Positions 1-42,064 of a stretch of 42,064 bases of DNA are shown here, in pieces. The DNA comes from a virus (taxonomy: Duplodnaviria; Caudoviricetes). Under the pieces are notes generated by a model. The model was not told where the DNA came from. It did not search any database and was given only the letters and a program-made list of their open reading frames with translations. Numbering within the stretch: the stretch's first letter is position 1; the number at the start of each line of letters is the position of its first letter. The DNA lies in the IMG/VR virus record IMGVR_UViG_3300036987_000522, positions 1 through 42,064 of that record. The stretch is one strand, 5' to 3'. The position numbers and the translations under genes are program-made.

Positions 1-732
1 TCAGGGGGTGAGGTCATACTTGCCATGCAAGGCGTTGAGATGAATGCGGAAGATGTCGCTGATCATGCGCAGGGCATCACGCACGGCGCTGACCTTGCTT
101 TCAGGGTAGTAATACCATTGAATGGGAATTTCGCGGACGCGTAATTTTTTACGGCGGGCAAGGTATAGAATTTCGATATCGAAGGACCAGCCTGTGAGCG
201 TTTGCTGGCGGAAGAGACTTTCTGCGGTGCTGGCATGAAAACATTTGAACCCGCATTGGGTATCGTTTAGCCCCGGCAGGATTAACATGCGAATGAGCAG
301 GTTGATGGCGCGTCCGCCGAAATGGCGATAGTTCGGTTCATTGTAGCGGATGGCGCCGGGCGCTTCACGCGAACCGATCGCCACGTCGAAACCAGTGAGG
401 GTGGGGGGGAGGAACTTTTCGAGTTCCTCGATTGGCATGGACAGGTCTGCATCACAGATGAAGCGGTATTCGCCATGCGCTTCGAGAATGCCGCGTTGGA
501 CCGCGTTGCCTTTTCCGCGCCGTTCTTCATGCAGGACGATCAGATTCTGGTGCGTGTGTGCAAATTCCTGCGCAAGTTCCAAAGTGCGGTCTGAACTTCC
601 ATTTTCAACAACGACAACTTCAGCCGTATACGATTGTCGGCTGAGGAATTGAAAGATCTGCTCCAATGTGCGGGGCAGGCGGCTTTCTTCATTATGAGCT
701 GGAATGATGATGGAGAGAAATGGGATGTTCAA
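1..732 (-). CDS. Glycosyltransferase family 2 (dolichyl/polyprenyl-phosphate glycosyltransferase-like), host gene
   Basis: SIIIPAHNE, VVVENGSSD, GKGNAV, DADLS and DTQCGFK motifs typical of GT2 DPM/ALG5-like enzymes. Confidence 0.9.
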   Translation of the reverse strand: MNIPFLSIIIPAHNEESRLPRTLEQIFQFLSRQSYTAEVVVVENGSSDRTLELAQEFAHTHQNLIVLHEERRGKGNAVQRGILEAHGEYRFICDADLSMPIEELEKFLPPTLTGFDVAIGSREAPGAIRYNEPNYRHFGGRAINLLIRMLILPGLNDTQCGFKCFHASTAESLFRQQTLTGWSFDIEILYLARRKKLRVREIPIQWYYYPESKVSAVRDALRMISDIFRIHLNALHGKYDLTP

Positions 733-738
733 TGTAGG

Positions 739-1647
739 TTATTGGAATAATAGGAAGGCGAATCCGATCAACACACAACATTCGACCACTAGCATCACAG
801 CCAGCATGATCAACTGAGTACGGTTCATGCCAAGGACTAATCCGCTTTTGGCGGGGGCGGGCCGACGCTGCACTTTGTGTTGTTCTGATACAGGTTGAAC
901 GGGTACTGGTTGCTCCGTTCCCTCTTCTTCGAATTCAAAACCCAGGTTTGCGGGATTGAATTCATCGTTCGTCTCGGAGGAATTAAAGATGGCGCGCGCG
1001 CGGTTGGCGGGTTGGTTTTCAGGTTCGGGTTTTTGCGGCTCGGCAGTTTTGCGCAGGCTGGGGTCAATGATCTGGTCGGCGAGATCGTAGATCGCCCCGA
1101 CAGATATCACCGGGCGGGCTTGCGTGAGCGATGCGGCGAACTGTTTAAGCGCATCACTGCGGACAACGCGCGCCACTGGCCGTACAGATTCGATCTGTGC
1201 GCCCGGGTCGCTGGCAAGCAGGATGGGTTCCACCGTCACTGGCAGGTTGAACTTATTGATATCAAGATATTTTTGGAAGACCCGTGCCACTTGTGAAACG
1301 CGGCTAAGCAAATTGATGCGGGCTGGCTGCGAGCGTCCATTGCTGACGGTGTTCCATTGATCCCCCTTCGCCTCGAAATATCCCTTGGCATTGGTAACGT
1401 GAATCACCCAGATTCCGCCTGCGCCGATCAAAATGATCGGGATCACGATCTCGCTGTTGGGCAGGGTGAAATTGCGAATCAAGACAAACCCTTTTTCAAG
1501 CAGGCGATCCAATTGCGCGATCACCATCTTTTGGGCTTCCAATTCGCCGTACCAATTCAAGCCATATTTCAACGTCCCCTGAATACGGGCAATAATATTA
1601 ATTTCGCCGTTCTCATCCTGCAAGGGGGTTTTGTCGATAATTCTCAT
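739..1647 (-). CDS. NERD-like nuclease-related domain protein with C-terminal TM anchor, host gene
   Basis: GFVLIRNFTLP..IPIILIGAGGIWVI pattern resembles NERD; hydrophobic C-terminus. Confidence 0.6.
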   Translation of the reverse strand: MRIIDKTPLQDENGEINIIARIQGTLKYGLNWYGELEAQKMVIAQLDRLLEKGFVLIRNFTLPNSEIVIPIILIGAGGIWVIHVTNAKGYFEAKGDQWNTVSNGRSQPARINLLSRVSQVARVFQKYLDINKFNLPVTVEPILLASDPGAQIESVRPVARVVRSDALKQFAASLTQARPVISVGAIYDLADQIIDPSLRKTAEPQKPEPENQPANRARAIFNSSETNDEFNPANLGFEFEEEGTEQPVPVQPVSEQHKVQRRPAPAKSGLVLGMNRTQLIMLAVMLVVECCVLIGFAFLLFQ

Positions 1648-1660
1648 GAGATTTCACAGA

Positions 1661-1963
1661 CTAGAAGAAAGGCACGTTCTCGAGCAGGTCACTCTCCGCA
1701 TTTTCGCGGGTGGCAATGAATTCACGATCTTGTCCCTTAACCAGAAGAACAGGCATATTTACCTTGAATGTTCCCGCCAGCAACTCTTCACGTGAACCCG
1801 TCACGAAAGATTTTCCTTTTTGCAGGCGCTCCAACAAGGTTTTGCGATCCAACACGATCCAGTCTGAAAATGCACTACCGCGCCGTTCAAACACGCGGAC
1901 CGCTGAAATTTGCCCGTTTTTAAGTCGGACGGATTCGATGACGCCATCAATTGTTTTTGCCAT
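1661..1963 (-). CDS. Hypothetical protein (possibly DUF3892-like), host gene
   Basis: Clean 100-aa ORF with GAGG RBS, co-oriented with neighbours; ends ..DLLENVPFF. Confidence 0.6.
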   Translation of the reverse strand: MAKTIDGVIESVRLKNGQISAVRVFERRGSAFSDWIVLDRKTLLERLQKGKSFVTGSREELLAGTFKVNMPVLLVKGQDREFIATRENAESDLLENVPFF

Positions 1964-2005
1964 AAGAATTTCCTCTGTGAATATTTTAACACAACCGAGT
2001 TAAAG

Positions 2006-2038
2006 AAAAAGATACGAAAGCCTTGCGACCTCCGTACC
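2006..2038 (-). terminator. Rho-independent terminator downstream of the host tRNA-Pro locus
   Basis: Minus strand GGTACGGAGGTC-GCAA-GGCTTTCGTATC-TTTTT: 12-bp stem with G-U pairs, GNRA loop, U tract. Confidence 0.75.
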
Positions 2039-2049
2039 TCCTGTTTTTG

Positions 2050-2084
2050 TCGGGGCGATAGGATTCGAACCTACGGCCTCTTGG
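2050..2084 (-). pseudogene. 3' half of tRNA-Pro, the displaced att remnant at the left prophage boundary
   Basis: Minus strand CCAAG AGGCC GTAGG TTCGAAT CCTAT CGCCCCG A: anticodon-stem 3' strand, T-arm and Pro-type acceptor end; no D-arm or 5' half upstream. Confidence 0.8.
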
Positions 2085-2265
2085 CGACTAGGGTACATCC
2101 TGAATCTCATCGAAAATTTGTTCTGGCTTGGAGAGAGCGTCAAACGGCAGTTTTATCTTCGGAAAATACGTCGTATTAGACCGGGTCCAAGTGCCAAAAT
2201 AAATGCAAGAATTACGAGCGATGCTCCAGGGTGATTAATTATCCAATCAAGCATTGATCAGCTTT

Positions 2266-3021
2266 CTATTCAGAAAACGAAGAGACTGCATACACTTCGT
2301 AGGAGGCAGGTGCGGTGGTCAGGTTACTGAAATCAAGGCTAAAAGGAGAATCTCCATTAGGAGCGATCTCATTCAATGTGGCAAAAGTCCAGCCGACATC
2401 AATAACATTTCCGCTTGCATCATAGGCAACTGCAGAGACATAGACCAATGATGCCGTTTTAGAGCCTGTGTTTTTTACCAAACCAGTCAGGGTATAGCCA
2501 CCATAATCTCCAGCTTTTCCAGAAACATTATCCACTTGTAGATCAATGTATGGTGCAAATAATCCATTTTCCGAATAGGGTTCACCTTGTATTTGAATTT
2601 TGACTTCTGCCCATTCGCTAGGGGCATTGTCAACAAGGATTTTGAAGGGAGCTTTGCCGCTTCCTGAAACATAAGTTATGGTTTCAGAACCAGTCCCTAC
2701 AATGCTTCCATTGCTGTCAATTAGCGAAATGACCACCTGTACACTTTGGGCGGCGTCGCCGCTATTGATAATTTCACCAACGAACCATAGTGAGTCGATT
2801 ATGTCTCGATAATTTGTATAGTTTCCTACTTGCAAGTCTATTACTGGTTTGGGAATTGGAGATGGATTGGGTTGAGAGGTAGCCTGGGGCTCGTTCGCTG
2901 AGCCTGGCACTGTTGTCGAAACGGATTCCGTTGTTGTCCTTGGTGAGGCAGCATTGCAAGCTAAGCTAACTAACAATAGAGCGACACTTGCGACCATTGG
3001 TATGACTTTTTTTGAAAGCAT
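2266..3021 (-). CDS. FxLYD-type (two repeated beta domains) lipoprotein, lysogenic cargo
   Basis: GGAGG RBS before ATG 3021 (MLSKK); lipobox SLAC; Pro/Thr linker; two (V/L)xGxVxNxG...YDxxGxxI repeats. Confidence 0.7.
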   Translation of the reverse strand: MLSKKVIPMVASVALLLVSLACNAASPRTTTESVSTTVPGSANEPQATSQPNPSPIPKPVIDLQVGNYTNYRDIIDSLWFVGEIINSGDAAQSVQVVISLIDSNGSIVGTGSETITYVSGSGKAPFKILVDNAPSEWAEVKIQIQGEPYSENGLFAPYIDLQVDNVSGKAGDYGGYTLTGLVKNTGSKTASLVYVSAVAYDASGNVIDVGWTFATLNEIAPNGDSPFSLDFSNLTTAPASYEVYAVSSFSE

Positions 3022-3034
3022 ATAATCCTCCATT

Positions 3035-3403
3035 TTAAGACTCTGATAGCTGATATTTATTCTTAGGTTTGAAAGCCAGCACTGCCCAGAGGGACGTGAG
3101 ATAGAAGAACAAGACAGGGGCTGCGTACTCAGTAGGGGCATTCAGAACGAACAGCCCCGTTGCTGTAGAAACGGTGAGCAAGATGAACAGGAAGGTGAAG
3201 GGGATGATTACCCGTGACCAAGGGTAACGACCGCGGCGATCGGCGATCCAGTGAGCTGCTTGGGTGCGGCGACGTTCGAGGATGAGCCGACCGCGGAGGA
3301 AGACCCTGCGGTTGTGGCGTGCCTCAAGGACGCGAAGCATAAGGGTGAGCGCTTCGATCCGTTCTTCAGGGGTTGAGGAGACATGGATTTGCTGCCAGTT
3401 CAT
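3035..3403 (-). CDS. Hypothetical membrane protein (2 TM)
   Basis: Fits operon spacing; two hydrophobic segments at C-terminus. Confidence 0.55.
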   Translation of the reverse strand: MNWQQIHVSSTPEERIEALTLMLRVLEARHNRRVFLRGRLILERRRTQAAHWIADRRGRYPWSRVIIPFTFLFILLTVSTATGLFVLNAPTEYAAPVLFFYLTSLWAVLAFKPKNKYQLSES

Positions 3404-3406
3404 TCT

Positions 3407-3808
3407 TTATGGGATTGCTGCTTCGTACTTCCTGGCTTGCTCTTCAGGAAGATCTCCATTGATTTGAATGACCACATTCCCTTTGGTAAACACCCACGAA
3501 AAAAACAATGCACTGGACTTGCCAAGTTCGGTGTAATAGTTTGTCAGCAAGTCGCGGTCTTCGGTGTTGTCACAGATGAAGATTCTGCCGCCATTATCGG
3601 GTCCGAGTGAAGGGACAAAAAACCGTGTGCCTGTGCAAACGTAAGGCGCAGCGCCATAGTCTTCCTTGGTCATGGCACGAGTGTTTTCTGCTTCGAGGCC
3701 TGCATCTTTGAATGATTGCACAACATCGTCACCAGTGACTTGAGCACTACAGGAAGTGAGGAAGATAGCCAATAGTAAGATCATAGAAATTTTAGATTTG
3801 ATATTCAT
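3407..3808 (-). CDS. Lipoprotein, lysogenic cargo
   Basis: Signal peptide with lipobox LTSC; AAAGGA RBS. Confidence 0.7.
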   Translation of the reverse strand: MNIKSKISMILLLAIFLTSCSAQVTGDDVVQSFKDAGLEAENTRAMTKEDYGAAPYVCTGTRFFVPSLGPDNGGRIFICDNTEDRDLLTNYYTELGKSSALFFSWVFTKGNVVIQINGDLPEEQARKYEAAIP

Positions 3809-3867
3809 AGAGTGTGATCCTTTCTGTGTTCGGGTCGGATTTGAAGAGGAGTAGTGTCGCTTTCAGT

Positions 3868-4653
3868 TCATTTGAGTGAATCACAGGCGGAGCCGTCATT
3901 ATTGCCATCGAGACGATGTATGTCACCAGCACCAGCAGCGAGGCAAGAGGTATAGCATGCTTGCGCTGCCGACCATGAACTAAAGTCACCGCAATTCATG
4001 GAGTCACTAGCACATGAACAACCACCGCTGATTGGTGCAGATGTAGGCTGCGCGATCACGATAAATGGCGTTGACGTCGAGAAAACAATAAAGGTGGCAG
4101 TGGGCAAAGGGGATGCCGTTTCAGTTGGGAGGGACGTCTCCGTTGGCAGCCAGGTGGCGGTAGGCAAGGGCGTATCAGTAATACTTGCCTGCACTGTTTG
4201 AGTATAGGATAACCATGCTTCAGCCAGAGCTGTGTTCTGCGCAGATACAAAATCCACGGTTGGCAACGCAGTCGGAGATGAAAAAAAAGTATCGTTAACG
4301 GCGGCGACGCACAATGCTACTGAAAAAGACATCGCAGCAATTCCACTAAAGATTACTACGGAAAGTGGTATCTTTTTTCCGCTTTCTTTCTTCGGGACTG
4401 GGGAAATTTGGGCTGCCTGATAATGCCGAGGCTTTGTTTCAACAGCTTGAGAAGCTGCTTTTGTTTTTTTAGAACTGAGCATTTCTGAAACTGATAGGCC
4501 TGTGCCTGGGATACCAGCGGTAATACGGGTTCCCTTCTTGCCAATATTCAAACTAGCGCCAGGCTTTCCTATCGAAGTGCTGATCCCAGTCTTACTAAGG
4601 TTTATCCGAATGCCAGGGGCAATCTTGAAAATCTTCCTAAATCGAAATGGCAT
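3868..4653 (-). CDS. DUF4236-family N-terminus + TM + Pro/Thr linker + Excalibur Ca-binding domain
   Basis: MPFRFRK..PGIRINLSKTG..GIPGTGL (DUF4236-like); C-terminal NCGDF..AQ..LDGNNDGSACD (Excalibur). Confidence 0.75.
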   Translation of the reverse strand: MPFRFRKIFKIAPGIRINLSKTGISTSIGKPGASLNIGKKGTRITAGIPGTGLSVSEMLSSKKTKAASQAVETKPRHYQAAQISPVPKKESGKKIPLSVVIFSGIAAMSFSVALCVAAVNDTFFSSPTALPTVDFVSAQNTALAEAWLSYTQTVQASITDTPLPTATWLPTETSLPTETASPLPTATFIVFSTSTPFIVIAQPTSAPISGGCSCASDSMNCGDFSSWSAAQACYTSCLAAGAGDIHRLDGNNDGSACDSLK

Positions 4654-4656
4654 GAT

Positions 4657-4839
4657 TTAACCCTCCTTAATACGCTCTGGATCAAGAGCGATATAAAACC
4701 CCAGTGGGGCGACAACAAAGAACAGATAAAACAATTCCCAATCATCCACTGTTTGCTCTGATGGGCGGGCGATTATAAAAAATAGGGCGATGACAGCTGC
4801 TGCGATAAGAACATGCTTTTCTCGGCGGGTGAGTTTCAT
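4657..4839 (-). CDS. Small 2-TM membrane protein
   Basis: 60 aa, two hydrophobic helices, between repressor and DUF4236 gene. Confidence 0.55.
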   Translation of the reverse strand: MKLTRREKHVLIAAAVIALFFIIARPSEQTVDDWELFYLFFVVAPLGFYIALDPERIKEG

Positions 4840-4863
4840 GTTGCCTCTGCCCCCTAAGGGCGT

Positions 4864-5244
4864 TTACTTGTTGACCTTGCCTGGCTTGAATTTAGCGGAC
4901 CGTGCCGACTGCTCGGCTTTTTGACGGCGCTCGATTTTCATTTCCATGATCTGACGAATTTCTTCCTGCTCTTCGGTCGTGAGCTGCGAGAGCAGGTGAT
5001 TGTAATCTGCAAAGCTGGCTTCATCGCCGCCTTCAGGGAGGATGCCAGCTTTACGGAAGATGCTGATGGGGGAGATTTTGAAGGCATGAGCAATAGCCAA
5101 TAAAGAATCAAATCCAACGCCTCTATTGCCGCTAATTATATTGCTCAAAGTCCCGCGTGATATTCCAGCATTTTTTACCAGATCACTCTGCGACCAATCC
5201 CTTTTTTCCAATTCTTGTAATAGCCAGTCGCCAAAGTTTTCCAT
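4864..5244 (-). CDS. XRE-family HTH prophage repressor (CI-like, no S24 peptidase domain)
   Basis: WSQSDLVKNAGISRGTLSNIISG HTH; divergent from early promoter; start taken at MENFG. Confidence 0.85.
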   Translation of the reverse strand: MENFGDWLLQELEKRDWSQSDLVKNAGISRGTLSNIISGNRGVGFDSLLAIAHAFKISPISIFRKAGILPEGGDEASFADYNHLLSQLTTEEQEEIRQIMEMKIERRQKAEQSARSAKFKPGKVNK

Positions 5245-5251
5245 AGAAAGC

Positions 5252-5260
5252 ATTTTGTCA
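5252..5260 (-). promoter_or_regulatory. Extended -10 element for a probably leaderless repressor transcript
   Basis: TG-A-CAAAAT 7 nt upstream of ATG 5244; no SD sequence. Confidence 0.5.
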
Positions 5261-5299
5261 CACTTGTTGTTTTCTTTGGAAATCATAGTGTTTTCCCTA

Positions 5300-5328
5300 T
5301 TGACAACTAATTACAATTGTCGTAAGAT
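5300..5328 (+). promoter_or_regulatory. Early lytic promoter (sigma70-type)
   Basis: TTGACA-17 bp-TAAGAT; operator overlaps the start-site region. Confidence 0.8.
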
Positions 5329-5465
5329 GTTTTCAATAGAAAACAATAAGTTTTCTATGTTGCTCAATCACCAAGACAGGCTCCAGACGCCACCCAGAAG
5401 TCCTGAGCGGGGGCGCAACAGCAAAAGACGGAGAGAGAGCCGAAAAACGAGAGAAGGAAGGCGAA

Positions 5466-5798
5466 ATGGCAAAGTATCAGAACATCCCTGTAAAACCCGA
5501 AATCTATCAGAAGGTGAAGATGATCGCCGAGGCAAACAACCGCGGGCTGGGCGACCAGGTGGCGCATTGGGTGGGTCGCGACCTGCCCGAGTGCGATCAT
5601 CCCAAGTATGCCGTGAACGTGGAGGTCAGCCGCAGTGAGACTTTAGTGGCAGGCGAGACCCTTTCGCGCACAGGCTGGTTCTGCCCAACCTGCAAGCGGG
5701 TGTATCAGTTCGTGGCGAGCGAGTTTCCGACACAGGCGGAGTATGACCCGTATGGACAGATCAGCGTGGCGCTGGTGAAGAACACGGTGAAGGCATGA
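5466..5798 (+). CDS. Ribbon-helix-helix-like regulator with Zn-binding C-terminus (in Cro position)
   Basis: QNIPVKPEIYQKVKMIAEANNRGLGDQV is RHH-like; CDH..CPTC. Confidence 0.55.
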   Translation: MAKYQNIPVKPEIYQKVKMIAEANNRGLGDQVAHWVGRDLPECDHPKYAVNVEVSRSETLVAGETLSRTGWFCPTCKRVYQFVASEFPTQAEYDPYGQISVALVKNTVKA

Positions 5799-6112
5799 AA
5801 CGCAACCCCTACATCTGCACAAAATGCGAGCGGAACCCGCTCGTGCATGAAACAGATCGCAAGAGTGGCGTGTGCGAGAGCTGCAAGCTGAAAGCGCACC
5901 AGGCAAAGCGCCGCAGAGAGTACCGCCAACAGATCAGTAAAGGCACGAAGTACTCAGGCAAGGCGCTCACGAAGGAACAACTGCAAGCCAACATCGAGCG
6001 AGTGGTGAATAACGCAAAGAAGACAGAGCATGCTGGACGGGCAGCGGATGTATTCAGCATCTCGCCACGGTCGCTAAAGATACAAGTGCGCGGTGCGCAA
6101 AAGGTAGGGTAG
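5795..6112 (+). CDS. Hypothetical Zn-finger protein
   Basis: CTKC..CESC; ATGA overlap with upstream gene. Confidence 0.55.
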   Translation: MKRNPYICTKCERNPLVHETDRKSGVCESCKLKAHQAKRRREYRQQISKGTKYSGKALTKEQLQANIERVVNNAKKTEHAGRAADVFSISPRSLKIQVRGAQKVG

Positions 6113-6114
6113 CG

Positions 6115-6654
6115 ATGAGCGTATTACCAACCCTGATCAGAGCGAAGGACACTGCCGACTTGCTGAAGCAGGTACGAGAGCAGTTGGAAGCGGGCAGGGA
6201 TTTGTATTCGCCATTGTTCGCCAGTGAGTATGGCTATTTATGCCAGTGGATGGTCAAGTCGCCAACTGTCTACGAATACCGCCTGGTCGATGTCGAAAGC
6301 CTCACCGACCTTGAACTGCAAGTAGGTGACCTGGCCGAACTCGGCTTTGAACTCATGTTCAACACAGTCTTATGGCAGGGGCGATACCTGCAATGGATGA
6401 GCAAGTGGAACAACTTCGGGCAGGCAGTGAAGGAAGCAGTAACACTGATCAACGCAGAACGCAGCGAAGAACTGCAGCTGGTGGAGGACGTGCGAGCCGT
6501 GCTGAAGTTGGTGCCTGTGAGTCCAGTTGGTTATGCATTGGCGATCCCTTTCATGACTGAGCGTGACGTTGTGAAACTTGGCGAGCGATACCTCAACATC
6601 TACGGCACAAACATCCCTGACATCTTGTTGGTGGATGGAGTACCGCTCCGATAG
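6115..6654 (+). CDS. Hypothetical phage protein
   Basis: 179-aa ORF tightly packed in the early operon. Confidence 0.6.
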   Translation: MSVLPTLIRAKDTADLLKQVREQLEAGRDLYSPLFASEYGYLCQWMVKSPTVYEYRLVDVESLTDLELQVGDLAELGFELMFNTVLWQGRYLQWMSKWNNFGQAVKEAVTLINAERSEELQLVEDVRAVLKLVPVSPVGYALAIPFMTERDVVKLGERYLNIYGTNIPDILLVDGVPLR

Positions 6655-6697
6655 TTTCATCCTTCGTACTAACTCAGGATAGCAAGGAATTTTCACA

Positions 6698-7051
6698 ATG
6701 ACACATTCATTTTTCATCCATCTGCTCGTGACCCTTGTCGCCGCACTCTTCGCTGCTGCCATCCTGTGGGGCGAGCATTACCACCCCTGGGGCAAGCCAC
6801 TCGACCAGCGCCTGAACTATGTCCTCGGCACACTGGCGATGTTGATCCCGTACTCATTCCTGATTCTTTTTTGGATGCTCGTGCCGCCTGGGGACGCGCT
6901 CATGTTGGGACTTTGGTCGCTGGTGGGCTTGTGGCTGATCGTGGGCGTTTCAGGCCTGACCGTGTACCTGCTCTACGAAGCAGACGCCAAACGTGAAGCC
7001 AGGCAGAGAGCCGCCGCAGCGGAAGCAGCAGAAAAGGCTGCCAGGGAATGA
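6698..7051 (+). CDS. Hypothetical membrane protein (3 TM)
   Basis: AAGGA RBS; three hydrophobic stretches. Confidence 0.6.
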   Translation: MTHSFFIHLLVTLVAALFAAAILWGEHYHPWGKPLDQRLNYVLGTLAMLIPYSFLILFWMLVPPGDALMLGLWSLVGLWLIVGVSGLTVYLLYEADAKREARQRAAAAEAAEKAARE

Positions 7052-7275
7052 GTCAACGCAAAGCAGTGGCAGAGGCAATGCTCGAAAAGCTGGAGAACTG
7101 GCTTGGACGCGGAGCACGAATGCTGAAGCTGCTGGAGATCCTAACGGTGAAGGTCGACCTGATATCCAACCCCACCGTGAAACAGACAGCCCTCGAGGAT
7201 ATCGCTGAAATTCGCAAGATCATTCGAGATGGACAAAGCGCCATCAACTGGGTGATCAAAGCACTCAACTTGTGA
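7048..7275 (+). CDS. Hypothetical protein
   Basis: ATGA overlap, helical 75 aa. Confidence 0.55.
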   Translation: MSQRKAVAEAMLEKLENWLGRGARMLKLLEILTVKVDLISNPTVKQTALEDIAEIRKIIRDGQSAINWVIKALNL

Positions 7276-7382
7276 GAGTCAGGGTTCGCCCTGATACGCA
7301 TTCACTCTCTCTCCAATAGCCAGCCTGACCCAGCCAGTTGGGGCGGGTATGGGGAGAGAGCTACAAACGGAAGGAGTACCCA

Positions 7383-8993
7383 ATGGCGGAACAACTTACT
7401 CAACTTGAGATCATCGATGACAACCCATATCAGGACCGTGGTTCTTACGAAGATATAGCAGAACTAGGTCGTTCGATTGCAGTCAATGGGCTGGAGCAGA
7501 AACCGAAAGCCAGACTCGTTGGAAAGCGATACCAACTGAAGTTTGGGCATCGACGCAAGCGTGCCTTTGAGTGGCTGAGTGAGAACTTCAAAAAAGAAGG
7601 TTTGCCCGATCGCTACAACGGATACACGGTCATGCCGCTGGAAGTGGAAGAGATCAGCGACAAGGAAATGTTTGATGGTGTGGTCATCGAAAACGTACAC
7701 CGCGACGATCTGAAAGTGACTGAAAAGGCGCGACTGCTGCGACGTTACAAGGAAGTTCACCCTGAAGCCACCAGCGAGCAGATCGGGCTGGTCTTCAATA
7801 TGAACGCAGCCACAGTGCGCGGCATGGACATCTTCCTTGATCTGCCTAAAGAAGCACAAACGAAGCTGGATGACGGAACAATCTCCCAAGGTGCAGCGCG
7901 GTTGCTGCACTCGATGCAAAAGATAGCCCCGAGGGAGAAGGTCATCGAGACTCTCAAGTTGATCGAAAGAGAAAAGGGCAGCACCCTGCCAGAAGAAGTG
8001 ATCGACGGAGAGATCGACCGCCTGCCTAACACCGTGGATATGTGGAACAGCAATCACAGTAATGGCAAGCCTCGAGCAGGGTACCGCGGCTGGTTACTTG
8101 ACATGAAAAACTTTCCGAACCGCCTGCTGCCTGCCATGAACGAACAGATAGTGGGAGCCTTCGAAGCCCATCTTGATCACCTGATCGACCCTCCTGCCTG
8201 CACCGCCTGTCCGTTCTACACAAAAGTACGTGGAAGCCATTATTGCGGCATGAAAGTCTGTCATCAGCGCAAGACGGTTGCATGGGAACTGTATGCGGTC
8301 GAGCAAGCCAGCAAGAATACCAAGATCGCAGTCTACACAGAGGAAGATGGGACTTATCTCGCGCTGGGCTACGACACAAGCCATTTATTCGAGAAGCGGC
8401 ATAAAGACCTGAGATTGATTCCGAGATCGGCAGTCAATGGCTACTCCTATCAGAACTTCAAAGGTTTTGATGATGACCTGGTAATGGTTGTTGCAACCGG
8501 TGAAGAGCTTCTTGCAAAGATGGCGCGTTCGACGGGTACAAGCGGTGGAGCACGTGGCGGCAAAAAGACAGAAAAGGAAAAAGCAGAGATGCGAGCGATG
8601 AAGGTGTATCGCGTCAAACGGCTTGAATTGATGTGGGCGTACACCGCAGCTGCACAGTCTATCTTCGAGGGTGCTCCATTAGGTGTACTGAACAAAATCA
8701 ACGAATGGAATCACATCGGCATCGATGACCGCATCCCTGAACAATACGACCATCCGCAGACAGGGGATGCCGCTCAGAAGTTGTCCTTTCAACGCCGTGC
8801 CCTGGTCTGGCGGCTGATCATGAACAAGACATCCCATTACTCCCGCAGTGGATTGGTGGATGCCCTCCAAAAATTCGCGGACGTAACAGGTGTGAAAGCG
8901 CCGAAGACGCTGGTCAAGCTTGCCGAGGAATGGGATGCAGAGATCAAAGCAGTTGCGTCCGTTTCTGCGGAAACGAAGGGGAAGAAGAAATGA
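7383..8993 (+). CDS. ParB/RepB/Spo0J-family protein with long C-terminal extension
   Basis: NPYQDR, KFGHRRKRA (GxRR CTP-binding motif), ENVHRDDL, HTH; AAGGAG RBS. Confidence 0.85.
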   Translation: MAEQLTQLEIIDDNPYQDRGSYEDIAELGRSIAVNGLEQKPKARLVGKRYQLKFGHRRKRAFEWLSENFKKEGLPDRYNGYTVMPLEVEEISDKEMFDGVVIENVHRDDLKVTEKARLLRRYKEVHPEATSEQIGLVFNMNAATVRGMDIFLDLPKEAQTKLDDGTISQGAARLLHSMQKIAPREKVIETLKLIEREKGSTLPEEVIDGEIDRLPNTVDMWNSNHSNGKPRAGYRGWLLDMKNFPNRLLPAMNEQIVGAFEAHLDHLIDPPACTACPFYTKVRGSHYCGMKVCHQRKTVAWELYAVEQASKNTKIAVYTEEDGTYLALGYDTSHLFEKRHKDLRLIPRSAVNGYSYQNFKGFDDDLVMVVATGEELLAKMARSTGTSGGARGGKKTEKEKAEMRAMKVYRVKRLELMWAYTAAAQSIFEGAPLGVLNKINEWNHIGIDDRIPEQYDHPQTGDAAQKLSFQRRALVWRLIMNKTSHYSRSGLVDALQKFADVTGVKAPKTLVKLAEEWDAEIKAVASVSAETKGKKK

Positions 8994-9241
8994 CCTTGCC
9001 GACCATTACACAGGTAAAGCGAGTGCGCCATAGCCGTTGTGAGTTTTGCGGGGGCAGGGGAGAGGACTTGCAGACAGAGATCATCGCCTCTCCCCTCGGC
9101 ACGAGCTATCAAATCCCGCTCAGCCACACATCCTGCAAGAAGACTGTATTGGAAGGTTCGCTTTTGTTTACAGAAAAAGGAGCAACCCATGAACCCAAGC
9201 AACGTGTACGAAACTCTACTCGAAGAACTCGCCGCTGGTGA
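8990..9241 (+). CDS. Small hypothetical Zn-binding protein
   Basis: ATGA overlap with ParB; CEFC..HTSC; overlaps next gene by ~50 nt. Confidence 0.4.
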   Translation: MTLPTITQVKRVRHSRCEFCGGRGEDLQTEIIASPLGTSYQIPLSHTSCKKTVLEGSLLFTEKGATHEPKQRVRNSTRRTRRW

Positions 9242-9611
9242 GCTGACCGACCTGCAGCGGAAGGTCTTTCACCTGCTGCGCGATAACCCAGATGGATTGG
9301 ATCGCTACCAGCTGGTGAATCACATCTTCGGATACATCCCTGTGAAGATCGATGGCAACACCGACGACCGCAAGATCCGCAAGGCGATCGAGAAACTCCG
9401 TCAGCGTCTCTTCCCAATCATCAGCACCAGCGGCAAGCCTGGGTATCGGCTGGATACCAGCAGGGAGGCCGTGCAGAAGATGATCCGCGAGCTGCGAAGC
9501 CGCAGGGACCGCATCGATGAGCAGATCCAAGCTGCGAGCAAGTTCTACAGCATCCCTGTGGTGTATCAGCCAGACCCAAGCCAGGTGGAGCAGTTGAGGA
9601 TGGCGCTATGA
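9189..9611 (+). CDS. Winged-helix DNA-binding protein
   Basis: AAAGGAG RBS; DRKIRKAIEKLR..IISTSGKPGYRL wHTH pattern. Confidence 0.65.
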   Translation: MNPSNVYETLLEELAAGELTDLQRKVFHLLRDNPDGLDRYQLVNHIFGYIPVKIDGNTDDRKIRKAIEKLRQRLFPIISTSGKPGYRLDTSREAVQKMIRELRSRRDRIDEQIQAASKFYSIPVVYQPDPSQVEQLRMAL

Positions 9612-9880
9612 AACAAAACCGAGCCAGATGCTCCATTTGTCTCAGACCGCTGAAGGACCCGTACTCAATCGCTGTTGGGATGGGACCCGAGTGCAGGGGA
9701 GCTGCGATCAAGAAAGGTGTCAAGTTCCCCAAGGCAAAGTGGCGTGTGAGTGGTGGCAGGGTCGTGTTCGATGGCCTCGAGACAAAGACAGACGGTCCGC
9801 TGGTAGGCGACCTCACAGGTAATAAACCCAGGATCAGGAAGGTGAAAGATGAAAGCACAACCGAAGACGAGAGTGATTGA
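9608..9880 (+). CDS. DUF6011-like Zn-finger protein
   Basis: CSICLRPLKDPYSIAVGMGPEC signature. Confidence 0.7.
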   Translation: MKQNRARCSICLRPLKDPYSIAVGMGPECRGAAIKKGVKFPKAKWRVSGGRVVFDGLETKTDGPLVGDLTGNKPRIRKVKDESTTEDESD

Positions 9881-10109
9881 AGTCAGGGAAGCACCTGCGC
9901 TGAAAAACCCTTTCATTCAACAGGGCATCCGTGATTTGAACTCTGCCAGGGCATGGGGCGAGAAGAACGGTCACGCTGTTGTTTACTTCATGCCGAAGAA
10001 GCAGAAGGTGTATGCCGACCGCCTGAAGACAGATGTGGCAGCCCAAGCAGAGAAGCTTGAAGAGCAGTCCGTCCAATTGGTGATGTTTGCGGAAGGTGAT
10101 CTGTCATGA
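9849..10109 (+). CDS. Hypothetical protein
   Basis: AAGGTG RBS; operon packing. Confidence 0.5.
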   Translation: MKAQPKTRVIEVREAPALKNPFIQQGIRDLNSARAWGEKNGHAVVYFMPKKQKVYADRLKTDVAAQAEKLEEQSVQLVMFAEGDLS

Positions 10110-10345
10110 CTGGGCTTGGCGCACTCTTCCTGATGGCGGCTACAAGCGGTGATCAAGGCGAAATGACAACCAGCACGCCGAAGCCGAGAAGCAACACGGG
10201 CACGATCTTCAAATTGTGCCAGGGCGATTGCATGGAGCAGACACCGCATGAACTCAAAGCAGGATACAGCCAGTGTGTGATCTGCGGAAACAAGATCTAT
10301 GCCAAACCAGTTGAGTCCACGGATCAAAACGACAGTACAGGGTGA
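10106..10345 (+). CDS. Small Zn-ribbon protein (start uncertain)
   Basis: CQGDC..H..CVIC. Confidence 0.4.
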   Translation: MTGLGALFLMAATSGDQGEMTTSTPKPRSNTGTIFKLCQGDCMEQTPHELKAGYSQCVICGNKIYAKPVESTDQNDSTG

Positions 10346-10550
10346 GGGGAGCGTTGTCCATCATGACATCACTCCCTACGGCTTGTGCAGGATGTGTGTG
10401 GCCAGTTATCACAAATATCCTGACCTCGAGACCTGGTGCGGCATGCTGCCCGAAGGCACACGGCTATTAGGGCATCGATACGTGGAAAAGATAACTCTGG
10501 AAGTCGTGTTCATTGGGTATCTGTGGATTTATTACAAGAACGGAAGGTGA
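10299..10550 (+). CDS. Hypothetical protein (start uncertain)
   Basis: Fills the gap and ends 3 bp before the next ATG. Confidence 0.35.
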   Translation: MPNQLSPRIKTTVQGEGSVVHHDITPYGLCRMCVASYHKYPDLETWCGMLPEGTRLLGHRYVEKITLEVVFIGYLWIYYKNGR

Positions 10551-10553
10551 AAT

Positions 10554-10940
10554 ATGAACAAGCATACTCTGATCATCATTACATTCGTGCTGGGCATCGG
10601 GGCCGTGTTATTTGCCGACCAGCTGCTGGCGATCTTCCACGGCATGAGTCCATTGCAGGCGATGCAGATGATCTGGACGTTCGTGCTGCACGTGGCAGTG
10701 ACGACCATCGTTGGGTACGTGGTGGTCGGGCTGCCTGCCATCGTCAAGCCGTGGCTGCGGATGTTTCTGCGGAAACGCAAGGCAACCCACCGCGGCATGG
10801 ATGTGCAAAAGACCGCCACCCAACGCGCTCCACGGATCAACAAAGACCAGGTGCTGCTGTGGATGGCGAGCCAAATGACCAAGGGCAAGGCGACGACAGA
10901 AACACGTCAACCCTCGGATGATATCCAGATCAAGCTGTAA
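10554..10940 (+). CDS. Membrane protein (2 TM) with basic tail, first gene of FtsK module
   Basis: GGAAGG RBS; two TM helices. Confidence 0.65.
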   Translation: MNKHTLIIITFVLGIGAVLFADQLLAIFHGMSPLQAMQMIWTFVLHVAVTTIVGYVVVGLPAIVKPWLRMFLRKRKATHRGMDVQKTATQRAPRINKDQVLLWMASQMTKGKATTETRQPSDDIQIKL

Positions 10941-10951
10941 GCGAGGATGCC

Positions 10952-11908
10952 ATGAAAAAGATACTGATCTTGATTCCGCTTCTCTTCATCCTCGCGGCAT
11001 GTGGGGAGGGACAGGTGGCACAAGGCACGCCGACACCGACACCCAACCCTGGTGATATTGCTTTGCAGATGGTGCAACAGATGATGGCTGCAGAAGCCAC
11101 TCAGCAGGTGGTGGGTCTGCAGTTTACCGCCACGGCTCAAGTGATGGCGGTGACGTCAACACATCAGGCAGTGGGTACGCAGGAAGCGATCACCCAACAG
11201 GCACGGATGGATGCCCAAGCAACAGCTGACCAGGCTCTGCGATTTGCGCAGGCGACCCAGCAGCGGCTGGATGTGGAAGCGACTCAGGCACAGGCGAAGC
11301 TAAATCTGCAAGCGACACAACAGGCAGAGGCAACGTCAACGGCATTCGTGATGACCCAGGCGGTTATGCCGACCCATAATCTGTGGACTCAGCAGGCAGT
11401 GGAACAGCAGATCATTATTGCAACCAACGAGGTGGAGTTATCGAACCTCGCTGTTCAACAGCAGCGACAGAAGAACCCCTGGGAATGGTCTCTGCCGATG
11501 CTTGGCGCTGTTGTGCTGGTGATCGGGTTTCTGCTGTACGTCCGTAATCACTCCAAGGTGAGAGAAATCAAGAATGCCGACGGTGGCGTGGATGTGCTCA
11601 TCTTGAATGGTGAAACGATGATCACCCCGCGACTGCTGCCAAAGCCTGTCTTTGATATCGAGACAGGGCAGATGCCCGACATGACGGACCCTGCCCAGCA
11701 GGCAGAGATCGTGCGCCGTGATCAAGGCATCCGCGCCTTGGAAGTAATGCCAGTCAATCCTGCAGGGCATGCAGTCTCAGCATTCAATGGTTACTTCAGT
11801 GACACCACAGATGCAAAGAAGATCCCGCCCGTTGAAATTTTGAAGCCTGAAGATATCGGTCACAACATCCTCGAGGAGATCGAGGGACAGGTTGTGGAGG
11901 AAGGATAA
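10952..11908 (+). CDS. Lipoprotein with Gln/Ala/Thr-rich coiled region and internal TM helix
   Basis: MKK..LAAC lipobox; QAT-rich helix; TM LPMLGAVVLVIGFLLYV. Confidence 0.7.
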   Translation: MKKILILIPLLFILAACGEGQVAQGTPTPTPNPGDIALQMVQQMMAAEATQQVVGLQFTATAQVMAVTSTHQAVGTQEAITQQARMDAQATADQALRFAQATQQRLDVEATQAQAKLNLQATQQAEATSTAFVMTQAVMPTHNLWTQQAVEQQIIIATNEVELSNLAVQQQRQKNPWEWSLPMLGAVVLVIGFLLYVRNHSKVREIKNADGGVDVLILNGETMITPRLLPKPVFDIETGQMPDMTDPAQQAEIVRRDQGIRALEVMPVNPAGHAVSAFNGYFSDTTDAKKIPPVEILKPEDIGHNILEEIEGQVVEEG

Positions 11909-11910
11909 CC

Positions 11911-13242
11911 ATGCTGCCTACAGTTTCCCTTTATCAGAACGCTCAAAAGTGCGCACAGGTAATGTGCCACATCCTGAGCGAAGAAATGAAGCTGCAATAT
12001 CCGCAGCGGTTCATACTCACAGAGCATGGCAAGTTCACGTGGCTGCTGGCTGTGATGGATGACCTGAACCTTGGCGGATCAATGAACAAGTACGTGCATA
12101 CCAGCACCCTGCACCGTTTAAGCACTGCGCTTGATGGTCTGCCTGTGCTGCTGAGCAATCACAGCGGCTTGCGGTATGCAGTGCTGCTTTCGGAAAAACC
12201 GCGCCTGCCTCAGTCGGTTGCATATCCCGAGGAAGTCAATGCACTGGATATGTTTCCGCTTGGGGTTGGTCTGGCAGGGAATATCCACGTCCACGCAAAG
12301 CAGATCGTCAACATGATCGTGGTGGGTGCTCAAGATAGCGGCAAGAGCATGGTGCTGCGTGCGCTGGCTCACACGGCACGCATGCATGGATCGGAGCTCT
12401 ATCTTGCCGACCCTGTCCAGCACACATTCAATCCAGACTTGTGGAGCAAGTCCGCTTATGTTCTTCACAGTACAGCTATTTTCCTCAAAGTGCTGGAACG
12501 GCTCAATGCTGAGATCGAGAAACGATCTGAACTGTTCAGGGTGGCAGGCAGAGTTCCTGCAGAGGATCTGGACGCATACAACAGCCTCACAGGGGAAGCC
12601 TTGCCGCGAGTCTGGTTGATCGCCGATGAAGCGAACACATTTCTTGCATCCAAGGCAGTGCAGGAACGGCTGGCGGACCCTGCTCGCATCGGTCGGAAGT
12701 TTGGCATTCACATCGTACTGGCTGGACACGACTGGCATGAGTACACCGTCAACCGCGGTCTGACCTCCTACTTTGAAACCCGCTTATGCCTGCGCACTTC
12801 GAACGATACGACTGGCAGGATCGTGCTGGATGATGTGATGCGCGGCAAGAGAACGATGAATTTCCGTCAGCCTGGGCGTGCCATCCTGCGGCTGCGCGGT
12901 CAATACCATGACCTGCAACTGTACAACGTCTCACCTGATCGCGAAGCGGAATGGTTCATGCAGGCAGAGAAGCAAAAAGTAGTCGTTGATCTGGCGGAGT
13001 TACCAACTGAACCAATGCCGACTGCAGAGGATGAGATTGCCAAACTGGCAGAGTCCATACGTGGGCAGTGGGCAGTTGGGTTGAGCAGAACCAAAACAGC
13101 AAAACTGTTGGGCTTCTCCCAGTATGGTGGGTCGTTCAAGACGAAGACCGACCTGGTTGTTGATTACCTGACCGCTACTACTACTACTACTACAGCCCAG
13201 GAAGAGCCCAAAATAGGCGATTTTGCGGCTGAAATGGCATAG
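11911..13242 (+). CDS. FtsK/SpoIIIE/TraB-like DNA translocase ATPase with C-terminal HTH
   Basis: Walker A GAQDSGKS, Walker B LIADE, GRKFGIHIVLA, PGRAIL; LSRTKTAKLLG HTH-like end. Confidence 0.8.
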   Translation: MLPTVSLYQNAQKCAQVMCHILSEEMKLQYPQRFILTEHGKFTWLLAVMDDLNLGGSMNKYVHTSTLHRLSTALDGLPVLLSNHSGLRYAVLLSEKPRLPQSVAYPEEVNALDMFPLGVGLAGNIHVHAKQIVNMIVVGAQDSGKSMVLRALAHTARMHGSELYLADPVQHTFNPDLWSKSAYVLHSTAIFLKVLERLNAEIEKRSELFRVAGRVPAEDLDAYNSLTGEALPRVWLIADEANTFLASKAVQERLADPARIGRKFGIHIVLAGHDWHEYTVNRGLTSYFETRLCLRTSNDTTGRIVLDDVMRGKRTMNFRQPGRAILRLRGQYHDLQLYNVSPDREAEWFMQAEKQKVVVDLAELPTEPMPTAEDEIAKLAESIRGQWAVGLSRTKTAKLLGFSQYGGSFKTKTDLVVDYLTATTTTTTAQEEPKIGDFAAEMA

Positions 13243-13259
13243 AGAGTAGTAGTAGTAGC
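13174..13259. repeat. Inverted (CTA)n/(TAG)n repeat at the 3' end of the FtsK gene
   Basis: GCTACTACTACTACTACTAC (13174-13193) and GTAGTAGTAGTAGC (13246-13259), with inner CAGCC/GGCTG and CAAAAT/ATTTTG arms. Confidence 0.75.
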
Positions 13260-13267
13260 ACTTTCAG

Positions 13268-13297
13268 CTTGACTTATTCGGGCTGCAGCGGCGTAAT
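13268..13297 (+). promoter_or_regulatory. Promoter-like motif CTTGACTT-NNNC-GGGCT-NNN-GCGGCGTAAT, copy 1
   Basis: TTGACT-17 bp-CGTAAT; same motif at 24030. Confidence 0.6.
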
Positions 13298-13319
13298 GTC
13301 GCCCCGAAAAGGAGACCTT

Positions 13320-14081
13320 ATGACAACGAACAAAGCAGAAAAGAAACCAAACAAGCGGATCAACATCCACACCACAATCATGTGGGGCATGGCGCTGGTG
13401 CAGGCTGTCAGGTATGCGCGGGCATTTGCCATCGCAGAGATTGGACGCCATGATCTGACAGGCATGCCAAACGTGGACGAATTCCTAGCTTATGCATCCC
13501 TGATCACAGGGCTGCTGATGGGCTTTGGCATGTCCCTAGGGCTGGCATTTGTTGCAAGCCAACTGCGCGGCTTGAAGGGCAAGAAGGAAACCCAGTGGGT
13601 GACTGGACTTTTCATGGTGATGCTCATCGTCTCGCCAGTGGTGCTGACGCCAATGGTAAAGGGCACGATGGCAGAATGGCTGGCCGACATCCTGTATTAC
13701 CCAATCTTGCAATGGCTGTGGGCGGTGGGTGTGGTGGTGCTTCCCGACGCTCTGATCGCTGCGGTCGGTTTCATGGATCGCTCAGCGACGCTGCCAGCGA
13801 AGTCCAGCGACGCTCCAGCGACAGCCAGCGACGCTGGGAGCGACGTTCAGCGACAGTCAGCGACGCTCAAAAGTCGCTCAGCGAAGAAACCAGCGACTGT
13901 CAGCGACGCTCAAGCGAAAATTTACAGGTGTGAATGCGGGCAGACCTTTGCCGACAGGTTCAAGTACAGCGGTCACACACGGACATGCGCAAAGCGCAAA
14001 GAGATCATGGCAGGTAAGAATTTGATCGCGGTGGAGCTTCCAGCGACGCCAGCGAAGATTGAGCGAGGCGGTGAGCGATGA
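13320..14081 (+). CDS. Multi-TM membrane protein with repeat-encoded linker and C-terminal Zn finger (Spd-like)
   Basis: AAAGGAG RBS; ~4 TM; CECGQTF..GHTRTC. Confidence 0.7.
   Translation: MTTNKAEKKPNKRINIHTTIMWGMALVQAVRYARAFAIAEIGRHDLTGMPNVDEFLAYASLITGLLMGFGMSLGLAFVASQLRGLKGKKETQWVTGLFMVMLIVSPVVLTPMVKGTMAEWLADILYYPILQWLWAVGVVVLPDALIAAVGFMDRSATLPAKSSDAPATASDAGSDVQRQSATLKSRSAKKPATVSDAQAKIYRCECGQTFADRFKYSGHTRTCAKRKEIMAGKNLIAVELPATPAKIERGGER
13783..13917 (+). repeat. Array of 12 phased (C)AGCGA(C) direct repeats
   Basis: AGCGA at 13784, 13796, 13806, 13817, 13827, 13839, 13849, 13859, 13880, 13892, 13902, 13913. Confidence 0.85.
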
Positions 14082-15160
14082 CAACTTTACTACCCACACA
14101 AGACTTGGCACTTATGCGAGCGCTGGCACGCACAGCAGGTGTGCTGCTGGTGGCAGTGCGGATCAATCAACTGCACCCAGGGCGAGCGATCTCGGACTAT
14201 GAGATCGCCGACATCCTCGAAGTGGACAAGCGGACCGTGCAGAAGCAGCTGCGGTCACTGTCTGCGGCAGGCCTGATGCTCGAGCAGCGTCCAGGCAAGT
14301 ACGTGGTAACAGCGGCAGGGCAGAACACACTGCTCAGCTGGTCAGATCAGCCACAGATTGCTGAGACGGCGAGTCTTTCTATAGAGGAGCAGCCAGTTTA
14401 TAGTGACGCACAAAATGTGCATGCACAAAATGTGCAGTTCATGATTGATGATGATGACATTAAGAACTTAAATCCTGATTCATCATCCTCAATCAATCCG
14501 GAGAGCACAAAATGTGCGCAAATTTTGGACGCAACGCAAGTTTTGTTTGGGGAGTCGGTTTCAACAGCCTGTCTCTCCGAGATTGCTCACCCAAAGCCAA
14601 CATGGGTGCTCGCCTGGGTCAACAAGGCCTGGCGCGATCGCGAGCGGCTGACAAACCCACACGGGTTGATTTATCGCCGAGTGATATCCTGCGAGCGCCC
14701 GCCTTTGTGGCTGGAGAAGGACCCAACTGCAGGGCTGCCAGAGGAGTTCCTCGAGGCAATCGGGATGCTCGAGAAGGTCTGCCCACGCTGCCACGAGAAG
14801 TTCACAATTCTGGCTGAACACACGGCGCATGTCGAAAAGTGCCTCATGACCCACTTCGAGGAGCCAGAGGAGGAATTGGCAGCTGGTCCCGATGAGACGG
14901 TCACAGAGCAGGTTCGCCAATCATGGCAAACGGTGCTTGATCAGCTGCGGAACGAGATGCCAAAGGCACAGTTTCAGACTTGGGTCGAAGATGCTCACCC
15001 TGTGCATTTTGGTGGCACGGTGCTGCAGGTAGGAGTCCGCAACGGGTATGCAAAGCACTGGTTGACTACCAACCTGAGCGAGCAGGCAGGACGCCTGGTG
15101 AGTAAAACCTTCAATGCGACGGTCTGCTTGGAGTGGATCGTTTCTGCGGAAACGGAGTAG
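14078..15160 (+). CDS. Phage replication initiator (N-terminal HTH, C-terminal DnaA-N-like domain)
   Basis: SDYEIADILEVDKRTVQKQLRSL wHTH; WQTVLDQL..FQTWV..NGYAKHWL DnaA_N-like; internal iterons. Confidence 0.75.
   Translation: MTTLLPTQDLALMRALARTAGVLLVAVRINQLHPGRAISDYEIADILEVDKRTVQKQLRSLSAAGLMLEQRPGKYVVTAAGQNTLLSWSDQPQIAETASLSIEEQPVYSDAQNVHAQNVQFMIDDDDIKNLNPDSSSSINPESTKCAQILDATQVLFGESVSTACLSEIAHPKPTWVLAWVNKAWRDRERLTNPHGLIYRRVISCERPPLWLEKDPTAGLPEEFLEAIGMLEKVCPRCHEKFTILAEHTAHVEKCLMTHFEEPEEELAAGPDETVTEQVRQSWQTVLDQLRNEMPKAQFQTWVEDAHPVHFGGTVLQVGVRNGYAKHWLTTNLSEQAGRLVSKTFNATVCLEWIVSAETE
14408..14517. repeat. Putative phage replication origin (iterons plus AT-rich inverted repeat)
   Basis: GCACAAAATGTGC at 14408, 14423 and 14505, flanking a GATTGATGATGATGA / TCATCATCCTCAATC inverted repeat. 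Confidence 0.7.
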
Positions 15161-15162
15161 GC

Positions 15163-15507
15163 ATGCCAGCAGCTGATCGCCGTTTCTTTCTCTGCACTGG
15201 TCAGTGCGTCGAATACAAAGACCTTTACAAGTTCCCCCAGAGTCACATTCTTGGTGAGCTGCGGTATGTCACGGATGAGGGCCGACGGGTGACGGCTCTG
15301 GCGCTGTACGAGATCCCAGTCAGCGCGACTGAAGTCCCACCGCTCAAGCCGAGCATCATCGTCCACATCGTAGGGGATGCTCGGATGATCAGGTGCAGGT
15401 TTGCCGACTGCACTAAGTCGCAGCGGTGGGAGTTGGGTAGGGCGGCTTTCCTGGCGCTGATGGACCGCATGGGTTATCAGGGAAAGCTCTTGGAAAGTGA
15501 AAACTAG
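15163..15507 (+). CDS. Hypothetical Cys-containing protein, last early gene (candidate late regulator)
   Basis: GGAG RBS; CTGQC..CRFADC; position only. Confidence 0.5.
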   Translation: MPAADRRFFLCTGQCVEYKDLYKFPQSHILGELRYVTDEGRRVTALALYEIPVSATEVPPLKPSIIVHIVGDARMIRCRFADCTKSQRWELGRAAFLALMDRMGYQGKLLESEN

Positions 15508-15637
15508 TCACCCATAAATGGCACGACAAATTAATGAAATTTTAATGTGGCAATCTTATTTGTTGATTGGTTATAAAATAGGCTCTTTTTCTGTTAAAAT
15601 ACATAATCTATTGTTTTCTGAAACTCTAGGAGGAATA

Positions 15638-16711
15638 ATGTCATTTACTGACAGAATAAAACTTATAGAAGAACTAGAAAAAGTTCGAGACTCCCGTGTG
15701 CTTTGCTATATCTTAGGTGATCGAGAATCTTTTCCCCCTGGTTTTCCCCCTGGATATTCACTTCAGCTTAGTAATGAGCCCGCATTTCAGCTACAAGAAT
15801 TAGTCCGTTCTATCGGTAAAATAAAAAAACTTGATCTTTTCCTCTATACTCGAGGAGGCTCTACAGATGCGGTTTGGCCGTTAATTAATTTATTACGAGA
15901 ATATTGTGAACACTTAACTGTAATTGTTCCGTTCAGAGCCCATAGTGCTGGTACTTTAATTTGCTTGGGGGCAGATGAAATTATTATGACTGAAGCTGCT
16001 GAGTTAAGCCCAATTGACCCCACAACTGGGAATCAATTTAACCCATCCGATCCAGCTAATCCCCAAAGTAAGTTTGGAATTAGTGTAGAGGATGTAGCTG
16101 CCTACTTTGAACTAAGCGCTAAAAGAGCGGACATTGCTGCAGAAAACTTGAAGCTTGAAGTTTTTAAAGAGTTAACTAATAAGGTGCATCCTTTGGCGCT
16201 TGGTAATGTTCAGCGAGTGTATAACCAAATACGATTTTTAGCTCGCAACCTTCTTTCCCTTCATCTTGACGTAAATGGTCACAAAGAAAGAATTGACAGC
16301 ATTATAAAAAGTTTGACAGAAGAATTTTATTCTCATGTCCATTCGATTAATCGAAAAGAAGCAGCATCGTTAATGGGTGATTGGGTACGTTTACCTAACA
16401 AAGAAGAAGAAACCCTAATTGCAAATCTCTTTGGTCAGTATGTGAGTGATTTAGAATTAAATACTAAATTTCAAACGCCAGAATATATGGGCGACAATCC
16501 AGAGTGTGCTTTAAATGTTATTGGCGGTTTTCTGGAAACTAAAGAGAAATCCTATAAGTATGAAACCTCGATGAATATTTTTCAACGTTCAATTCTTCCT
16601 CAAGGTTTTCAAGTCCAGGTTCCCCCTGGATCTATCATGCCCTTGCTTCCTGGGTTTCCAAGATCCTTTGATTCTTCCATTCTTCACATGGCATGGATGC
16701 CAAATGAGTAA
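15638..16711 (+). CDS. SDH-family ClpP-fold serine protease (S49-like)
   Basis: LYTRGG, VPFRAHSAGTLICLGADEI (Ser), LSPIDP (Asp), YSH (His); AGGAGG RBS; AT-rich. Confidence 0.85.
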   Translation: MSFTDRIKLIEELEKVRDSRVLCYILGDRESFPPGFPPGYSLQLSNEPAFQLQELVRSIGKIKKLDLFLYTRGGSTDAVWPLINLLREYCEHLTVIVPFRAHSAGTLICLGADEIIMTEAAELSPIDPTTGNQFNPSDPANPQSKFGISVEDVAAYFELSAKRADIAAENLKLEVFKELTNKVHPLALGNVQRVYNQIRFLARNLLSLHLDVNGHKERIDSIIKSLTEEFYSHVHSINRKEAASLMGDWVRLPNKEEETLIANLFGQYVSDLELNTKFQTPEYMGDNPECALNVIGGFLETKEKSYKYETSMNIFQRSILPQGFQVQVPPGSIMPLLPGFPRSFDSSILHMAWMPNE

Positions 16712-16722
16712 TGAGGTAAGTT

Positions 16723-16989
16723 ATGTCTGATATAAGAAAATACACTACTTCTGTGCATAACAGTTTTATATCTATGCAAATATCCTATTCGACAGCAGAT
16801 GTCGAAAAAAGCTTGTTTACAGGAACAGCGTCTGTTGCCTTAGAAAATCCATCGCCAAGTGGAAACATCGAACTTCTTGTTGTTGATGGAGATGTATTTA
16901 TTCTCCAAGAATCAAGCCCGGAAGATGCAGTTCCACTAACGCCTGGTGCGGGTATTACTGGATTGGTTGCTATTGATAAGCAAGAATAA
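16723..16989 (+). CDS. Small acidic hypothetical protein (candidate antitoxin/substrate)
   Basis: GAGG RBS; lies between protease and PIN. Confidence 0.6.
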   Translation: MSDIRKYTTSVHNSFISMQISYSTADVEKSLFTGTASVALENPSPSGNIELLVVDGDVFILQESSPEDAVPLTPGAGITGLVAIDKQE

Positions 16990-17004
16990 GTTACAAATGT
17001 TTTC

Positions 17005-17469
17005 ATGCATCGAAACCAATTCAGTCAACAACCATCATTTGGACGGAGTATATATTCCAAGGCTGTCATGCTTGATACAGGTGCCTTGATCGCTTTGTCT
17101 AACTCGAGAGATAAATATCATCTTCCAGCCAAAAATAGTTTAGACCGCTTGGTTAGCGATCGATTTCCGCTATATATTACAATTCCAACTATTTATGAAA
17201 CTCAAAGGAGACTACTCCTTGATTTAGGCATTAAGGCATCAAGTAAATTCTTAACTAATATATTTGATGGTTCAATTAATATAGAGAAAACAAGTACTGA
17301 TGATGATATGGCGGCAAAAACCTTAACAGAAAAATATTCCTACATGCCACTTACCTTGACTGATGCGGTTAATATGACAGTTATGATTCGACTGGGAATT
17401 GCAAAGATTTTTTCTTTTGATGAGCATTTTATCCGAGTGGGTTTTCTGATAGTGCCTCCTGTAAGATAA
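17005..17469 (+). CDS. PIN-domain (VapC-like) ribonuclease
   Basis: MLDTGALIAL, TIYET, LTLTDA, IFSFDEHF acidic tetrad. Confidence 0.85.
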   Translation: MHRNQFSQQPSFGRSIYSKAVMLDTGALIALSNSRDKYHLPAKNSLDRLVSDRFPLYITIPTIYETQRRLLLDLGIKASSKFLTNIFDGSINIEKTSTDDDMAAKTLTEKYSYMPLTLTDAVNMTVMIRLGIAKIFSFDEHFIRVGFLIVPPVR

Positions 17470-17531
17470 GAATAACTCATCATTTATTTTATTAATAAAA
17501 TCGATGTATAATTAAATTTGAAAGGAGAAAC

Positions 17532-17630
17532 AACAACTAAATAAACTTTTGCAGTCCTGGTCATGTATCGGGACACACATTCGGAAATGATGCGCCCGAA
17601 GACTCAATCGAGTCTTCGGGCGTTTTTGTT
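17532..17630 (+). promoter_or_regulatory. Late-operon structured leader with intrinsic terminator, copy A
   Basis: TATAAT at 17507; hairpin GTCCTGGT..ATCGGGAC; terminator CGCCCGAAGACTC-AATC-GAGTCTTCGGGCG-TTTTT; repeated at ~25082-25180. Confidence 0.75.
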
Positions 17631-17660
17631 TCCATAGTCAAATTATAAGGAGATGTTCGT

Positions 17661-18104
17661 ATGAAGTTCAATCTTGAAAATGCCCTTGTTGCACTCGGCT
17701 GGAACCTGGGCTTGATCGCTGTATTTTCTGCCGTGCTTTCGCTGTTTGGTGTCGATCTCGAAGTGGTGCTGGCCATTGCAGGCGCCATGATCGGACTTCA
17801 ACTGCTCATCGGTTTAGGCGTGGATGTGCTCAAGTGGGCAGGTGTGATCAAGGATGGCACTGCAGGTAAATGGTCTGCTGCACTCAACCTGCTCGGTTTG
17901 GCATTTATCGCTGTGACTTTGGCGGTAAATCCCTTGTTCGACTTCGCTGCACTGGATGCTCAACTGGTTGATATTGCCAAGTTCCTCACACTTATCTTCG
18001 GCTACATTGTGCAGATCGCAGGCACCAAACGCGTGCATCAGTTCAATGCTTATGGTCTTGGTGTGAAGGTGTTCAGCAACAAGGCAAAGCCTATCCTTGC
18101 CTAG
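17661..18104 (+). CDS. Multi-TM membrane protein (holin-like candidate)
   Basis: AAGGAG RBS; ~4 TM; first gene of late operon. Confidence 0.55.
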   Translation: MKFNLENALVALGWNLGLIAVFSAVLSLFGVDLEVVLAIAGAMIGLQLLIGLGVDVLKWAGVIKDGTAGKWSAALNLLGLAFIAVTLAVNPLFDFAALDAQLVDIAKFLTLIFGYIVQIAGTKRVHQFNAYGLGVKVFSNKAKPILA

Positions 18105-18483
18105 GAAACCACCACGTCCATGCCATGTGGCTGGATGCCCTGAGTTGATATATGACGAGGGTGACTGTCCACGTCACCCTCGTCAACGTGACAGGCGCAA
18201 GCGGGAGACAGCACGTCCCTCAGCTGCAGCACGTGGCTATGGTCGTAAGTGGCAAGCCAAGCGTGATGCTTGGGCAAAGTTACACCCTTACTGTGCCGAC
18301 CCGTTCGGCTTTCACCCAGGTCAACGAGTAGCAATGAAGATCGTTGATCACATCATCCCTCTCAAATCTGGAGGCAGAGACGATGCAAGCAACTACCAAT
18401 CACTCTGTGGCGCGTGCCACAACTACAAAACTGCACACGATGGCAGTCGGGGCAGGGGTAGGGGTGGGGGGAGGGCGGGTTAA
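18097..18483 (+). CDS. HNH endonuclease (cos-cleavage accessory)
   Basis: AAARGYGRKW, VDHIIP..GG.DD.SNYQSLCGACHNYKT. Confidence 0.9.
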   Translation: MPRKPPRPCHVAGCPELIYDEGDCPRHPRQRDRRKRETARPSAAARGYGRKWQAKRDAWAKLHPYCADPFGFHPGQRVAMKIVDHIIPLKSGGRDDASNYQSLCGACHNYKTAHDGSRGRGRGGGRAG

Positions 18484-18560
18484 ATCTCTGGAACTTTGGG
18501 GTTGGAGACCGGCGGGGCAGTCATGCGCGTACACCCGCGAAATTAGGCAGGGGGGGGTAT
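18449..18560. other. Putative cos/packaging region
   Basis: G-rich GGGCGGGTTAAATCTCTG..CCGGCGGGGCAG..CGCGAAATT..GGGGGGGGT between HNH and TerS, the usual cos location in such phages. Confidence 0.55.
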
Positions 18561-18570
18561 AGGCGGATGA

Positions 18571-19053
18571 ATGCAAGGACGGAAGCCAAAACCCACTGCG
18601 CTCAAGATGCTGGCTGGCAATCCTGGGAAGCGTGCGATCAATCACGCCGAACCAAAGCCAAGAGTCGTCATGCCAAAGCCACCGGATCATTTGAGCGATG
18701 CTGAAAAAGAAAAATGGAAGCTGATCGTTCGCGAGCTGCATCCACTTGGATTGGTCACAACGATCGACAAGGATGCGCTCGCCATGTATTGCACAATCTA
18801 TGTGCGTTGGATCAAGGCAGAACGGATGGTTCGCGACAAAGGCGAGATCATCAAAACTGCGGCAGGGAACATCATTCAAAATCCCTACCTCTCAATCGCA
18901 AATCGAGCGCTTGACCAACTCAACAAACTGGGTGCCGAGTTCGGCATGACACCATCCAGCAGATCACGCGTCAAAGCGGACATGCTGACCCCAGATCAGG
19001 AATTGGAGCGGATGCTATTTGGCCCGCGAGTGACAGTATCAAATGACAGATGA
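18571..19053 (+). CDS. Terminase small subunit, P27 family (copy 1)
   Basis: GRKPKPT..GNPGKR; QNP; EFGMTPSSRSR. Confidence 0.88.
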   Translation: MQGRKPKPTALKMLAGNPGKRAINHAEPKPRVVMPKPPDHLSDAEKEKWKLIVRELHPLGLVTTIDKDALAMYCTIYVRWIKAERMVRDKGEIIKTAAGNIIQNPYLSIANRALDQLNKLGAEFGMTPSSRSRVKADMLTPDQELERMLFGPRVTVSNDR

Positions 19054-20380
19054 ACTTACTTACATTGCTGAGGGGCTAAGAGTCCTGGCAGTTCCAATCG
19101 ACGAACTGCACGTGGACCCTGCCAACGCGCGAACTGGTCACGCACTGGAACGCATCGCGGCATCACTCAAAGCATACGGTCAGCGTAAGCCTATCATCGC
19201 GAACCGCCTGCAGAACGGAAAGATTGAGGCAGGCAATGGCACATGGCAGGCAGCCAAGCATCTGGGCTGGAGTCATATCGCCGTGGTCTTTGTCGAGGAT
19301 GACCCGGCAACTGCGGCAGCCTTTGGCATTGCGGACAACCGCCTGAGCGATCTTAGCACTTGGGACTTGGATGCACTCGGAGCACTGATGCCAACCGTTG
19401 AGGATTTGGTAACAGGCTTCACAGAGAGTGAGATCCGCGACGTGCTCGGTGAACGTGGCGGGGGGTTGCTGGTGGACCCAGGTCCGCAGGATGAGGACGA
19501 TAAAAAACTGAAAGAGTTGCAGGAAAAGTGGGGAACTGCACTCGGTCAGACTTGGGCAGTGGGCAGGCACATCCTCCACTGTGGAGATTCCACGCAACTG
19601 GATATCGAAAGCCTCGGCTGGATGGGTGCCGCAGCACTGACCGTCACGTCACCGCCTTATTGGGTGGGCAAGGAATACGAACGCGAAAAGAGCGAAGCGG
19701 AGATCGATGAATTCATCGGTCGCGTGGCAGCCCTGATGGCAAAGGTCACCCGCGTGGACGAGTCTCGCATCGTGATCAATACCAGCACAGGCTTCACAAC
19801 TGCCTTCGATAAAAAGAAAAAGCGGCAGGTGCTGCTGCTGATCGATAAGTGGATGAACGCGCTATACCCACTCGGCTGGAACTTGCGCCATGTGCGTCAC
19901 TGGCTGAAGGAAGGCCAACTTGCGTCTGTATCTCCAAAGACTGACCTGATTGACCAGCATAGTGAGTTCTTCGGCACGTTCGAGCATGATGATGGCGAAG
20001 AGATCCACTTCGACGACGTGCTCAATGAGCAGGATGTGAACCTGCTCGAAACCTTTTATAGCCGCCACGGCAAGCAGCGCGGACAGGAACGTACTGGTCA
20101 GAAGTGGGCGCTGCGTTCGTATTGGGATGACATCAAAGGCACTGCCGGTGCGAATGGTCATATTGCAGCCTTCCCGTTGGAGATACCAGCGCGGCACATC
20201 CTTCTCTACACCAAGCCAGGCGAGACGGTCTTCGAACCGTTCAGCGGATCCGGTACGACGCTGATTGCCTGCGAAGTGCTGAACCGTGAATGCATCGGAG
20301 TTGAGCTCGACCCTGCTTATTTGGCTGCCAGTCTGGAACGCTGGCATGTAATGACTGGCAACATGCCAGAGAGGATTTAA
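19043..20380 (+). CDS. ParB-N-terminal domain fused to beta-class amino DNA methyltransferase (SPPY type)
   Basis: ParB-like DPANAR..AGNGT..ADNR; TSPPY; H.AAFP; EPFSGSGTT. Confidence 0.85.
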   Translation: MTDELTYIAEGLRVLAVPIDELHVDPANARTGHALERIAASLKAYGQRKPIIANRLQNGKIEAGNGTWQAAKHLGWSHIAVVFVEDDPATAAAFGIADNRLSDLSTWDLDALGALMPTVEDLVTGFTESEIRDVLGERGGGLLVDPGPQDEDDKKLKELQEKWGTALGQTWAVGRHILHCGDSTQLDIESLGWMGAAALTVTSPPYWVGKEYEREKSEAEIDEFIGRVAALMAKVTRVDESRIVINTSTGFTTAFDKKKKRQVLLLIDKWMNALYPLGWNLRHVRHWLKEGQLASVSPKTDLIDQHSEFFGTFEHDDGEEIHFDDVLNEQDVNLLETFYSRHGKQRGQERTGQKWALRSYWDDIKGTAGANGHIAAFPLEIPARHILLYTKPGETVFEPFSGSGTTLIACEVLNRECIGVELDPAYLAASLERWHVMTGNMPERI

Positions 20381-20384
20381 GGAT

Positions 20385-20594
20385 ATGGCTACGAGACAGG
20401 AAGAATTAGAAAAAAAGGTAAGAGAAAGCGGAAGCCTTGAAGAACGTTTACTAGAGTGCCGTCGCAGGATTTCTGTGATGTGCAAAGAAGGACGTCCGCC
20501 TAAGATGACCATCCCTGTTCAATGGGATGATGATGACTTTTTTATCAGCATTACGTTGCAAGATGCTATTGCTGCTTATCAGAACACTCAGTGA
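20385..20594 (+). CDS. Small hypothetical protein
   Basis: AAGGA RBS; exactly fills the gap between the two MTases. Confidence 0.55.
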   Translation: MATRQEELEKKVRESGSLEERLLECRRRISVMCKEGRPPKMTIPVQWDDDDFFISITLQDAIAAYQNTQ

Positions 20595-20595
20595 G

Positions 20596-21831
20596 ATGAC
20601 AGATTTACCCTACATCACCGAATCCCTGCGACCGCTTGCCGTACCGATCGCTGACCTGCACGAAGATCCTGCCAATGCCCGCATTGGTCATGACGTGCCA
20701 GGGATCAAAGCATCCCTACAAGCCTATGGACAGCGTAAGCCCATCGTCGTCAATCGCCTGCAGAACAACAAGATCGAAGCAGGCAATGGCACCTATCGTG
20801 CCGCCAAGGAACTGGGCTGGAGTCATATCGCTGTGGTCTTCGTCGAAGATGACCCCGCCACCGCAGCTGGCTATGGCATCGCCGATAACCGCCTGGGCGA
20901 CCTCAGTGAATGGGATGTGGACGTGCTGCGCGAGATCACCCAAACCACTGGCGACCTCTTCACCGGTTTCACCCCTGCAGACTTGGACGACCTGGTGGGC
21001 GTTTCTACAGCAACAGGGGCACCCCAGGCAACCGTAGCGGACCCTGGAGGGCAACCCGACAAAGCCGAAGAGCTGCAAGCCAAGTGGCAAGTGCAGCCCG
21101 GGCAGATCTACCAACTGGGACCGCATCGCATCATGTGCGGCGATTCCACGCAACACACCGACGTCGAACGGCTGATGGCAGGCGAGCTCGCGCACCTCAT
21201 CTGGACCGATGCGCCGTGGAACGTGAACTATGGCGGTAATGATCACCCTACCTACAAAAAGCGCACGATCAACAATGACAACCTCGGCGAAAAATTCATC
21301 ATCTTTGTGGAACTCTTCGTCACGCAACTCTGGCGTTTCAGCGTGCCAGGTGCCGTGGTGTATGCAGTCATGGGTGGTGAAGAGTGGCCGGTGATCGACA
21401 GCGAGCTGCGCAAGATCGGCTTTCACTGGTCGAGCACCATCGTGTGGGTCAAAGATCAAATGGTCTTGTCGCGCAAAGATTATCACGCGCAATACGAACC
21501 CATCTGGTACGGCTGGAAGAGTGACGCACCGCGAGTCTGCGAGGTCCCCGATCGCAAACAGTCGGACACGTGGTTCATCGATCGACCGCGCAAGAGTGAA
21601 GAGCATCCAACAATGAAGCCGCTCGAGCTGGTCGAGCGTTCGCTTCTGAATTCGTCCCATCCTGGAGATATCGTCCTTGACCTTTTCTCAGGCTCTGGCA
21701 CCACGCTGGCAGCGTGTGAACGGACCGGCAGAGTCTGCCGGGCAATGGACAACGATCCAAAATATGTAGCTGTGGGGCTGGAACGCTGGCACATCATGAC
21801 CGGTCAGCAACCAGTATTGGAGGATTTGTGA
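20596..21831 (+). CDS. ParB-N-terminal domain fused to beta-class amino DNA methyltransferase (DAPW variant of DPPY)
   Basis: Same ParB-like N-terminus; WTDAPWNV; HPTMKP; DLFSGSGTT. Confidence 0.88.
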   Translation: MTDLPYITESLRPLAVPIADLHEDPANARIGHDVPGIKASLQAYGQRKPIVVNRLQNNKIEAGNGTYRAAKELGWSHIAVVFVEDDPATAAGYGIADNRLGDLSEWDVDVLREITQTTGDLFTGFTPADLDDLVGVSTATGAPQATVADPGGQPDKAEELQAKWQVQPGQIYQLGPHRIMCGDSTQHTDVERLMAGELAHLIWTDAPWNVNYGGNDHPTYKKRTINNDNLGEKFIIFVELFVTQLWRFSVPGAVVYAVMGGEEWPVIDSELRKIGFHWSSTIVWVKDQMVLSRKDYHAQYEPIWYGWKSDAPRVCEVPDRKQSDTWFIDRPRKSEEHPTMKPLELVERSLLNSSHPGDIVLDLFSGSGTTLAACERTGRVCRAMDNDPKYVAVGLERWHIMTGQQPVLEDL

Positions 21832-22313
21832 CACGGGGCAGAAAACCAAAACCAACCGAAATGAAAAAGCTAGAAGGGAATCCAGGCAAGCGCGAGATCA
21901 ATCATCAAGAGCCGCAGCCGGAAGTTGTTATCCCTAAATGCCCAGCACATTTGAAGGGCGAAGCACGTAATGAATGGAACCGGATAACCAAAGAGCTTGT
22001 CAAACTCAAGATCGTATCTAATGTCGATCGCGCTGCCCTGGTGGGATATTGCCAGGCGTGGGGTGATTACATCCGTGCTTGTAAGGAAGTCGAGACTGAA
22101 GGTGAAGTGATCATCTCTGATAAGGGCGGCATGTATCAAAACCCCTGGGTTTCTATCAAGAACAGTGCAGTGGATCGTATGGTCAGAATCTCTTCGGAAT
22201 TTGGAATGACGCCGTCCAGCCGATCACGCATCAAGATTGAAACGCCTACCGAAGAAGACAAGATGACTGGGTATTTATTTGGCAACAAGAATGTAAAGGT
22301 TGCAAGTCAGTGA
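21828..22313 (+). CDS. Terminase small subunit, P27 family (copy 2)
   Basis: GTG start with GGAGG RBS; GRKPKPT..GNPGKR; EFGMTPSSRSR. Confidence 0.88.
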   Translation: MTRGRKPKPTEMKKLEGNPGKREINHQEPQPEVVIPKCPAHLKGEARNEWNRITKELVKLKIVSNVDRAALVGYCQAWGDYIRACKEVETEGEVIISDKGGMYQNPWVSIKNSAVDRMVRISSEFGMTPSSRSRIKIETPTEEDKMTGYLFGNKNVKVASQ

Positions 22314-22314
22314 C

Positions 22315-24027
22315 ATGGCAAAGCGAAGGAAGGAGGTGCTGCATCCAGCAGAACAATATGCTCAGGACGTGATCAGTGGCAAGATCACTGCATGCAAATG
22401 GGTGCAGTTAGCTTGTGAACGACACATTCATGACCTTGAGCATGCACATGAGCGTGGGTTTTATTTTGACCCGGGAGCAGGGCAATACGTTATTGATTTT
22501 ATTGGCATGTTGCGGCACTCCAAAGGTAAGTGGGGGCGTGGAGTCGGTGAATTTATCGTTCTTGAGCCGTGGCAGCAATTTATCATTTGGGTGGGCTTTG
22601 GGTGGAAACGTGCTGATGGTATGCGGCGCTTCCGCACAATCTATGATGAGGTTGCCCGTAAAAATGGGAAGAGCACCAAGGCAGCTGGACTGGGTATATA
22701 TCTTGGCTTTGCAGATGGTGAGCCAGGTGCTGAAGTGTATAGCGCAGCCACCAAACGCGATCAGGCGCGTATCGTACACAAGGAAGCCATCCGCATGGTG
22801 CGCAAGAACCCAGGGTTGCGGAAGTACATCAAGATTTATAAAGACAACCTCAACCTTGAACAGACTGCTTCGAAGTATGAACCGCTGGGTGCAGACTCGG
22901 ACAGCACTGATGGCTTGAACATTCATGGCGTCATCGCCGATGAGCTGCACGCTTGGAAGAGCCGTGAAATGTACGATGTGCTCGAAACTGCCACCGGCTC
23001 CCGCGAACAGCCCATGATCATCTCCATCACCACGGCTGGCATGGATCGCCTGAGTGTGTGCTACGAGAAACACGAATACACCCGCAAGGTGCTCGAAGGC
23101 TGGAAGGACGGCTCCTTCGAAGACGATACATGGTTCGGCATCATCTATACCATAGACGAAGGCGACGATTGGCGTGACGAAAATGTGTGGATCAAAGCCA
23201 ACCCGAACCTAGGAGTCTCGAAATACATCGAAGACATGCGCATGAAAGCCAAGCGTTCAGAGCACATGCCTGCAGCTCTCGCTGGCTTCTTGCGCCGTGA
23301 ACTTAACGTGTGGGTGCAGGGCGAGTTCAAATGGATGCCAATGGATCGCTGGCGAAAGTGTAGCGGCGATGTGCCTGCGCTCAAACTTCCGAAACGGCTG
23401 GAAAATGCAACTGCCTATGGCGGACTGGACTTGTCGAGTACATCTGACTTGACTGCTTTTGTAATGGCGTTTCCAGATGATGATGGGAACTTTGATATCG
23501 TGTGCCGCTTCTGGATACCTGAAGATCAAATGGAGATCCGCACACGGGATTATGGCGTGCAGTACCGCCTATGGGTTGAGCAGGGATACATTGAGACTAC
23601 GCCAGGGAATTCCATTGACCCTGATTACATTCTCGATCAGGTCGAGCAAGATGCAGACATCTTCGATATTGACCAAGTCGCATTTGACCGTTGGGGGGCA
23701 GCCCGTGTGGTTACGACCTTAGAGAATAAAGGACTGACAATGGTGCAGTTTGGTCAGGGATACGCCAGCATGAACCCACCAATGAAGGAACTGGAGCGCC
23801 TGGTTTTATCAGGCAAGATCCGCCACGGTAACAACCCAGTATTAACCTGGATGGCAGATAACCTCGTGGCACGGATGGACCCATCTGGCAACATCAAACC
23901 AGATAAGGAAAAGAGTCGCGAGAAAATAGATGGCATGGTGGCGCTGATCATGGCACTCGATCTGGCACTGAGGCACCCCGAGAAGAAGAGTATCTATGAA
24001 AAACGAGGCATTCGAAGGCTTGGATAA
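22315..24027 (+). CDS. Terminase large subunit
   Basis: LEPWQ, ARKNGKS, DELH, ITTAG, GGLDLS, KIDGMVA motifs. Confidence 0.95.
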   Translation: MAKRRKEVLHPAEQYAQDVISGKITACKWVQLACERHIHDLEHAHERGFYFDPGAGQYVIDFIGMLRHSKGKWGRGVGEFIVLEPWQQFIIWVGFGWKRADGMRRFRTIYDEVARKNGKSTKAAGLGIYLGFADGEPGAEVYSAATKRDQARIVHKEAIRMVRKNPGLRKYIKIYKDNLNLEQTASKYEPLGADSDSTDGLNIHGVIADELHAWKSREMYDVLETATGSREQPMIISITTAGMDRLSVCYEKHEYTRKVLEGWKDGSFEDDTWFGIIYTIDEGDDWRDENVWIKANPNLGVSKYIEDMRMKAKRSEHMPAALAGFLRRELNVWVQGEFKWMPMDRWRKCSGDVPALKLPKRLENATAYGGLDLSSTSDLTAFVMAFPDDDGNFDIVCRFWIPEDQMEIRTRDYGVQYRLWVEQGYIETTPGNSIDPDYILDQVEQDADIFDIDQVAFDRWGAARVVTTLENKGLTMVQFGQGYASMNPPMKELERLVLSGKIRHGNNPVLTWMADNLVARMDPSGNIKPDKEKSREKIDGMVALIMALDLALRHPEKKSIYEKRGIRRLG

Positions 24028-24029
24028 TC

Positions 24030-24059
24030 CTTGACTTCCCCGGGCTTCGGCGGCGTAAT
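24030..24059 (+). promoter_or_regulatory. Promoter-like motif CTTGACTT-NNNC-GGGCT-NNN-GCGGCGTAAT, copy 2
   Basis: Matches 13268-13297; followed by AAAAGGAGA RBS as in copy 1. Confidence 0.6.
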
Positions 24060-24082
24060 TGGGGTATCAAAAGGAGATTAAC

Positions 24083-24304
24083 ATGAATACAAAAACAGCA
24101 CTTGAAGCATACGAAGAAAAACAGGCAGAGATCGAAAAACTGCTGAAGCAGATCAAAGAAGGACTGCTGACGCACGATCGCGGATGCACCCCACGACATA
24201 ACTGGGGGCATGTAGGTGACTTAAACACCATAGTAGAAACGCTGACCGACATCAAGGATCGACTACACAAAACTGGCGAATATAAGTTGGAAAAGATATG
24301 TTAA
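24083..24304 (+). CDS. Small helical phage protein (NWGHVGDL motif)
   Basis: AAAGGAG RBS; own promoter motif. Confidence 0.65.
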   Translation: MNTKTALEAYEEKQAEIEKLLKQIKEGLLTHDRGCTPRHNWGHVGDLNTIVETLTDIKDRLHKTGEYKLEKIC

Positions 24305-24435
24305 CTCGATACAACACTGAGCTTATATATCTTGCTAAATAAGAGAGAGAAAAAGTTCTATTTACTTTGACACATTTCTTAGGTAAAATAATTAAAACTT
24401 ACGGCTTATCATTTAAGTGTGCAAGAGGAGGTATT

Positions 24436-24843
24436 ATGACAACCTTTTTGATTGTAATAATAATAATTGTGTTCATTTATTTGTATATCGGGTTAACAAA
24501 CCAAAAGGAAGAATCTGAACGTAATAAAAGAGCGAAAGAGCAGTATGAAATAATTCAGAGGGAAAAAGAGAGAGAATTTCGCACTTGCTCAAATTGTCGT
24601 AAGCAATCCGGTTTCAGTTTCGTTAGAGAGGAATTGGTTAGTAAGGAACCATTTCATTTTGTCTATCTGGAATCTCCTAAAAAAGGCCCCCCTTATATAA
24701 AGAGGGATCCGTCGGATATTAGTGCGTCTGATTATGACCACGTTGAGGTAGAAGTTAATGGAGTTAGAGCTACATATAGAAAGTACTATAAATGCATCGA
24801 GTGTGGTTTTGAAAAATTCGTAGAAAGAACTGAAGAAGAATAG
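24436..24843 (+). CDS. AT-rich moron: N-terminal TM plus Zn-ribbon protein
   Basis: GAGGAGG RBS; TTTACT-17-TAAAAT at 24361-24389; CSNC..CIEC. Confidence 0.65.
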   Translation: MTTFLIVIIIIVFIYLYIGLTNQKEESERNKRAKEQYEIIQREKEREFRTCSNCRKQSGFSFVREELVSKEPFHFVYLESPKKGPPYIKRDPSDISASDYDHVEVEVNGVRATYRKYYKCIECGFEKFVERTEEE

Positions 24844-24941
24844 ATTCTTATAGAACGACGGCCTTCTAGGCAGTAAAGATAGTACGGAAGAAGCTGAAGC
24901 CCAAGTCGGTTTTTAATACAGGATAGTTTTGAAAATAAACC

Positions 24942-24970
24942 TTGACAAAAAAGAACATTTGTTCTAAAAT
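24942..24970 (+). promoter_or_regulatory. Sigma70 promoter with LexA (SOS) box in the spacer
   Basis: TTGACA-17-TAAAAT; AGAACATTTGTTCT at 24952-24965. Confidence 0.75.
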
Positions 24971-24976
24971 AATTAT

Positions 24977-25022
24977 AGATGACCGCTAGGGTGCCCCCCT
25001 CACCCTAGCGGTCATCGCTTTT
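24977..25022 (+). ncRNA. Putative SOS-inducible small hairpin RNA
   Basis: 16-bp perfect stem GATGACCGCTAGGGTG / CACCCTAGCGGTCATC, loop CCCCCCT, then GCTTTT; starts right at the expected +1. Confidence 0.5.
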
Positions 25023-25042
25023 AAATATTAGTTTATTATCGC

Positions 25043-25180
25043 TTGACAATTCCCTCCCCGGGGCTATAATTAGAACAGTTGAACAGTTAAATACTTCAGG
25101 CAGTCCTGGTTGATCCGGGACATTGATTCGGAGTGATGCCGCCCGAAGACTCATTTGAGTCTTCGGGCGGCTTTTTTGTT
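25043..25180 (+). promoter_or_regulatory. Consensus promoter plus late-operon structured leader/terminator, copy B
   Basis: TTGACA-16-TATAAT; hairpin GTCCTGG..CCGGGAC; terminator GCCGCCCGAAGACTCA..TGAGTCTTCGGGCGGC-TTTTTT. Confidence 0.78.
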
Positions 25181-25256
25181 ACCTATGCACAAATATACCC
25201 AACCAGAAAACCCCATCACCACCACGCTCCTGATTGATTAGGGGGAGGATATTTGC

Positions 25257-25553
25257 ATGAATGACCTGCTTAGCATAATTATCACCGCTATTCTCTCACC
25301 ATTGGCGCTTGAAGCGTTGAGGTATTTCTTTGCCAAATCCAGTGAACAGACCCGAAGTGTCAACGCAAAGATTGAGGGTCTCGAAAAGCGGGTGGATGAA
25401 TTGAAGGAAAAGAATCTGCAACAAGCCATCGAGATTGCTGTGTTGAAAGCGCAGCTTCTGGACCGCGATGTGCAGATGGCAGAGCGGGATAAGTTGATCG
25501 CTGAGCTGAAGAAAGAGATCGAAGACCTGCAGAAAAAAGGTGAGGCGGCATGA
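25257..25553 (+). CDS. N-terminal TM plus coiled-coil protein (lysis-associated candidate)
   Basis: GGAGG RBS; hydrophobic N-terminus, heptad-rich tail. Confidence 0.6.
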   Translation: MNDLLSIIITAILSPLALEALRYFFAKSSEQTRSVNAKIEGLEKRVDELKEKNLQQAIEIAVLKAQLLDRDVQMAERDKLIAELKKEIEDLQKKGEAA

Positions 25554-25741
25554 GTTATCTCAAATCCCTGGATCGGAATGAAGTGGTCTATTGGGTCGGG
25601 CTGGTGATGCTGTTCGCTGGCCTGGCCTTGAACGTTTCTGTGGCAACAGCACTGGTGATCACGGGTGGTGCGATGGCAGCAGAGTCTGTGATCACGTCCT
25701 ACCTGGCAACGTGGATGGGCTCGCTCTCGAGGAAGAAATAA
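25550..25741 (+). CDS. Small 2-TM protein preceding portal
   Basis: ATGA overlap; TAATG coupling to portal. Confidence 0.6.
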   Translation: MSYLKSLDRNEVVYWVGLVMLFAGLALNVSVATALVITGGAMAAESVITSYLATWMGSLSRKK

Positions 25742-27330
25742 TGCCGCTTACCTCAAGAATGATCGTTGAGAAACGGTCGACGTTTCATGTGTCACAAAGC
25801 CCGCCTGGCTGGGTGGTAAAGGGATATGGGCAAGAGTCCTACGCGGGAGAATACGTGACTGTGGAAGGTGCGCTGAGTGTGGCTTCCGTCCTCTCTGCTT
25901 TCACAATTCTGATGGAGGACACTGCCAGCCTGCCGCTGATCACATATCGCAGGTTGAAACGAGGCAAAGAGCGGGATGTCAACAGCCCGTATTACATCCT
26001 CCTGCACGATATGCCAAACCCAGAGCATACAAGTCTGGTGTACCGCGAATTCATCATGGGACATTTACTGGGGTGGGGGAACCACTACAGCCAGAAGATA
26101 TGGGATCGACGCGGCATCCTGCGTGAGCTGTGGCCATTGCGGCCTGATCGCATGCAGGTCATTCGCAAAGATGGACAGCGCCAATATATCTACCGCGAGA
26201 TGAATGGCAACCAGCGCACGTTTCGTCAGGAAGATATATGGCACATCCCTGCATTCGGTTTCGATGGGTTGATCGGATATAGCCGCATCACACTGGCGCG
26301 TAATGCGATCGGTTTATCGATGGCGGCAGAAAAGTTCGGGAGTAATTTTTACAAGAATGGTGCGAACTTTGATATTGCGATCACTCATCCAGGGGAACTA
26401 TCTGATACCGCCTTTGAGCGCCTGAATGAAGACCTCAAAGAAAAACACACGGGTGTTGAGAATAGCCACAAGCCCATGATTCTGGAAGAGGGGATGAGCA
26501 TCGAAAAGATCGGCATCCCACCTGACGATGCTCAGTTTATCGAGACCAGGCGCTTTCAGTTGGGCGAAATTGCGAGGATGTTCCGTGTTCCGCCACACAT
26601 GCTGGGAGATGTGGAACGGTCAACCAGCTGGGGCAGTGGTATTGAGCAGCAGGAACTTGGTTATTTATCACACACGCTGCGTCCGTGGCTAAAACGTATC
26701 GAGCAAGGCGCACATAAAGACCTATTGCTTGAGTCTGAGCGCAAGGACACAGTTATTGAGCACCTGGTTGAGGATTTCCTGCGGACAGATATCGGCGCAC
26801 GCATGGCTGCTTATGTTTCTGCGATTACCAACGGCATTATGACCCGTAACGAAGCCCGTGAACGCGAAAACCTGATTCCGTTGGATGGCTTGGACCGCAT
26901 ACTAATGCCATTGAACATGACCACGGTCGAAGAACCAGGGAAGAAGCCTGTTCTTGCCAAAAATAAACGAGCATTTGATCCATACCCATTTATTGTGGAT
27001 GCTGCACGTCGAGCCATCAGGCGCGAGTCGAAGGAAATACTAGATGCCGTAAAACGCTGGATCGACAAAGACAAGCCTGAAAAGTTTTCATCCTGGCTTG
27101 AGCAGTTTTACAAGGATGATCATCGTGCATTTTTGCGGAAGATATTCGAGCCTGTGCTGGATGAGCGTGTAGACAGGCTGATCACTGACTACTGTGAGGT
27201 ACATGGCGAGGCCATCTTCAACGCCATGTCAAACAATAGTAATTTTGCACAATTAACGCAAACCTGGATGGACGTTGTGCCTGTTGAATTTACCGAATCC
27301 ATATTGAATGAGGAGATGGACTATGACTAA
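25741..27330 (+). CDS. Portal protein, HK97 family
   Basis: ASLPL, WPLRPDRM, DGLIGYSRI, DAQFIETR, IARMFRVPPH, MTRNEAR. Confidence 0.95.
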   Translation: MPLTSRMIVEKRSTFHVSQSPPGWVVKGYGQESYAGEYVTVEGALSVASVLSAFTILMEDTASLPLITYRRLKRGKERDVNSPYYILLHDMPNPEHTSLVYREFIMGHLLGWGNHYSQKIWDRRGILRELWPLRPDRMQVIRKDGQRQYIYREMNGNQRTFRQEDIWHIPAFGFDGLIGYSRITLARNAIGLSMAAEKFGSNFYKNGANFDIAITHPGELSDTAFERLNEDLKEKHTGVENSHKPMILEEGMSIEKIGIPPDDAQFIETRRFQLGEIARMFRVPPHMLGDVERSTSWGSGIEQQELGYLSHTLRPWLKRIEQGAHKDLLLESERKDTVIEHLVEDFLRTDIGARMAAYVSAITNGIMTRNEARERENLIPLDGLDRILMPLNMTTVEEPGKKPVLAKNKRAFDPYPFIVDAARRAIRRESKEILDAVKRWIDKDKPEKFSSWLEQFYKDDHRAFLRKIFEPVLDERVDRLITDYCEVHGEAIFNAMSNNSNFAQLTQTWMDVVPVEFTESILNEEMDYD

Positions 27331-27985
27331 AACCACAAACCTTGAATTGGAGCGCCGTTACGTTGAAATGACGTTACGAGCTGCAGGTGATGAGCAAAAG
27401 CCCGTCATCGAAGGTGATGCTGCAGTATTTGGAGTTGAAACCATAGTGGGGCGTTGGTTTCGCGAAAAAATTCGATCAGGCGCATTCGCAAGAGTCCTGT
27501 CAGAAAAGCCAGATGTGATTGGTGCTTTCAATCATGACTGGAGCATGGTACTTGGACGCACTACGGCAGGAACTTTGAAGCTGGAAGAAACTGACAAAGC
27601 CCTGCGTTATTCAATTGACGTCAACCCCAATGACCAGCAGGCCATGAGCGTGTATGAAAAAGTGAAGCGTGGAGATGTGAGTCAATCTTCCTTCGCCTTC
27701 ACGGTCCGCAAAGAAGAGTGGACAGAGCCTGCTGATGATGAAGCTCTCGCTTTGCGTGAAATTGTCGAGATCGGAAAGTTGTTTGATGTCGGGCCCGTGC
27801 CATTTGCGCAATATCCTGAGGCAAGCGCACAAGCCCGTTCAAAATCTGAAACGTTTATGCATGATCCATCTACTCAGGCTGCATCAGGCGATGCAGAAGA
27901 GTTGGGCAAGCGCCAGAAGGCACGTCGCCGTCAGGTTGATCTTGTAGAACGCTCTATCTATTCAGCAACAGGAGAAAAACTATGA
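27323..27985 (+). CDS. Prohead protease, HK97 family
   Basis: FREKI..GAF, NHD, LGRT, SSFAF, PFAQYPE. Confidence 0.92.
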   Translation: MTKTTNLELERRYVEMTLRAAGDEQKPVIEGDAAVFGVETIVGRWFREKIRSGAFARVLSEKPDVIGAFNHDWSMVLGRTTAGTLKLEETDKALRYSIDVNPNDQQAMSVYEKVKRGDVSQSSFAFTVRKEEWTEPADDEALALREIVEIGKLFDVGPVPFAQYPEASAQARSKSETFMHDPSTQAASGDAEELGKRQKARRRQVDLVERSIYSATGEKL

Positions 27986-29181
27986 ACGAACGAGAATTGT
28001 TAGCGAGGCGTGCCGCTTTGATTTTGCAGGCACGCGGCATGCTCGAAAAATGCGAAGCCGAAAAACGTGACTTCGACACCACCGAGCAGACCAATTATGA
28101 CGCCATCTTTGCAGATGTCGCCAAGATCGATGTCAAGATCGAAAACCTGCGCAAGCTGGGCACAGTGGATTCGGAGGAATTCCGTTCCAGCGAGCCGATT
28201 CGTCCTGAATCTGGACGCAGTGCAGAGGAGGCGGATGCCGAGAGGCAGTCTCGTGCCATGCAGACCTACATGCGCACAGGCGTTGTGGCTCCTGAACTGC
28301 GTGCATTGCAGGCTGATTCGGATGTTGCAGGTGGTTTCCTCACCACTCCGCAACAGTTCGTCAATCGCCTGATCCAGGCGATCGACAATCAGGTGTTCCT
28401 GCGTCAGTGGGCGACCCCCAATACAGTAACCACCGCTCAGTCGCTTGGCATGCCTTATCTGGCGAATGATCCCGATGACGCCGACTGGACAAGCGAACTC
28501 GGCACTGGGAATCAGGACGGATCCATGTCCTTTGGGAAGCGTGAGTTATTCCCGCACCCGTTGGCCAAGCGCATCAAGATCAGCAATAAACTCCTGCGCC
28601 TCAACCCTGACGTCGAACAGCTGGCAATTACCCGTCTTGCCTATAAATTCGCTGTTTCGTTCGAAAAAGCAGGCATGGTTGGTAATGGCGCAAATAAACC
28701 GCTGGGCGTATTCACGGCCAGCGTCGATGGCATCAGCACAGGGCGTGATGTCAGCACGGACAACACCACCACTGCCTTTACCGCGGATGGTTTGAAGAAT
28801 GCCAAGTATGCCCTCAAGGGCGCCTATTGGCCGCGCTCCAGGTGGGTGTTCCACCGTGATTCAGTCAAGATGCTTGCCAAGCTCAAAGACCTTGAAGGAC
28901 GTTACCTCTGGCAGTCATCCATCCAGATCGGACAGCCCGACATGCTCGAAGGCATTCCGCTGTTCACCAGCGAATATGCGCCGAACACGTTCACCTCGGG
29001 TCTGTACGTCGGTATTCTGGGCGATTTTTCCTACTACCACACTGCCGATGCGCTCGATTTTGGAATGCAACGGCTGAACGAGCTGTACGCCGAAACGAAT
29101 CAGACTGGCTTCATTGGCCGTATGGAAACAGACGGCATGCCGGTGCTGGAAGAAGCGTTTGTTCGCGTGAAACTCGCGTAA
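27982..29181 (+). CDS. Major capsid protein, HK97 fold
   Basis: Delta-domain coiled coil, GGFL.P, GNGANKPLG, LKDLEGRYLW, GDFS. Confidence 0.95.
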   Translation: MNERELLARRAALILQARGMLEKCEAEKRDFDTTEQTNYDAIFADVAKIDVKIENLRKLGTVDSEEFRSSEPIRPESGRSAEEADAERQSRAMQTYMRTGVVAPELRALQADSDVAGGFLTTPQQFVNRLIQAIDNQVFLRQWATPNTVTTAQSLGMPYLANDPDDADWTSELGTGNQDGSMSFGKRELFPHPLAKRIKISNKLLRLNPDVEQLAITRLAYKFAVSFEKAGMVGNGANKPLGVFTASVDGISTGRDVSTDNTTTAFTADGLKNAKYALKGAYWPRSRWVFHRDSVKMLAKLKDLEGRYLWQSSIQIGQPDMLEGIPLFTSEYAPNTFTSGLYVGILGDFSYYHTADALDFGMQRLNELYAETNQTGFIGRMETDGMPVLEEAFVRVKLA

Positions 29182-29186
29182 TTGCT

Positions 29187-29226
29187 TTTTGTTGGTGCGG
29201 ATCGATCATGATTCGCACCAACAAAA
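29187..29226. terminator. Inverted repeat after capsid gene (terminator or stabilising hairpin)
   Basis: TTTTGTTGGTGCGGATC / GATTCGCACCAACAAAA. Confidence 0.5.
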
Positions 29227-29242
29227 TAAAAAGGAGATAGTC

Positions 29243-29653
29243 ATGAAGGATTTACATAATTCAATCAAAACATCGCGCGCGATCAGCCCGGTCTCTGTGG
29301 CTGATAACACGGCTGCCGTCAGTCAGATTTTGGACACCGCCAACTTCAACGCCCATGAATTGATCATCGCAACAGGCTCGATTGCTGATGCAGATGCCAC
29401 ATTTGCTGTGCTGATCGAAGAGGGCGATGCATCCAATTTGAGCGACGCCGCAGCTGTGGCGGATGCCGACCTGCTTGGCACGGAAGCACAAGCTAGCTTC
29501 CAGTTTGATGATGACAATGAGACCCGCAAGATTGGGTACATTGGCTCGAAGCGTTATATCCGTGCCACCATCACACCCACTGGGAATGCCAGTGCCGCGT
29601 TGATCTCTGCGGTATGGGTGCAGGCAGGCGCACGTGTCCTGCCGCAAGCGTAG
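29243..29653 (+). CDS. Putative capsid decoration/auxiliary protein
   Basis: Ala-rich beta protein directly after MCP; GYIGSKRYIR. Confidence 0.6.
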   Translation: MKDLHNSIKTSRAISPVSVADNTAAVSQILDTANFNAHELIIATGSIADADATFAVLIEEGDASNLSDAAAVADADLLGTEAQASFQFDDDNETRKIGYIGSKRYIRATITPTGNASAALISAVWVQAGARVLPQA

Positions 29654-29665
29654 TCAGGTGATGGC

Positions 29666-29917
29666 ATGAGGATCAACCTGTCAACCCTGTATGCAGGCCC
29701 GCGCGGCAGCTATGGACCGGGTATTTGTGATGTTCCTGCGGATATTGGGCAGGAACTGATTGAAGCAGGCGTGGCAATTCCGGTCAAGATGGAAACTCGC
29801 GTGAAGCCGCAGAGTGATGAGACCCCACGTGCCACCCGTGGACGTGGCCGGTCTGCTTCCAAGGCTGAGCCCTCTGGTGAAGAAGGCGCATCTGATGAGG
29901 AAGAAGCCAAAGGTTAA
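29666..29917 (+). CDS. Small head-associated hypothetical protein
   Basis: PG..DV....LI.AG.A pattern common after capsid genes. Confidence 0.55.
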   Translation: MRINLSTLYAGPRGSYGPGICDVPADIGQELIEAGVAIPVKMETRVKPQSDETPRATRGRGRSASKAEPSGEEGASDEEEAKG

Positions 29918-30000
29918 GGAATAGCGGGCGAACTGGCCGCCCGTTTACCACGTGGGTCAGGTTGACCACCTTCCCAACCTGACCCACACCCCGAGAGTCT

Positions 30001-30540
30001 ATGAACCTGACCGTCATTACCCCACCTGAAGAAGAGCCTGTTTCTGTGGAAACGGCGAAGCTGCACATGCGCGTGGATCACAGCGCAGATGATGCGTTGA
30101 TTCAAACGTACCTGGTAGCTGCACGTGAGTATGGGGAAGGATTGGCGCGTCGTGCGTTTGTGACCCAAACCCTGCGGCTGGTGGTCGATACCTGGCCCGC
30201 AGTTCTGAAACTGCCAAGGCCACCATTGCAATCGGTGGAGTCGGTGACCTATCTGGACAGTGATGGTGTAGAGCATGAGTGGACTGACTTCACTATGGAC
30301 AATCGCAGTGAGCCCGGCCGGGTGATTTTTAATTCCACCCCAAACACATTGTTGGCAGAGTCTGGAGCGATCTCGGTGGAGTTTGTCGCAGGGTATGGAA
30401 CTGCTGCTGCTGTTCCATACGGGTTTGTCCAAGCAATCCTACTGACTGCAACACACTGGTATGAGAATCGTGAAGCAGCGATGGGTATCCCAGCAGGCGC
30501 AAAGGCTCTTTACATGGCGAATCGTGGGAGCTGGTTCTAA
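30001..30540 (+). CDS. Head-tail connector (gp6-like)
   Basis: EPVSVETAKLHMRVD..DDALI; HWYENRE. Confidence 0.85.
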   Translation: MNLTVITPPEEEPVSVETAKLHMRVDHSADDALIQTYLVAAREYGEGLARRAFVTQTLRLVVDTWPAVLKLPRPPLQSVESVTYLDSDGVEHEWTDFTMDNRSEPGRVIFNSTPNTLLAESGAISVEFVAGYGTAAAVPYGFVQAILLTATHWYENREAAMGIPAGAKALYMANRGSWF

Positions 30541-30890
30541 TGGACTTGAACATCACGATTGCTGACCTGCGCGATCGTATCACCTTCCAATCACAGACCA
30601 TCAGCAAGAGTCCTGGTGGGGGGCAGGTGACAGCCTATGCCAATGTCGCGTCCAATCCAACCGTCTGGGCGTTGGTGGTTTACGACCACGGGCAGACCAT
30701 CGTTACCAACGAGGCCGAGAAGGCAGAGCAGCGTGCAACAGTAACGATCCGCTACCGCATTGATGTGTCTGATAAATGGCAGGTGCTGATCGATGGAAAC
30801 CCGTGGAAGATTATCAGCCCGCCTGACCATGTGCGTGGAAAGAACCGCTGGACCGTCTTTCGTGTCGAGCGTGTGACAGGGACGGTCTGA
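30540..30890 (+). CDS. Head closure / head-tail adaptor
   Basis: LRDRITFQ..VWA..TIRYR. Confidence 0.8.
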   Translation: MDLNITIADLRDRITFQSQTISKSPGGGQVTAYANVASNPTVWALVVYDHGQTIVTNEAEKAEQRATVTIRYRIDVSDKWQVLIDGNPWKIISPPDHVRGKNRWTVFRVERVTGTV

Positions 30891-31288
30891 TGAAAGGTGC
30901 GCTTTCCTTCAAAGGATTGGAAGAATGGATGGAAGACCTGGCTGCTGCAGGTGAAAGCGTAGACGATGCGGTCACAGAGTTGCTGGGTGAAACTCAACCG
31001 TTCATCGAAGAAGAACTTGTCGCGCAGCTGAAAAAGACTTCAGAGGAATACACAGGTCAAACCGCTTCAACCATCCAGGTCAGTGGAGTCCAACAGGCAG
31101 GTAATTATCTGTTTGTCGAAGCGACGGTGGGCGGCAGTGAGGCTCCCCAGGCAGTTTACAAGGAATATGGTACGTCCCGCCAAGTTGCTGAACCCTTCGT
31201 GCGCCCGACCTTTCGTGGCCATCGGCTGAAGAACAAACTCAAGGAAGGCATGAAGAGCATTATGCAAAGGTTCGGACTATCCAAATGA
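30890..31288 (+). CDS. HK97 gp10-family tail component
   Basis: KGLEE..EYGTS..EPFVRP. Confidence 0.75.
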   Translation: MKGALSFKGLEEWMEDLAAAGESVDDAVTELLGETQPFIEEELVAQLKKTSEEYTGQTASTIQVSGVQQAGNYLFVEATVGGSEAPQAVYKEYGTSRQVAEPFVRPTFRGHRLKNKLKEGMKSIMQRFGLSK

Positions 31289-31629
31289 CGACCATCTTCG
31301 AACGTGTTGAGACTGCTCTGGGCACCATCAGCCCAGCTGTGCCTTTTGCATTGGCACCCTATAAAGGCGACCTGCCCAGCGCGTACATCGTGCATCAGTT
31401 GATCAACTCGCCACCAGAGCAACATGCCGATAACGAAGAAACAGAACGGTCATATACCGTCCAAGTCACGCTGTGGGACAAAGCAGGCATCCCATCCATA
31501 ACCAGTGTGGACGCTGCCATGAAGGCGGCAAATTTTGAAAAAGGCGACGTGCGCCAGATCCCGCAGGATCCACAGACACATCACTACGGGCTGGCGGTCG
31601 AATATGTTTATTTTGAAACACAGGAGTGA
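31285..31629 (+). CDS. Tail terminator/completion protein
   Basis: Position; YIV..HADN..VQV pattern. Confidence 0.65.
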   Translation: MTTIFERVETALGTISPAVPFALAPYKGDLPSAYIVHQLINSPPEQHADNEETERSYTVQVTLWDKAGIPSITSVDAAMKAANFEKGDVRQIPQDPQTHHYGLAVEYVYFETQE

Positions 31630-31634
31630 TACCC

Positions 31635-32555
31635 ATGACAAAACAATATAGTGTTGTTGGAGTCGATCGAGCATATTATGCACTGGTCACTCAGGACGAC
31701 AAAAACGGCTATGTGGTTGGTACGCCCAAACAGTTGACCCAGGCGATGGAGCTCAAAGGCACCACTGAAGTGTCGCGTGAGGATCAATATGCCGACAATG
31801 CGCTGCATGACGCCGCATTGGCGGAAGGTCCCACCACATTTGAAATGATCGGACCCAACATTGCCGAGGATGTCATTGCAGAATTGCTTGGTGAAGTCTA
31901 CGACACTGCCAGTGGCCGCATTTTTGATGATGCAGATGCCACGCAGGTCGTCTATTTTGCATTTGGCTACCGCTTCAAAAAGCGGAATGGTAAATACCGC
32001 TATCGCTGGTATCTGAAATGCCAGGCTGAAAAGCCGGGTGAGGAGGCTGTCTCCGAGAGCCCCACTCCCAACCTGAAGCCATCCACCCTGAAGATCTCTG
32101 CATACAAAACGATCTACGAATTCGACCTTCTCGGCGATGGATCGCGGATGAGTGGCGTAAAGCGTGTGCGTGGAGATGAAGATCTTCCCGACTTCGATGC
32201 GTCTGTCTGGTTTGATGCCGTGCAGATCCCTGTGGCTGGTACTCCAGATGCATTCAGCGTCTCTTCAAGCCCGGCGGATGGAGCAATTGACGTGTTGGTC
32301 GAGGCAAACATCGTGCTTACGTTTAGCAATGCCCTGGCTGGCGGACGCGAGGCTGGCATTGTGCTGGTCAATGCGGATACACAAGCACCAGTGGCTGTAG
32401 CTCGCACGATCAATGATGCACGCAAGATTGTTACGCTCAACCCGTCCTCCGATCTGAGTGCTACCACTGATTACCTGATCGTTGTTCACGATGTAGTGGA
32501 TATTCACGGTCAGGCATTGGCAAATACGGTGATCAACTTCACCACAGAGGCATAA
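31635..32555 (+). CDS. Major tail protein (phi13-like) with C-terminal Ig-like (Big_5) domain
   Basis: YADN, YFAFG, YRYRWYLK; SSPADGA..IVLTFS..TLNP..L..TDY. Confidence 0.82.
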   Translation: MTKQYSVVGVDRAYYALVTQDDKNGYVVGTPKQLTQAMELKGTTEVSREDQYADNALHDAALAEGPTTFEMIGPNIAEDVIAELLGEVYDTASGRIFDDADATQVVYFAFGYRFKKRNGKYRYRWYLKCQAEKPGEEAVSESPTPNLKPSTLKISAYKTIYEFDLLGDGSRMSGVKRVRGDEDLPDFDASVWFDAVQIPVAGTPDAFSVSSSPADGAIDVLVEANIVLTFSNALAGGREAGIVLVNADTQAPVAVARTINDARKIVTLNPSSDLSATTDYLIVVHDVVDIHGQALANTVINFTTEA

Positions 32556-32560
32556 ATCAA

Positions 32561-32590
32561 AGCGGCAGCTGTTGTGGAACGGCTGCCGCT
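32561..32590 (+). other. Hairpin after major tail gene
   Basis: AGCGGCAGCTGTT-GTGG-AACGGCTGCCGCT, no U tract. Confidence 0.5.
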
Positions 32591-32608
32591 AACAGGAAGG
32601 AATCAACC

Positions 32609-32998
32609 ATGACAGATTTATTAAATCTTAAATTGTACGGGCCGAATGATGAAGTGTCCCGTGAATTGACGCGCTCAATTATTCCCTGGGGAATTCTGGA
32701 GAAGGCGATTGACTTGCAAGAGCAGTTCCAGGATATGAATGTCGATGCGCAAGGTAATCCTCAAAATATCTCGCGTGAAAAAATCGCTTCACTCACGGAA
32801 TTTGTGATCTTTGTATTCGATGACCAGGTCACTGCAGATGAACTGAAGCGATATGCCAGCCTGGGCGATATGTTTGCCGTTTACACGCAAATATTTGCTA
32901 TGGTCACAAAGGTCATGGAGAAAAACCCTATTACAGCCCTGACGCCGACGGACGAGAGTCCGCAGATGGTGAGGCAGGGCAAGAAACGAAAAAGATAA
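32609..32998 (+). CDS. Tail assembly chaperone (gpG-like)
   Basis: Between MTP and TMP; contains slippery A AAC CCT. Confidence 0.75.
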   Translation: MTDLLNLKLYGPNDEVSRELTRSIIPWGILEKAIDLQEQFQDMNVDAQGNPQNISREKIASLTEFVIFVFDDQVTADELKRYASLGDMFAVYTQIFAMVTKVMEKNPITALTPTDESPQMVRQGKKRKR

Positions 32999-33180
32999 GC
33001 AACTGGGCACGCAGGATCAAATACACCTTGCTGGAAATGGGCAAGATTGGAAGCATGCGTGAAATTGAATTGACTGATATGCGGAGCGTGCTGCACTTCA
33101 TGATCGAATATCCGATTTTCAAAAATGAAGATGTGCATCAAGCGCACGTTGTCTTTGGCGATGAAACGAATTTTGCATAA
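32609..33180 (+). CDS. Frameshift-extended tail chaperone (gpGT-like, -1 shift near 32923-32929)
   Basis: -1 frame is open from the slippery site to TAA 33178-33180, which overlaps the TMP ATG. Confidence 0.7.
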
Positions 33181-35612
33181 TGACCGAAGCTGCTGAAAAA
33201 CTCTCTGGAAGACTAGGAATAGACACCACCGATTTCAAAACGGGTATCCGTGAAGCGAATCGGGAACTTCGTGTTTTGGAGAGTTCCTTCAAAGCGAGTG
33301 CTGCTTCGCTTGGAGATTGGTCAAAGGATGCCGCAGGGCTGGAGATGCGTATTAAGTCACTAACCAGCCAAATTGAGATACAAAGGCTCAAGGTAGCAGC
33401 GCTGCAGGAAAATTACGAAAAGATTGCCCGTGAACAGGGTGAGAATAGCAAGGCTGCCAAGGAAGCCCAGATTGCCTGGAACAAACAAGCAGAAGTTCTT
33501 GGCAAGATGGAGAGGGAGCTGGGGCAAACTGAGAAAGCGTTGGTTGATGTAACTAACGAAACAAAAGATGCTGAAAGCGCAACGAATAAACTCGGCAGGT
33601 CGCAAGATAAAACGACTGGTTCGACCAGTCGCATGTCTCTAGCTCTTGGAGGACTTAGAAAGATGGCTGGCGCTACTGTTGGTGCGTTGGCAAATCTCAC
33701 TAGGCGGGTGGCCAGCATGGCTGTTGGTCTTGCGGTAAGTGCTGCCAAAATAGCAGCTGCAACAGCAGTGGCAACAGGTGTGTTGCTTGCCTCCACAATT
33801 GGACCCGCATCCGATCTAAACGAAACCCTGTCAAAATCAGAGGTCGTCTTTGCAAGCATGTCGGAGTCTGTAATTAAGAACTCAAAGGCGGCAGCCAATG
33901 AGTTAGGTATCGGACAAAAAGCCTACCTCGATTACGCCTCTGCAGTCGGTGCAGCACTTACAGCTGGCGGTATGGGTATTCAGGAGGCGACCAGTCTCTC
34001 TGAACGCGCGGTCGAACACTTCGCCGACCTGGCAAGTTTCCACAATGCTGAAGTACAAGATGTAGCTGAGTCGTGGCAATCAGCAATCCGTGGCTCGTAT
34101 GAACCGATTCAGAAATACTTCCCGTTCATCACAAACGAATACCTCAAAACGTATGGGACAGCCAAAGGTCTGATTGATGAGAATACTCAAAACCTGACAG
34201 CCAACCAGCGTGCCATTATTCTCAATGCCATTGCCTTGGATAGTAAGCTCAACCCTGCACTGGGCGATTTTGCGCGTACATCAGATGGTTTGTCGAACCA
34301 GCAGCGCATTTTGGCTGCGCAAGTTGAGAATGCCAAGACGAAGATAGGTTCTGGCTTATTGCCAGTGGTAACCAAACTTGTAACTGCGCTCAATATGTTT
34401 CTGGCGAGTGAAACAGCACAGGCTGGTTTGGATAAGATCAAGACCACGCTTGAAGGATTTGGTAACACGCTGGGCACGTTGCTCGATTCATTTGAGGGTA
34501 AGGATTTTGACCTGGCTACCTTCATCGGCGGTTTGTTTGGGGGACTGGACACAAAGTTAAACCTCGTCGATTTTGGTTTAAATATCGTCAACTCCATCGT
34601 TGACTCAATCATCGCCAGTGTTCCGAATATCCTCCCTGCCGCACTTGGCATCCTGCAAAAGTTGGTCGAATTCCTTACGCAGGGCTTGCCAGCTTTAGTG
34701 ACAACTGCCATACCAATGCTGCTCTCACTGATCACAGGCATTGTGGAGGCGTTGCCAATGCTCGTGGATGCTGCACTCCAGATCATACTTGCCCTGGCGA
34801 ATGGTTTGACGCTGGCATTGCCGACACTCCTGCCAACCATTGTGGGTGTCATTCTGCAGATCGTAATGACCTTGCTGGAAAATCTGCCGTTGATCATCGA
34901 TGCAGCCTTGCAACTGATCATTGCATTAGCACAGGGATTGGTAGCAGCACTGCCTGTGTTGATACCAATGATCCCCAAAATTGTTGAGGCTATCTATTCA
35001 GCACTGCTTCAGGCTTACCCAATGATTTTGTTGGCTGCCTTGGAGCTAATCAAGACCCTGGCGTTCGGCATCCGTGACAACATCCCTGTTGCCTTTGATG
35101 CCATCGTGCAGCTGATCAGTGTCATCTTGAATTATTTATTCACCGATATGCCAAGGATGTTCCGTGATGCTGGTAAGGCGCTTGTGCAAGGTATCTGGCA
35201 GGGCATCAAGGAAAACATGCAGTGGCTAAAAGATAACTTCGTCGGTGCGGTCATGAGCATGGTTGGATCCGTCAAAAAGGCGCTGGGGATCAATTCCCCG
35301 GCCACGTATCTGGCAGATGAAGTTGGTGAACACATGCCAACTGGTATTGGACAAGGCTTCGATAAGTCCATGCCCAAGATACGTCAGCACCTGGTGCGCT
35401 CCATGCTGGGACTGGCGAATGATCTCAAGACCACGATTGAAGTTCCCAAGTCAATCACGGGCGGGGCTCCATTGGCCACAGCTGCAGCAGGAGCATCAGT
35501 CTCCATTGGCGATATTTACGTGGATGCGCGTGGTGCGAAGGATCCCAAGTCTGTTGGCAAAGCCGTGGGTGATTCGTTGATCGATACTTTGCGATCAAAG
35601 GGAGTGATCTAA
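33180..35612 (+). CDS. Tape measure protein
   Basis: 810 aa, Ala/Leu-rich helical repeats, LGINSP C-terminal motif. Confidence 0.9.
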   Translation: MTEAAEKLSGRLGIDTTDFKTGIREANRELRVLESSFKASAASLGDWSKDAAGLEMRIKSLTSQIEIQRLKVAALQENYEKIAREQGENSKAAKEAQIAWNKQAEVLGKMERELGQTEKALVDVTNETKDAESATNKLGRSQDKTTGSTSRMSLALGGLRKMAGATVGALANLTRRVASMAVGLAVSAAKIAAATAVATGVLLASTIGPASDLNETLSKSEVVFASMSESVIKNSKAAANELGIGQKAYLDYASAVGAALTAGGMGIQEATSLSERAVEHFADLASFHNAEVQDVAESWQSAIRGSYEPIQKYFPFITNEYLKTYGTAKGLIDENTQNLTANQRAIILNAIALDSKLNPALGDFARTSDGLSNQQRILAAQVENAKTKIGSGLLPVVTKLVTALNMFLASETAQAGLDKIKTTLEGFGNTLGTLLDSFEGKDFDLATFIGGLFGGLDTKLNLVDFGLNIVNSIVDSIIASVPNILPAALGILQKLVEFLTQGLPALVTTAIPMLLSLITGIVEALPMLVDAALQIILALANGLTLALPTLLPTIVGVILQIVMTLLENLPLIIDAALQLIIALAQGLVAALPVLIPMIPKIVEAIYSALLQAYPMILLAALELIKTLAFGIRDNIPVAFDAIVQLISVILNYLFTDMPRMFRDAGKALVQGIWQGIKENMQWLKDNFVGAVMSMVGSVKKALGINSPATYLADEVGEHMPTGIGQGFDKSMPKIRQHLVRSMLGLANDLKTTIEVPKSITGGAPLATAAAGASVSIGDIYVDARGAKDPKSVGKAVGDSLIDTLRSKGVI

Positions 35613-35767
35613 TGCGAGGGCTACGCTTTTTACAGTTCACAAGCATGCTGATCCTGACACCATTGTGGATTGTCCTCACTGCGGTGATGGCATTTCTGGA
35701 TGCGGATTGGACGTGGAAACTGATCGGCGATATGGCTGAAAAGGCTGGGTATCACCGCCATGTATAG
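35612..35767 (+). CDS. 51-aa single-TM peptide (not in ORF track)
   Basis: TAATG-coupled to TMP, GGAG upstream; MRGLRFLQFTSMLILTPLWIVLTAVMAFLDADWTWKLIGDMAEKAGYHRHV. Confidence 0.5.
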   Translation: MRGLRFLQFTSMLILTPLWIVLTAVMAFLDADWTWKLIGDMAEKAGYHRHV

Positions 35768-36614
35768 ACTCATACGCTTTGGGCAGGTCGAACTCGAACA
35801 CTACAACCAGGTGGACGTCATAGGGTCCGGCGCTACACCGACTGCATATCAGATGCTGCCTGAAGGTGGCGCACTTGACTTGTTCGGCGGCCTGCAGAAA
35901 CACCCTGGAACCGTTGAGCGGTCAAAATCCCTACGTTTGCGTGGATCATCGGTGCAGGAGATCGAGCAGGCATATTTCGAACTGCTTGCTTTGCGCGGTA
36001 CACGTCAGCGTTTGTATCGTCGCACAGCTGCAGGTGATATCCATTGGATTTATGCACGGCTGGTGGAGGTTTCTGCTGTTCGAAGCTATGAGCAGACCAA
36101 ATACCGAACAGTCCAGGACGTTGAGTTGCGCTTTGTTACGCAGGAGGCATTCTGGCATGGTGACTTTGGTGGAGCGTGGTATTTCGATAGTGGTGAGAAT
36201 TTTGATGATGGTCTTGCGTTTGATAGTAGCCAAACATATGACCTTGTCAGCTCTCCCACAGTATTCACGATCTCGATCGGCGAGGATGCAGGGCGGACCG
36301 CCACTCGGGCCGCATTGCTGCGTGTCACTGCGGGATCATCAGCCATCACATCCATCAGCATTGTCCGCACTGGGGGAGAATCTCTCACGTTTGGCGGCAC
36401 GATCGCAGCAGGGGAAGACCTGCTCATTGATACGGGCACGATGCAAGTCACCAATGATGGTGTCGATGCCTACAACGACCTCACGTTATCGCCGACCGCC
36501 AACCTCGCTTCATGGTTTGCGCTTGAGCCTGGTGATAATGAGATCACTGTGACCTTCAGTGGAGGCGGAACAGGCTCAACAATTGACTTCAGTTATTACG
36601 AGGCTTGGTTCTAA
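35760..36614 (+). CDS. Distal tail (Dit-like) protein
   Basis: Follows TMP; LLIDTG..WFALEPGDNEI..YYEAWF. Confidence 0.75.
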   Translation: MYRLIRFGQVELEHYNQVDVIGSGATPTAYQMLPEGGALDLFGGLQKHPGTVERSKSLRLRGSSVQEIEQAYFELLALRGTRQRLYRRTAAGDIHWIYARLVEVSAVRSYEQTKYRTVQDVELRFVTQEAFWHGDFGGAWYFDSGENFDDGLAFDSSQTYDLVSSPTVFTISIGEDAGRTATRAALLRVTAGSSAITSISIVRTGGESLTFGGTIAAGEDLLIDTGTMQVTNDGVDAYNDLTLSPTANLASWFALEPGDNEITVTFSGGGTGSTIDFSYYEAWF

Positions 36615-36615
36615 T

Positions 36616-38574
36616 ATGGTCAGCAACTTTTGGGTTGATATCGAGAATAGTGGCGGTGCTCGTGTTGGTGCAGGCCCGTTGCGAGCTTCGCAATTCAGCC
36701 CTCGCTCTCGCCTGTCCGCGAGCGGCGATTTTACGTTTATTGTCTCGGCAGCAGATCCCAATCTGGCTGCGCTTGCTGAGAAAAGAGTGGCGGTCTGCAG
36801 GTATGTTGACCGAAACGGCGACATGCAGACATTTGGTAGTGGCGTCATTGACAAAGTCACACGCACGATTACGGAAGATGGCAATATGGTCATTACTGTG
36901 TCTGGCAATGCCCTGGTCCGTGAATTGTCGTACCGCTCGGTTGGCTCGCTTGACCTGTCAGGTATAGGTGGTGCAGGAGTCCTTGATGCTCCCGACCAAA
37001 TTATGGCTTTCGCGCCTGCTGGCTGGTCGATTGATAGTGGAGAGACTGCAACAAGCGTGTATGCAGGTTTTGATGGGGAGTCTGTACTCCATGCCCTGAC
37101 CCGAGTGGGGGAGCACATCGGCGAGCACTGGCGACTTGGTACGGGACGCAACGTGGAGTGGTTGGGACCCGCCTCTGGCTTTGCCCCGTCCGGGGTGCGA
37201 GCTGTGCAGCATTTCAACGATCCTGTTTCTGCGGAAACGGTCGGGAATATTGCCTTGATCACTTCCCTCGAGGAGGAGAGTGATGCAGCTGACCTGATCA
37301 CTCGAGTTATCCCGCGTGGATCAGGCAATGGTGGTGTGGTGCTTACACTGACGCCTGCAACAGACGCGGCTCCCAGTGGCTTCACTCTGGACTTGGCCAA
37401 TAACTATGTCAAGCGGGACGACGCGGAAGCTACCTATGGACGTATCGAACGCGTGCTTGATTACAAAGAGATTGGACCCATCAGCAACACCACGCCTGAT
37501 GTGCAGGCAGCTGCCAACATGCTGCTGCAGGCCTCGGTCGAGCACCTGAGGCGTTATGGATCGCCGCAGAAGTTTTACCGTGTGGGATTGGCGAACGTCA
37601 ACCAAGTGCTGCTGCCAGGCACCAGCTTGCACTGTGTATATCGCAGCCTGGTGGACGGCCACGTGGTCTATGACCTCGATGCAGAATTTATTATTCTTGA
37701 AGTCGAAAGCCAGATATCGGAACTAGGTATCGAGACTACCTCCGTATTGATCTCCACCATTGACCGCCTGCCTCAATCAGACTCAGAGTTTCTGGCGCAG
37801 CAAGCTATGCAAGCAAAAGTCTTGAGCGCACACCAGCAGCTTGGCGCCAGTGTGGATACATTCACCTATCGTGACGAACTGGACGACAGCAAGGGTGCAT
37901 CCCTGCGCTTTTGGCTAGGGGATGAGTACACATCTATTCAGCGGGCTGTATTACGTTTTCGCATCCAGCCGCTTCGAAGCACCGTCAAATCGGTGGCAGG
38001 CTCGAGCACTACCACCAGCAGTGGGGGAGGATCCACGAGTGGGTCTGGCGGTGAAATGACACAGACCTCAGGCACGCAAAGCGCCAATCATAGTCATGGT
38101 TTGTCGATCGCAGCTGGCACCATTGCGTATAACGTTGGCCTTACTTCGTTTGGTCAGTTGGTAGCACAGAGTCCGTGGGGTGGTGGCACTGTCAATGCTA
38201 TTCAAACCAACTCAACCAATCACACACACAATGTATATCTGCCTCCACATACGCATTCAACGCCAAATCACTCGCACTCGCTCACTCCTAATATCTCCAT
38301 GCAATATGGCATCTTCGAAGAGAGCGGAGGTAATACCCTGGCGCTGGCTGATCTTGTGATCAAACTCAATGGTGGTGCAGATTTGCGTCCAAGCGCAGTC
38401 AGCCTTGGGGGAGGATGGTACGAGATCGACATCACAGATGAACTGGTTGATTCGGTTTTCAGGCCGAGCCAGGAAAACAACGAAATTGCAATCACAACTG
38501 CTGTGGCTAAAACCGCACGGATCGAAGCACAGATCACGATCCGCGGTGTGGTGCAGGCAGTTGCTTATGGATAA
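36616..38574 (+). CDS. Tail hub/spike (Tal-like) protein with H-x-H fibre segment
   Basis: Position; ITRVIPRG, YGRIE; NHSH/NHTH/HTH repeats. Confidence 0.7.
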   Translation: MVSNFWVDIENSGGARVGAGPLRASQFSPRSRLSASGDFTFIVSAADPNLAALAEKRVAVCRYVDRNGDMQTFGSGVIDKVTRTITEDGNMVITVSGNALVRELSYRSVGSLDLSGIGGAGVLDAPDQIMAFAPAGWSIDSGETATSVYAGFDGESVLHALTRVGEHIGEHWRLGTGRNVEWLGPASGFAPSGVRAVQHFNDPVSAETVGNIALITSLEEESDAADLITRVIPRGSGNGGVVLTLTPATDAAPSGFTLDLANNYVKRDDAEATYGRIERVLDYKEIGPISNTTPDVQAAANMLLQASVEHLRRYGSPQKFYRVGLANVNQVLLPGTSLHCVYRSLVDGHVVYDLDAEFIILEVESQISELGIETTSVLISTIDRLPQSDSEFLAQQAMQAKVLSAHQQLGASVDTFTYRDELDDSKGASLRFWLGDEYTSIQRAVLRFRIQPLRSTVKSVAGSSTTTSSGGGSTSGSGGEMTQTSGTQSANHSHGLSIAAGTIAYNVGLTSFGQLVAQSPWGGGTVNAIQTNSTNHTHNVYLPPHTHSTPNHSHSLTPNISMQYGIFEESGGNTLALADLVIKLNGGADLRPSAVSLGGGWYEIDITDELVDSVFRPSQENNEIAITTAVAKTARIEAQITIRGVVQAVAYG

Positions 38575-38583
38575 GGAGTTGCT

Positions 38584-38778
38584 ATGAAAAAAGTATCACT
38601 GAAAATATTATTGTTTATGGTCTTTGCCCTGGCGCTTTCAGCATGCTTGCCAGAAGGCGATACCTGCCAGAAGATCGAGGTGCAAACACGCATCGAGGTC
38701 TACACTGAATCTGACCATGCCACCAATTACATTGCCGACCTGCAGCCTGGTGATGTGTTGTATATCTGCGGAGAATAA
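38584..38778 (+). CDS. Small lipoprotein within tail operon
   Basis: AAGGAG RBS; MKK..LSAC lipobox. Confidence 0.6.
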   Translation: MKKVSLKILLFMVFALALSACLPEGDTCQKIEVQTRIEVYTESDHATNYIADLQPGDVLYICGE

Positions 38779-38781
38779 GAT

Positions 38782-39861
38782 ATGACATCTACCTACCACA
38801 CTCCGATTCCATCCAGCCCGCCACAGCCTGCCAATGCGGCAACGATCAATGGACCGCTTGGAGAACTGGATGCCCAACTCACTGAGCACGAAGCCCGCAT
38901 TGTAGTGCTGGAAGGCGATTCGCCAGACTACAGTGGCAATGCTGCCGAATTCCTGAATGGTCAGGGTAATTTTGCTGTGCCTGCAGGGACAGGCGATACC
39001 AATGGCCATGTTATCCAGGAGGAGGGCGTAGATCTGCCGCAGCGTGCCAAGTTGAACTTCGTCGGTAGTGGTGTCGCTGTCACGGATGAAGCTGGTGGGA
39101 CTCAGGTACAAATCGATGGAGGCGCCATTGAAGATGGCGACAAAGGTGACATCACGGTTTCAGGCAGCGGTGCGACTTGGACAATCAACAATGGCGCGGT
39201 AGTTGCAGCCAAGATTGGCGATTCTGCTGTAGAGACTGCAAAAATCAATGATGCCGCTGTTACGCTTGCAAAGCTTGTGCCTGCAACAGCTCAATATAAG
39301 TTGCTCGCACGATTGTCGAGTGGTGCTGGAGCTTTTGAAGAGTTGACCGCATCAGCCAATGTGTTCTCAATGCTGCAAGCAGCAAGCTATGCGGCAATTC
39401 GCACCCTGCTGGGATTGGTGATCGGCACCAATGTGCAGGCGTGGAGTGCTGCATTAGATACTTGGGCAGGGAAGACAGCACCAAGTGGCACTGTTGTTGG
39501 CACAACTGACACTCAGTCGCTTGCAAACAAACGTGTTGATCCACGCGTGGGGACCGTGGCATCTTCTGGCACACCAACTATTAATACAGACAACGTTGAT
39601 GCATACAGCATCACAGCGCTTGCGGCGAACATTACCAGTATGACAACTAATCTAAGTGGCACGCCGGTAAACTTTCAGAAACTCATTATCCGTATCAAGG
39701 ACAATGGGACGGCTCGAACGATCACATGGGGAGCGTCATTCGAAGCCAAAGGCGTTGCTTTACCGACCACAACGGTTATCAGCAAGGTGCTGACTGTTGG
39801 ATTTATTTATGACACGGTAACTGCCAAGTGGGGTTGTGTGGCTTCGGCACAGGAGGCGTAA
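38782..39861 (+). CDS. Tail fibre / receptor-binding protein
   Basis: Gly/Ala/Thr-rich; AV..AKI repeats, GDKGDITVS, GTNVQA. Confidence 0.7.
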   Translation: MTSTYHTPIPSSPPQPANAATINGPLGELDAQLTEHEARIVVLEGDSPDYSGNAAEFLNGQGNFAVPAGTGDTNGHVIQEEGVDLPQRAKLNFVGSGVAVTDEAGGTQVQIDGGAIEDGDKGDITVSGSGATWTINNGAVVAAKIGDSAVETAKINDAAVTLAKLVPATAQYKLLARLSSGAGAFEELTASANVFSMLQAASYAAIRTLLGLVIGTNVQAWSAALDTWAGKTAPSGTVVGTTDTQSLANKRVDPRVGTVASSGTPTINTDNVDAYSITALAANITSMTTNLSGTPVNFQKLIIRIKDNGTARTITWGASFEAKGVALPTTTVISKVLTVGFIYDTVTAKWGCVASAQEA

Positions 39862-39862
39862 T

Positions 39863-40561
39863 ATGCCAGTTGATGATGCTTTTACCGTAGCCCTTTTGCA
39901 CATGGATGGGACGCACGGGTCTACCACTTTCACCGATGAAAGTGGTAAGACTTGGACTGCTGCAGGCAACGCACAAATCAGTACGGCGTCGCCAAAGTTC
40001 GGAACAGGCGCATACATTGGTGATGGTAGTGGCGATAGGCTTACAACTCCTGATGCCGCCGATTTTGATTTCGCATCTGCTGACTTTACAGTTGAGTGCC
40101 TCTTCAGAATTCGTGCTGCACAGTCTGGGAAGGTATTGCTCACACAAAGAAATAGTACTGGCTTCGCTCCGTGGTCGTTGAATTACGAAGGATCTGGCGT
40201 GGTGCAGTTTTTATCTTCGTTTACTGGTGCGAGCTGGGCTGTAGTTATATCGGAAACTGCGCCCGGGATTGTCGTAGATACTTGGTATCACCTTGCGGGA
40301 GTTAGGCATGGAAATAATTGGAGAATGTTCTTCCAAGGTACACAACTTGGCTCTACCGTTTCCGCAAGTGGCTCTTTAATGGGATCCTCTGATTCGGTCT
40401 CGATTGGTGCTACTGGTGATGGAAGTGGTTCTTTAGATGGCATGATTGATGAAGTTCGCATCAGCAAGGGCATTGCACGATGGACATCTAACTTCACCCC
40501 ACCCACAGCACCGTATGCTCCACCATCAATAGATACAGGCAATTTTTTAGCCTTTTTTTAG
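39863..40561 (+). CDS. LamG/concanavalin-A-like domain tail protein
   Basis: LLHMDG, DFTVE, TWYHLA, GMIDEVRISKGIARWT. Confidence 0.82.
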   Translation: MPVDDAFTVALLHMDGTHGSTTFTDESGKTWTAAGNAQISTASPKFGTGAYIGDGSGDRLTTPDAADFDFASADFTVECLFRIRAAQSGKVLLTQRNSTGFAPWSLNYEGSGVVQFLSSFTGASWAVVISETAPGIVVDTWYHLAGVRHGNNWRMFFQGTQLGSTVSASGSLMGSSDSVSIGATGDGSGSLDGMIDEVRISKGIARWTSNFTPPTAPYAPPSIDTGNFLAFF

Positions 40562-40595
40562 TCAGGGGCTAGAGCAAGAGGAGTTTATGAAGAGG

Positions 40596-41651
40596 CTACG
40601 ATAATTGTGCCTTCAGAGCGTCGATCAGGCGCAGTATCTCTGTCTTGTCCAGATTCGTATTTGACGCACCCAAGTTGGTGATGACATTGCGGACTTGATC
40701 ACCCGTGAGTCCACTGTAGACCTGGTCCGTGATAATGGTATTGGCATGCATCACGTTCTGCGACACAGCCTTAACCTCTTCCTGGGTGCGGGCATGGCTG
40801 CGAGCATAGACAATGTGTCCGTGACGGAAGCGGTGAGGGGAGAGGTAGCGGATGCCAGCTGTTTTACAGATCAAGATGATATCGTCACGAATAGCGCCAC
40901 TGCGTTCTTTAATCGCAGTGGCGGATTCGTAGACGGACATGCCATCATGGTTGAGAGGGGCATACCATAATGCTGATGATGCAAACCCCAGCTGGCGGAG
41001 TCTGTCATCCCATTGTTGCACTATGCTCAACAGGTCGGGAATATTGAGCAAGTAGGTGATCGCGGCTTTGTTATTTTTGGTGCGCGGTCCCATGCTCGGC
41101 ACTTGATAAATGCGCATGTTGGGCAGATCCACACACTGCCGTGGCAGGGAGGCGAAGGTATCCGCCCGCATGCCAGACAGATAGAGCATGCAGGCAGCAG
41201 CTTTGGCGCGTTCCTCACGGAGTGTTGCTGCAGAAACGGCAGCGATGGCACGCACATCTTCCAGGGCGTAATACTTGTGCTCTTCGAGGCTGGGCTGGGG
41301 TCTGCTGTCCCGATTGGGTACGAGGAGATCGATCCAGCCAGCGTTCAGCTTTTGGTAGCGTGGCCAGTGTTTGAGGGCAAATTCAAAATACATGCGCGTG
41401 GTGCTGAGCGCCTTGTAAATAGTGATATAGCTGAGTCCCCGTCCCTTGCCATCATTCCGTGCGGTTTGCAGGTAGGTGGGGAACGAAGGGAATATTTTAT
41501 GCGCTTGGTGCAGGGGAGTCTCATCTGCCCACTCGATCAAGTGACGAAGGTACATCCAATTCTTGCGGATGGTCTTCTCGTGCCGACCTTGCACGTGTTC
41601 CTGATGGTGCAGCCACTGACGGACATCAAGCCAATTTTGACGGTAGATCAT
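40596..41651 (-). CDS. Tyrosine recombinase / integrase
   Basis: SGMR, RTK, PHRFRH, MHA..TDQVY catalytic residues. Confidence 0.88.
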   Translation of the reverse strand: MIYRQNWLDVRQWLHHQEHVQGRHEKTIRKNWMYLRHLIEWADETPLHQAHKIFPSFPTYLQTARNDGKGRGLSYITIYKALSTTRMYFEFALKHWPRYQKLNAGWIDLLVPNRDSRPQPSLEEHKYYALEDVRAIAAVSAATLREERAKAAACMLYLSGMRADTFASLPRQCVDLPNMRIYQVPSMGPRTKNNKAAITYLLNIPDLLSIVQQWDDRLRQLGFASSALWYAPLNHDGMSVYESATAIKERSGAIRDDIILICKTAGIRYLSPHRFRHGHIVYARSHARTQEEVKAVSQNVMHANTIITDQVYSGLTGDQVRNVITNLGASNTNLDKTEILRLIDALKAQLS

Positions 41652-42064
41652 GATGCACCTCCCGCTTCAGATTGTTTACGCTGCGCACGATTTACGAGGC
41701 ATTTACAGTTCGGGCATTTGGATTGCATGATCTCAATATAGAGATTGGTGTATTTGACTTTGGGGTTTGTCATGGCGACCGCTTGATTGCACTTCATGCA
41801 CCAGGCGTACCCATCTGGGAGGGGGGTGCGTTTGCTGCGGTTTTTGACGATGGTCATCTTTGCCCATCCGACAAAGGCAGGACCGTAAATCCAAATTCCC
41901 TGATGATCCTGGATGTGTGGCAGCCCAGCAGGAAGGTATGAGCGATACAGGGTGTCGAGGGTGACACCGATCTCGCTGGCCAGTTCCTTGGGCTTATACA
42001 TCATGTCCAAGATGCGAGAGAGGCGGATGATCTGCGTGTGCTTTAGAAGCGGCTGTCTTTTCAT
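41648..42064 (-). CDS. HTH plus Zn-ribbon (DUF5679-like) protein, candidate excisionase/integrase accessory
   Basis: KPKELASEIGVTLDTLYRSY HTH; WCMKC..KCPNC; ATGA-coupled to integrase. Confidence 0.6.
   Translation of the reverse strand: MKRQPLLKHTQIIRLSRILDMMYKPKELASEIGVTLDTLYRSYLPAGLPHIQDHQGIWIYGPAFVGWAKMTIVKNRSKRTPLPDGYAWCMKCNQAVAMTNPKVKYTNLYIEIMQSKCPNCKCLVNRAQRKQSEAGGAS

Follow-up and report, generated by a model that had tools for sequence, protein, structure and literature searches.

A ClpP-fold protease, a small acidic protein and a PIN-domain RNase form an apparently undescribed three-gene cassette in a provirus and across bacterial phyla

INTRODUCTION

Why should a phage carry, packed into one AT-rich insert, the genes for a protease, a small acidic protein and a PIN-domain RNase? 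Removal of the antitoxin is a central question for toxin-antitoxin (TA) systems, and the known routes run through host Lon or ClpXP or through a chaperone, as in TAC systems. A locus in the IMG/VR record IMGVR_UViG_3300036987_000522 may offer another. The original prediction, made from the letters of this DNA, was of a self-contained system in which a dedicated protease senses infection and cleaves either the small protein or the N-terminal extension of the RNase. Here, we analyzed the whole stretch of 42,064 nucleotides (the window) and the relatives of its three genes. The tripartite architecture is real, conserved and apparently undescribed, and from it we infer a functional role.

RESULTS

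Genomic setting of the cassette

The window comprises a provirus record of 42 kb (88% complete), with genes for an integrase, an HTH repressor, ParB, FtsK, terminase, portal, an S78 prohead protease and capsid proteins. Metagenome runs containing this stretch come from groundwater and coal. A flanking glycosyltransferase has at most 79% identity to genes from the class of an Anaerolineales genome, in a search confined to that class, and the provirus therefore likely belongs to an Anaerolineae host.

The cassette (Table 1) sits between replication-region genes (an HTH/DnaA_N gene at 14078-15160) and the HNH/terminase late region. Its GC content is 36.9% over 15520-17510, compared to 51.9% in the remainder of the window and 56.4% and 53.9% in the two 2-kb flanks, and its three genes lie on the + strand with gaps of only 11 and 15 nt. 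Thus, the AT-rich insert between early and late regions and the tight, co-oriented packing, both described in the original prediction, are borne out, as is its placement among moron-type insertions. In a blastn comparison with a related phage record (L204), window position 15441 corresponds to position 3647 and window position 17505 to position 3691, with flanks 88 to 90% identical, so the relative has 43 bp in place of the window's ~2,060 bp. The empty site also occurs in a contig of groundwater run X1 (joint 15432>17505), which may be the source sample. Because both the relative and the X1 contig carry the empty site, the cassette is a moron-type insertion. Near-identical pieces of it were found in a second study (X2). 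A promoter scan gave no excess over shuffled sequence (6 versus 7.2).

Table 1. Features of the cassette and its surroundings in the window
Feature	Position	Strand	Basis and remarks
Inserted AT-rich segment, about 2.06 kb	15442..17504	.	blastn to L204; contig joint in run X1
Shine-Dalgarno AGGAGG of protease gene	15628..15633	+	Sequence
SDH-family ClpP-fold serine protease, 357 aa	15638..16711	+	Pfam; AlphaFold2 fold match; conserved S103/D127/H233
Small acidic protein, 88 aa, pI 4.2; unannotated family, putative antitoxin/protease target	16723..16989	+	Sequence; family alignment
PIN-domain RNase (predicted), 154 aa, pI 9.4; VapC20/VapC26-like	17005..17469	+	PF01850; start codon uncertain, no clear RBS
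Terminator-like hairpin and T tail	17592..17633	+	3' of cassette; phage backbone, present in empty-site relative too

Several neighboring features of the phage backbone are also variable or repeated. The equivalent place in a further related phage, after a 124-aa gene, is taken by an integrase-like gene (L206:6380-7366), which suggests that the insertion position is a variable site. An intergenic element is present in two copies (~82% over 87 bp), at 17505-17650 and at about 25060-25200. Within each copy, TATAAT is accompanied by a conserved leader and by a strong terminator-like hairpin; each lies directly 3' of an AT-rich insert and 5' of a late gene block; the copies are possibly late promoter or antitermination sites that mark moron hotspots. 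The second AT-rich insert (24000-25000, 38% GC), between terminase and portal, contains an ORF of 81 aa and a gene for a membrane-anchored Cys-x-x-Cys protein of 158 aa. Two tandem paralogous genes, ParB-like/DNA-methylase-like by eye (19043-21831; 445 and 434 aa), lie between the genes for the small and large terminase subunits; the relative L204 apparently has one such gene.

The three proteins

The protease scores 56.8 bits against Pfam PF01972 (SDH_protease), above the gathering threshold of 31.3. Its AlphaFold2 model (pLDDT 94) most closely matches the ClpP fold (Z 12.0, rmsd 4.1, 174 aligned) and also matches SppA, consistent with a ClpP/crotonase fold with Ser, Asp and His in order. S103, D127 and H233 are invariant in 118/118 aligned proteases and in all 132 sequences of the protease tree; the intact Ser-Asp-His protease of the original prediction is thereby upheld, and we assign these residues as the putative catalytic triad from the family name and their conservation. 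A 397-aa version starting at 15518 was rejected as a mere mechanical upstream extension of the ORF, given homologues of ~357 to 360 aa and the ribosome binding site at 15628. Against the NCBIfam equivalog NF047768, the protein scores 69.3 bits, below the curated cut-off of 250, and it therefore represents a distinct subfamily. It has an extra C-terminal beta-meander with a Pro-rich loop (about residues 289 to 355) that the fold matches barely cover and for which all scores in an ESM Atlas search were <0.9. This domain is full-length in 53/53 loci with the same small gene and PIN type as the window (PIN-A) and shorter in the clade associated with two other PIN types (PIN-B and PIN-C), and it is a candidate gate or recognition surface. 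No sensor domain is recognizable in the protease, nor is there a segment of transmembrane strength (maximum 19-residue hydropathy, 1.34).

The PIN protein scores 46.7 bits against Pfam PF01850 (cut-off, 23.6). D24, E65 and D120 are invariant in 43/43 sequences and D139 is present in at least 90% of the 43, so the acidic tetrad is intact, as had been claimed. The best PDB sequence matches, both weak, are VapC20 (E 0.004) and VapC26 (E 0.29), toxins that PMC5175351 describes as cleaving 23S rRNA at its sarcin-ricin loop. This weak likeness is the sole reason for naming that loop as the possible RNA target. A family-specific N-terminal extension, G-R-S-I-Y-S-K-A (residues 13 to 20), occurs in 40/49 cassette PINs versus 1/26 ordinary PINs and could form a second contact with the small protein. 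In 401 genomes of the Acidobacteriota phylum, neither the protease nor the small gene lies within 1.5 kb of the closest ordinary PINs (0/29 loci). Instead, their upstream genes encode RHH, AbrB or HTH domains in 18/28 cases and are canonical VapBs, several of which end in P-L-T-K-D-H-P-I-F-R-L-V-G. The cassette PINs also stand apart by score: their full-length members reach at least 143 bits against a PIN model whose training set included them, versus at most 120 bits for ordinary PINs.

The small protein combines a Q-x-S-[YF]-S-T-A-D/E module (residues 19 to 32), a beta-hairpin with VVDGD (50 to 61), a P-P linker and a P-L-T...L-V tail (71 to 87). Clustering at 50% identity divides its family into 405 clusters, 119 of which have E<=1e-10; the median pairwise identity is 21%. 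No Pfam family was found in any of 48 members, and thus no RHH, AbrB, HTH or Phd domain; the structure model has no DNA-binding fold, but its pTM is 0.32. The original remark that the middle gene lacks an obvious VapB DNA-binding fold agrees with the Pfam result. The motif [ST]-T-[AG]-[DE] is present in 129/148 members examined. T24 is conserved in 98% and F32 in 97%; behind them come a linker of variable sequence and a hairpin, with G56 and P66 each conserved in 91%.

Longer members of this family terminate in P-L-T-x-x-S-G-L-F-R-I-V-G, and hhalign places residues 71 to 87 weakly onto the C-terminal segment of the VapBs that accompany the ordinary PINs (E 0.055 over 16 columns). A VapB-tail PSSM gives z>2 for 38% of 84 long members, 9% of 64 short members and 2% of 80 background ORFs. 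The tail lacks the distal H-D-x-Y-L part of ordinary VapBs, and short members are mostly without it, yet precede intact PINs (e.g., L030, L036 and L043). Our reading is that the small protein may be an antitoxin whose DNA-binding domain gave way to a new module. A fold search returned nothing at Z>=2, an uninformative outcome for a low-confidence, extended model, and an ESM Atlas search gave only scores <0.9; no longer or fused forms were found, which is weak evidence. Predictions of a complex of protease, PIN and small protein, with the small protein as the partner, scored 0.00, 0.72 and 0.00 in three runs, with controls not folded, and carry no weight for or against an interaction.

Recurrence of the three-gene unit

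For protease homologues, 164 loci were collected: from genomes the best 80 of 181 confirmed matches, from viruses 4/4 matches and from metagenomes the best 80 of at least 495 matches. De-duplication left 148 proteases, and removal of 26 with <700 nt of downstream sequence left 122 informative loci. A PIN gene lies 3' of the protease in 26/28 loci with protease identity of at least 45% and at least 700 nt downstream, near-duplicates included. The original prediction had staked itself on the genes occurring together elsewhere, and they do: the same small gene and PIN follow the protease in 43/122 informative loci, across about nine phyla. The record titles of the PIN-A loci name Chloroflexota, Acidobacteria, Deltaproteobacteria, Myxococcales, Gemmatimonadetes, Omnitrophota, Dormiibacterota, Acidimicrobiaceae, Gammaproteobacteria and Gracilibacteria. 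Within phyla the unit is rare (2/401 and 1/401 genomes). A search with the small gene gave 3 matches in 802 genomes, all at loci already in the protease-based set (L171 is the same as L014), and neither the protease nor the PIN, as a single-protein query, gave a match in scans of viral contigs.

Pairwise identities correlate over 41 loci, at 0.79 for protease and PIN, 0.46 for protease and small protein and 0.40 for the third pair, and 0/499 permutations reached the first two values. These mirror-tree correlations show that the genes are inherited together, not that their products bind. In our judgment, functional coupling of the three genes is very probable. Cassette GC is lower than that of the flanks in 20/21 loci across homologous cassettes. 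Mobile or defense markers occur within 5 kb in 15/37 loci (restriction-modification or methylase, 7; TIR, 1; integrase, transposase or relaxase, 7), a survey of 123/153 ORFs that had no control; the other 22/37 have no such marker among the ORFs scanned. In one metagenome contig (L127:841-1898), the protease is frameshifted near residue 190, possibly through an assembly error, and the small gene and PIN are intact, which fits a protease that is not needed for neutralization. Two further loci (L047:6355-6852 and L094:4880-5746) have transposase-like ORFs, judged by eye, in the PIN's place, directly 3' of the small gene.

Other partners of related proteases

A toxin of another family stands behind a related protease in 25/122 loci, with a small gene between the two in 24/25. 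By Pfam matches above cut-off, or clustering with such a match, these toxins include 10 PIN-B (3 of the 10 loci were scanned, all above the cut-off), 6 PemK/MazF, 2 Fic and 1 ParE; 4 PIN-C, 1 PIN-D and 1 HEPN-like protein were assigned by eye or fall below the cut-off. The labels of all locus classes other than PIN-A were assigned by us. The 83 loci examined yielded 117 ORFs 5' of the protease, many of them likely spurious and none a toxin of these types. In a midpoint-rooted protease tree of 132 sequences (without duplicates, sequences <270 aa and 25 archaeal loci), a Fic locus (L007) and a MazF locus (L051) nest inside the PIN-A clade with support of 0.96, and two MazF loci (L058 and L076) lie among PIN-B.

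In L051, the N-terminal module of the small protein is joined to a different tail ahead of MazF; therefore, the module goes with the protease and not with the PIN. None of 16 scanned second genes of the other toxin loci encodes a DNA-binding or antitoxin Pfam domain, and their C termini appear antitoxin-like in pattern. The motif [ST][ST][AG] occurs within the first 55 residues in 14/24 of these second genes (4.5 expected) and is absent in 10/24; among independent second genes the count is 6/13 versus 2.1 expected (p 0.006), for a motif chosen post hoc. Because of the L051 module, the nested toxin swaps and this enrichment, the small protein is the predicted target of the protease. The recurrence of related proteases with unrelated toxins, with a small gene between where found, likewise favors it over the PIN N terminus.

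Other loci lack a recognizable toxin. The protease is alone in 18/122, all in an archaeal clade where its position on the chromosome is fixed. In 7/122 it is followed by a small gene without a toxin and in 10/122 by a gene that is DUF6941-type or unannotated, together with one for a membrane protein; the remaining 19/122 are of other kinds. In the archaeal solo-protease clade, with 32 loci counting the L017-L042 group and its metagenome relatives, the protease adjoins a helicase gene, a setting that suggests a domesticated role. In the DUF6941-type loci (L050, L054, L150, L156, L061, L074, L153, L165, L067 and L157), the first partner has 200 to 250 aa and the membrane protein an S/T/G-rich N terminus; the membrane proteins are possible protease-activated effectors. 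An SDH protease with 35% identity also stands alone in an Escherichia coli phage-plasmid (NZ_CP081794; L166:3998-4993), where it is encoded on the opposite strand at a classic moron site, between antiterminator Q and holin.

The 54/122 loci in which the protease is alone or has unrelated partners, together with the fact that only 2 PIN-A loci besides that of the window derive from the viral collection, would fit two further accounts: that the genes are coupled for stress, dormancy or addiction and not for defense against phages, or that the protease is a separate mobile gene that travels with TA pairs. Taken together, we regard these as unlikely. The fixed gene order, the tight spacing, the mirror-tree correlations, the loss of the DNA-binding domain in every partner scanned and the absence of such toxins among the upstream ORFs all speak against a passenger.

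Comparison with known systems

The cassette shares with VapBC pairs of the VapC20/VapC26 group (PF01850) a PIN RNase with its acidic tetrad and a small acidic gene directly 5', the product of which has a tail that may be distantly VapB-like. It differs in that the partner has no RHH, AbrB or HTH domain, the operon is headed by a dedicated protease and the PIN has an N-terminal extension. TAC systems (HigBAC, CmdTAC and MqsRAC), for which an anti-phage role is reported in 10.1101/2024.02.24.581848, have, by the same account, a dedicated third gene for protein handling, exchangeable toxins, an added disordered antitoxin element and a prophage location, all features in common with the cassette. 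However, the third TAC gene encodes a SecB-like chaperone, whereas that of the cassette encodes a PF01972 ClpP-fold protease and comes first in the operon; the TAC antitoxin has a C-terminal ChAD extension, whereas the conserved added module of the small protein is N-terminal or central; and TACs depend on ClpXP or other routes of the host, whereas the cassette encodes its own protease.

Protease-effector defense modules (MBL, alpha/beta-hydrolase, Pepco, EACC1, CalpL-CalpT, Csx29-Csx30 and gasdermin) also have a co-encoded protease predicted to free a latent toxic activity. As far as their descriptions in 10.1101/2025.11.14.688446 and PMC12799240 extend, their proteases are of the trypsin, caspase, subtilisin or Lon type and mostly fused to sensors, in contrast to the ClpP fold found here. 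The cassette resembles TACs and these modules in its presumed way of working but belongs to neither group, nor to canonical VapBC. The terms "Clp," "S49" and "antitoxin" have no mention in the former text, nor do "Clp" and "antitoxin" in the latter. With SDH-type ClpP-like proteinases (PF01972; NF047768; PHROG 11747), the cassette protease shares the fold and the Ser-Asp-His order, to which it adds the C-terminal beta-meander; the literature searched describes no function for these proteinases.

PIN-based defense is documented for DS-3 and DS-5 in 10.1101/2025.01.08.631726, the main text of which contains neither "protease" nor "Clp." The accessible part of PMC11980606 describes no comparable system, and PMC2605481 has no mention of DUF114 or SDH. 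We found no literature linking SDH/PF01972/DUF114 proteases to TA pairs, although supplementary candidate tables (e.g., that of DefensePredictor) may contain the system. PADLOC-DB 2.0.0 (2023 library) has no match for the three cassette proteins at E<=0.1, in line with the first impression that no named system is involved, and 118 related proteases gave just 5 stray weak matches to unrelated models.

DISCUSSION

We infer an antitoxin role for the small protein, a protease-substrate relation, a trigger and a role in defense, and tentatively favor, as our leading reading, a type II TA module gated by a dedicated protease and likely acting by abortive infection. In this scheme, the small protein would hold the VapC-type PIN RNase inactive until the protease is switched on, likely by phage infection. 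The triggered protease would then cut or degrade the small protein by way of its conserved S-T-A module, and the released RNase would halt translation, leading to abortive infection or dormancy. Because of the moron position, the mobile contexts and the analogy to known systems, we lean slightly toward an anti-phage function.

Control could also run in the reverse direction, as in TACs. The protease would then constitutively mature or shelter the antitoxin (e.g., by trimming a destabilizing N-terminal extension), and the toxin would be freed when a phage protein blocks the protease or draws it away. A constant accessory gene, exchangeable TA pairs and a poorly structured antitoxin extension are the layout described for TACs in 10.1101/2024.02.24.581848. 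Moreover, the S/T motif of the PIN-B and PIN-C loci is N-terminal to an intact antitoxin-like tail, so that a single cut would spare the tail, and the protease has no recognizable sensor. We nonetheless consider this arrangement unlikely, as the locus with the frameshifted protease retains both downstream genes (in one contig), the gene order is unlike that of TACs and the accessory gene encodes a conserved enzyme.

More improbable, in our view, is a nuclease zymogen outside the classical TA scheme, in which the small protein is an inhibitor, adaptor or pro-peptide of the protease and a latent PIN is activated by cleavage or binding at its N-terminal extension. The near-restriction of that extension to cassette PINs fits such a zymogen, as do the seven loci with a protease and small gene but no toxin and the short small proteins without a VapB-like tail. 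There is precedent in the protease-activated nuclease zymogens documented in 10.1101/2025.11.14.688446 and PMC12799240 and in DS-5, which 10.1101/2025.01.08.631726 presents as a PIN defense system and not a TA pair. However, the extension amounts to only ~8 conserved residues, and the same protease family precedes extension-free MazF, Fic, ParE and other PINs, with a middle gene that has an antitoxin-like tail. A role in phage head maturation was rejected, as an S78 prohead protease is encoded elsewhere in the phage (27308-27985) and the empty-site relative does without the cassette gene.

Beyond the window, the protease-gated TA reading extends, more speculatively, to a cross-phylum class of tripartite toxin-antitoxin-protease systems. 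One ATP-independent ClpP-fold protease family would repeatedly have captured VapC, MazF, ParE, Fic/Doc and HEPN-like toxins, the DNA-binding domain of the antitoxin would have been replaced by a portable S/T-S/T-A protease-recognition tag, and the protease would serve as both infection sensor and switch. The analysis also brings to light an unannotated small-protein family of 405 clusters. If the proposal is true, a co-encoded protease that serves several unrelated toxin families would represent a new activation logic, SDH-family proteases would for the first time have a function, and the cassette would provide a degron and protease that could be grafted as a pair.
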